Shown: piece by piece, positions 1 through 23,599 of the stretch | Position numbering within the stretch: the stretch's first letter is position 1 | Layout of the letters: the number at the start of each line of letters is the position of its first letter | Origin: Flexistipes sp. | GTDB taxonomy: Bacteria > Chrysiogenota > Deferribacteres > Deferribacterales > Flexistipitaceae | Direction of reading: 5' to 3' | Assembly (NCBI RefSeq): GCF_036172515.1 | Contig: NZ_JAXKVW010000024.1 | Span: forward strand, 1-23,599 | DNA length: 23,599 nt | Made by a program: the position numbers and the translations under genes | Notes under the pieces: model-generated | What the model was told of the DNA's origin: nothing | Databases searched by the model: none | The model's input: the letters and a program-made list of their open reading frames with translations, nothing else

Positions 1-96
1 AAGTTGATAAGGCAGGCATTTGGTGTATTGAAAAGTGGCAAACCGTATGATCCGGATCATGCAAATAATTTAACTTTGGTTGCAAAAAATGCTTGA
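1..96 (+). CDS. 3' end (31 codons + TGA) of a gene running in from upstream; the C-terminus resembles IS110-family transposases
   Basis: Frame 1 is open from the window edge to TGA at 94-96 and reads KLIRQAFGVLKSGKPYDPDHANNLTLVAKNA*. The pattern (AR)KLxxxxxxxLKxGxPY resembles the conserved C-terminal helix of IS110/IS1111-type DEDD transposases. Too short for certainty. Confidence 0.3.
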   Translation, partial: KLIRQAFGVLKSGKPYDPDHANNLTLVAKNA

Positions 97-187
97 CTTT
101 TAACACGGAACATTTCGACCGTAAAGAACGATATAGCGAACAAATATGCAAGTGTGCTTAAAGGAATGTTTAAACCGGCTTTTGCTT

Positions 188-493
188 ATGAAAACTAAAG
201 AAAAACGGATAAAAAAAGATGCAAAAATCTTAAGAAAATTTATCCATGTTTACTGCAAAACTCATCATGGGAGATATGAAGGTGGATACTGTCCTGAGTG
301 CAGAGAAGTTCTGGAATATGCTCTGAAAAGGGACGAAAAGTGTCCGCTTGACCCTAAACCCAAATGCAAAGATTGTCATATCCACTGCTATACTCCTGAG
401 ATGAGGCGGAAAATTCGTGAGATCATGAAATTCAGCGGTATGTATTTTATTAAACGCGGCCGCCTCGACTGGCTTTTCCATTATTTTTTCTGA
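188..493 (+). CDS. small Cys/His-rich protein of the YgbA-like 'nitrous oxide-stimulated promoter' family
   Basis: ORF 146..493. Motifs YC-x3-HH, CPEC, CPLDPKPKCKDCHIHCYTPEMRRKIREIMKFSG match the cysteine pattern I associate with PF11756-type proteins. ATG at 188 (MKTKEKRIKK...) is preferred over ATG 146 by family N-terminus; neither has a strong SD. Confidence 0.5.
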   Translation: MKTKEKRIKKDAKILRKFIHVYCKTHHGRYEGGYCPECREVLEYALKRDEKCPLDPKPKCKDCHIHCYTPEMRRKIREIMKFSGMYFIKRGRLDWLFHYFF

Positions 494-608
494 AAAGCCT
501 GAGCTTGAGTAATTTGTTGAGTAGTATATTTGTTATTGGTGAACTCAGTTGGCACCTCAACTACCCATAGTACCTCTAATACTCCTACAACCTCTAATTA
601 TCTCTCCG

Positions 609-641
609 ATCACGCATTACGTATATGAATGCGTGATTTTT
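609..641 (+). terminator. rho-independent terminator downstream of the ygbA-like gene
   Basis: ATCACGCAT (609-617) / ATGCGTGAT (629-637) form a 9-bp stem with an 11-nt loop, followed by TTTT(T) at 637-641 on the + strand. No comparable T-run on the minus strand. Confidence 0.5.
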
Positions 642-686
642 GGTAGAACACCAAATAAACTATTTCTAATTCACCACTTAACCAGT

Positions 687-1397
687 TCACTGTTTTTCCC
701 CGCTTTCTGCCAGCGATTTAACATATTTTTTGAATTCTTCCGGCTCCGGCTGCCTTTTTACAACCTCTGTTCCCACCACGAAACCGTCGGCAAATTTCAT
801 AACAGCCGATGCATCAGCCGGTGTTTTGATTCCGAAACCAAAAATCACCTTGTAACCCGATTTTTCTTTTACTTCTTTTATTTTTTTGATATTTACCTGA
901 TTGTTTAAGTCCGCTTTTGAGCCCGTAACGCCTTTCAGTCCGACAAAATAGATAAAATTCTGACCATCAAGATATTGTGTGAGTTTACCGGCGTCGGTAT
1001 CTGTTGTAGCAAAGGGAATGATCGGAATCTCGAACCCTTTTTCCTTGAAAAAGCAGTGATATTCATTAGGCAAATCAGCTATAATCACTCCATCAATTGT
1101 ACTTTTATATTTTTTACTGAAATTTTCGGCTCCATAATGATAAATTATATTGGAATAAGTCATTATATATATTTTGGTTTTTTTGTTTTCACGGATAAAA
1201 TCCATTAATTCTTCAATGTTTATTTGTTTTGTCAGAACATTTTCTCCGGCTCCGGAAATAACCGGACCATCAGCCACCGGGTCGTTAAAGGGGATACCGA
1301 TTTCCACAAAATCAAGCCCGCAGTTCTGGGAAAAAATGAATTCCTCTTTAAATGTTTCAATGTCCGGATATCCGATCATCATGTAGATTCCTTTCAT
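687..1397 (-). CDS. trpA: tryptophan synthase alpha subunit
   Basis: 236 aa; GIPFNDPVADGPVI signature; ATGA start/stop overlap with trpB, consistent with translational coupling. Confidence 0.9.
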   Translation of the reverse strand: MKGIYMMIGYPDIETFKEEFIFSQNCGLDFVEIGIPFNDPVADGPVISGAGENVLTKQINIEELMDFIRENKKTKIYIMTYSNIIYHYGAENFSKKYKSTIDGVIIADLPNEYHCFFKEKGFEIPIIPFATTDTDAGKLTQYLDGQNFIYFVGLKGVTGSKADLNNQVNIKKIKEVKEKSGYKVIFGFGIKTPADASAVMKFADGFVVGTEVVKRQPEPEEFKKYVKSLAESGEKQ

Positions 1398-2563
1398 GAC
1401 AGGCTTCCTCCTCTGTATTCCCTGACAATTTCCAAATCCTTGTCCCCTCTGCCGGAAAGGTTCAGCAGAATATTCTTCTCTTTGAAAAAATTACTGTTTT
1501 TGAATATATATCCCAAAGCGTGGCTTGATTCGAGTGCCGGTATGATTCCTTCATTCCGGGCGAGTTCATAAAATGCAAAAATTGCATCTTCATCCCTGCA
1601 GAATTCGTATTTTACTCTTTTGCTGTCTTTTAAAAATGCATGCTCAGGCCCTACACCTGGATAATCAAGACCTGCTGAAACGGAATGAACAGGGGCAATC
1701 TGTCCGTTTTTCTGCAGAATTACATATGAATGCGAACCCTGAAAGATTCCCTTTTGGCCTTTACTGAATCTTATGGCGTGTTCTCCGGGTTTATCACTTA
1801 ATCCTCCCGCTTCCACACCGATAAGCTCAACTTCCGTATCCATAAATCCTCTGAAAATACCGATGGCGTTGCTGCCTCCGCCTACACATGCAATGACATA
1901 GTCGGGCAGTTTGCCTGATGACTCAAAGTATTCCCTCGCTTCCCGGCCGATAACGGATTGAAAGTGGGATACTACAGACGGAAAAGGGTGCGGACCTAAA
2001 GCTGAACCGAGCAGATAATGGGTATCGTCCACATTTGCCACCCAGTCCTTTAAACAGGCACTGACAGCGTCTTTAAGTGTTTTGCTCCCCTTATCCACAA
2101 CAGTGACTTTTGCGCCCAGCATTTCCATTTTTTCAACGTTAACTCTTTGTCTCTCTGCATCCGTTTTTCCCATATATATTTCGCATTCCAGATTGAAAAG
2201 TGCACATGCTGTGGCCGTTGCCACGCCGTGCTGCCCTGCACCGGTTTCTGCTATAATCCGCTTTTTACCCATCTGCAGGGCAAGCAAAGCCTGCCCAATT
2301 GTATTGTTAATTTTGTGTGCTCCGGTATGAAGCAGATCTTCCCTTTTCAGGTAAAGATTAAAACCGTATTTCTCTGAAAGATTTTCAGCATAATAGACCG
2401 GTGTCGGCCTGCCTGCGTAATCATTCATATATTTAAGAAATTTATTGTTAAAATTTGCATCATTTTTTGCTTTAAAGAAATTTCTTTCCAGTTCGTTCAA
2501 GGCCGGCATGAGCGTTTCCGCCACAAACTGACCCCCGTATTCCCCGTAAAATCCGTTTTTCAT
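1394..2563 (-). CDS. trpB: tryptophan synthase beta subunit (PLP-dependent)
   Basis: 389 aa; N-terminal GEYGGQFV, PLP-lysine region LHTGAHKINN, GGGSNAIG loop. Confidence 0.95.
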   Translation of the reverse strand: MKNGFYGEYGGQFVAETLMPALNELERNFFKAKNDANFNNKFLKYMNDYAGRPTPVYYAENLSEKYGFNLYLKREDLLHTGAHKINNTIGQALLALQMGKKRIIAETGAGQHGVATATACALFNLECEIYMGKTDAERQRVNVEKMEMLGAKVTVVDKGSKTLKDAVSACLKDWVANVDDTHYLLGSALGPHPFPSVVSHFQSVIGREAREYFESSGKLPDYVIACVGGGSNAIGIFRGFMDTEVELIGVEAGGLSDKPGEHAIRFSKGQKGIFQGSHSYVILQKNGQIAPVHSVSAGLDYPGVGPEHAFLKDSKRVKYEFCRDEDAIFAFYELARNEGIIPALESSHALGYIFKNSNFFKEKNILLNLSGRGDKDLEIVREYRGGSLS

Positions 2564-2603
2564 CTTTCCCCCTTGCCAAATGTAATCTTATGTTCTCTTT
2601 TTA

Positions 2604-3146
2604 TTAAAACATTGTCTGCAATATGAATTTTCTCATTTTGTCAAAGCTTTTTTCTCCCGTTTCATCTTCCACACCGCTGGAAACATCCACTCCGAACGGC
2701 CGGTATCTTCTGATGATACGTGCAACATTATTTGCATTAAGTCCGCCTGCAAGTATGATAGTTTCTCTGTATTTTTCAATCCAGCTTCTGAAATTTTCAA
2801 AAGCGCCCGAACCTCTGCTCATATCATACAAAAGGTATTCGTATTTTATATTGTCAGCAGGCTCTTCAGATGTTGCAAAGATTGTCGGAAATTTTGTTTT
2901 TACCGGTTCATAAATTTGTATGTAGTCAAAGTATTCAGCCACATTTTGAACCTCATCGTAAGTGAGTCCGACGGCAGCACTTTTAATCCCTGTTTCTTTA
3001 GCACATTTTGCCAGCTCTTTTGCTTTTTCAATACCCACGAACCGTTTGCTCCTATTGTGAAGCACAACACCTATCATACTGTAATTCAGCTTTGCAGCAT
3101 ATATTATCTGCTCGTCTGTCTTCATGCCGCAAATCTTTACAAACAT
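2604..3146 (-). CDS. trpF: phosphoribosylanthranilate isomerase
   Basis: 180 aa; MFVKICGM N-terminus and TIM-barrel PRAI-like layout; position between trpC and trpB. Confidence 0.85.
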   Translation of the reverse strand: MFVKICGMKTDEQIIYAAKLNYSMIGVVLHNRSKRFVGIEKAKELAKCAKETGIKSAAVGLTYDEVQNVAEYFDYIQIYEPVKTKFPTIFATSEEPADNIKYEYLLYDMSRGSGAFENFRSWIEKYRETIILAGGLNANNVARIIRRYRPFGVDVSSGVEDETGEKSFDKMRKFILQTMF

Positions 3147-3893
3147 TTATTTCAGCCCTCTGTATAAATTTTGAAAACTTTCTTTTATATTGTCTGATTT
3201 CATAAGGTAAGTACCTATAAGAAAAGCATCTGCTCCGGCCCTGCGGAAATTTGCTACATCTTCGGTGCTGTTTATACCGCTTTCAGCGATTTTAAGAAGA
3301 CTGTCCGGCAGTGTTTTTAAAATTTGTGCACCTTTTTGCTTGTCAATTTCGAGTGTATCCAGATTCCTCGAATTTACACCCACCAAAGCAGGTGAAAAGT
3401 CTTTTATTTTTTCGTATTCTTTAGGTGTGTGAATTTCATACAGAATATAAAGGTTCATCTCACGGGCTTTTTCGGATAATCTGCCAATTTCTTCCTGTGT
3501 TAAAACGGCCGCAATGATTAGTATAATATCTGCACCAAAAGCATATGCGGCCTCTATCTGCCTTTCAGAAATGATAAAATCTTTGCAAAGCACCGGAATG
3601 TTAACTTTTTCAGATACTTCTTTCAGGTATTCGAATGAGCCTTTGAAAAAGTACTTGTCGGTAAGTACACTCACAGCTCCTGCCCCGTATTTCTCGTATA
3701 GTGCCGCCTGTTCTGCGGGTGATGCATCGGGTTTTATTTCTCCGGCCGAGGGTGAGGCCTTTTTAACCTCGGCAATAAACGGTTTATTTTTTAGTGTTTG
3801 TAAAGGCTCAATAATATCTTTTGTTCTTTTTGGCAGAATTTTCGGAATTTCTTCAATCTCGTATTTTTTGTTCGCCAGTATTTTATCAAGCAT
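3147..3893 (-). CDS. trpC: indole-3-glycerol phosphate synthase
   Basis: 248 aa; IAEVKKASPSAG, NSRNL and LIGTY motifs typical of IGPS; directly abuts trpD and trpF. Confidence 0.9.
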   Translation of the reverse strand: MLDKILANKKYEIEEIPKILPKRTKDIIEPLQTLKNKPFIAEVKKASPSAGEIKPDASPAEQAALYEKYGAGAVSVLTDKYFFKGSFEYLKEVSEKVNIPVLCKDFIISERQIEAAYAFGADIILIIAAVLTQEEIGRLSEKAREMNLYILYEIHTPKEYEKIKDFSPALVGVNSRNLDTLEIDKQKGAQILKTLPDSLLKIAESGINSTEDVANFRRAGADAFLIGTYLMKSDNIKESFQNLYRGLK

Positions 3894-4889
3894 TTATACA
3901 GCCTTTTCCATTATCATCTTATTTAACTTGGCCGACACACTGCCTTCTTTTATTATTTTTCGTGCTGCATTAAAGCCTTCTTTTAATGTATACATATTCA
4001 TTGTGTAAAGGCTGACGGCTGTATTAACTGCAATCAGGTCGGTCAGCTTTTCGTTTTTACCTTCTATGGTTTCCAGGAAAAGTTTTTTGGCATCTTCTTT
4101 TGAATTTACCACAGGCATGGGAAACTTTTCGAAAAAGCCGGAAGGGTCTATTTCAAATTTTTCAATTTTCCCGTCTTTGATATGGCGCACATAGGTTATA
4201 TCGGAGGATGAGATTTCATCGTAACCGTCTTTGGAGGAGTAAACGATAATGTTGTTTCTCTTCTGTATCCTGAGGGCTTCGGCATACAGATCCAGTTTAT
4301 CAGTCCTGTTGATTCCGATTGTCTGATAATCGGGGGAGCCCGGGTTCAGCATGGGTCCCAAATAGTTGAAAATGGTTGCCACACGAAGATCTTTTCTTAT
4401 TTTTGCTACATTTTTCAATGCCGGATGGTAGTGAGGGGCAAAAAGGAAAATGAAGTTGTTATTGTTGAAATAGGTACGGGAGTTTGTTTCGTCAAGTTTT
4501 GTTGGGACTCCGAGTTCATCCAGTATGTCTGCTGACCCGACTTTTCCGCTTTGTGCCATATTTCCATGTTTTAATACTTTTATTCCCATTGCCGCCAGGA
4601 CCAGGGAAACTGCTGTGGAGACATTTAAGGTTGATTTCCCGTCACCGCCGGTTCCGCAGGTGTCGATAGTTTTTGTAGCAGAGTGCTGAAACTTTACCTT
4701 ATGCTCATTTAAAACTGTTGCAGCTGCAGCGACCTCTTCAGCTGTTTCCCCTCTGAGTTTCATGGCTATCAGAGCGGAACCGATCCCGGCTTCAGATATT
4801 TCACCGGTGAGTATCCCGTTAAAGAGTGTTTTTACTTCATCAAAATCCAGCACTTTGCCGTTATTGACTTTTTGTAAAATATTATGCAT
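3894..4889 (-). CDS. trpD: anthranilate phosphoribosyltransferase
   Basis: 331 aa; GTGGDGKSTLNVSTA PRPP-binding motif; 8-nt overlap with trpG. Confidence 0.9.
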   Translation of the reverse strand: MHNILQKVNNGKVLDFDEVKTLFNGILTGEISEAGIGSALIAMKLRGETAEEVAAAATVLNEHKVKFQHSATKTIDTCGTGGDGKSTLNVSTAVSLVLAAMGIKVLKHGNMAQSGKVGSADILDELGVPTKLDETNSRTYFNNNNFIFLFAPHYHPALKNVAKIRKDLRVATIFNYLGPMLNPGSPDYQTIGINRTDKLDLYAEALRIQKRNNIIVYSSKDGYDEISSSDITYVRHIKDGKIEKFEIDPSGFFEKFPMPVVNSKEDAKKLFLETIEGKNEKLTDLIAVNTAVSLYTMNMYTLKEGFNAARKIIKEGSVSAKLNKMIMEKAV

Positions 4890-5457
4890 AGCTTACCTCC
4901 CTGTTGCTGCTTTTTGAGTATTCTATAAAATTATTAATTATCTTTTGTCCCTGACTGCTGAGATAGGACTCCGGATGAAACTGTACTCCGAATAAGTGTT
5001 TTGCGGAGTCTTCGACAGCCATTATTTCATTATCCGAAGCTGATCGCGCTATTGCTATATCATTCGCATCTACAACCAGCGAATGGTACCTTACTGCATC
5101 AAATGATTCGGTAAGTCCCGAAAGGAGTATACTTTCGTGCTGTTTCTTTACTGTATCCAGTTTGCCGTGTTTGATTGAAGCCGCTCTTCTTACAGGGTAT
5201 CCGAGATAATGGCAGATACACTGCATTCCCAGACAGACTCCAAAAATGGGTTTTGAGCCCAGATAGTGCTCCAGATATTTTAAAGAAGTGCCTGAGTTTG
5301 AAGGGTTTGAAGGCCCCGGTGATATAACAATGCCTTCGTATCTGTCTGCTGGTATAAATTCATCATTTTTTATCACATCGACTTTTTCCCCAGCTTTTAA
5401 GAAAAGACTATAAAGGTTGTATGTGAATGAATCGTAGTTATCAATTAGCAAAAACAT
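4882..5457 (-). CDS. trpG: anthranilate synthase component II (class-I glutamine amidotransferase)
   Basis: 191 aa; MFLLIDNYDSFTYNL start, catalytic GVCLGMQ Cys and GVQFHPES; overlaps trpE by 17 nt. Confidence 0.9.
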   Translation of the reverse strand: MFLLIDNYDSFTYNLYSLFLKAGEKVDVIKNDEFIPADRYEGIVISPGPSNPSNSGTSLKYLEHYLGSKPIFGVCLGMQCICHYLGYPVRRAASIKHGKLDTVKKQHESILLSGLTESFDAVRYHSLVVDANDIAIARSASDNEIMAVEDSAKHLFGVQFHPESYLSSQGQKIINNFIEYSKSSNREVSYA

Positions 5458-6910
5458 TTTCGCCCTCCAGATTTTTTATTCTGTCTATAGCCGTGAAGAG
5501 TGCTTTCAGCTTACCTTCCACTTCATGGTATTCCTTTGCCGGTATACTGTCGTAAACGATGCCGGCTCCTGCCCGAATGATTGTCTTATCGGGTTTTACC
5601 ATGGCGCTTCTGATGGTTATGCATGTATCAAGATTTCCGTTATAAGAGATATAACCGGCGCAGCCTGCGTAAAATCCTCTCGGTGATCTTTCACACTCAC
5701 TTATTATTTCCATTGCTCTGATTTTAGGTGCACCACTTACCGTCCCTGCCGGGAATGTGCTTACAAATGCATCGAGTGATGTTTTGTCATCTCTGAGTCT
5801 TCCCGATACCTCTGAAACGATATGGACTACGTGTGAATAGACTTCCGCATTAAAAGATTTCTCCACTTTTACTGAATCGGTGTCACAACTTGTGTAAAGG
5901 TCGTTTCTGGCCAGATCAAGAAGCATCAGATGTTCGGATTTTTCCTTTTCATCTTCAAGAAGCTCTTTTTTGATTTTTTCAATATCCTCTCCGACGGGAT
6001 ATGTCCCGGCTATCGGTTTTAGTGTTGCCTTACCGCTTTCCACTTTCAGATGAATTTCAGGGGATGAGCCCAGCATTGTTTTATCTTTCATTTTGAAATA
6101 AAACATATATGGAGAAGGATTTACATTTCTTAAGGATCTGTAAAAGCTCAGAGGATGGATGCTTCCCTTTACTTCATATTTATTGGAAAAGACGCATTGT
6201 ATAAGCTCCCCGTCAGCGATATCGGATTTTAGCTTATTAACCGTTTTTTCGAATTCTTCTTTAGAAAATTCTTTTGAAACGCTCAGTTTATCAGCGGATG
6301 TGTAGTTGTCAAAATTGAAGTCGTTTATTTCATCAGCCATTTTTCTTGTTCTTTTTACGGCTGTTTCGTAATTACTTTCTAAATTTCCGTTAGTTTCTGC
6401 ATTACAGGCGGCATAAACCCTTCCTGTCCTGTTGTCAAAGACATAGAATTCATTCATAAGCATTAGATAAATGAGGTTTTCATCGGCAGGCTCGGTGAGT
6501 TTATGTCTTAGAGTCCCCGTATAGTTGATGAATTCATAACCGAAATAACCCACATATCCTCCGGAAAATGCTCCGAACTTGGGATCCGCATATCCGTTAA
6601 ATTTTTCTATTTTGCTGTTGAGATAGTCCACCGGATTTATATCGATTTTTGTTTTTTTGCCGTTTTTCTCAACGTTAAGACTGCCGTTTTTAAGTGAAAC
6701 AATTTCGCTTGGATTTATTCCGAAAAACGAAAACCTTGAAAAAGTCTTGTCCAGATTTGCACTTTCCAGCAAAAATACACTGTCTCTGTTGGAGAAATTC
6801 TTCAACAAACCTATGGGGGTAAGGGTGTCGCCTACAATCTCACGATAAATGGTAATGTGAGAATATTTTTCTGAAAGTTTTTTAAATCTCTCTTTGTCCG
6901 GGTATATCAT
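5441..6910 (-). CDS. trpE: anthranilate synthase component I
   Basis: Chorismate-binding enzyme fold (…GAPKIRAMEII…GCAGYISYNG…AGAGIV). The track ORF begins at GTG 6991, but ATG at 6910-6908 (MIYPDKERF…) is preceded by a perfect AGGAGG (6914-6919) at 4 nt and avoids reading through the terminator hairpins. Start therefore set at 6910. Confidence 0.9.
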   Translation of the reverse strand: MIYPDKERFKKLSEKYSHITIYREIVGDTLTPIGLLKNFSNRDSVFLLESANLDKTFSRFSFFGINPSEIVSLKNGSLNVEKNGKKTKIDINPVDYLNSKIEKFNGYADPKFGAFSGGYVGYFGYEFINYTGTLRHKLTEPADENLIYLMLMNEFYVFDNRTGRVYAACNAETNGNLESNYETAVKRTRKMADEINDFNFDNYTSADKLSVSKEFSKEEFEKTVNKLKSDIADGELIQCVFSNKYEVKGSIHPLSFYRSLRNVNPSPYMFYFKMKDKTMLGSSPEIHLKVESGKATLKPIAGTYPVGEDIEKIKKELLEDEKEKSEHLMLLDLARNDLYTSCDTDSVKVEKSFNAEVYSHVVHIVSEVSGRLRDDKTSLDAFVSTFPAGTVSGAPKIRAMEIISECERSPRGFYAGCAGYISYNGNLDTCITIRSAMVKPDKTIIRAGAGIVYDSIPAKEYHEVEGKLKALFTAIDRIKNLEGENVFAN

Positions 6911-6925
6911 ATTTCCTCCTGATAT

Positions 6926-6956
6926 AAAAAAAGGCCGTGGTACAATCCACGGCCTT
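6926..6956 (-). terminator. intrinsic terminator T2 (promoter-distal), ending 6 nt before the trpE SD
   Basis: Minus strand reads AAGGCCGTGG-attgta-CCACGGCCTT followed by TTTTTTT. 10-bp GC-rich stem, 6-nt loop, 7-U tail. Confidence 0.7.
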
Positions 6957-6963
6957 AAGATAC

Positions 6964-6997
6964 AAAAAAAGGCCGTGTGGTTGTTCACCACACGGCC
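6964..6997 (-). terminator. intrinsic terminator T1 (promoter-proximal), candidate attenuator of the trp leader
   Basis: Minus strand reads GGCCGTGTGG-tgaacaa-CCACACGGCC followed by TTTTTTT. The loop plus flanking bases (GTGAACAACC) are perfectly complementary to GGTTGTTCAC at 7029-7020, which overlaps the leader stop codon. This gives a possible competing antiterminator helix. Confidence 0.7.
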
Positions 6998-7028
6998 CTT
7001 ATATTTTTACACAAAGGTAGTGAACAAC

Positions 7029-7100
7029 CTAACTTATTCCGTTAACTGTCCACCACCAAGCATTATTGATTAGCATTATTTTTATTTTCATAGTTTGCAT
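7029..7100 (-). CDS. trp operon leader peptide (trpL-like), 23 aa: MQTMKIKIMLINNAWWWTVNGIS
   Basis: Read by hand from the reverse complement of 7029..7100. Codons TGG TGG TGG sit at 7058-7050, with stop TAG at 7031-7029. The ORF lies between the stop of the upstream gene (7134) and the tandem terminators, in the position expected for ribosome-mediated attenuation. The SD is weak (GAGT) and the start could instead be ATG 7091 or 7076. Confidence 0.65.
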   Translation of the reverse strand: MQTMKIKIMLINNAWWWTVNGIS

Positions 7101-7133
7101 AATACTCATTAAAAAAGTTTTGTAAAGTATTTT

Positions 7134-8450
7134 TTATGTTACTTCGATAATTTTTTTGCCGATGCTGATATATCCTTTGTTTCTGCCGTCTGACTTTGCC
7201 CTGTACATGAGATTGTCTATATTTTTGATGATATTGTCCAAGTTCTCAGAAGTGTTTTTGCAAAAAACAGCTCCGATGCTTATTGTTACAGGGATTTGTT
7301 TACAATCTTCCTTAATATTTAAATTTCTTGCCGCTTCCAGCAGCTTTGAGACAATTGCCGGCATATCCGCTTCTTTTTGACCGGGGAAAATACAGATGAA
7401 CTCTTCTCCCCCGAAACGCCCGATAATATCAGATTTGCGGACAGAGTTTTTTATTGCTTCTGTTAATTTTATTAATACCCTGTCACCCACATCGTGGCCG
7501 TGCCGGTCGTTTATATTTTTAAAATGGTCGATATCCCACAAAGCTACCCCAAAGCTGTGACCGTAACGTCCGGCATTATAGTTGACATGCTCCAGCTGTT
7601 CCATGAAAAAACGTCTGTTATAAAGGCCGGTCAAAGAATCGGTGGTTGCTTTTTTGAATAACTGTCTGTTTGTTTTCTCCAAATCATCGTACAGTTTTTT
7701 TGTTTTAATGTTGCTTGTTACCCTCAGTATTGCTTCTTCTGCTGAAAACGGTTTGAGGATGTAGTCGTTTGCACCGTGAAGAAGAAGTGTTCTCATGAAT
7801 GAGCTTTCTCTTGAAGATGCCAGTATTAGGATAGGGACATTTTTCAGAGAATTTTTATGCCGAAGTTCTTTTGTAAGCTCCATTCCGTCCATCTTTTTCA
7901 TAAACAAATCTGCGATGATAATATCAGGGGTATTGTTTTTTAAATTTTTGAGAAGCTCGGAAGGCTCAGAAAACGTTGACACAGTTATCCCGGTGGATTT
8001 GAGAATATTTTCGAGAAACTGTGTTTCCGCTATATCGTTATCAACTATCCATGCCGATGAGCCGCTGATATCTGAAATTGATATAATTTCAACAATTTCA
8101 TCCACATATTTGACAAAATCCTCATTTACTTTTGACTTCTCCAGGAAATCTATGGCGCCTGCACCGAAAGCTTTGAATTTCAGTGTTTCGTCATTTTCAT
8201 TTGAGGTTAATACAATTACAGGTACCGAGCGGAATTTTTTTCTTTTTTGCATGTATTCGCAAAGATCAAGTCCAACACCATCCTGCAGTTCGTATGAAAT
8301 GATTACAAGAGAGGGGAGAAATTCATCCAGTATATCTTTTGCTTCTGAATATGAATTAGCGGTCAATATTTTGTATTTACCCTTCAGATAGTTCTCCAAA
8401 ACAAATCTTGACACTTTGGAAGGGTCTGCTATAAGGATATACTTTTTCAC
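7134..8450 (-). CDS. response-regulator diguanylate cyclase (REC-REC-GGDEF, PleD-like)
   Basis: GGEEF active site with RKSD (RxxD) I-site five residues upstream. REC2 carries the canonical acceptor Asp (DIIIADLFMKKMDG). REC1 appears to lack it (VIISYELQDG). The track ORF runs to 8525 and would overlap gltX; GTG at 8450-8448 (VKKYILIADPS) has an AGAGG SD at 5 nt, so it is chosen as the start. Confidence 0.8.
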   Translation of the reverse strand: MKKYILIADPSKVSRFVLENYLKGKYKILTANSYSEAKDILDEFLPSLVIISYELQDGVGLDLCEYMQKRKKFRSVPVIVLTSNENDETLKFKAFGAGAIDFLEKSKVNEDFVKYVDEIVEIISISDISGSSAWIVDNDIAETQFLENILKSTGITVSTFSEPSELLKNLKNNTPDIIIADLFMKKMDGMELTKELRHKNSLKNVPILILASSRESSFMRTLLLHGANDYILKPFSAEEAILRVTSNIKTKKLYDDLEKTNRQLFKKATTDSLTGLYNRRFFMEQLEHVNYNAGRYGHSFGVALWDIDHFKNINDRHGHDVGDRVLIKLTEAIKNSVRKSDIIGRFGGEEFICIFPGQKEADMPAIVSKLLEAARNLNIKEDCKQIPVTISIGAVFCKNTSENLDNIIKNIDNLMYRAKSDGRNKGYISIGKKIIEVT

Positions 8451-8515
8451 CGCAACCTCTGTTTTAGTCAAAGATGGTTTAAATAAAATACAATCATATA
8501 CATTTTGGAGGAAAA

Positions 8516-9970
8516 ATGTCAACAAGAGTTAGATTTGCTCCCAGTCCTACCGGACATCTGCATGTGGGAAATGCCAGAACCGCCCTTTTTAATTATCTTT
8601 ATGCAGCCTCAAAAAAGGGAAAATTTATTCTCAGAATAGAGGACACCGATTTGCAGCGCTCCTCAATGGAAAATGAAGAAATGATATACGAAGATATGAA
8701 ATGGCTGGGATTTTACTGGGATGAAGGACCCCGAAAAGGCGGTGAATATGGCCCGTACAGACAGACGGAGCGGTTTGATCTGTATAAAAAGTATGCGGAT
8801 AAACTGCTTGAGAATGGTTACGCATATAAATGCTTCTGTTCAAAGGAGGAGCTTGAAAAGGAGAAGGAGAAAGCTTTGGCCGAGGGCAGACCGCCCAGAT
8901 ACAGCGGGAAATGCAGGAATTTATCCGAAGGTGAAATTGAGAAACTTGAGAATAGAGGGATAAAACCTTCAATCCGGTTTAGAGTTAATAAAGAGAATGT
9001 GCTTGTGAGTGATGAAATCAGAGGGGATATTGACTTTAAAACCGATTCGTTCGGCGATTTTATCATAGTAAGGCCTGACGGCACACCGGTTTATAATTTT
9101 GTTGTTGTGATCGATGATGCGCTTATGAATATCTCCCATGTAATCCGGGGAGACGATCACCTGAGCAATACGCCGAAGCAGGTTCTTATGTTTGAGGCTA
9201 TGGGGTTTGATATACCCAAATTTGCCCATATACCGATGATATTGGGACCGGACCATTCCAAACTGAGCAAAAGGCACGGTGTTACCAGTATTAACGCGTT
9301 CAGGGATCAGGGATATCTGTCTGAAGCTTTGTTTAATTACCTTGCACTTTTAAGCTGGTCAGATGAAAACGAAAGGGAAATTTTATCAAGTGAGGAGCTC
9401 GCCGAAGTCTTCAGCCTTGAAAGGGTTTCCAAAAGTGCTGCTGTCTTTGATTTTGAGAAGCTGAAATGGATGAACGGTATATATATCAGAAATCTTGACG
9501 AAGATGATTTCTTTGAGAGGGTAAAACCGTTTATTGTTAAATCGGGAACGACCGACATACATTATATTGATGAAAATTCTGAGAGGGTGAAACAGATGGC
9601 TCTTTCCGTAAGGGACAACCTTGACCTGCTATCTGATATCGGAGATTATCTTAAGATTTATTTTGAGTATCCTGAGACTTTTGATGAGGAAGCTTCGGAA
9701 ATTTTATCATGGGAAACAACACCTGTTGTGATTAATATGCTTAAGGAAGAAGTTGAAAAAGCAGAAGAAATTGACGGAGTAAAATATAAAGAGATTGTGA
9801 AAAAGATACAGAAAGAGAAGAAAATCAAAGGGAAACCGCTTTTCATGGCAATTCGGGTTGGTCTCAGCGGTAAAACAAAAGGCCCTGAAGTGGATAAGCT
9901 TGCCACACTCCTGGACAAAGATGAGGTTTTGAAACGTCTGGCAAGGGTTTCCGCTCATTTTAGCGAGTGA
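8516..9970 (+). CDS. gltX: glutamyl-tRNA synthetase
   Basis: 484 aa; class-I HIGH motif (HVGNART) and KMSKS-type KLSKR; GGAGG SD at 6 nt. Confidence 0.95.
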   Translation: MSTRVRFAPSPTGHLHVGNARTALFNYLYAASKKGKFILRIEDTDLQRSSMENEEMIYEDMKWLGFYWDEGPRKGGEYGPYRQTERFDLYKKYADKLLENGYAYKCFCSKEELEKEKEKALAEGRPPRYSGKCRNLSEGEIEKLENRGIKPSIRFRVNKENVLVSDEIRGDIDFKTDSFGDFIIVRPDGTPVYNFVVVIDDALMNISHVIRGDDHLSNTPKQVLMFEAMGFDIPKFAHIPMILGPDHSKLSKRHGVTSINAFRDQGYLSEALFNYLALLSWSDENEREILSSEELAEVFSLERVSKSAAVFDFEKLKWMNGIYIRNLDEDDFFERVKPFIVKSGTTDIHYIDENSERVKQMALSVRDNLDLLSDIGDYLKIYFEYPETFDEEASEILSWETTPVVINMLKEEVEKAEEIDGVKYKEIVKKIQKEKKIKGKPLFMAIRVGLSGKTKGPEVDKLATLLDKDEVLKRLARVSAHFSE

Positions 9971-9973
9971 CAG

Positions 9974-11308
9974 ATGCTGAAAGTAGGAATTATAGGCCGG
10001 CCTAATGTCGGAAAATCAACACTTTTTAATAAAATCACAGGCAGCAGATCAGCTATTGTAAATGATATGCCCGGTGTGACCCGGGACAGACTGGAAAAAG
10101 TCACCGAATGGCTGGGAGTCAGATTCACAGTAGTGGATTCGGCCGGTTTTGATCTCAAAGAAGAAATCATAAAAAAAGAGATGCAGCAACAATTCTTCAC
10201 TCTTCTGGATGAGGTGGATGTATGTCTGCTGATGGTTGATGTAACAGAAGGTGTGCATTCATTGGATGAAATAGTATGCAACCTGCTAAGGGAAAAGGGT
10301 AAAACGTTTTTTCTTGTGGTAAACAAAGTTGACAGTGAAAAAAGGGAGTATCTTGCAAGCGAATTTTACAGGCTCGGAGTCTCAGAGATGTTTCTCATCA
10401 GCTCAGAACACGGAAGAAATGTTGACATGCTTCTGGACAGGATTCTGGATGAAGCTCAGAAATACGAGCAGGAAGAGGAACCGGATGAGCCGGCTGACTT
10501 GCTGAGATTTACAATAATCGGTAAACCTAATGTTGGCAAATCCAGTATATTAAACAAAATACTGGGAAAGGGAAGGGTTATAGTAACTAAAATACCGGGG
10601 ACAACAAGGGATGCTGTGGATACATATTTCACTTTTGAAGATAAAGATTATGTCCTGACGGATACGGCGGGCATCCGTAAAAAATCTGTCATGTTTAAGG
10701 ACGCTGTGGAGAAAATCGGATATTACAGGGGGATGGATGCCCTTGAGCGTTCAGATATTGCCATTGCAATTCTCGATGCCGTTCAAGGGGTTACCGAGAG
10801 GGATGTGAAAATTATAGCGGATGCTGTTGATATGGGGCGCCCCGTCATTATTGTTTTTAACAAGTGGGATTTAATAAAAGAGGATAAAAAGAAGACAGCA
10901 AGGAATCTGCAGTTTCAGGTGAAGGACAGGATTAAATTTATCACCAACCCTCCGATAATTTTTACTTCAGCTTTTACGGGAAACCGTCTGGACAATATAT
11001 TTAAGTATGCTCAGACGTTGTATAAAGAGTATTCAAAAAGAATAAAAACCGCTGAGCTTAATAAACTTTTACAGTTTGCACAGGAGAGGCATCAACCGCC
11101 TGTTGTAAGTAACAGAAGACTAAAATTTTTCTATATGACACAGGTAGATGTGAAACCGCCCTATTTTGTAATATTTGTAAACTATCCTGAAGCTGTACAT
11201 TTTTCCTATAAACGCTATATTCTTAACCTGATAAGAGAAGCATACGGTTTTGACGGTATCCCTCTTAGAATAGGAATCAGAAAAAGGAAAGGCAGGGATG
11301 AAAAATAG
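9974..11308 (+). CDS. der: ribosome-assembly GTPase Der/EngA (tandem GTPase domains + KH-like C-terminal domain)
   Basis: Two P-loops (GRPNVGKST, GKPNVGKSS), two DxxG switch-II motifs and NKVD/NKWD G4 boxes. Starts 4 nt after the gltX stop. Confidence 0.95.
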   Translation: MLKVGIIGRPNVGKSTLFNKITGSRSAIVNDMPGVTRDRLEKVTEWLGVRFTVVDSAGFDLKEEIIKKEMQQQFFTLLDEVDVCLLMVDVTEGVHSLDEIVCNLLREKGKTFFLVVNKVDSEKREYLASEFYRLGVSEMFLISSEHGRNVDMLLDRILDEAQKYEQEEEPDEPADLLRFTIIGKPNVGKSSILNKILGKGRVIVTKIPGTTRDAVDTYFTFEDKDYVLTDTAGIRKKSVMFKDAVEKIGYYRGMDALERSDIAIAILDAVQGVTERDVKIIADAVDMGRPVIIVFNKWDLIKEDKKKTARNLQFQVKDRIKFITNPPIIFTSAFTGNRLDNIFKYAQTLYKEYSKRIKTAELNKLLQFAQERHQPPVVSNRRLKFFYMTQVDVKPPYFVIFVNYPEAVHFSYKRYILNLIREAYGFDGIPLRIGIRKRKGRDEK

Positions 11309-11377
11309 TATTAAATTATATGAATATTAAGTTTTTATATTGAAAAAATGCAGCTATAAGTTATTATTGATGTAAAT

Positions 11378-11538
11378 TCAGTTTCGCACTTCGCTGTGTC
11401 ATTGCGAAACTGAGCACTTAAGAATTTAAGTGCTCGCTTGTGGCAATCTCAAAATAATAATAAACGAGAGATTGCTTCGTCTACGCCCACGGGCGTACCC
11501 TCGCAAAGACTTGCAATAGGTACATGTGCGAAACTTGA
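11378..11538 (-). mobile_element. MITE-like element, copy A (inverted relative to copies B and C)
   Basis: Terminal inverted repeats TCA-GTTTCGCAC (left) and GTGCGAAACTTGA (right). The reverse complement shares blocks GTCTTTGCGAGG, GACGAAGCAATCTCTC and TTGAGATTGCCACAAGC with copy B. Internal perfect hairpins: GAGCACTTAA-gaat-TTAAGTGCTC, GCAATCTC/GAGATTGC and TACGCC-cacg-GGCGTA. Fills the whole der-tlpA intergenic gap. No flanking direct repeat was detected. Confidence 0.6.
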
Positions 11539-11576
11539 AGAAGTGAATTGATATCTGATGATTTTGGAGGAAATTT

Positions 11577-12101
11577 ATGGTTAAGTCGCTGTTATATAAG
11601 AAAGTATTAGTTTTTTATGTTGTTCTGGCATCTTTGCTTTTGGTTTCATGTGAGTCAGCACAGAATAAAAATGACAGCAGAAGTTCTGCAATCTCATCAG
11701 AGGAAGTCGAAGATTTCAAGACGATAGGAATGTCCGGACTGAACGACTTGAAGAAAAAATATTCAGATAAAATCATACTGGTAAATTTTTTCGCTTCTTG
11801 GTGCCCGCCGTGCAAGGAGGAAACTCCTGAATTTATAGAAGTATACAATGAGAATAAGGATAAATTTGTTATTATCGGATTAAGCATAGATGACAGCAAA
11901 AAAGATGCTGTGAATTTTATCAATGATATGGGAATACCTTATCCCGTATTTCACGCCAAAAGATCACTGGAAAAACGACTTAATATAACCGGTGTCCCGA
12001 CCAACATTTTTTATGCACCCGGAGGTGAGTTATACAATTTTTATGTGGGTGCTTTAAGTAAGGACTTTGTGGAAAAGGTAATCGCGCAGATATCGGGCTA
12101 G
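11577..12101 (+). CDS. TlpA/ResA-like thiol:disulfide oxidoreductase lipoprotein (thioredoxin fold)
   Basis: Signal peptide with lipobox LLVSC; thioredoxin active site WCPPC; cis-Pro region GVPT; GGAGG SD at 7 nt. Confidence 0.8.
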   Translation: MVKSLLYKKVLVFYVVLASLLLVSCESAQNKNDSRSSAISSEEVEDFKTIGMSGLNDLKKKYSDKIILVNFFASWCPPCKEETPEFIEVYNENKDKFVIIGLSIDDSKKDAVNFINDMGIPYPVFHAKRSLEKRLNITGVPTNIFYAPGGELYNFYVGALSKDFVEKVIAQISG

Positions 12102-12427
12102 ATAATAAAAAAAGACTAGCCTTGCAACTATCTGGTATTTTTATTTGCTTAATTTATTATGAGCAAATTTTGCGACAATATATGTTGTTAACTTATACCT
12201 AAATTTTTTGATTTTGTGTCAGGCAGTTAACGTTATTATGTTTTGGCAGGCAAAAGCACTTCTCTGTAATTAGCATATTCAAATAATTGCATAAGTCATT
12301 GTAGCTTAAAATTTAATCTTTGATTTTTATTTATATGTTGTATAATTTGATTCCAGGGATTCTTGAGTCAACAGGTATGTTTTTGCTTATAAATTAAAGC
12401 TGAATTAGTAAAATTGGGAGGTTAGAA

Positions 12428-13738
12428 GTGAAAAGATTATTTTTGGTAATGTTATTTTGTTTTGCATTTTCAGGCCTGAGTTATGCAGCCGGGTGTGTTA
12501 CGGAAGAATGTCACTCAGATATTCAAAAGTATGAATATCTGCACGGCCCTACTGCAGCTATGCAGTGTGAAGTTTGCCATACGGCAAGCCCGGAAGAATT
12601 AGAAAATCATAAAGAAAGACCCAAAAGTTTTATAGACTTTAAGAGTCCTGTTAAAGAGGGACCGGTATGCGTGATGTGCCACAGTAATCAGAGAGACGGG
12701 AAAAATATTCATTTTCCTGTTGCTAATGGAGACTGTGCATCCTGTCACAACCCTCACGGTGGTAATAATAAGTTTTTTGTAAAGGGTAAAGCCGAAGCTG
12801 ACACGTGTATGCAGTGCCATGAAAAAGATATGTTTAACAAAAAATACCAGCACGGCCCGTTGGCTGCCGGAGAATGTGCCTCCTGTCACGATCCGCATGC
12901 TTCAAACTACAAAGCGCACCTTAGATTTCCTCCGGACCAATTGTGTTATCAGTGCCATGAAGATAAAAAGGAGGCTTTTAACAAAGCCGTTGTTCACGCA
13001 CCTATAAAAGATGGATGTACTTCATGTCATGCTCCCCACAGTTCCAATGCTAAATTTCATCTGAAATCCACCAGTGAAAAAGCACTGTGTGTGGAATGCC
13101 ATCAAAAGACCACTCCTAAACTTATGAATAGAATAAAAAATGCTGAGTTTCAGCATAAGCCTGTAGAGGATGGCAACTGCGGCGGGTGTCATAATCCCCA
13201 TGCTTCAGAATTCGGACAGCTTCTGCGTTCAGAAGCAAAAACCGTCTGTTTCAGCTGTCATTCCGAGCTTGGAAACAGGGTAAAGAATGCAAAATATGTA
13301 CACGGTCCTGTTGCCACAAGTGGATGCTCGGCCTGCCACAGCCCTCACGGTTCGGATAATCCTTTTATACTGTTTGAATATTTTCCCAAAGAATTTTACA
13401 ACGCTTATCAGCAAGGAATGTATCAGCTCTGTTTTGAGTGTCATGACCAAAAGATTCTTGAAAAACAGTATACACAGGAGGCCACCAAATTCAGAAACGG
13501 CAATGAGAACCTTCATTATACCCATGTTATGATTAAAGGCAAAGGGCGAAGCTGCAAGGCCTGTCATGAAGTTCATGCCTCCAATCAGCCTTTACAGGTT
13601 AGAAAAGGTGTGCCATACGGCAGTGGAGGCTGGGAACTTCCTGTTAATTTTACGAAAAAGGAGCATGGCGGAACCTGTGTTGTGGGATGCCATAAACCGA
13701 AAACATATAACAGGAAAAATGCGTATAATAACCAGTGA
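12428..13738 (+). CDS. periplasmic multiheme c-type cytochrome (~13 canonical CXXCH)
   Basis: GTG start with GGGAGG SD at 7 nt; signal peptide MKRLFLVMLFCFAFSGLSYAAG. Hand count gives 13 CXXCH plus one CX3CH (CVVGCH) and one CX4CH (CVTEECH). Recurring HGPxAxxxCxxCHxPH modules resemble the paired-CXXCH / c7-like arrangement of metal-reducer cytochromes. Confidence 0.85.
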   Translation: MKRLFLVMLFCFAFSGLSYAAGCVTEECHSDIQKYEYLHGPTAAMQCEVCHTASPEELENHKERPKSFIDFKSPVKEGPVCVMCHSNQRDGKNIHFPVANGDCASCHNPHGGNNKFFVKGKAEADTCMQCHEKDMFNKKYQHGPLAAGECASCHDPHASNYKAHLRFPPDQLCYQCHEDKKEAFNKAVVHAPIKDGCTSCHAPHSSNAKFHLKSTSEKALCVECHQKTTPKLMNRIKNAEFQHKPVEDGNCGGCHNPHASEFGQLLRSEAKTVCFSCHSELGNRVKNAKYVHGPVATSGCSACHSPHGSDNPFILFEYFPKEFYNAYQQGMYQLCFECHDQKILEKQYTQEATKFRNGNENLHYTHVMIKGKGRSCKACHEVHASNQPLQVRKGVPYGSGGWELPVNFTKKEHGGTCVVGCHKPKTYNRKNAYNNQ

Positions 13739-13748
13739 TAAGTGTAAT

Positions 13749-13929
13749 TCAAGTTTCGCACTTACACTGTTTTCGCGTCTTTGCGAGGAGTGAAAACGAC
13801 GAAGCAATCTCTCTACTTTTCTTGTTTTGAGATTGCCACAAGCCTGTTTCCACATGATTTCGCAAGGATGCCTATGGCATATATATTCGGTAGAAGCGAA
13901 TGCTAGACAAAACGAAGTGCGAAACTTGA
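13749..13929 (+). mobile_element. MITE-like element, copy B (reference orientation)
   Basis: TIRs TCAAGTTTCGCACTT (13749-) and AAGTGCGAAACTTGA (-13929), matching 15/15 as reverse complements. 8-bp flanks AGTGTAAT / TGTGTAAG match 6/8. Occupies the whole cytochrome-TPR intergenic gap. Confidence 0.6.
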
Positions 13930-13978
13930 TGTGTAAGTGGATAAATGCGTTAATTTAATATTAAAAAAGGAGCTGAAT

Positions 13979-14929
13979 ATGAATTACAGAATAGTTTTAG
14001 GATGCATTCTTTCTTTGTTGATTGTTTCAACTGTTATAGGTGCATTTCCTTTACAACAGCTCGAAAAGGGTGACACTGTTTCCATTCAAAAGTTTAAAGG
14101 ATTGAATAAGGAATTATCAGGTATAGATAAAAATTCAGAAACAAAGCTTTTGCTTCTTTGGAGGCACGATAAGCGTACGAATGTTGATACGATAAAAAGC
14201 TTTGCTGAAATGTGCAGCAAAAGGGATGTTCCCTGCATTGCGGTTGATCTGCAGGAAGGGACTATGGAACAAATTAAAAGTATTGTCGGAGCAGATGCAG
14301 CTGAAGATATATATTTTGCCCACGATAAGACTGGTGTAACTGATGACTGGGGTATTTTTACACTGCCGGTAACACTTTTCCTGGATAAAAATAACAAAGT
14401 AATAAATGCTGTCGGTTATGAAGGTCAGTATGCTGTTCAAGTGGGAAGATATGTAGATTTTCTCACCGGCAAAATTTCTGAAGAGGAATATAAAAAATTT
14501 GAAAACACGAGTGTGGTACATGACAGAAGAAGCAGACTGCCAAAAATCAATTTTATAAAAAGGCTTATAGAAGACGGTCAGCCCGAGGATGCTAAAGAGC
14601 GTCTGGCAAAGCTGGATAAAAAAGACCTTACTATGGAGGAAAAGCTAAATCTTGCTGAAGTTTATCTGAAGCTTGACATGCCGGATAAGGTTGAAGAAGC
14701 GCTGCAAGGTGTTTCCGAATATAATGTTGGAGCCAAGTTTTACCGGGCGTACGCAGCTTATCTCAAGGGGAATTTAGATAAGGCATTAAAGACGCTTCAT
14801 TCGATAGAGAAGATATATCCTCAGAAAAAGAAACTTTTTTATTTGTTAGGCGAAATATATAAACAAAAAGGTGATTATAAAAATGCTGCAGAATATTTTG
14901 AAAAATCTTGCAATAATTCTGCTATTTAG
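13979..14929 (+). CDS. secreted/anchored protein: CxxC-less thioredoxin-like domain fused to C-terminal TPR repeats
   Basis: The track ORF starts at GTG 13937, but ATG 13979 (MNYRIVLGCILSLLIV…) follows an AAGGAG SD at 7 nt. N-terminal hydrophobic segment. Central domain has TlpA-like secondary pattern, but LWRHDKRT sits where WCPPC would be. The C-terminal third has TPR-like AxxYxxxG periodicity. Confidence 0.6.
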   Translation: MNYRIVLGCILSLLIVSTVIGAFPLQQLEKGDTVSIQKFKGLNKELSGIDKNSETKLLLLWRHDKRTNVDTIKSFAEMCSKRDVPCIAVDLQEGTMEQIKSIVGADAAEDIYFAHDKTGVTDDWGIFTLPVTLFLDKNNKVINAVGYEGQYAVQVGRYVDFLTGKISEEEYKKFENTSVVHDRRSRLPKINFIKRLIEDGQPEDAKERLAKLDKKDLTMEEKLNLAEVYLKLDMPDKVEEALQGVSEYNVGAKFYRAYAAYLKGNLDKALKTLHSIEKIYPQKKKLFYLLGEIYKQKGDYKNAAEYFEKSCNNSAI

Positions 14930-15060
14930 TATATCTACTGCTGCCTTTGCGGCCGGAAGCGAACTGCATATTTATTTTCCCCGTAAAGGCAGTGTTGTTA
15001 ACAGCGACAGTATCTTTTAGTTATAGCTAAAAAAGTATCTAATTTAGAACTTCCAAGAAC

Positions 15061-15097
15061 AAGGCCTTTGAATCAGTGCCCCATATTCAAAGGCCTT
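15061..15097. repeat. perfect 13-bp inverted repeat (hairpin/cruciform) AAGGCCTTTGAAT-n11-ATTCAAAGGCCTT
   Basis: Seen directly. The stem is exactly complementary with an 11-nt loop CAGTGCCCCAT. Neither strand has a U-tract after it, so it is not an obvious intrinsic terminator. Lies 130 nt after the TPR gene stop. Confidence 0.5.
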
Positions 15098-15589
15098 AAA
15101 ACTATTGGAGTCTAGGTACTTATGAAAATCAGGCTATGCCATTTCGTATTAGTGTCTTACACATTTCAGTGAAATCTCATCATGGTGGGAAAATCTATTC
15201 TCATCCAGCAGTGTGAATTTTACAAAGCGGGTTCTGTCCACAAAGAGCATTTTTGTGGTGCCGCTGTCAAGGCTGGTCAGCCAGAAGAAATAAAGCTTCA
15301 GATTATCTGTATAATTGTAGGTGCTGCAGCCTACAATTTTATAATTTTCACTGCATATCATAATAAACACCATAAATAAGTACTTATTTATTATATAAAA
15401 AAATAAAAATTTTGTAAGCGAAAATTTGATATTGGCTTAACTGAGAGTTTTGAAAAATTCTGGAAGCAGGGCTTCAGCCTGCAATGTTTATCTTGAAACC
15501 CAGTGTTGTAAAGAGGCGGGACTATCCGAGCACTTAAGTTTTAAGTGCTCGGCCGAAAACTTCGAAAAACACATTATTCAAACCTATTA

Positions 15590-15714
15590 ACCTTGAACTT
15601 TGAACATTGAACTAACCTCACTCTCACATTCACACTCACTTTGCACTTGGTCCTTGGAACTTACCACTTACCACGTAGTACTTAGTACTTATCACTTAGC
15701 ACTAACTACCTCTC
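15590..15714. repeat. array of ~18 degenerate 6-7-nt tandem units (ACNTTGA / ACTCTC / ACTTNNN)
   Basis: Seen directly. Units read ACCTTGA ACTTTGA ACATTGA … ACTCTC ACATTC ACACTC ACTTTGC ACTTGGT CCTTGGA ACTTACC ACTTACC ACGTAGT ACTTAGT ACTTATC ACTTAGC ACTAACT ACCTCTC. The period is not a multiple of 3 and there is no ORF, so it is non-coding. Lies in the 3' flank of trmI. Confidence 0.6.
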
Positions 15715-15781
15715 TATTTGACATAGCTCTTAAAAAAATGGGAGGACACCAAAAACATTGAAGATAATATTCATTTAAAAG

Positions 15782-16561
15782 TTAAGAGATGCTGGTCTTT
15801 CTTGCTCTTACAATAAATGCGCTGTGATTGTACATCCACATCTCGGGTCTGACTGACAAACCGTCGACTTTCCAGGGGCGCTTTATTATTTCGAATGTGC
15901 TGAGGTCATCAAAAAAACCGCTTGCTTTCAGTGTATCCACATATGTTTTTACCTGCAGGATTGTTGGTATGTAAGAAACGATAATTCCCCCGCCCACAAG
16001 ACCGTTTTTTGTATGCTCTATAACATGCCAGGGTTCCGGCACATCCAGCAAAATCCTGTCATATATTCCCTCAAATCCTTCGTAAATATTACCAATTTTT
16101 ATATCATGTATCTCTGTTAATTCTCTGCAGAAATCATCGATAAATTTTTTTGACTGTTCGGCGAAATCCTCCCTGATTTCATATGTTGTAAGTCTGCCCT
16201 GGTTTCCGAGAGCCCGGAGCAGTGCCATAGATAAAGCACCCTGGCCGATACCCGACTCCAATACATTAAGACCGGGATAGATATCAGCTTCCATCAGCAT
16301 TTGGGCAGTATCTTTGGGATATATAATCTGGGCGTTTCGTTTCAGATTCATTACATAGTCTGTATATGTGGTGCTGAAGATGCGATATTTAAAATTTTTG
16401 TTTGTTTTTGCAGTACCCCCGTCACCCGCTTCTATAATATCATTATGATCTATAAAACCGTACTGACTGGAAAAACGCCCCGTTTCCTTGAGCTTTACCA
16501 TGTGTCTTCTGTTTTTATGGTCGATTAAGACGACTCTGTCACCGTAATTAATATTCTTCAT
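15782..16561 (-). CDS. trmI: tRNA (adenine-N1)-methyltransferase, TrmI/Gcd14 family
   Basis: 259 aa; N-terminal small beta domain (GDRVVLIDHKNRRHMVKL) followed by a SAM-MTase fold with LESGIGQGALSMAL motif I and LLDVPEPW motif. Confidence 0.75.
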   Translation of the reverse strand: MKNINYGDRVVLIDHKNRRHMVKLKETGRFSSQYGFIDHNDIIEAGDGGTAKTNKNFKYRIFSTTYTDYVMNLKRNAQIIYPKDTAQMLMEADIYPGLNVLESGIGQGALSMALLRALGNQGRLTTYEIREDFAEQSKKFIDDFCRELTEIHDIKIGNIYEGFEGIYDRILLDVPEPWHVIEHTKNGLVGGGIIVSYIPTILQVKTYVDTLKASGFFDDLSTFEIIKRPWKVDGLSVRPEMWMYNHSAFIVRARKTSIS

Positions 16562-16741
16562 TCGTCTCCTTTGTTTGTCTGCAGTATGTGCATATGGTTA
16601 TGAAGCGTACTGCATTTTTTTTGTTTTCTTGTCTTTTGATACAGCATTAGTTATTTTATCACAACCCTTTTAACAGCTTTCCCTTGTGTTAGAGATTATT
16701 TTTACTATATTGTAAAAACTAATGCAAAGTAAAGGTGGATT

Positions 16742-18643
16742 ATGAATAAACTGCAATCGTACGATAATATATTTCAGCTATTTATCAATACCTGGAGACA
16801 ATATCCCGATAAAACCGCTTTTGTCTATAGGGTCAATGGGGTTGAATTCGACGTAACCTATAATAAGCTTTTTGAAGATGTGCTTCTGCTCGCAAACGCT
16901 TTCATGGAAAAAAAGGTTACAAAAAACTCAAAAGTGGCTATTATTTCGGATAACCGGTACAGCTGGATTGTTACCGATCTGGCTCTGGTTGCAATAGGTG
17001 CTGTGAGTGTCCCCAGGGGCAGTGATACACCCGTGGACGAATTTGAGTTCATTATCAATCATTCAGAAAGTGATTTTATTGTTTTTGAGACCCCGGGCTT
17101 AATGAAATACACCCTGAGTGATTCCATTGCAAAAAAGATGAAAAACATTTTTGTGATGGAGGGCAATAGTGAACACCGTTTTTTTAATAAAATATATGCC
17201 TACAATGAAATCATTAAGAAAGACAGAGAAATAACTTATAATGAGATTGAAGAGTTTATTTCTCTTGCGGATAAACATAAGATAGATGACCCGTTTACCC
17301 TGATATACACATCAGGAACCACCGGCACTCCGAAAGGTGTGTTACTTTCAAACCGGAATTTTCTTGCAAATCTCAGCAGAATTCCGGATATGGTGGATTT
17401 GTCTCCTGATGATGTTTGGCTCTCAATTCTTCCGTCCTGGCATATATTCGAACGGTTGGCAGAACATTTGTCCGTTATGCAGGGGTGCACTACCGTATAT
17501 TCCAATATAAAGACTTTTTCCGATGATTTAAAAAAATACTCCCCTACAATTGTTGCCACAGTTCCCAGGTTGTGGGAGGCTTTGTACACAAAGGTTAATG
17601 CAACGCTAAAGAAAGAAAGTGAGAAAAAAGCCAAAATTTTTAATTTGCTGGTAAACGCTTCGGCAGCTTACAGAAGAAATAAAAGATTACTTAAAAACAA
17701 TCTTCCCGTGTTTGAGAAGAAGGGTTTTTTTGAAAATATATTTTCCAAGGGGCTGGCTTTTGTTAAAGTGGTTCTTTTGAAGCCGGTGGAAATGTACGTC
17801 GGGAAAAAGTTTGTCATTTTAAGGGAAAAGTTCGGCGGCAGACTCAGGCTTGCAGTGAGCGGGGGCGGAAGCTTGCCTCAGTTTGTTGATGAGTGGATAG
17901 ATGCTATAGGCATAAGGATTGTGAATGCTTACGGAATGACCGAATGCGCACCCGGAATCGCCGGAAGAGACCTACATTGTGAAGTTTTTGGCACTTTGGG
18001 ACCTCCCATAAAAGATACTGAAATCAGAATAGTTGATGAGGATGGTAATATACTGCCGGCGGGAAAAGAAGGTGAAATACAGGTTAAAGGCGAACAGGTT
18101 TTCAGCGGTTATTACAAAAATGAAGAGGAAAACCAAAAATCATTTACTAAGGATGGTTTTTTCAAAACAGGTGATTTGGGCAAATTTACTTTGACAGGTG
18201 AGCTGGTAATTACGGGACGTGCAAAGGAGATAATAGTTCTTGCTAATGGAGAAAATATCGATCCTACCAAAATAGAATCCACGATTTCCATGTTCCCCTT
18301 TGTCAAGGATGCTGTTCTTGTTGGCCAGGACAAAAAAGGATTGGGAGCCTTGATTGTCCCGGATTTTGAACAGATGAAAGATTACATATCTAAAAAATAC
18401 GATAAACTTGTTCACTCTAAGGAAGATGTTACAAAAGACAGTCATATTGCAGAGAAAATAAGGAAGGATATAAATAAATTTCTGTCTTCAAAAAAAGGTT
18501 TCAGGGATTATGAAAAATTACACAAAATCTCTTTTCTGGACAAGGAGTTTAAGTTGGGTGAAGAGCTCACCAATACCCTGAAAAAGAAAAGACACTACAT
18601 TGAAAAAAAGTACAGAGACATAATAAACAGACTTTTTAAATAA
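16742..18643 (+). CDS. long-chain-fatty-acid--CoA ligase (AMP-forming acyl-CoA synthetase, ACSL-like)
   Basis: 633 aa; AMP-binding signature YTSGTTGTPKGV, GYGMTE-like AYGMTEC, TGD..G hinge (FKTGDLG). Confidence 0.85.
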   Translation: MNKLQSYDNIFQLFINTWRQYPDKTAFVYRVNGVEFDVTYNKLFEDVLLLANAFMEKKVTKNSKVAIISDNRYSWIVTDLALVAIGAVSVPRGSDTPVDEFEFIINHSESDFIVFETPGLMKYTLSDSIAKKMKNIFVMEGNSEHRFFNKIYAYNEIIKKDREITYNEIEEFISLADKHKIDDPFTLIYTSGTTGTPKGVLLSNRNFLANLSRIPDMVDLSPDDVWLSILPSWHIFERLAEHLSVMQGCTTVYSNIKTFSDDLKKYSPTIVATVPRLWEALYTKVNATLKKESEKKAKIFNLLVNASAAYRRNKRLLKNNLPVFEKKGFFENIFSKGLAFVKVVLLKPVEMYVGKKFVILREKFGGRLRLAVSGGGSLPQFVDEWIDAIGIRIVNAYGMTECAPGIAGRDLHCEVFGTLGPPIKDTEIRIVDEDGNILPAGKEGEIQVKGEQVFSGYYKNEEENQKSFTKDGFFKTGDLGKFTLTGELVITGRAKEIIVLANGENIDPTKIESTISMFPFVKDAVLVGQDKKGLGALIVPDFEQMKDYISKKYDKLVHSKEDVTKDSHIAEKIRKDINKFLSSKKGFRDYEKLHKISFLDKEFKLGEELTNTLKKKRHYIEKKYRDIINRLFK

Positions 18644-18647
18644 ATTT

Positions 18648-18779
18648 TCAAATTTCGCACTTAGTTCTGTTATTGTGAGCGTAGCGAAGCAATCTCTAAT
18701 ACAAGACATGAGATCGCCGCGGGTTTTTGCCCTCGCGATGACGCTGTCAGACGTTCATAGGTGCAAGTGCGAAACTTGA
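18648..18779 (+). mobile_element. MITE-like element, copy C, flanked by a perfect 8-bp direct repeat ATAAATTT
   Basis: TIRs TCAAATTTCGCACTT / AAGTGCGAAACTTGA. Shares internal GCGAAGCAATCTCT with copy B. ATAAATTT at 18640-18647 (includes the acyl-CoA ligase stop TAA) is repeated exactly at 18780-18787, consistent with a target-site duplication. Confidence 0.65.
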
Positions 18780-18805
18780 ATAAATTTTTTTCCGGAGGCA
18801 GATCT

Positions 18806-19834
18806 ATGAAAGCTATGGTTCTGGAAAGAATTACAGATTTAAAACAAGAATCTAAACCTTTGGTATTAAGAGACCGTCCAGTCCCCGAAATCCAAAACAG
18901 TGAGGTATTAATAAAGGTAAAAGCCTGTGGAGTTTGTCATACAGAGCTTGACGAGATTGAAGGGCGTACCCCTCCTCCCCGGCTGCCTGTTGTCCCGGGG
19001 CATGAAATTGTGGGTGAGGTTGTGGGAATATCAGACGGTGCCACAAAATTCAAAGAAGGTGACAGAGTAGGAGTTGGCTGGATTTATTCCGCTTGTGGTG
19101 ATTGCTATTTCTGTGATAACGGACTGGAAAACTTATGCAGCGATTTTAAGGCCACCGGCAGGGATGCAGATGGTGGATATGGCGAATATATGAAAGTCAG
19201 TGAGCATTTTGCTGTAAAAATACCTGATGTGTATGAAGATTCCCAGGCTGCACCTTTGCTTTGTGCTGGAGCTGTGGGTTACCGCTCATTAAAGCTTGCC
19301 CGAATGGAAAATGGGCAAAATCTTGGTTTTATGGGATTTGGGGCATCCGCACATCTGGTTCTTCAGCTTGCCAAATATTTGTATCCTGAATCCCGTTTTT
19401 TTGTTTTTGCAAGAAGTGAATCCCAGCGGGAATTTGCCAAAAAGCTTGGTGCTTTTTGGACAGGAGATATAGAGGATTCCCCGCCGGAGAAGTGTCTGAG
19501 CATCATTGACACTACTCCGGTGTACAAAACTGTATTGGCGGGTCTTTTTAATATTTCTCCTTCGGGACGTTTAGTGGTTAATGCCATTAGTAAAGAAGAG
19601 TTTGACAAAGATATCTTGATGAATCTTGATTACAAAAATCACCTTTGGATGGAAAAAGAGTTGAAAAGTGTGGCAAATGTTACACCTGCTGATCTTCAGG
19701 ATTTTATCAAAATTGCTGCAAAAGCAGGGATTTTTCCCACTGTGGAAGAATATCCCCTGGAAGAAGCCAACAAAGCACTGATTGGGATAAAGAATGGAAG
19801 CAGTGTCGGAGCCAAAGTGCTCAGATTGGCATAA
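18806..19834 (+). CDS. zinc-dependent alcohol dehydrogenase (MDR superfamily)
   Basis: ATG 18806 with GGAGG SD; the track ORF from 18761 lies inside MITE copy C. Catalytic Zn motif GHEIVGEV, structural-Zn Cys cluster CGDCYFCDNGLENLC, Rossmann GFGASAH. Confidence 0.85.
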   Translation: MKAMVLERITDLKQESKPLVLRDRPVPEIQNSEVLIKVKACGVCHTELDEIEGRTPPPRLPVVPGHEIVGEVVGISDGATKFKEGDRVGVGWIYSACGDCYFCDNGLENLCSDFKATGRDADGGYGEYMKVSEHFAVKIPDVYEDSQAAPLLCAGAVGYRSLKLARMENGQNLGFMGFGASAHLVLQLAKYLYPESRFFVFARSESQREFAKKLGAFWTGDIEDSPPEKCLSIIDTTPVYKTVLAGLFNISPSGRLVVNAISKEEFDKDILMNLDYKNHLWMEKELKSVANVTPADLQDFIKIAAKAGIFPTVEEYPLEEANKALIGIKNGSSVGAKVLRLA

Positions 19835-19855
19835 AGAAGGCATTAAGCCTTCTTT
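19833..19855. terminator. hairpin between convergent adh and encapsulin genes (candidate bidirectional terminator)
   Basis: AAAGAAGGC-attaa-GCCTTCTTT, a 9-bp stem overlapping the adh stop codon. T-rich on the + side (TTTATGCTTATTT); weaker tail on the minus side. Confidence 0.4.
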
Positions 19856-19859
19856 ATGC

Positions 19860-20651
19860 TTATTTGATTACAATGAGTGCGGCAGGATCAAGTATTCTGA
19901 AGGTGAAAGATTCTGTAAAATAAAGGGTAACCTCTTTACTGTCGTGCTGCAGATATCCTATGGATAAATCCTGTCCCAGTGTAAGTCTGAAATCGCCGCC
20001 TCTTTCAGATACCAAATAGGCTTCTGAAATATTGCTGCTTACCTTTACAGATCCTCCGATAATATCTTCAATCTGTTTCTTCAATGGGTATCCTTTATTT
20101 AATCCGACAATATTTTTCATCTGATCAACGGAAACAACGAGTGAATAGGGGCCGTCAACGGAAGCACTTTTCAGTTTGGCAACAGCTTCCGCTGTTACAT
20201 AAGGGAGGTCTTCGGTCTTGGTTGGCAGTTTTAAAGAACTATGTTCACTTGAGTCTTTCAGCCCTTTAATATTTGCTTTTTCAAGACCGTAATATACAGA
20301 TTTGTCTTCGAAGACAGCTATCTTTTTTGCCGCATCTTCAAGGGAAGAAAGGTCAATATCTTCAGCCCCTCTTAATACGCTGTCCAACTCCCACAATTTG
20401 AGTTTAAACGGGACTCTGGCTTCGACTAGCGGCTGTACTTTGGGGATACCATATTCAACAGCTGAGCCTTTATCCGTTACAATTTCCAGCCTTCCTGTCT
20501 TTACAGATTCTGTATCAATTCCCAACGGTCCTTCAACATCCACAAATTTTCTGACACTTAGGTGTGAGGAAAGGGTTCTGTTTGCCTGAAGATTTATTTC
20601 TTCCCACGCTTTATCCGGGATGGGTGCCAGATTTTGTCTTAATATATTCAT
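19860..20651 (-). CDS. encapsulin nanocompartment shell protein (family 1, HK97 fold)
   Basis: 263 aa. The N-terminus MNILRQNLAPIPDKAWEEI…RKFVDVEGPLG…LWELD…DLSSLEDAAKKIAVFED closely tracks the Thermotoga-type family-1 encapsulin sequence as I remember it. Confidence 0.85.
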   Translation of the reverse strand: MNILRQNLAPIPDKAWEEINLQANRTLSSHLSVRKFVDVEGPLGIDTESVKTGRLEIVTDKGSAVEYGIPKVQPLVEARVPFKLKLWELDSVLRGAEDIDLSSLEDAAKKIAVFEDKSVYYGLEKANIKGLKDSSEHSSLKLPTKTEDLPYVTAEAVAKLKSASVDGPYSLVVSVDQMKNIVGLNKGYPLKKQIEDIIGGSVKVSSNISEAYLVSERGGDFRLTLGQDLSIGYLQHDSKEVTLYFTESFTFRILDPAALIVIK

Positions 20652-20663
20652 TATTTACCCCCT

Positions 20664-21011
20664 TTATTTATTAAGTTTGCCTATATTCAGACTTTTGTTA
20701 TCACTGTCCTGGGATTCTGCCTCGCCTTCTTCCAAATGGGCAATATTTCCTTCGGTAAACAGATATGTTCTCAGTTCATTGTCCCATGCAGGCATATTAC
20801 GTCTCAGCCATTCCAGTGCCATACACGCATGCTCGATTTCTTCATCCCTGTTATGTGCCAATATCTCCTTTAAGTTTTCATCATCTGTTGCATCGACTCT
20901 CTGCTGGTACCAGTCGATTGCTTCAATCTCCTCTTTGAGACTGTTTAATGCGCGGGTAAAATTCTTGGTCTCTTCACTTAATTTTTCTTCGGGCTCATGG
21001 TATTGTGACAT
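20664..21011 (-). CDS. encapsulated ferritin-like cargo protein (EncFtn/Flp) with C-terminal targeting peptide
   Basis: 115 aa. Motif LKEILAHNRDEEIEHACMALEWLRRNMPAWDNELRTYLFT is typical of EncFtn. C-terminal SLNIGKLNK fits the SLxIGxLK cargo-loading peptide. AGGAGG SD at 6 nt; stop lies 13 nt before the encapsulin start. Confidence 0.8.
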   Translation of the reverse strand: MSQYHEPEEKLSEETKNFTRALNSLKEEIEAIDWYQQRVDATDDENLKEILAHNRDEEIEHACMALEWLRRNMPAWDNELRTYLFTEGNIAHLEEGEAESQDSDNKSLNIGKLNK

Positions 21012-21195
21012 TTAGCGCCTCCTGTGGTTTTTAATTATACTATAATGATATACCAAGGAGTTCAGAATTCAATACATCAATAATTTTTGTGATTTGTTTA
21101 GTAGTATATTAGTGTATTGATGAGCTAAAAGAGCAGCGAAACAAGAATTAAGCCTGCTCTGAGATATTTAGATAAGTACCACAACGCTTATTTTT

Positions 21196-21453
21196 TCAAC
21201 TAAGGTTGTTTCTTTTTACTCTTGAACCGGTCATTTGTCCTGCAATGGCAGCAATTATAAGAACAGGTATAAGCTTGAAAGAAATTTGGGTTGAGATTCT
21301 TATAAAGGCAACAACAGGTATTGGTGCATGTATACATAAGAACCATCCCAGAGAAAATTTGCTGAATTTTCTTCTTGCAATGCCGAACGGAATGTTGATT
21401 GCGTAAGTGAATATCAGTAAGAGAATAAAGTAAAATATAACTTGAGTATTCAT
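21196..21453 (-). CDS. hypothetical small membrane protein (85 aa, 2-3 predicted TM segments)
   Basis: Hydrophobic ORF MNTQVIFYFILLLIFTYAINIPFG…; AGGAGG lies only 1-2 nt from the ATG, so the spacing is suboptimal. Divergent from crcB. No family recognised. Confidence 0.3.
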   Translation of the reverse strand: MNTQVIFYFILLLIFTYAINIPFGIARRKFSKFSLGWFLCIHAPIPVVAFIRISTQISFKLIPVLIIAAIAGQMTGSRVKRNNLS

Positions 21454-21488
21454 TCCTCCTATAATATAAAATAATTAAAGGAGAGTAA

Positions 21489-22195
<707 letters not shown>

Positions 22196-22206
22196 GGGAG
22201 CTTTGC

Positions 22207-23274
22207 ATGTCTGGGAACAGTTTCGGTAAAATTTTCAGAATCACAACTTTTGGAGAAAGTCACGGACCTGCTGTGGGTGTGGTTCTGGACGGGTGTCCTG
22301 CCGGATTGAAACTTCATGAAGACGATATTCAGAAAGAGCTTGACAGAAGAAGACCCGGTCAAAGTGAAATAACTACTCCGAGAAATGAGTCTGATAAAGT
22401 GGAAATTTTAAGCGGTGTGTTTGAGGGCAAAACTACGGGAACGCCTGTTTGTATGATTGTATATAACAAAAATCAGCAGTCCAAAGATTACAGCGATGTA
22501 AAAGATTTGTTTCGCCCGGGGCATGCTGATTATACATATTTTATGAAATACGGTATTAGAGACTATCGGGGAGGCGGACGTTCTTCATCGAGGGAGACTA
22601 TAGGCAGAGTGGCTGCCGGCGCGATAGCAAAAAAACTTTTGTCACTTAAAAATATAAAGATTACAGGTTATGTAAAACAGGTGGGTACTGTTAAAGGGGA
22701 AAAATTTGACGAGGGTTTTATTGAAAAGAATCCGGTAAGATGTGCTGATTCTGAAAAATATCAGGAAATGAAGGATTATATATTAAAAGCAAAAGACAGA
22801 GGTGATTCGGTTGGTGGCATAGTTGAAGTTATAATAAGGGGAGTTGAGCCCGGTTTGGGTGAGCCTGTTTTTGACAGACTGAATGCAGGTTTGGCAAAAG
22901 CTATTTTATCCCTGCCAGCAGTGAAAGGGATAGAATTTGGCAGAGGTTTCGACGTGGTTTATGCCTGCGGCAGTGAAAATAATGATGAAATTTCTCCGCA
23001 TGGCTTTTTGTCAAATAATGCAGGAGGGACACTTGGAGGGATTTCCACCGGTCAGGACATCGTTTTTAGATTTCCGGTAAAGCCTGCTTCGTCTATTTTA
23101 ATTCCAAAGCAGACCATAGATAAATTTGGCAACAGCAGAGAAGTTGTTACCAAAGGCAGGCATGATCCCTGCGTCGCCCCCAGAGTCGTTCCAGTCGCCG
23201 AGGCGATGGCTTCTTTGGTTATTGTGGATAGTATTATGATAAATAAAAATAAAAAAATTTCGGATTTTTCCTAA
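22207..23274 (+). CDS. aroC: chorismate synthase
   Basis: ATG 22207 ([20 protein letters not shown]) with GAGGGAG SD at 6 nt; the track ORF starts at GTG 22192 inside the preceding gene. Signatures [22 protein letters not shown]. Confidence 0.9.
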
Positions 23275-23281
23275 AAAGTAT

Positions 23282-23310
23282 TTGACAAAGGTGTATAGAT
23301 ATACTATAAG
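23282..23310 (+). promoter_or_regulatory. near-consensus sigma70-type promoter (rRNA operon P1 candidate)
   Basis: TTGACA (23282-23287), a 17-bp spacer, then TATAAG (23305-23310). An AT-rich UP-like tract lies just upstream (AAATAAAAATAAAAAAATTT). Sits about 220 nt before the 16S 5' end. Confidence 0.55.
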
Positions 23311-23526
23311 TTTCATCCGCTGCAAGGGAGATTGATACAGAGAGCGGGAAGTAAATGATCCAGCAAAGCTATCTGAAATAGATTAATCGCGAGCAGGATA
23401 TGTTGCGTTTTTTTGCAGTAATTGAGAGAGCAAAGAATATTTGATATAGCAGTTAAGATGTTTGATAACAGAATAGGCCGGTCTGTGATGAGATAGATAG
23501 ACAGCTAAGTAAGCTGGACAGGATTT

Positions 23527-23599
23527 TGGATGGAGAGTTTGATCCTGGCTCAGAACGAACGCTGGCGGCGTGCTTAACACATGCAAGTCAGGGGGAATC
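23527..23599 (+). rRNA. 16S rRNA gene, 5' end (continues beyond window)
   Basis: Universal AGAGTTTGATCCTGGCTCAG at 23534-23553, followed by GAACGAACGCTGGCGGCGTGCTTAACACATGCAAGTC. The mature 5' end is estimated a few nt upstream of the primer site. Confidence 0.9.

Follow-up and report, generated by a model that had tools for sequence, protein, structure and literature searches.

A candidate ribosome-mediated attenuator with one leader peptide and two coupled terminators upstream of trpEGDCFBA in Deferribacterota

The minus strand of the window, by which we mean the whole 23,599-nt stretch of DNA that was analysed, very probably encodes a ribosome-mediated leader-peptide attenuator of the trpEGDCFBA operon. 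In the arrangement that we propose, a single leader peptide read from a leaderless transcript would act as the sensor for two intrinsic terminators through a relay of six pairing segments. The region shows the traits of leader-peptide attenuators, namely a Trp-rich 5' ORF, predicted intrinsic terminators and an exclusive antiterminator set by the place of the ribosome. The original prediction of a ribosome-mediated Trp attenuator is supported, since the Trp codons and their ORF are conserved together with the hairpins, the terminator and antiterminator helices carry compensatory changes, and the alternatives that had been named against it, a T-box or a TRAP-type element, were looked for and are absent.

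The trp leader and its putative promoter

The attenuator region lies between a GGDEF gene and the complete trp operon, which follows the element directly (Table 1). The stop codon of the GGDEF gene (7136-7134) and the ATG of trpE are separated by 223 nt on the minus strand, and a protein homology search placed the nearest named relatives of TrpE in the Deferribacterota. Read-through into the leader from the upstream GGDEF gene may occur, since no terminator was found within the window between that gene and the leader. The hairpins themselves were considered as terminators of the GGDEF gene, and this role was rejected because the element accompanies trpE behind five different upstream genes; it is also opposed by L081, where an insert of ~290 nt parts the GGDEF gene from an intact promoter–leader unit.

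Table 1. Coordinates of the features of the trp leader region in the window
Feature	Position	Strand	Basis
trp operon trpE-G-D-C-F-B-A (regulated)	687-6910	-	Pfam assignments for all seven ORFs
trpE Shine-Dalgarno AGGAGG; trpE ATG at 6910	6915-6920	-	sequence reading
-35-like hexamer TTTACA	7121-7126	-	consensus scan; TT[G/T]AC[A/T] at the same place in other Deferribacterota leaders
-10-like hexamer TATTAT, 16-nt spacer from -35	7099-7104	-	consensus scan and comparison
trpL-like leader ORF, 20 codons and stop, MKIKIMLINNAWWWTVNGIS	7029-7091	-	sequence and comparison
Three consecutive Trp codons (regulatory), TGG TGG TGG	7050-7058	-	sequence; WWW or WWWW in frame in all relatives
Segment 1, UGGUGGUGGACAG, 5' strand of 1:2, predicted to lie under a ribosome stalled at the Trp codons	7046-7058	-	MFE folds
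Segment 2, GGUUGUUCACUACC, pairs with segment 1 or segment 3 (putative antiterminator of terminator 1)	7016-7029	-	folds, comparison
Segment 3, inner 5' arm and loop of hairpin 1, partner of segment 2	6979-6993	-	folds, comparison
Hairpin 1, predicted terminator 1 (3:4), 14-bp stem, 5-nt loop, U7 at 6970-6964	6964-7000	-	folds, consensus scan
Segment 4, CACGGCCUU, 3' arm of hairpin 1 and start of its U-tract, alternative partner segment 5	6969-6977	-	folds, comparison
Segment 5, AAGGCCGUG, 5' arm of hairpin 2, pairs with segment 4 (putative antiterminator of terminator 2) or segment 6	6948-6956	-	
Hairpin 2, predicted terminator 2 (5:6), 10-bp stem, 6-nt loop, U7 at 6932-6926	6926-6956	-	folds, consensus scan

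The consensus scan recovered the TTTACA-16-TATTAT pair at 7126-7099 that had been noted originally, and the -35-like TT[G/T]AC[A/T] keeps its position in the Deferribacterota leaders independently of the identity of the upstream gene (in L085 by eye). Four ATGs lie in frame with the leader (7109, 7100, 7091 and 7076). Reading of the sequence gave no Shine-Dalgarno before any of these candidates, and the two upstream ones, 7109 and 7100, overlap the promoter. The ATG of the WWW frame stands 6-7 nt past the -10 hexamer in all eight regex-matched leaders and, by eye, in L085; its position is held in 8/8 leaders although the lengths of the ORFs differ, and in the window ATG 7091 lies 7 nt beyond the -10 box. 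ATG 7091 is likely the start of the leader, and the mRNA of the 20 codons that end at TAG 7031-7029 is probably leaderless or nearly so, because the conserved promoter-like sequence sets this ATG 6-7 nt past the -10 box. The ORF of 23 codons described originally is correctly counted from ATG 7100, and shortens to 20 codons with the likely start. The promoter-like pair does overlap the ATG of that longer ORF, as had been said, and the conserved distance from ATG to -10 would settle the ambiguity that this had seemed to create. The leader already appears in the output of one gene caller as an anonymous ORF of 43 aa.

The three TGG codons at 7058-7050 were confirmed in a short minus-strand ORF. 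They had been judged very unlikely to arise by chance. The 23.6-kb window contains one copy of TGGTGGTGG, where 0.10 copies are expected. Since 9 of 100 shuffles have at least one copy of TGGTGGTGG, the triplet alone is just mildly unlikely; the decisive evidence is the conservation of the ORF and hairpins.

Conservation of the leader

An exact look-up of the window's TrpE gave no match, and relatives of the locus were gathered by a protein homology search with TrpE followed by contig look-ups. All ten Deferribacterota trpE leaders examined keep an in-frame WWW(W) ORF and both hairpins, so that the alignment of related trpE upstream regions bore out the conservation of the Trp codons, the ORF and the hairpins. 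The layout is shared by close metagenomic relatives and by Calditerrivibrio (two), Deferribacter, Denitrovibrio (two) and Limisalsivibrio, in which the leader stop codon lies 0-3 nt from segment 2, two hairpins follow and the upstream genes differ. The five named Deferribacterota genera sampled thus have in common the WWW ORF, a stop that borders segment 2 and the pair of hairpins. Within the peptide the residues N-x-WWW-T are conserved, the other residues are not conserved between genera, and the length of the ORF varies. Hairpin 1 may be an intermediate helix and not a terminator in some lineages, because in Calditerrivibrio it is without a clean U-tract.

A wider scan of named-taxon contigs with TrpE returned relatives of at most 40% identity only and was swamped by the universally conserved TrpE peptide. 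In this sample of named taxa a WW-containing short ORF was present in 11 of 80, and the two-hairpin layout was found outside the Deferribacterota in Syntrophales (L061) and Armatimonadota (L017). A pattern scan of metagenomes gave, among the at least 120 matches listed, 31 that precede trp genes and 89 due to chance, most of the latter from GC-rich DNA; none of these 31 trp-linked matches listed was a close relative of the window.

Pairing and covariation of the six segments

The two GC-rich hairpins of the original prediction, each with a 7-U tail, are present, and both are terminator-like by consensus scan. Hairpin 1 spans 7000-6968 with the core GGCCGTGTGG/CCACACGGCC, hairpin 2 spans 6956-6931 (AAGGCCGTGG/CCACGGCCTT), and the two share GGCCGTG/CACGGCC. 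The 10-nt GGTTGTTCAC (7029-7020) is, as had been stated, the exact complement of GTGAACAACC in hairpin 1, and the 2:3 pairing extends beyond these 10 nt to 13 bp with one G-U. Segment 2 begins within the leader stop codon, at its third base. The Trp codons also pair with segment 2, which makes a classical 1:2 helix that the original prediction did not contain.

Conservation and covariation were found in all five helices. The 1:2 helix is 85.9% paired in nine sequences, and 2:3 is 96.4% paired with changes on both sides in 5 of its 13 pairs. Hairpin 1 is 96% paired in nine sequences, with six compensatory pairs, and 98.3% paired in 35 sequences, 26 of which were chosen by a pattern that fixes hairpin 1. 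The corresponding values for hairpin 2 (5:6) are 93.3% and 94.8%. MAFFT misaligned hairpin 2 of Limisalsivibrio in alignment A2; the alignment was left as it stood, which counts against the tested structure, and this sequence was checked separately. When the helices of each state were taken together in the nine sequences, the terminated state was 92.0% paired and the read-through state 96.9% paired, each with ten pairs changed on both sides, while slid controls for both states were 35-63% paired.

The 4:5 helix is 97.5% paired in nine sequences and 96.5% paired in 35 sequences, against 33-48% in slid controls; much of the 96.5% reflects conservation, since the core GCCGUG/CACGGC varies little. 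Double-change cells in 4:5 numbered 15 in the 35 sequences and 2.5 in shuffles. In 28 of 30 two-hairpin leaders 4:5 equalled or exceeded the stability of ≥99% of the shuffles of segment 5, with a median of -15.8 kcal/mol for the two-hairpin leaders and -6.2 kcal/mol for the shuffles. In Denitrovibrio segment 5 (GGCUGUG) is a perfect match to segment 4 (CACAGCC), and segment 6 keeps CACGGCC, which leaves a G-U. Complementarity of hairpin 2 to hairpin 1 was also seen in the metagenome matches, though the search pattern imposed hairpin 1 only. The doubled terminator, which had been remarked on as unusual, is there as described, and the conserved 4:5 pairing would account for it by tying terminator 2 to the same ribosome signal.

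Folding under a ribosome footprint

The 196-nt leader folds with z = -7.5 relative to dinucleotide shuffles, and none of 200 shuffles reached an equal fold. The helices have predicted free energies of -18.7 (1:2), -23.5 (2:3), -25.4 (3:4), -13.9 (4:5) and -18.2 (5:6) kcal/mol. The constrained folds that had been suggested for terminator and antiterminator gave the expected exchange, and a masked ribosome footprint switched the leader between 2:3 and 3:4. With the footprint on the Trp codons, the MFE structure was 2:3 for a transcript up to segment 3, and 2:3 together with 4:5 (-39.4) for a transcript up to segment 5. Moving the footprint to the stop codon gave terminator 1 as the MFE structure. 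In the full transcript with a stalled ribosome, terminator 1 (-29.6) beat 2:3 (-23.7), and both terminators together (-49.4) beat 2:3 with 4:5. Read-through would hinge on kinetic trapping, because the terminators win thermodynamically once they are fully transcribed. In the MFE fold a long-range helix surrounds the two terminators and reaches the trpE Shine-Dalgarno sequence; it was discounted, as it is AU-rich and missing from the fold of L084.

Comparison with known RNA families

No Rfam family matched the leader at its gathering threshold. Trp_leader (RF00513) gave no match at the gathering score and was missing from the 36 matches that the interval 6800-7300 gave at E up to 10. The Bacteroid-trp leader (RF01692) scored 27.8 bits (E 0.53) at 6989-7105 of the minus strand, below its gathering score of 49 bits. 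The trpB motif (RF04312) scored 32.5 bits (E 0.0098) at 6961-7057 of the minus strand, below its threshold of 59 bits, and the two are alike just in having a hairpin and then a terminator. The trpB motif of Firmicutes and Fusobacteria was listed by its authors as a riboswitch candidate, and they left a classic attenuator possible (PMC11109978). No T-box, which would have a Stem I with a specifier codon and the conserved T-box sequence in its antiterminator, matched in the window at the gathering score or in the leader at E up to 10. A TRAP site is expected to have about 9-11 (G/U)AG triplets, 2-3 nt apart and overlapping the antiterminator; the 223-nt leader has three such triplets, and the longest correctly spaced chain is one. 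On the Rfam scores and the triplet count we rejected identity of the leader with a T-box, a TRAP site or the enterobacterial Trp_leader.

Discussion

From the arrangement of these elements we infer that transcription starts from the sigma-70-like promoter at about the A of the leader ATG, so that no 5' UTR would precede the leader. With ample charged tRNA-Trp the ribosome would clear the Trp codons, reach the stop codon and cover segment 2, whereupon segments 3 and 4 would pair as terminator 1 and most polymerases would stop at the first U-tract. Polymerases that pass it would meet terminator 2, which would form since hairpin 1 keeps segment 4 from pairing elsewhere. In the absence of translation 1:2 would form, and the outcome should be the same as with plentiful tRNA-Trp. 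When charged tRNA-Trp is scarce, the ribosome would stall on the Trp codons and cover segment 1, which would free segment 2 to pair with the emerging segment 3 and block hairpin 1. Segment 4, which comprises the freed 3' arm of hairpin 1 and its U-tract, would then pair with segment 5, which comprises the 5' arm of hairpin 2 and the A-tract, and this 4:5 helix would block hairpin 2 and allow the polymerase to continue into trpE. Through this second pairing one stalled ribosome could disarm both terminators. Termination at each hairpin and a response to tryptophan are accordingly parts of a model that is built from sequence comparison.

In the trpL leaders of E. coli and Salmonella, segment 1 contains consecutive Trp codons and segment 2 borders on the stop codon; the 1:2, 2:3 and 3:4 helices are exclusive, and a GC-rich terminator with a U-tract lies directly before trpE. 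The leader studied here resembles trpL in its Trp-codon ORF, the positions of the segments, the exclusive helices and a terminator before trpE. It differs in having three Trp codons and not two, a second terminator that is coupled through 4:5, a leader that is probably leaderless and not led by a Shine-Dalgarno sequence, and in its phylum, Deferribacterota. The topology of six segments is found in the enterobacterial his leader, with AB, CD and EF helices exclusive of BC and DE (PMC10989985), and corresponds to 1:2, 3:4 and 5:6 against 2:3 and 4:5 in the window. The his leader has His codons in place of Trp codons and a U-run after its last hairpin (EF) only, whereas in the window and in most relatives the middle hairpin has a U7, is a predicted terminator and lends its U-tract to a strand of 4:5. 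Conserved GGCC segments with several partners over large distances, described as 'complementary triples', are known from trp attenuators (PMC1262725). Trp-codon leader peptides followed by terminators also occur outside Proteobacteria, in RF01692 and in actinobacterial trp attenuators. The Rfam alignment to RF01692 sets UGGUGGUGG on the Trp codons of the model, whereas the downstream structure and the two-terminator layout of the window differ from it.

Leaderless translation has been described for trpL of Sinorhizobium meliloti, whose transcript starts at the leader ATG (PMC7298713), and for the sensor ORF of mycobacterial polycysteine sORF attenuators (bioRxiv 10.1101/834739). The S. meliloti trp operon is not repressed at initiation, and attenuation carries its regulation. 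These two systems have a single attenuator; the leaderless start in the window is deduced from the promoter-to-ATG distance only. Tandem attenuators are known from the mgtCBR leader of Salmonella and from synthetic pT181 constructs (PMC3641672; bioRxiv 10.1101/003335), and like these the window leader has two serial termination decisions, which should multiply repression. The mgtCBR leader uses two separate short ORFs for two signals, whereas in the window one ORF and one signal would act through shared strands; the synthetic pT181 tandems carry two copies of an antisense sensor, whereas here one ORF would be the sensor for both terminators.

In an alternative reading, a four-segment attenuator (1:2, 2:3 and 3:4) could be followed by an independent and unregulated terminator, be it a fail-safe, a leftover duplicate or the end of another transcript, with 4:5 as a by-product of the similarity of the hairpins. 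The shared GGCCGTG/CACGGCC is what a duplication is expected to leave, and a recent duplicate would give 4:5 complementarity trivially; moreover, the core varies little, so that part of the 4:5 signal is conservation, and 5:6 (-18.2) is more stable than 4:5 (-13.9). We nevertheless consider an independent terminator unlikely, as a constitutive 10-bp GC stem with a U7 right before trpE would cancel derepression. Moreover, the two hairpins are alike in the stretch used for 4:5 but not in their inner stems and loops, and this likeness holds across phyla. Segments 4 and 5 change together, from G-C to A-U in Denitrovibrio, L212 and L153, and jointly to UUC/GAA in C. nitroreducens and CCCCUCC/GGAGGGG in L143. 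The 4:5 helix is the longest perfect helix of the region, with 13-16 bp, in L120, L153 and L156, and it forms together with 2:3 in the MFE structure as segment 5 emerges behind a stalled ribosome.

It seems highly improbable that the leader is a ligand- or protein-sensing RNA, such as a trpB-motif-like riboswitch, a T-box or a TRAP-type leader, in which the ORF is incidental. The trpB motif is the best Rfam match in the region and has the same hairpin-then-terminator layout, but its score is far under the gathering threshold and its consensus is without a UGG run; neither a conserved unpaired pocket nor a T-box nor a chain of TRAP triplets was found in the leader. The frame of the ORF is conserved, as are the spacing between its ATG and the -10 box, the run of Trp codons and the position of the stop at segment 2, whereas the other residues and the ORF length vary, which is the pattern expected of a translated sensor. 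We regard it as very unlikely that the terminated leader RNA, the Trp-rich peptide or both act in trans, in addition to cis attenuation or in its place. A precedent exists in Sinorhizobium, where the attenuated RNA of a leaderless trpL (rnTrpL) and its peptide (peTrpL) have functions in trans (PMC7298713, PMC6614838), and the N-x-WWW-T residues are conserved, but the conserved codons after WWW (ACA and others) are explained by 1:2 pairing, and the remaining residues are not conserved between genera. A role in trans would be compatible with cis attenuation.

Our literature searches, in which subscription journals were partly covered, yielded nothing relevant on attenuators of Deferribacter or on tandem terminators in amino-acid attenuators. 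Leader-peptide trp attenuation is undescribed in Deferribacterota in the literature searched, and the mechanism itself is textbook; the understanding of attenuation as such is unchanged. We suggest, tentatively and with our judgement almost evenly divided, that leaders with one leaderless sensor and two terminators coupled through shared strands belong to one RNA family of wide distribution that Rfam 15 does not contain and that extends over Deferribacterota, Syntrophales, Armatimonadota and other uncultured lineages. If this is true, the family would be a natural attenuator of 'one sensor, two gates' with multiplicative tightness, and it might work as a time filter that grants read-through only for stalls outlasting the second gate, ~45 nt further on. 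Such a leader, if confirmed, would be a compact natural means of keeping basal read-through low and the dynamic range large, perhaps with no repressor involved, and could serve as a model for the design of synthetic tandem attenuators. For the Deferribacterota, the finding extends classical trp leader-peptide attenuation to this phylum, where the leaders could now be annotated.

Organization of the trp leader

Re-reading of the window bore out in all details the original prediction's description of the gap before trpE, in which a short ORF with three consecutive Trp codons precedes two hairpins with U-tails (see table). The sequence TGGTGGTGG was present in one copy in the window against 0.10 expected (at least one copy in 9% of shuffles), and the leader fold showed a z of -7.5. 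The longest ORF of the upstream GGDEF gene (TTG at 8525, 463 aa) runs across the start of a divergent gltX-like gene (8516), an overlap of 10 nt. Since GGDEF homologues in relatives are called at 438-439 aa, the true start probably lies further downstream, and the overlap (8516-8525) is probably an artefact of ORF listing.

Positions of the trp leader elements and of other genes in the window
Feature	Position	Strand	Remarks
Response-regulator/GGDEF gene	8525-7134	-	upstream of the gap
Gap, GGDEF gene to trpE		-	223 nt
Sigma-70-like promoter	7126-7099	-	TTTACA-16-TATTAT
In-frame ATGs	7109, 7100, 7091, 7076	-	
Trp codons	7058-7050	-	TGG TGG TGG
Leader stop codon	7031-7029	-	TAG
Hairpin 1	7000-6968	-	14-bp stem; U7 at 6970-6964
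Hairpin 2	6956-6931	-	10-bp stem; U7 at 6932-6926
trpE Shine-Dalgarno	6920-6915	-	AGGAGG
trpE, then trpG, D, C, F, B, A	trpE ATG at 6910	-	all seven by Pfam
Encapsulin shell gene (Linocin_M18)	19860-20651	-	
115-aa ORF	20664-21011	-	immediately upstream of encapsulin gene
crcB, DUF190, aroC in a row	21489-23274	+	
16S rRNA gene	starts at 23527		just after aroC row

Conservation in Deferribacterota

The closest named relatives of the window's TrpE were those of Calditerrivibrio (64-66% identity), Limisalsivibrio, Deferribacter and Denitrovibrio, all of the phylum Deferribacterota, and three metagenomic proteins were 83-95% identical to it. We fetched the leaders of three close metagenomic relatives (L081/L082, L083, L084), Calditerrivibrio sp. 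(L085), C. nitroreducens (L086), Limisalsivibrio acetivorans (L087), Deferribacter abyssi (L088), Denitrovibrio acetiphilus (L089/L090) and a Denitrovibrio-like contig (L212). The gene upstream of the leader varied (GGDEF, HSP20, Dus, MFS transporter, hypothetical or radical-SAM protein), yet a short ORF with WWW or WWWW and two GC-rich hairpins were kept in all of them, with the stop codon 0-3 nt from segment 2, the RNA strand that follows it. In the peptides only N-x-WWW-T was conserved and ORF length was variable, a pattern more in keeping with a sensor that is translated than with a peptide that has a function.

In the 95%-identical relative L081 an insert of about 290 nt (L081:1995-2284, identical in L082), absent from the window, lies between the GGDEF stop and the -35 box and leaves the promoter-leader unit intact. 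It contains nested inverted repeats (complementarity 84% for the 25-nt and 94% for the 16-nt arms), matched nothing in Rfam at E up to 0.01, and resembles a MITE or structured insertion. At L082:2251-2382 the JGI gene caller placed a 43-aa ORF without a Pfam hit (MRKFWQ...WWWTVNWIS), which corresponds to the leader ORF with an upstream extension across the promoter; such Trp leaders already sit in protein databases as anonymous small ORFs.

Alternative helices and ribosome position

In the MFE fold the Trp codons (GGUGGUGGACA) pair with UGUUCACUACC just 3' of the stop codon (helix 1:2, -18.7 kcal/mol; leader strands numbered 1-6). The strand 3' of the stop codon has a second, 13-bp pairing, to the inner 5' arm and the loop of hairpin 1 (2:3, -23.5 kcal/mol). 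The hairpin 1 3' arm with its first tail Us (CACGGCCUU) can form 9 bp with the hairpin 2 5' arm (AAGGCCGUG; 4:5, -13.9 kcal/mol). The predicted terminators themselves are 3:4 (-25.4 kcal/mol) and 5:6 (-18.2 kcal/mol). The pairing originally proposed between the strand at the stop codon and hairpin 1 is among these helices; helix 1:2 had been missing from that scheme.

We folded growing transcripts with a 28-nt ribosome footprint. With the footprint on the Trp codons, the MFE structure was 2:3 in transcripts reaching segment 3 and 2:3 plus 4:5 (-39.4) in those reaching segment 5; at the stop codon it masked segment 2 and terminator 1 formed. Footprint position thus switched between 2:3 and terminator 1, as the original prediction envisaged. 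Once complete, the terminators were thermodynamically favoured even with the footprint on the Trp codons (T1, -29.6; T1 plus T2, -49.4), so that read-through would require the alternative helices to form first, as in classical systems.

To count covariation, nine Deferribacterota leaders were aligned with MAFFT. The terminated state (1:2, 3:4, 5:6) was paired in 92.0% of cells (slid controls 35-63%) and the read-through state (2:3, 4:5) in 96.9% (36-57%), with 10 pairs changed on both sides in each, counts that are inflated by the kinship of the sequences. Percentage paired, covariation score and double-change counts were never matched by any column shuffle; the number of further pair types was unexceptional (matched by 11/500 and 192/500 shuffles). 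Hairpin 2 of Limisalsivibrio is misaligned, an error that acts against the tested structure.

Probable coupling of the second terminator to the first

Because a constitutive terminator right before trpE would make the attenuator pointless, we tested the coupling of hairpin 2 to hairpin 1. A metagenome scan with a pattern that fixed only the Trp codons and hairpin 1 gave at least 120 matches, and at least 31 among the matches listed were followed by trp genes. These come from other lineages, since their trpE was mostly only about 35% identical to the window's. In nearly all 31 a second U-tailed hairpin followed, with a 5' arm that could pair with the hairpin 1 3' arm. Helix 4:5 was at least as stable as at least 99% of segment 5 shuffles in 28 of the 30 two-hairpin leaders (median -15.8 vs -6.2 kcal/mol). 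It mostly extends into the hairpin 1 U-tract, pairing with an A-tract before hairpin 2, and is the longest perfect stem of the region (13-16 bp) in the leaders L120, L153 and L156.

Across 35 aligned hairpin 1-hairpin 2 modules, 26 of them ascertained by the pattern fixing hairpin 1, 4:5 was paired in 96.5% of cells (slid controls 33-48%) with 15 double-change cells vs 2.5 in shuffles; the core GCCGUG/CACGGC varies little, and if the two hairpins are alike through a past duplication, this would imitate some of the signal. In Denitrovibrio, L212 and L153, GGCUGU(G) of segment 5 matches CACAGCC of segment 4; the CACGGCC retained in segment 6 of Denitrovibrio gives a G-U pair. In C. nitroreducens the matching strands are UUC and, before hairpin 2, GAA, and the L143 pair is CCCCUCC/GGAGGGG. 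The same two-hairpin layout was found in named MAGs reached through TrpE and not the pattern (Syntrophales L061, Armatimonadota L017).

In both Calditerrivibrio leaders the hairpin 1 tail is interrupted (UUUUAAGUUU in L085, ~2410-2440; UUCUUAGUUU in L086, ~2410-2445) and hairpin 2 retains a clean U-run. Hairpin 1 may there be a mere intermediate helix, like CD of the his leader, and because of this degraded U-tract the reading of two terminators may hold for the window and most relatives, not for all.

Start of the leader ORF

A simple promoter regex matched eight Deferribacterota leaders. In 8/8 of them, and by eye in L085, the promoter TT[G/T]AC[A/T]-16/17-(-10 box) has 6-7 nt after it an ATG that shares the frame of the Trp codons. 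Outside the window's clade this ATG is the only in-frame one or at most one codon from it. Since this spacing is conserved and no Shine-Dalgarno precedes the promoter-spaced ATG, the window leader likely runs from ATG 7091 to TAG 7029, encoding MKIKIMLINNAWWWTVNGIS, on what would be a leaderless or near-leaderless mRNA. For the start and promoter, left unclear originally, comparison of sequences in this way favours ATG 7091.

Related leaders in other lineages

A second, larger subfamily of Trp leaders (L094, L096, L112, L114, L120, L127, L132, L147, L156, L157, L160, L171, L180, L188, L199, L201 and the Syntrophales L061) combines an SD-led ORF, with peptides ending for example in NNWWWWNLSRRLIRR or NWWWQNPMEGFDHR, with the same two-hairpin 4:5 relay. 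A GGAGGGGUU-type strand appears by eye to be complementary to the hairpin 1 loop, and no member reached any Rfam gathering score. Near the contig end of L096 lies a group II intron domain (26-165, minus strand; RF02003, 87.8 bits), unrelated to its two-terminator leader. In two 'Spirochaetes' MAGs (L091, 1881-1979; L214, ~1680-1830), with a TrpE 53-55% identical to that of the window, the WWW or WW leader has just one terminator, whose loop in L091 again holds the antiterminator partner. As an outgroup, these MAGs may help to date the gain of the second terminator.

Other genes in the window

The window contains a multihaem cytochrome gene and an encapsulin gene, and the 115-aa ORF beside the latter could encode an encapsulin cargo protein. 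No fluoride riboswitch was detected upstream of crcB (fluoride channel) at the Rfam gathering score. The gene aroC (chorismate synthase), whose pathway feeds tryptophan synthesis, has no Trp leader.

Relation to known systems

Ribosome-mediated attenuation of trp operons is textbook knowledge, and the window leader would share the mechanism of the E. coli type. T-box and TRAP elements, named originally as alternatives, were rejected, as their characteristic features are absent. No Rfam 15 family reached its gathering score on the window leader or the leaders of 13 relatives. The best sub-threshold match (6961-7057, minus strand) was the trpB motif RF04312 (32.5 of 59 bits), a riboswitch candidate for which its authors leave a classic attenuator open (PMC11109978); the Bacteroidete Trp leader reached 27.8 of 49 bits, also sub-threshold. 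The observation behind the original prediction is confirmed, and conservation, covariation and footprint folding support a ribosome-mediated Trp attenuator.

The arrangement of the six segments follows the topology known from the his leader (AB, CD, EF versus BC, DE; PMC10989985). In trp attenuators of Actinobacteria and Proteobacteria, GGCC-type strands with several partners are conserved (PMC1262725), and leaderless leader ORFs are described for Sinorhizobium trpL (PMC7298713) and mycobacteria (bioRxiv 10.1101/834739). The 'tandem attenuators' of mgtCBR rely on two ORFs and respond to two signals (PMC3641672), whereas here one leader peptide would serve two terminators. A literature search, with several key subscription-journal papers on comparative genomics outside its scope, turned up no description of attenuators in Deferribacterota, nor of one leader peptide governing two terminators. 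The novelty is modest: a trp leader family that Rfam 15 does not curate and that occurs in Deferribacterota as well as several other lineages. What appears new is a leader ORF that is probably a leaderless sensor and a his-like relay whose middle hairpin carries a terminator-grade U-tract; this tract would serve again as one strand of the following antiterminator, so that one sensor would gate two terminators.

Follow-up and report, generated by a model that had tools for sequence, protein, structure and literature searches.

Intergenic repeats of Flexistipes interpreted as a non-autonomous MITE family with ISPepr1-type IS4 ends around a REP-like hairpin doublet

Correia elements of Neisseria, RUP elements of Streptococcus pneumoniae and ERIC sequences of enterobacteria are small intergenic repeats with terminal inverted repeats (TIRs), strong hairpin potential and co-transcribed positions. 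Correia and RUP duplicate the dinucleotide TA, and Correia elements carry promoter, IHF and RNase III features. REP sequences and the inverted REPIN doublets are reportedly mobilised by RAYT transposases, as is said to have been described by Nunvar in 2010 and by Bertels and Rainey in 2011. De Palmenaer et al. (2008; PMC2266710, Table 1) describe the ISPepr1 subgroup of the IS4 family as insertion sequences (ISs) of 1500-1600 bp that have ends of the form YT-AA-YTT---A, prefer A+T-rich targets and are flanked by direct repeats of 7-8 bp. BrickBuilt of Porphyromonas gingivalis places IS5-type TIRs around a minisatellite interior and is flanked by irregular duplications (PMC4596501).

We analysed a stretch of Flexistipes DNA of 23,599 nucleotides, called the window below, in which three intergenic elements combine traits of all these systems. 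With the ISPepr1 subgroup they share the end consensus, the 7-8 bp duplications and the A+T-rich targets, and an IS of 1570 bp with the same ends encodes a transposase with the YREK motif; in contrast to those ISs, the window elements measure 132-181 bp and are non-coding, and the likeness is to the published description of the subgroup, not to the sequence of ISPepr1 (PMC2266710). BrickBuilt resembles them in having IS-type TIRs around an unrelated repetitive interior, many intergenic copies and no transposase remnant (PMC4596501), whereas the Flexistipes elements have IS4-type ends, a hairpin doublet and regular duplications; BrickBuilt is a precedent for IS-type ends around a foreign interior. 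The first-pass annotation had compared the elements to Correia, ERIC and RUP. This is a fair analogy in size, TIRs, folding potential and location, but the TIR sequences differ, the duplication is 7-8 bp and not TA, and Rfam yields no match, so that the elements are not members of those families. The consensus of those families is presumably unrelated to TCAAGTTTCGCACTT. The interior units resemble REPs in being short imperfect hairpins with conserved flanking bases, occurring as singles, arrays and inverted doublets and lacking duplications when alone; they differ in having no GTAG motif of the classical kind, in a sequence that is conserved across phyla, which is unusual for REPs, and in being, within the window, the cargo of an element with TIRs.

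We consider it very probable that the three segments belong to a non-autonomous MITE of Flexistipes, in which ISPepr1-type IS4 ends surround a captured REP-like doublet. This is an ordinary kind of mobile DNA, and the family itself seems to be undescribed. Searches of the searchable literature with DNA strings and conceptual translations returned unrelated primer matches only, and no link between Flexistipes and MITEs was found there.

Position, termini and anatomy of the three elements

The window encodes gltX, der, a thioredoxin-like protein, a multihaem cytochrome c (nearest named relatives in Deferribacter species), a TPR protein, trmI, an AMP-dependent ligase, a zinc-dependent alcohol dehydrogenase (ADH; 18806-19834), an encapsulin and aroC. 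The last 73 nt of the contig (23527-23599) match the beginning of a bacterial 16S rRNA gene (Rfam RF00177, 54.5 bits), where assemblies typically break. All three intergenic segments noticed in the first reading were recovered with matching ends, copies B and C with identical limits and copy A with limits of 11377-11539.

11377..11539, minus strand: copy A of the putative MITE; left TIR degenerate, TTCAGTTTCGCACTT, with one base deleted; right TIR ATGTGCGAAACTTGAA; empty orthologous site in locus L176
13749..13929, plus strand: copy B of the putative MITE, the reference copy; perfect 15-nt TIRs; empty orthologous site in locus L195
18648..18779, plus strand: copy C of the putative MITE, divergent subfamily; stem of the 3' half-unit ATCGC/GCGAT; filled orthologue in L199, empty in L200-L203
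13777..13811, plus strand: 5' REP-like half-unit in copy B, GTC-TTTGC-GAGG...CGAA-GCAAT-CTC
13829..13869, plus strand: 3' REP-like half-unit in copy B, inverted, GAG-ATTGC-CACAAG...TTTC-GCAAG-GAT
about 11398-11510: REP-like half-units of copy A
about 18670-18745: REP-like half-units of copy C

All three share the paired ends TCAAGTTTCGCACTT / AAGTGCGAAACTTGA as well as a common set of internal boxes. When up to 3 mismatches were allowed, AAGTGCGAAACTTGA matched the window eight times against 1.06 expected, a number reached in none of 100 shuffles, and six of the eight matches are the two ends of each of the three elements. The internal blocks listed in the first-pass annotation were borne out as GTCTTTGCGAGG, (GA)CGAAGCAATCTC and GAGATTGCC, of which copy C has variant forms; exact CGAAGCAATCTC occurs three times in the window, once per element and nowhere outside them.

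The TIRs are 15-16 nt long and have 0-2 mismatches in most copies of the family. Their exact terminus is ambiguous by one base, since an outer T...A pair is often present that can be counted to the element or to the target; one extra base on each side probably belongs to the element termini (TTCAAG...CTTGAA). Inside the outer TIR, the 5' part runs through a short spacer, GTC(T/A)TTGCGAGG, a variable segment that often forms a small hairpin, and CGAAGCAATCTC; after a 13-20 nt A/T-rich loop, the 3' part continues with GAGATTGCC, a second variable hairpin, TTTCGCAATGAC and the outer TIR. Each element is predicted to fold into one long hairpin, with energies of -64, -60.8 and -45.4 kcal/mol (z = -5.5, -6.4 and -3.3 relative to shuffled sequences). 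None of them contains an open reading frame, apart from spurious overlaps.

The flanking genes all lie on the plus strand, and copy A has the opposite orientation to B and C. Copy A begins 69 nt past the der stop and ends 38 nt short of the next start, copy B lies 10 nt past the cytochrome stop and 49 nt short of the ATG at 13979, and copy C lies 4 nt past the ligase stop and 26 nt short of the ATG at 18806.

Empty sites, target duplications and further copies

For each of copies A, B and C, a related Flexistipes genome has an empty orthologous site at which the target is single. Locus L176, from metagenome Ga0247721, aligns to the surroundings of copy A with 91% nucleotide identity in the der flank and 86% in the thioredoxin flank, and its spacer is without the element. 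At L195, whose cytochrome is 92% identical at the protein level, the cytochrome-TPR spacer measures 51 nt compared with 240 nt in the window; in more distant relatives it is 69 and 10 nt. Four contigs (L200-L203; ADH 85-88% identical) have a ligase-ADH spacer of 22 nt compared with 162 nt in the window, and ATAAATTTT, which is single in their spacer, stands on both sides of copy C. The more closely related L199 (ADH 97% identical) carries copy C at the same place. The three segments are therefore insertions, based on the empty orthologous sites together with the following duplicated targets.

left 11369..11376, GATGTAAA; right 11540-11547, GAAGTGAA; no strand: target duplication of copy A, degenerate with 2 differences between the left and right copies; the single target in L176 is GTTGTAAA; determined by eye
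left 13742..13747; right 13931-13936; no strand: target duplication of copy B, GTGTAA or GTGTAAT; single in L195, double in the window
left 18640..18647, ATAAATTT; right 18780-18787; no strand: target duplication of copy C, single in L200-L203; includes the ligase stop TAA at 18641-18643

In addition, L176 carries at 1099-1195 a truncated 97-bp copy, located 3' of the thioredoxin-like gene and flanked by a perfect AGATTGATT / GATTGAT duplication, which is missing from the window counterpart at 12102-12427.

To collect further copies, a metagenome scan was run with a pattern of the left TIR followed by box 1 and box 2. The scan revealed 35 loci, of which 18 belong to a single metagenome and lie on contigs with a combined length of about 0.9 Mb; two more copies (L002 and L115) came from a single MAG among the matches listed for the genome collection. 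After deduplication, the metagenome loci, the window and these two loci amount to about 29 distinct copies, and all 29 are intergenic. In 14 of the 29 copies, the ends are abutted by perfect direct repeats 6 bp or more in length, compared with 1.7% in a control in which left and right flanks of different copies were paired. These repeats are 6-9 bp long with a mode of 7-8 bp, the value of 7 or 8 depending on whether the outer T...A pair is assigned to the element or to the target, and they consist to 89% of A+T; no clean duplication is present in about half of the copies. A 3-bp TNA duplication of the IS5/Harbinger-like kind, suggested by GT[A/T]A after the 15-mer, was dropped when both flanks were compared.

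Family-wide, the elements range from 97 to 349 bp and are mostly 141-142 bp long. A core group of 16 copies (138-144 bp) has a mean pairwise identity of 91%, and other subfamilies of 154, 231 and 237 bp have modules swapped or added. Copy B derives by deletion from the 231-bp subfamily, in which an extra right-hand module is present (13870-13909), and copy A bears the variable hairpin of the 154-bp form. The internal boxes are conserved while the variable segments of A, B and C differ greatly, unlike the uniform decay of one master copy. We read this pattern as a likely sign of subfamilies and module swapping, with selection on the boxes as an alternative. The composite pattern of left TIR and boxes had no match in viral contigs, and the MITE consensus had none in plasmids.

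A Logan contig of the window's genome, assembled from short reads, breaks off 26 nt inside copy B, as expected where a repeat interrupts an assembly. Thus, the first-pass suggestion of MITE-like elements with many copies genome-wide agrees with the TIRs, the duplications, the three empty sites, the dozens of copies in relatives and the repeat-linked assembly breaks, and the opposite outcome named there, only these copies and no conservation of the TIR elsewhere, is contradicted by the many further copies. For Flexistipes and other Deferribacterota genomes, the family accounts for unannotated palindromic operon spacers, breaks in short-read assemblies and differences in presence and absence between strains; such strain-level differences are possible markers.

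Terminal sequences and the REP-like interior

A scan of a genome collection of 596 billion bases with the bare 15-mer returned at least 120 loci, most of them single chance matches; approximately 1000 chance matches of a 15-mer are expected in a collection of this size (estimated from 4^15). Among the matches listed, the 15-mer is repeated in a dozen genomes of different phyla, where it always lies at the boundary between multi-copy sequence and unique flank. The chance expectation, together with the random appearance of most single-match loci, could be taken to mean that the likeness to IS ends is coincidental or convergent and that local duplication or recombination, not transposition, gave rise to the repeats. 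We give this reading next to no probability. The 15-mer coincides exactly with the limits of repeats in many genomes of different phyla, the copies are dispersed over many contigs, and the duplications and empty sites, which demonstrate insertion, already refute it.

In a Flavobacteriaceae chromosome, the 15-mer ends an IS of 1570-1572 bp, CTCAAGTTTCGCAC...GTGCGAAACTTGAG, with a single ORF of 477 aa that matches the NCBIfam model NF049925 'IS4 family transposase' with 389.7 bits (cutoff 250) as well as Pfam DDE_5 and DDE_Tnp_1. This Flavobacteriaceae protein has a complete Y-2-R-3-E-6-K motif, YSIRWSIEVFFKEAK, and the IS is flanked by the A+T duplications TAATATTA and TAAATAA (7-8 bp). A second same-ended IS, from Singulisphaera, is 1622 bp long (L098 1775-3397 and L108 613-2235) and combines the terminal TTCAAGTTTCGCA with an IS701-type transposase (NF049999) and 5-bp CTNAG duplications. 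The 7-8 bp duplications of the IS4-type element and the 5-bp duplications of the IS701-type element, at the same terminal TTCAAGTTTCGCA, imply that two transposase groups share one end sequence, which is a point against the assignment of the ends to ISPepr1 proposed below. Loci L041 and L014 were grouped with the Singulisphaera 1622-bp IS701-type elements.

Both TTCAAGTTTCGCA of the window and CTCAAGTTTCGCA of the full-length IS match the published YT-AA-YTT---A at every specified position, the terminal sequence being (Y)TCAAGTTTCGCA (Y = C/T); size, duplication length and target preference also agree with ISPepr1. Short elements with the same ends, 7-8 bp duplications and unrelated interiors were found in Cloacimonadota (L048 4772-4847, about 76 bp) and Bacteroidales (L105 3736-4005, 269 bp), so the ends behave as a mobile module and the interior is arbitrary. 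We conclude that the ends probably represent the transposase-recognition module of ISPepr1-type IS4 elements, judged by consensus string, size and duplication length and not by ISPepr1 itself; the TIR that had gone unrecognised in the first reading would thus be the terminal sequence of this type of IS. The string (Y)TCAAGTTTCGCA offers a practical tag for ISPepr1-type ISs and their MITEs in many phyla, since it was found at the limits of repeats in Bacteroidota, Planctomycetota, Cloacimonadota, Bacillota and Verrucomicrobiota.

Further repeats ending in the same 15-mer were observed in Cloacimonadota (L046, L060, L092 and L113) and at contig ends of Erysipelotrichaceae MI.10_11 (L008, L057, L070, L076, L091, L096, L101 and L116); their interiors are unrelated to the Flexistipes MITE. 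Repeats of this kind often lie at contig ends and hence break assemblies.

The proposed search for a full-length IS with matching ends was thus answered in Flavobacteriaceae and Singulisphaera but not in the Flexistipes data: the window and about 320 kb of loci related to Flexistipes yielded neither an autonomous IS nor a transposase homologue. A tblastn search with two transposases gave no match in the window or in any of the Flexistipes-related loci, and a scan of the Flexistipes data for solitary TIRs, as ends of full-length ISs, returned MITE ends only. Two TIR-like pairs at IS-like spacing (L178 2009-4111 and L188 2383-3921) were rejected, as they enclose secretin and outer-membrane efflux genes and not transposases.

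We infer that mobilisation would take place in trans by cut-and-paste chemistry. A DDE transposase of ISPepr1 type, encoded elsewhere, would bind both (T)TCAAGTTTCGCACTT ends and excise the element, which would then be inserted at an A+T-rich intergenic site, where staggered cuts of the target would leave the 7-8 bp duplication.

The interior contains no remnant of a transposase gene. One arm, GTC-ATTGC-GAG-[variable hairpin]-GAA-GCAAT-CTC, forms the elementary unit, and the MITE holds an inverted doublet of it. The same unit exists alone. A scan of viral contigs with CGAAGCAATCTC-N(8-30)-GAGATTGC revealed 38 loci of low to high GC, many of them multi-copy or in tandem arrays; GTCATTGCGAG...CTCGCAATGAC delimits all 38, and the IS4-type TIR is missing from every one of them. 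Units without TIRs, single and arrayed, also occur in Flexistipes-related contigs (L186 10370-10600 and 11340-11510; L160 3290-3560; L178 6080-6280), in a Dehalococcoidales MAG of the Chloroflexi (L058) and in unannotated parts of plasmid records of Halomonas, Methylocystis and Methylosinus (Gamma- and Alphaproteobacteria). Since the interior is not transposase-derived and the unit exists alone, the family is best regarded as a chimera in which IS4-type ends enclose a palindromic repeat that was captured.

Of 121 distinct regex matches, 53 have ATTGC/GCAAT as their 5-bp stem. Variants changed on both sides that still pair were ATTAC/GTAAT (5 matches), ATCGC/GCGAT (3, including copy C) and ACTGC/GCAGT (1), and stems with a wobble or a single mismatch were present as well. 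GTAG is not constant in these units. No duplications were seen by eye around units that stand alone. The motifs of hammerhead and other ribozyme cores and of attC do not fit the unit. No description of it was found in Rfam or by string search of the searchable literature, which is weak evidence that it is undescribed. As a tentative proposal, which we regard as possible and well short of probable, the interior is an apparently undescribed cross-phylum REP-like hairpin unit whose short stem is kept by compensatory changes and which may have a mobilising or binding protein of its own. If it has such a protein, the MITE would be one repeat system riding inside another and the unit the more interesting object. 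The captured unit is a lead to a widespread repeat absent from Rfam and from the searchable literature.

The doublet of units of about 35-45 nt is REPIN-like, and it could be asked whether the whole element is a REP/REPIN-type repeat, spread through its internal hairpins by a single-strand HUH/Y1 (RAYT-like) transposase, with the outer repeats being incidental. The TIR-less units in Flexistipes relatives (L186 and L160) and in unrelated genomes, as well as the three compensatory stem variants, speak for this reading. However, each of the three empty-site comparisons places the insertion boundaries at the outer TIRs rather than at the REP-like boxes, 6-9 bp duplications flank the insertions whereas the units that stand alone have none by eye, the TIR is identical to the ends of ISs with DDE transposases, and no RAYT gene came to notice. 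To our knowledge, flanking duplications of 6-9 bp are not expected of HUH-type insertion. The boundaries and duplications largely refute this explanation of the composite element, which we hold to be improbable.

Half-unit tandem arrays, e.g., repeats of about 46 bp consisting of GAGATTGCCGCGGTCGCACGCTCCCTCGCAATGAC and a spacer, were observed in the viral contigs L127, L148, L150, L157, L126 and L135, which differ widely in GC content. In L186, REP-like units flank a minus-strand cassette of two genes (93 and 107 aa) that look antitoxin/toxin-like by eye.

Transcription and predicted RNA structure

Returning to the MITE, its copies in the window, which occupy formerly short intercistronic spacers 3' of stop codons and 5' of ribosome-binding sites, would probably be co-transcribed as strong hairpins. 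The first-pass annotation had considered that such elements could act as RNA processing or stability sites or as polar terminators, and had named covariation as a sign of a structured ncRNA family. In that case the elements would be cis-acting RNAs under selection and their inverted repeats RNA helices. Several properties are compatible with this explanation, i.e., the strong predicted folds (z between -3.3 and -6.4), the location in probable operons between stop codons and ribosome-binding sites, and the T7 run that follows the hairpin of copy C. Part of that T7 run is the duplicated target.

However, RNAalifold analysis of the 16 core copies gave a covariation term of +0.58 kcal/mol and compensatory changes in 1 of 42 pairs, with one-sided changes that mostly break pairs; covariation of the kind found in ncRNAs is thus absent from these copies. 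Rfam returned nothing at the elements, either in the window at the gathering threshold and at E<=10 or in 11 related loci at the gathering threshold. Copies between co-directional genes are sense in 10 cases and antisense in 7, without orientation bias, and copies A and B/C differ in orientation within the window itself. Copy C is 92.4% identical between the window and L199, which is the level of third codon positions in its flanking genes (92.4% and 89.2%), whereas their first and second codon positions are about 99% identical. The ten differences between the two orthologues of copy C all fall outside the TIRs, which is not significant (p ~0.08 by our own estimate). Furthermore, close relatives lack the element at all three sites, and promoter and terminator scans gave nothing above chance in the elements. 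This indirect evidence, namely the absence of covariation and of orientation bias and one orthologous pair diverging at the synonymous rate, leans against a selected RNA role, and we consider that explanation very improbable. The copies would instead be tolerated, neutrally drifting passengers and not selected regulators.

At two of the three sites the elements occupy spacers that were formerly 22-51 nt long, the ribosome-binding sites 3' of the elements are intact, and copy C has been kept while synonymous sites diverged by about 8%. Based on these observations, the elements are probably transcribed as hairpins between genes that are very probably co-transcribed, and are tolerated there; a strong polar effect seems unlikely. 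Copies in intercistronic spacers of 22-51 nt offer a natural test of the tolerance of operons for hairpins.

A sigma-70-like match, TTCGCA-17-TATATT (9 of 12 positions), is present at 13859-13887 in the extra right-hand module of copy B, directed toward the TPR gene; it is no better than chance, and the module that holds it is kept in the 231-bp subfamily.

Elsewhere in the window, the 850 nt between the TPR gene and trmI (14930-15781) contain no ORF longer than 74 aa. This gap includes a terminator-like hairpin followed by a T-rich tail (15313-15338) and a segment (15445-15590) that is 74% identical to L177 9514-9659. In addition, a 25-nt direct repeat, GTAATTTGTTGAGTAGTATATTTGT, is present at 509-533 and 21089-21113 with 88% identity between the two copies. 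One of these lies 5' of the encapsulin/EncFtn-like operon on the minus strand (19860-21011), and the repeat may be a shared regulatory site.

Follow-up and report, generated by a model that had tools for sequence, protein, structure and literature searches.

Tandem repeats of heptanucleotide units are a described class of bacterial sequences (PMC4679880, PMC4692102), and units of this size are, in the account of Mrazek et al. (2007) given in PMC4679880, more abundant in most prokaryotic genomes than any other category of long simple repeats, with polymerase slippage proposed as their source. Three tandem heptanucleotide repeats have been reported from Calothrix PCC 7601 (cited in PMC4692102). 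Direct repeats of TAACTGA occur between genes of marine Beggiatoaceae, cyanobacteria and Bacteroidetes; they are nearly perfect, often abut start codons, lie mostly in 'forward' orientation just upstream of starts and have no known binder (MacGregor 2015, PMC4679880). GGGNATC repeats of Xanthomonas and Nostoc are variable in copy number, enriched between co-directional genes, under-represented between divergent ones and placed near stop and start codons, and arrays of four units are favoured; their G-tracts can form G-quadruplexes (Rehm et al. 2015, PMC4692102). The simple sequence repeat in the promoter/5' UTR of hmw1A/hmw2A of H. influenzae consists of perfect 7-nt copies, the slippage-driven number of which tunes a defined downstream gene (PMC8262952, PMC12721329).

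The window analysed here, a stretch of 23,599 nucleotides of a Flexistipes contig, holds a composite array of short tandem units in the 850-bp gap between a TPR gene (13937-14929, plus strand) and trmI. An earlier note on this DNA had placed about 18 degenerate units at 15590-15714, in the 3' flank of trmI. The array reads as described there, and both Tandem Repeats Finder (TRF) and lag-7 self-identity set it beyond chance; the number of units comes to about 17-18 when very degenerate ones are counted and to fewer otherwise. The elements of the region are as follows, with related loci given by their L numbers:

15149-15373, minus strand: remnant of PilZ-like paralogue A, 74 codons, 93% identical (tblastn) to residues 1-72 of a 228-aa protein of L010
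15390-15418, minus strand: predicted sigma-70-like promoter match, CTTACA-17-TATAAT, 10 of 12 positions in a consensus scan, upstream of the truncated PilZ-like gene
15455-15583, minus strand: mosaic repeat module, TTTGAATAATGT ... GCAGGCTGAAGCCCTGC, of which sister strains have further copies behind trmI and behind the A-B array pair
15463-15482: GC-rich 5-bp hairpin, terminator-like on both strands in the terminator-like scan, kept in L008 with stem bases changed
15526-15552: 12-bp hairpin, CCGAGCACTTAA-GTTT-TAAGTGCTCGG, seen in the sequence and paired on either strand in minimum-free-energy as well as centroid folds
15584-15724: segment of 141 nt, array plus anchor TATTTGACAT, precisely absent from L010-L012
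15589-15613, minus strand: GTTCAAN sub-array, reading GTTCAAT GTTCAAA GTTCAAG G (TRF period 7, 3.6 copies, consensus AACTTTG)
15590-15714: whole composite array, about 17-18 degenerate 6-7-nt units (sequence, TRF, and lag-7 autocorrelation against window and shuffles)
15617-15639: hexamer sub-array, CTCACA on the plus strand and GAGTGT/GAATGT on the minus strand (TRF period 6, 3.8 copies)
15659-15714: ACTTANN sub-array, NNTAAGT on the minus strand, about 8 units (TRF array 15659-15703, period 7, 6.4 copies, consensus ACTTAGC)
15715-15724: anchor TATTTGACAT (ATGTCAAATA on the minus strand), present in the window, L008, L009, L002, L013, L014 and L016, and as ATGTCAATTT in the type strain (L018)
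15725-15781, minus strand: conserved 57 nt of the trmI 3' flank, matching L002 at 75.7% of 74 nt and almost unchanged in L008 and L010
15782-16561, minus strand: trmI, tRNA (adenine58-N1)-methyltransferase (Pfam GCD14 and TrmI-like_N)

The trmI product matches Flexistipes sp. MEC9493292.1 exactly, and its relatives at 88-95% identity come from Flexistipes/Deferribacteraceae MAGs and from the type strain, F. sinusarabici DSM 4947. From the trmI stop the distance is 68 nt to the array and about 169 nt to its GTTCAAN sub-array. Its neighbours are trmI, the TPR gene, a cytochrome c gene and the PilZ-like remnant; it is flanked by co-directional or convergent genes, and the nearest real start codon lies about 215 nt away. 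The trmI flank contains CCTCCC, which on the plus strand gives an SD-like GGGAGG followed by a 6-codon ORF, and the anchor next to it is common to all lineages that carry any array or filler at the site. The mosaic module is present twice in L008 and once, after a C-rich arm described below, in L010, an alignment across strains that was made partly by eye. The core of the 12-bp hairpin has a second copy at 11412-11435, and these are the only two places in the window where AGCACTTAAG occurs. Such an arrangement resembles the mosaic intergenic short repeats known as REP/BIME: mosaic modules and hairpins lie between convergent or co-directional genes, vary among strains and are joined by insertion sequences (an IS110-family element in the type strain). 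REPs, however, are single imperfect palindromes of 20-40 nt, whereas the window array is made of runs of tandem heptamers.

The formal TRF analysis that the earlier note had called for resolves three adjoining arrays with periods of 7, 6 and 7, the ACTTANN array showing in addition a 21-nt super-period, about two helical turns. Within 15592-15613, TTGAAC is found three times in register. The lag-7 self-identity of the 125-nt array is 0.559, the top value in the 23.6-kb window, as compared to a mean along the contig of 0.263 (sd 0.047, 4695 windows). Along the contig only windows that overlap the array reach this value, and none of 5000 dinucleotide-preserving shuffles of the region reaches it either (mean 0.277, maximum 0.458). 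The copies are degenerate, with matches of 79-83% and no more than two identical units side by side, so that this is not a near-perfect repeat. An assembly artefact is ruled out: an independent Logan assembly (L001) is identical, and the independent L008 and L009 carry near-identical arrays. Among the window and 22 related Deferribacteraceae loci, which together cover about 100 kb of DNA, mostly from Flexistipes, arrays of this kind occur only in the stretch from downstream of trmI through the PilZ-like genes.

The information along the NNTAAGT unit is uneven: it amounts to 0.5-0.9 bits for each of positions 1-3 and rises to 1.4-2.0 bits for the A, A, G and T of positions 4-7. Pure duplication followed by random mutation would be expected to distribute changes equally, and the conservation of positions 4-7 would speak against it, although units with a mutated core are partly hidden by the procedure that recognises units.

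The array has the head-to-tail units of 5-11 nt, the length beyond chance (judged on the 23.6-kb window and on shuffles) and the polymorphism in unit number of a long simple sequence repeat. As such repeats are characterised in PMC4679880 and PMC4692102 (after Mrazek et al. 2007), it shares with them the 6-7-nt head-to-tail unit, the intergenic place, a length beyond chance, differences in unit number among strains and slippage as the proposed cause; it is unlike them in being degenerate (about 80% matches), in concatenating three unit types and in forming one arm of an inverted pair. Thus unit size, intergenic place and variability are those of the described heptamer repeats, and what is new is an array that is degenerate, multi-motif and half of an inverted pair. 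The Calothrix repeats are known as STRR, and the STRR consensus units are CCCCAGT, TTGGTCA and CAACAGT. The STRR of heterocystous cyanobacteria are likewise tandem non-coding heptamers of several unit types and of unknown function; they differ in consensus units, belong to another phylum and are dispersed genome-wide, whereas the window-type array was seen at a single locus in the approximately 100 kb of Deferribacteraceae DNA. With units that differ and one array in the window, it is not a member of the STRR.

The array is non-coding. According to the earlier note no ORF covers it; a 53-aa ORF with a TTG start (15600-15761, plus strand) does span it, but this frame is not conserved. The L008 equivalent splits into ORFs of 34 and 26 aa in different frames and the whole segment is missing from L010-L012, and the ORF was rejected as coding on both counts. 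That this ORF, or the 6-codon ORF behind GGGAGG, encodes a small protein is therefore barely credible, in spite of the open frame and of a strong SD-like GGGAGG placed about 10 nt ahead of a TTG/ATG that several strains share: repeats with a period of 7 are incompatible with coding, and the 6-codon ORF, of variable length, extends antisense into trmI.

Searches against Rfam gave chance-level matches only, both for the window (gathering threshold) and for 14900-15850 (E-value threshold), and yielded one tRNA and nothing else in 20 related or family loci; the window has no tRNA or tmRNA genes. Folds of 15440-15790 do not differ significantly from those of shuffled sequences on either strand (z = -1.15 and -1.65), and their sole robust structure is the 12-bp hairpin at 15526-15552. 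The array has one GGA motif per strand. The idea that it is part of an sRNA finds no support in these results, and a CsrB/RsmZ-type sponge RNA for CsrA, which would show many GGA motifs in loops as well as a promoter and terminator of its own, was rejected on the single GGA of each strand and the absence of an Rfam match. HutP/TRAP-like UAG repeats were rejected as well, since UAG sits in variable positions of the unit.

Base composition is strongly skewed, the plus strand being G-poor (C 31%, G 9.6%) and the minus strand purine-rich. A C-rich, G-poor strand of 125 nt with little predicted structure, just ahead of the 3' end of a convergent gene, could be a Rho-loading (rut-like) region that halts antisense transcription into trmI. 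Regions of that kind consist of unstructured RNA, rich in C and poor in G, over 60-80 nt or more, and the composition of the plus strand fits this. We regard this as very improbable. Two terminator-like hairpins already lie upstream on the plus strand (15313-15338 and 15466-15482), composition alone leaves the 7-nt period unexplained, members of the wider family treated below occur in both orientations relative to transcription, and close strains manage without the array.

The consensus scan lists no promoter match that overlaps the array. A sigma-70 promoter at the conserved TTGACA (15719-15724) was rejected, there being no acceptable -10 element at 16-18 nt and no entry on the plus strand in the scan. 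A phase-variable contingency repeat was also rejected, as the units are degenerate, no promoter match lies over the array and the downstream gene is truncated. The hmw repeats share with the window array the 7-nt unit, the intergenic place and copy number driven by slippage; perfect copies that tune a defined gene contrast there with degenerate units followed by a pseudogene here.

About 57 nt after the trmI stop are common to all close relatives. In the window and in L008/L009 this shared flank is followed by ATGTCAAATAGAGAGG and then by the array. Global alignment of the window with L008, which with L009 represents the closest strain to have the array, reveals an unambiguous gap of 12 nt, two hexamers, inside the hexamer run at 15617-15639. 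In the TAAGT block, the pair GATAAGT ACTAAGT is offset by exactly 7 nt, one unit, an offset which the aligner scores as 4 substitutions and which one unit gained and one lost fits equally. The flanking 72 nt show 3 substitutions and no indels. Among the possibilities in the earlier note was a slipped-strand repeat that mutation has degraded and whose length may vary; the 12-nt indel and the one-unit register shift support this, as does the comparison of array length among strains that it had recommended, with the 12-nt difference in L008/L009, the missing segment in L010-L012 and other units in the type strain.

Larger changes are seen in further strains. In L010-L012, AAGAGCT is joined directly to GAGCTTTGAATAATGT, and the 141 nt of 15584-15724 are gone. 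L002, L013, L014 and L016 retain the anchor as ATGTCAAATAGAGA, followed by about 40 nt of non-repetitive filler. The type strain has a different G-rich array (GGTGAGA, GTGGTGA and similar) at the same anchor; its last part, AGTTAATTAGTACTAAGTG, is similar to the sequence with which the window array begins. In L003/L015 and in L021/L022, trmI is followed by another neighbourhood altogether, and in the latter pair a convergent GH57 gene lies within 2 nt of trmI. The array evolves fast, by whole units and by loss of the whole segment. Consequently, the region after trmI is dispensable and a synteny breakpoint. A search of metagenomes for further alleles with a 21-mer of the array flank returned 0 matches. 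The array could serve as a marker of Flexistipes strains.

The origin of the array is illuminated by a second site. In L013, L016 and L008, trmI is followed by a gene A of 224 aa and a gene B of 223 aa (weak PilZ match), which are paralogues with 28-31% identity; the length of A in sister strains is 224-228 aa. The A-B spacer begins with a G-rich array that is co-linear with the window array (95/127 identities in L013, 75%, E = 1e-18; 84% over 45 nt for the spacer of L010), and the order of motifs is the same in both: an NNTAAGT run, TCCAAGG, GCAAGTGCAA, hexamers of the GNGTGT type, GAGGTT and a GTTCAAN run. In the spacer this G-rich arm is followed by a C-rich array (CTCAACC, CCTATA, ACTTAGN, CTTAAC and similar), the outer part of which is the reverse complement of the G-rich arm. 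The arm pair of L013 forms a long imperfect hairpin (RNA fold of -62 kcal/mol, z = -2.3), in which the pairing partner is a run of the ACTTAAC type, not of NTTGAAC. The layout of L010 is alike except that an inserted repeat module separates the arms, and the type strain has trmI, a G-rich array, an IS110-family transposase gene with REP-like modules, two copies of the C-rich arm and B, in that order. The window array is a paralogue of the G-rich arm of this two-armed pair. Nothing in the window matches the rest of paralogue A beyond residues 1-72, nor paralogue B (tblastn), and no complementary C-rich arm was found in it. Since A is cut to residues 1-72 while B and the C-rich arm are absent, the window array is an orphan arm in a decaying locus. 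The closest copy of the array lies, in sister strains, upstream of a PilZ-like gene, and the PilZ-like family may matter as much as trmI.

The C-rich arm is followed by TGGCATTTTTTTTGCT (L013) or TGGCACTATTTTTGCT (type strain), sequences that agree with the -24/-12 spacing of sigma-54, and the A-B spacer would thus end at a putative sigma-54-like promoter. The paralogous arrays end about 20-40 nt from these motifs (TGGCA-N7-TTGC or TGGCAC-N5-TTGC) upstream of B. One might then see the units as tandem DNA sites for a repeat-coating protein, for instance an omega/ParG-type ribbon-helix-helix protein or an activator that acts on the sigma-54-like promoters upstream of PilZ-like genes. Omega, which binds WATCACW, is a precedent for heptad operators, the conserved AAGT of the NNTAAGT unit with its variable positions 1-3 looks like a core with a spacer, and the 21-nt super-period would bring units back after about two helical turns. 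We consider this reading quite unlikely. With sites 7 bp apart, each would face another side of the helix than the next, and the array combines three unit types with different cores, which argue against a single binding motif. Furthermore, no DNA-binding gene was identified adjoining the array, no sigma-54-like motif was read by eye beside the window copy, and the array is missing upstream of the same gene in L010-L012 and in L013. The omega/ParG-type heptad operator in particular was rejected: one unit of the array is a WATCACW, the window shows no enrichment of this motif (18 copies as against 15.5 expected), and there is no ribbon-helix-helix gene among the identified neighbours. The suggestion of the earlier note that the units are tandem binding sites for a DNA- or RNA-binding protein gains no support, given the same three unit types and single WATCACW and the lack of a significant fold.

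The explanation we favour, with confidence slightly better than even, is that of an orphan arm remodelled by replication slippage and probably inert at this locus. The array may be described as a composite, non-coding minisatellite that strings together short stretches of differing 6-7-nt units, in which replication slippage, together with unequal exchange between similar neighbouring units, would produce growth, shrinkage and turnover. It is a paralogous copy of the G-rich arm of the two-armed pair between the PilZ-like genes A and B, and in the decaying locus of this contig A is down to 74 codons while B and the C-rich arm are missing. Since the minus-strand scan finds no terminator-like site in the stretch that separates the array from the trmI stop, the orphan arm would be carried passively on a read-through transcript of trmI, presumably with no sequence-specific job here. 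The periodicity, the absence of coding, the polymorphism by units, the presence or absence among strains, the paralogy, the truncation of A and the affinity of the GTTCAAN end are shown; that slippage drives the changes, that the array is transcribed and that it has no function is inferred. So read, the odd sequence would be a decaying, hypervariable repeat in a rearranging intergenic region and not a gene, an sRNA or a switch.

The GTTCAAN end of the array belongs to a widespread family of GTTCAAN/NTTGAAC heptamer arrays, which we define operationally as at least three tandem units with the core GTTCAA. The window array has at least three GTTCAA units and is intergenic, near a gene end and in a non-divergent setting; it has no partner run. 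The 22-mer GTTCAATGTTCAAAGTTCAAGG, the minus-strand reading of 15589-15613, is common to L008 and the L013 paralogue and is matched exactly at 120 or more sites in metagenome contigs. These contigs have a GC content of 38-64% among the matches listed, and one was assigned to Candidatus Binatia by its EF-G. In the loci with the 22-mer, 322 of the 582 TRF arrays have a period of 7, 14 or 21, and most heptamers are variants of GTTCAAN. In viral contigs, at least 120 stretches of four GTTCAAN units were found, as against 11 of GTCTAAN and 10 of GACATTN, units of the same composition; the GTTCAAN stretches are thus at least 11-fold commoner than these controls. ACTTANN arrays were tried in the same manner and rejected as a special family: four ACTTANN units have at least 120 viral matches, but so do the controls ATCTANN and CATTANN.

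Members of the family are polar. At least two TTGAAC hexamers lie within 250 nt downstream in 60 of the 120 listed 22-mer sites and upstream in 2, and on this ground the order of the arms is fixed, with the GTTCAAN run first and the NTTGAAC run second. The partner run is thus present in only about half of the listed members; in viral arrays it lies downstream in 45 of 171 and upstream in 2 of 171. With crude gene calls, 46 of the listed metagenome elements lie between co-directional genes, 13 between convergent and 4 between divergent genes. The median distance to the stop or start of the neighbour is 20-25 nt on the side of the GTTCAAN arm and, opposite it, about 70 nt. Between 3 and 5 arrays are present in some phage contigs, where they sit between cistrons and just upstream of ribosome-binding sites.

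The earlier note recognised no known element family in the array. This is to be amended, as heptanucleotide repeats as such have been described and the NTTGAAC end matches widespread arrays. No Rfam family matches the GTTCAAN/NTTGAAC arrays, and none of the papers searched contains GTTCAAG or NTTGAAC array strings. Similar to TAACTGA repeats, the GTTCAAN arrays are intergenic heptamers that cross phyla. They differ in unit, and TAACTGA repeats are not described as inverted pairs in the source cited above; the window array contains no TAACTGA. With GGGNATC repeats they share the enrichment between co-directional genes, the scarcity between divergent ones, the closeness to stop and start codons and a variable copy number, whereas the window array has no G-tracts.

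It is possible, though doubtful, that the GTTCAAN/NTTGAAC arrays are an undescribed class of intergenic elements that crosses phyla and is carried by phages, with the Flexistipes arrays as diverged members and a 7-nt period that stems from the mechanism of the family and not from plain slippage. If so, a class with a conserved 6-nt core, a free seventh base, a fixed order of arms and a place at gene boundaries would imply a conserved trans-acting partner or a dedicated mechanism of spreading. A partner or mechanism common to the family would bear on why seven-base units dominate the long simple repeats of prokaryotes. The family is a lead worth following, and the window array itself is of modest interest.

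The polarity of the family and its placement at gene boundaries suggest that selection may act on complete elements, which could for instance be hairpins between cistrons. The window array might be a working RNA element, transcribed in the 3' UTR of trmI or in a leader of the PilZ-like gene. It would then be (half of) an intercistronic hairpin which governs the ends of transcripts, their stability or their RNase III-type processing, a role that complete two-arm elements may play. Read-through from trmI is plausible, as noted, the complete pair of L013 folds as a long imperfect hairpin, family members hug gene ends with a preference for co-directional and convergent over divergent neighbours, and arrays of phage contigs sit just ahead of ribosome-binding sites. 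However, the window copy has no complementary arm and its folds are not significant, the hairpin of L013 itself reaches a z of only -2.3, close strains have no array, single-arm members are about equally often in either orientation to the genes beside them (9 vs 10), and no Rfam family covers the sequence; we judge this reading unlikely. Against an inert orphan arm, it should be noted that the GTTCAAN core is exactly common to arrays of very different genomes and phages, with fixed order and avoidance of divergent regions. The family gives hints of selection or of specific spreading, and a lone arm might keep some activity.

Two resemblances were set aside. TrmI methylates A58 of the T-loop, and GTTCAA is T-loop-like; a link between the two was treated as coincidence, as the same arrays adjoin many unrelated genes. 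A GCACTTA core common to the array and to other intergenic repeats was rejected, all 6 of 6 copies lying outside the array, in intergenic hairpin/MITE-like repeats; its enrichment in the window is weak (6 observed, 2.5 expected). In the two-arm elements of the family that were inspected by eye (L047, L053, L039 and L062), 1-2 of 4 free seventh bases are complementary.

Heptamer arrays of the type GTTCAAN, represented in the window by the sub-array at 15589-15613, were very common in the intergenic DNA of diverse metagenome contigs (L023-L142) and of phage and viral contigs (L143-L262), and their frequency was at least 11-fold above that of composition-matched controls. An NTTGAAC arm usually came after the GTTCAAN array, and the order of the arms was fixed. 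No matching Rfam family and no paper describing these arrays were found. The GTTCAAN/NTTGAAC hairpin also forms the centre of a MITE-like palindrome, about 250 nt long (..cccggattattcac ... gtgaataatccgggcta), which was found around the 22-mer (the minus-strand reading of the window sub-array) in many soil and sediment contigs with a GC content of about 54-59% (L023, L026, L030, L036, L037, L042, L043, L049, L054, L056 and L063).

Further long heptamer arrays adjoin the GTTCAAN runs in L141, L034, L107, L086 and L209 (CCCCTGT/TCCCTGT, repeated about 25 times; CAACCACT; TTAAGGG/TTAAGTG; GTTTCTA; and ATTTCCC). The same spacers hold clusters of several motif types, as they likewise do in Flexistipes. 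In two unrelated contigs, L028 and L118, a (GTTCAAG)n run is followed by a (TGGAACN)n run immediately 5' of a gene whose product begins with a prepilin-type N-terminal motif, RGFT(L/V)(L/V)E.

Repeat modules bearing their own inverted ends lie within or between heptamer arrays, both around the 22-mer in metagenome locus L045, where the array picks up again beyond the inserted module, and at 4900-5030 of the related locus L010. The heptamer arrays may be landing sites for small mobile elements. In the type strain, F. sinusarabici DSM 4947, a transposase gene and the modules that flank it separate the G-rich array from the C-rich arms, and intergenic repeat modules may be targets of insertion sequences. 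Features of the window and of two related loci are as follows.

Features of the window and of related loci
Window 11380-11539, 13750-13929 and 18649-18779: MITE-like intergenic element, three copies
Window 15149-15373, minus strand: PilZ-like remnant, 74 codons of one paralogue only
Window 15745-15781, plus strand: SD-like GGGAGG and 6-codon ORF encoding MKIIFI, on the strand opposite to trmI at the 3' end of that gene
Window 19860-21011, minus strand: encapsulin shell gene (Linocin_M18) and, upstream of it, an EncFtn-like gene
Window 23527-23599, plus strand: 16S rRNA gene, 5' end only, at the contig edge
L013 4521-5195 and 5485-6156: PilZ-like paralogues
L018 (type strain, CP002858) 4060-5760: IS110-family transposase gene, flanked by two copies of module GAGATTGCTTCGTATCCGCCCGAAGGCGGTTCCTCGCAATG

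The three MITE-like copies of the window share terminal inverted repeats, (C)AAGTTTCGCACTT ... AAGTGCGAAACTTG, and enclose the modules GAGATTGCTTCG ... CTCGCAA(A/T)G; the hairpin GAGCACTTAAG..TTAAGTGCTC at 11412-11435 was found again at 15526-15552.

The PilZ-like genes form a tandem pair specific to this locus; the two Cys-rich paralogues, of 224-228 aa and 223 aa, share 28-31% identity, and sigma-54-like TGGCA(C)-N-TTGC motifs precede paralogue B. At the trmI 3' end, the strong SD-like motif lies about 10 nt 5' of the TTG that opens the small ORF; the motif and the ORF start are kept in L008, L010, L002 and the type strain, with differences in ORF length.

Follow-up and report, generated by a model that had tools for sequence, protein, structure and literature searches.

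The DNA analysed in this study, referred to throughout as the window (23,599 nt), comes from a contig of Flexistipes sp. and carries three copies, A, B and C, of a short repeated element. These copies were defined with a 16-mer terminal repeat, which at up to three mismatches is found seven times in the window where 0.5 would be expected. Copy C lies between a fadD-like acyl-CoA ligase gene and the alcohol dehydrogenase gene adh, two genes that are probably co-transcribed (Table 1). It is non-coding and near-palindromic over its whole length, and as RNA it folds with -47.1 kcal/mol (z -3.35). The three copies are between 134 and 183 bp long, and none of them has an internal ORF of note in the ORF list.

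Table 1. Position of the element copies, their repeats and the genes flanking copy C in the window.
Feature	Position	Strand	Remarks
MITE copy A, 164 bp	11376..11539	.	left end degenerate; ends placed by aligning it with sister copies
MITE copy B, 183 bp	13748..13930	.	perfect 6-bp duplication GTGTAA at 13742-13747 and 13931-13936
Upstream gene, AMP-binding acyl-CoA ligase (fadD-like), 633 aa	16742..18643	+	ORF; stop TAA 18641-18643
Putative left target-site duplication TAAATT, copy C	18641..18646	+	register consistent with the family; begins with the fadD TAA stop
MITE copy C, 134 bp	18647..18780	.	length includes the terminal T and A; paired-terminal-repeat match; absent from relatives other than L002
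Left terminal inverted repeat, copy C	18647..18662	+	TTCAAATTTCGCACTT; 1 mismatch to consensus
Right terminal inverted repeat, copy C	18765..18780	+	AAGTGCGAAACTTGAA; 0 mismatches
Putative right target-site duplication TAAATT, copy C	18781..18786	+	register consistent with the family
Downstream gene, zinc-dependent alcohol dehydrogenase (adh)	18794..19834	+	SD GGAGG 18794-18798; ATG 18806

An earlier note on this DNA had described a perfect 8-bp direct repeat bracketing copy C, and this repeat, ATAAATTT, is indeed found at 18640-18647 and again at 18780-18787. Its first occurrence includes the TAA stop codon of the acyl-CoA ligase gene, as had been pointed out, and its second lies 19 nt upstream of the adh start codon. 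The maximal direct repeat is longer, at 10 bp (AATAAATTTT, 18639-18648 and 18779-18788, the period being 140 bp), and it reaches into the 16-nt terminal inverted repeats at their outer ends. As the last base of each terminal repeat falls within this overlap, the limit between element and duplication can be placed in more than one way when copy C is taken alone; its invariant core, TCAAAT...CTTGA, occupies 18648-18779 (132 bp), and the block between the repeats measures 132-134 bp. Over the whole window, the rate at which an 8-mer is found again at any one offset between 100 and 250 bp is 5.2e-5 per position, and at an offset of 140 bp there are three such recurrences in 23,449 positions, all of which are registers of the copy C repeat. 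The repeat is unlikely to have arisen by chance and is not a product of AT-richness.

The fadD-adh junction of related strains, where the earlier note had suggested looking for an empty site, was compared with the window using contigs that carry close homologues of adh (97% and 85-88% identity). In L002, which is 96% identical at the DNA level, the fadD-adh spacer is 162 nt long, as in the window, and holds the same element with around 10 substitutions and a right repeat that has decayed to ATAATTTT. Among the relatives compared, this lineage is the only one to share insertion C. In L003-L006 (88%), L007 (87%) and L008-L011 (83.5% DNA identity) the spacer is 22 nt, and these real empty sites read CTTTTTAAATAAATTTTCTTCCGGAGGCAGATTTATG, with exactly one copy of the repeat each. 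The empty site reconstructed previously, by removing the element and one repeat, had precisely this length, and its sequence was almost correct, differing by one or two substitutions from the real sites. A blastn alignment of the window to L003 is broken at 18649/18776, and 14 nt of L003 are covered by both of its pieces, as is predicted by a duplication. One insertion in the ancestor of the window and L002 explains this pattern, for which the alternative needs three or four independent and precise deletions. An empty site was also found for copy B in L168, whose cytochrome is 92% identical, and which has GGTGTAATTTTTT with a single GTGTAA; at the equivalent site the window reads AGTGTAA, then copy B, then GTGTAAGTGG, with the distance to the downstream start codon otherwise unchanged. 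The net gain relative to the empty site is the same for copies B and C, being the invariant core (TCAAG...CTTGA) plus 8 bp.

Copies A-C are a small non-coding mobile element, a MITE, present by insertion and not as an ancestral RNA. They are short (<~300 bp), contain no transposase gene and share terminal inverted repeats; target duplications are found in the family, and copies B and C have a precise empty site. The insertion with target-site duplication that had been proposed is borne out by the empty sites of the relatives, and, since the element is non-coding, so is its mobilisation in trans. It could be argued instead that, in AT-rich DNA, the flanking repeat matches by chance, and that the 134-bp palindrome was already present in the ancestor as a structured element, such as a regulatory RNA or a terminator, and was lost in the relatives, and both the AT-rich flanks and the strong RNA fold (-47 kcal/mol) would agree with this. 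Against it, however, stand the empty sites at 88%, 87% and 83.5% identity, with one repeat and the exact length predicted, the comparable site of copy B, the chance rate of 5e-5, and the occurrence of identical termini around unrelated interiors in other phyla. In addition, an Rfam search of the whole window and of the element alone, at the gathering threshold and at E <= 1, gave no match except the start of a 16S in the window, and a scan for promoter and intrinsic-terminator consensus around copy C found neither. The earlier argument against an ancestral regulatory RNA holds, given the absence of the element from three or four sister lineages and the lack of an Rfam match, and we regard this explanation as effectively refuted, with a negligible probability. 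Palindromes of the REP/BIME type or derived from IS200/IS605, which make no target duplication and have a hairpin that is recognised as single-stranded DNA, do not fit either, as duplications are the rule here.

The other two copies in the window differ in how well their flanks are preserved. The 8-bp flanks of copy B, AGTGTAAT (13741-13748) and TGTGTAAG (13930-13937), match at six of eight positions, in agreement with the earlier count. Both mismatches are at the outer ends of the 8-mers, the pattern expected of a 6-bp duplication plus terminal bases, and the most consistent reading of copy B would be a 6-bp duplication, GTGTAA. One contig, L001, ends inside copy B. The view that copy A has no flanking repeat needs revision, in that, with its ends set by the alignment, the sequences on either side, GATGTAA (11369-11375) and GAAGTGA (11540-11546), match at five of seven positions (~3% by chance), and these are a candidate for a decayed 7-bp duplication. 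Over its full length copy A is ~81% identical to the metagenome copies L158 and L151.

Members of the family outside the window were searched for with the pattern TCAARTTTCGCAC...GTGCGAAAYTTGA, in one representative genome per species and then in JGI metagenomes, leaving the outermost base free to avoid bias. The 63 loci obtained, together with the window and L002, gave 66 paired copies and 51 independent insertions. The terminal signature N-TCAAGTTTCGCAC is found in these 51 insertions, from Desulfobacterales MAGs, Myroides, metagenomes and the Flexistipes type, with copies outside the window measuring 128-181 bp. Two classes of terminus can be told apart. Members of class 1 ('...CACC') come from Desulfobacterales MAGs, from Myroides pelagicus and from many metagenome contigs. 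In all of them TCAAG is preceded by C and CTTGA is followed by G, such that the class 1 terminus is CTCAAGTTTCGCAC. Class 2 ('...CACTT') is the Flexistipes type, found in several metagenomes that also gave Flexistipes-like contigs, and its outer base is variable, mostly T/A or G/C with some non-complementary pairs. The interiors are unrelated between lineages while the termini are identical across phyla. The same termini around unrelated interiors are the usual sign of MITE families with one common transposase.

The lengths of the duplications were tabulated over these 51 insertions, as the earlier note had advised for the copies genome-wide. In the family register, meaning one terminal base and then the duplication, a perfect 7-bp duplication is found in 19 of the 51, where 0.14 would be expected by chance, and a further six match at 6/7. 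Perfect 6-bp duplications number eight, including those of copies B and C in the window (chance expectation 0.27), with two more insertions matching at 5/6. Only L019 has a perfect 8-bp duplication (chance expectation 0.0), one insertion matches at 7/8, and 14 have no detectable duplication. A duplication is retained in 35 of the 51 insertions, against ~0.1-0.3 by chance, with a modal length of 7 bp (25 of the 35 informative) and a range of 6-8 bp. An 8-bp length is not supported for the family. A chance 8-mer match from AT-richness, which had been raised as a possible refutation, is ruled against by the rate per position given above.

The earlier note had taken the 8-bp repeat to indicate a transposase of a family that makes duplications of this length. 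Under this reading ATAAATTT is a true 8-bp duplication, the element ends exactly in TCAA...TTGA, and the transposase belongs to an 8-bp family of the ISL3, IS6, IS66, IS1595 or IS256 type. The agreement at 8/8 for copy C and at 6/8 for copy B in that register is in its favour, as is the net gain of the core plus 8 bp for both copies relative to real empty sites. Across the family, however, a perfect 8-bp repeat abutting TCAAG/CTTGA is found in one of the 51 independent insertions, copy C itself (chance expectation 0.0), and the dominant state is the core plus 9, made up of 7 bp and two terminal bases. Copy B mismatches at both outer positions, and so do L015, L022 and L140 when read as 8-mers (6/8), copies in which the outer bases are the fixed C and G of the terminal repeat. 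To our knowledge, the ends of the 8-bp families (ISL3, IS6, IS66, IS1595 and IS256) are unlike this end signature. A duplication of 8 bp made by such a family is considered very improbable, and the 6-8 bp range with its mode at 7 bp describes the family better.

Within this range the stagger is genuinely variable, because unambiguous 6-bp duplications also occur in class 1 (L015, L022, L140 and L146), where the termini are fixed as C and G. Amongst Flexistipes-type copies, 6-bp duplications make up ~40%. For copy C, the most consistent reading is probably a 6-bp duplication, TAAATT, although the 140-bp gain is compatible with any length between 6 and 10 bp, depending on where the element ends. 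The empty sites show an A before TAAATT and a T after it, and the match at 8/8 (and at 10/10) arises because the terminal T and A of the element happen to equal these neighbouring target bases. Taken alone, copy C could alternatively be read as a 7-bp duplication next to an element that lacks one terminal base, or as a genuine duplication of 8 bp. The possibilities that the variable outer base is a carried donor flank, or the edge of a 9-bp duplication, were also considered and rejected, as the flanks agree with neither register. In the 19 perfect 7-bp duplications A+T makes up 90% and the symmetrised consensus is T-T-A-N-T-A-A, and this preference for AT-rich targets accounts for the insertions next to TAA stops and in AT-rich spacers.

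With regard to the source of the transposase, the best agreement was found with the ISPepr1 subgroup of the IS4 family, elements of 1500-1600 bp that have the ends YT-AA-YTT---A, a 5'-CT, direct repeats of 7-8 bp and a preference for AT-rich targets (De Palmenaer et al., 2008, PMC2266710). The class 1 terminus agrees with this end signature at eight of the eight specified positions, and in the 5'-CT too, whereas other IS4 subgroups in the same table fit at two or three positions at most. The target preference of ISPepr1 matches the A+T content of the duplications reported here. The modal length also falls within the 7-8 bp of ISPepr1, but the 6-bp duplications, window copies B and C included, do not. 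Further differences from ISPepr1 are that the first base of Flexistipes-type copies is often T, G or A instead of C, and that no transposase is present. On the evidence of these sequence features, the ISPepr1 subgroup is the most likely source of the transposase.

The main rival to ISPepr1 is that the MITE and the mechanism are the same but the transposase is from another lineage, either the IS1634 family or an unclassified IS group. IS1634 elements make AT-rich duplications of 5-6 bp and have poorly conserved ends of the form C-----YT (PMC2266710). The frequency of 6-bp duplications, both overall and in the Flexistipes type, with copies B and C of the window among them, would suit this family, its loose end consensus is satisfied, and its targeting of AT-rich tracts agrees. 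That there is no ISPepr1-type partner among the loci searched also speaks for IS1634 or some other lineage. On the other hand, the modal duplication of 7 bp lies outside the 5-6 bp range, the IS1634 consensus fixes only three positions where all eight were matched for ISPepr1, and its poorly conserved ends contrast with termini that are highly conserved, and identical across phyla, in these MITEs. We consider an origin of the transposase in IS1634 or an unclassified group to be unlikely.

A search for an autonomous element with these termini was negative in the ~170 loci fetched, in viral contigs and among plasmid IS4/ISPepr1 relatives, and no fetched locus had a transposase between two terminal repeats at a distance of 1-2.5 kb. 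ISAsp3, an ISPepr1 member on plasmid pANA02 of Anabaena sp. 90 (PMC3542288), returned only close cyanobacterial homologues when used in a word-indexed protein search. ISPepr1-like relatives on plasmids, on viral contigs and near the Myroides MITE, the last an IS4-like element 1 kb away from it (L014, 1066-2432), have the termini (T)CAATAC(C/T)TTCG(C/G)..., and the relatedness of these termini to those of the MITEs speaks for the link to ISPepr1. ISAsp3 and these relatives share the TCAA...TTCG theme with the MITEs but have 2-3 extra bases between the blocks, and the relatives, the L014 element included, were rejected as the autonomous partner. Searching viral contigs with single terminal-repeat 15-mers gave 82 single hits, which is chance-like, with no inverted partner enclosing a transposase; the viral loci L029 and L086 were inspected as possible partners and contain ordinary phage genes. 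A viral scan with the subterminal signature common to several Desulfobacterales MITE subfamilies gave 0 hits.

Taken together, the best explanation, and one that we hold to be highly likely, is that a MITE inserted in the fadD-adh spacer with a 6-7 bp target duplication, moved in trans by a DDE transposase that is likely of the ISPepr1 type of IS4. The insertion took place in a recent Flexistipes ancestor, into a 22-nt spacer and at a target overlapping the fadD stop codon. A DDE transposase supplied in trans would bind the terminal signature (C/T)TCAAGTTTCGCAC, excise the element and join its 3' ends, at staggered positions, to a target that is rich in A+T and roughly a palindrome (~TTANTAA). 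The stagger would usually be 7 bp, and less often 6 or 8 bp, and repair of the gaps would then make the duplication. The end signature, the duplication length and the target preference, rather than a gene, point to an IS4-family transposase of the ISPepr1 subgroup as the most likely candidate. It is also conceivable, but quite improbable, that the 14-nt terminus (C/T)TCAAGTTTCGCAC, found in Deferribacterota, Desulfobacterota and Bacteroidota, marks an 'orphan' superfamily of MITEs that spans phyla. Its transposase would be an undescribed IS4-like lineage with an unusually flexible 6/7/8-bp strand-transfer stagger, tolerant of a variable terminal nucleotide, and would seldom or never occur in MITE-bearing genomes.

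Bacterial MITEs described before include Correia, RUP, Nezha and Chunjie. The copies described here resemble bacterial MITEs in general, for example the MITE groups of Anabaena sp. 90 (PMC3542288), in being 100-200 bp long and non-coding, with terminal inverted repeats, a hairpin over the whole length and target duplications, and in having many copies that are mostly intergenic and polymorphic between strains. They differ in that one 14-nt terminus is common to families of Deferribacterota, Desulfobacterota and Bacteroidota whose interiors are unrelated. We found no publication that describes this terminal signature, a literature search with the sequence string returning only unrelated mouse papers, and no literature on Flexistipes MITEs was found either. 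This is a previously undescribed yet ordinary bacterial MITE family, with nothing conceptually new about it.

For the host, the insertion of copy C added 140 bp between fadD and adh, the 132-bp core plus 8 bp. The fadD stop codon was kept because the duplicated target includes the TAA, and the adh ribosome-binding site was displaced 140 bp downstream with its Shine-Dalgarno sequence and start codon intact. The occupied and empty sites of copy C illustrate cleanly how a MITE can insert at a stop codon and restore it in doing so. Two genes formerly spaced by 22 nt are now interrupted by a strongly folding sequence, and a hairpin of this strength between fadD and adh may alter the expression of adh. 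These MITEs also break short-read assemblies, as in the case of L001. The pooled flanks give the stagger and the target preference (TTANTAA) of the transposase we infer, and for annotation, these palindromes between genes, in Flexistipes as in many genomes of sulfate reducers, are mobile DNA and not regulatory RNAs.

The copies of this MITE family that are of the Flexistipes type, the class with termini ending in CACTT, share a modular interior when aligned (11392-11523, 13764-13914 and 18663-18764 in the window), with the order GTCATTGCGAAAC ... GGCAATCTC-(A-rich loop)-GAGATTGCTTCGTC ... CCTCGCAATGAC. Short self-complementary cassettes, which differ from copy to copy, are exchanged at two positions within this interior, as with GAGCACTTAAGAATTTAAGTGCTC vs CCTGTGGAAACAGGG. 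A minimal version at two further loci (see table) suggests that both termini are kept with only ~46 bp between them.

Some copies (L155 56-197; L129 4210-4341, the latter the same insertion as in loci L143 and L157) are bordered not by direct repeats but by sequences that form an inverted pair, as in CAAATGTTAGTAAC | ... | GTTACTAACATTTG. Such flanks suggest insertion at the centre of a palindrome, which was possibly another MITE or a hairpin.

In Myroides pelagicus (L014), a MITE with CTCAAGTTTCGCAC termini lies 1 kb from an IS4-like element, the transposase of which contains the motif YKSRW..E..FRDLK. The 18-nt termini of this element, AACCAATAGCGTCCTAAA, differ from those of the nearby MITE.

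Features within the window and at the other loci compared.
Feature	Position	Strand	Remarks
Encapsulin shell protein (Linocin_M18)	19860-20651	-	
EncFtn-like cargo gene	20664-21011	-	after encapsulin gene
Imperfect inverted repeat, 38 nt	19804-19884		between adh and encapsulin gene ends
Bacterial 16S rRNA gene, first 73 nt	23527-23599		Rfam RF00177, 54.5 bits
Minimal MITE version, ~72 bp	L125 7973-8044; L138 5423-5494		two perfect termini, 59 bp start to start
IS4-like element	L014 1066-2432		Myroides pelagicus; transposase 346 aa
L001 start	L001 1-30 = window ~13901		within copy B

Downstream of copy C, the encapsulin and EncFtn-like genes (19860-21011) are convergent with adh, the alcohol dehydrogenase gene, and the inverted repeat between adh and the encapsulin gene is a plausible bidirectional terminator. 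The window ends within the start of a 16S rRNA gene.

Close relatives differ by rearrangement in the region adjoining copies A and B. When window 14930-15780 is compared with L002 1-1645, L003 1-2800 and L007 1-3200, the genes found upstream of the TrmI-like methyltransferase are not the same: the window has a TPR protein and a cytochrome there, whereas the relatives, even the 96%-identical lineage L002, have other genes. An independent short-read contig from the same strain (L001; Logan SRR26554467) has its first bases inside copy B, suggesting that the genome carries enough copies of the MITE to interrupt assembly.
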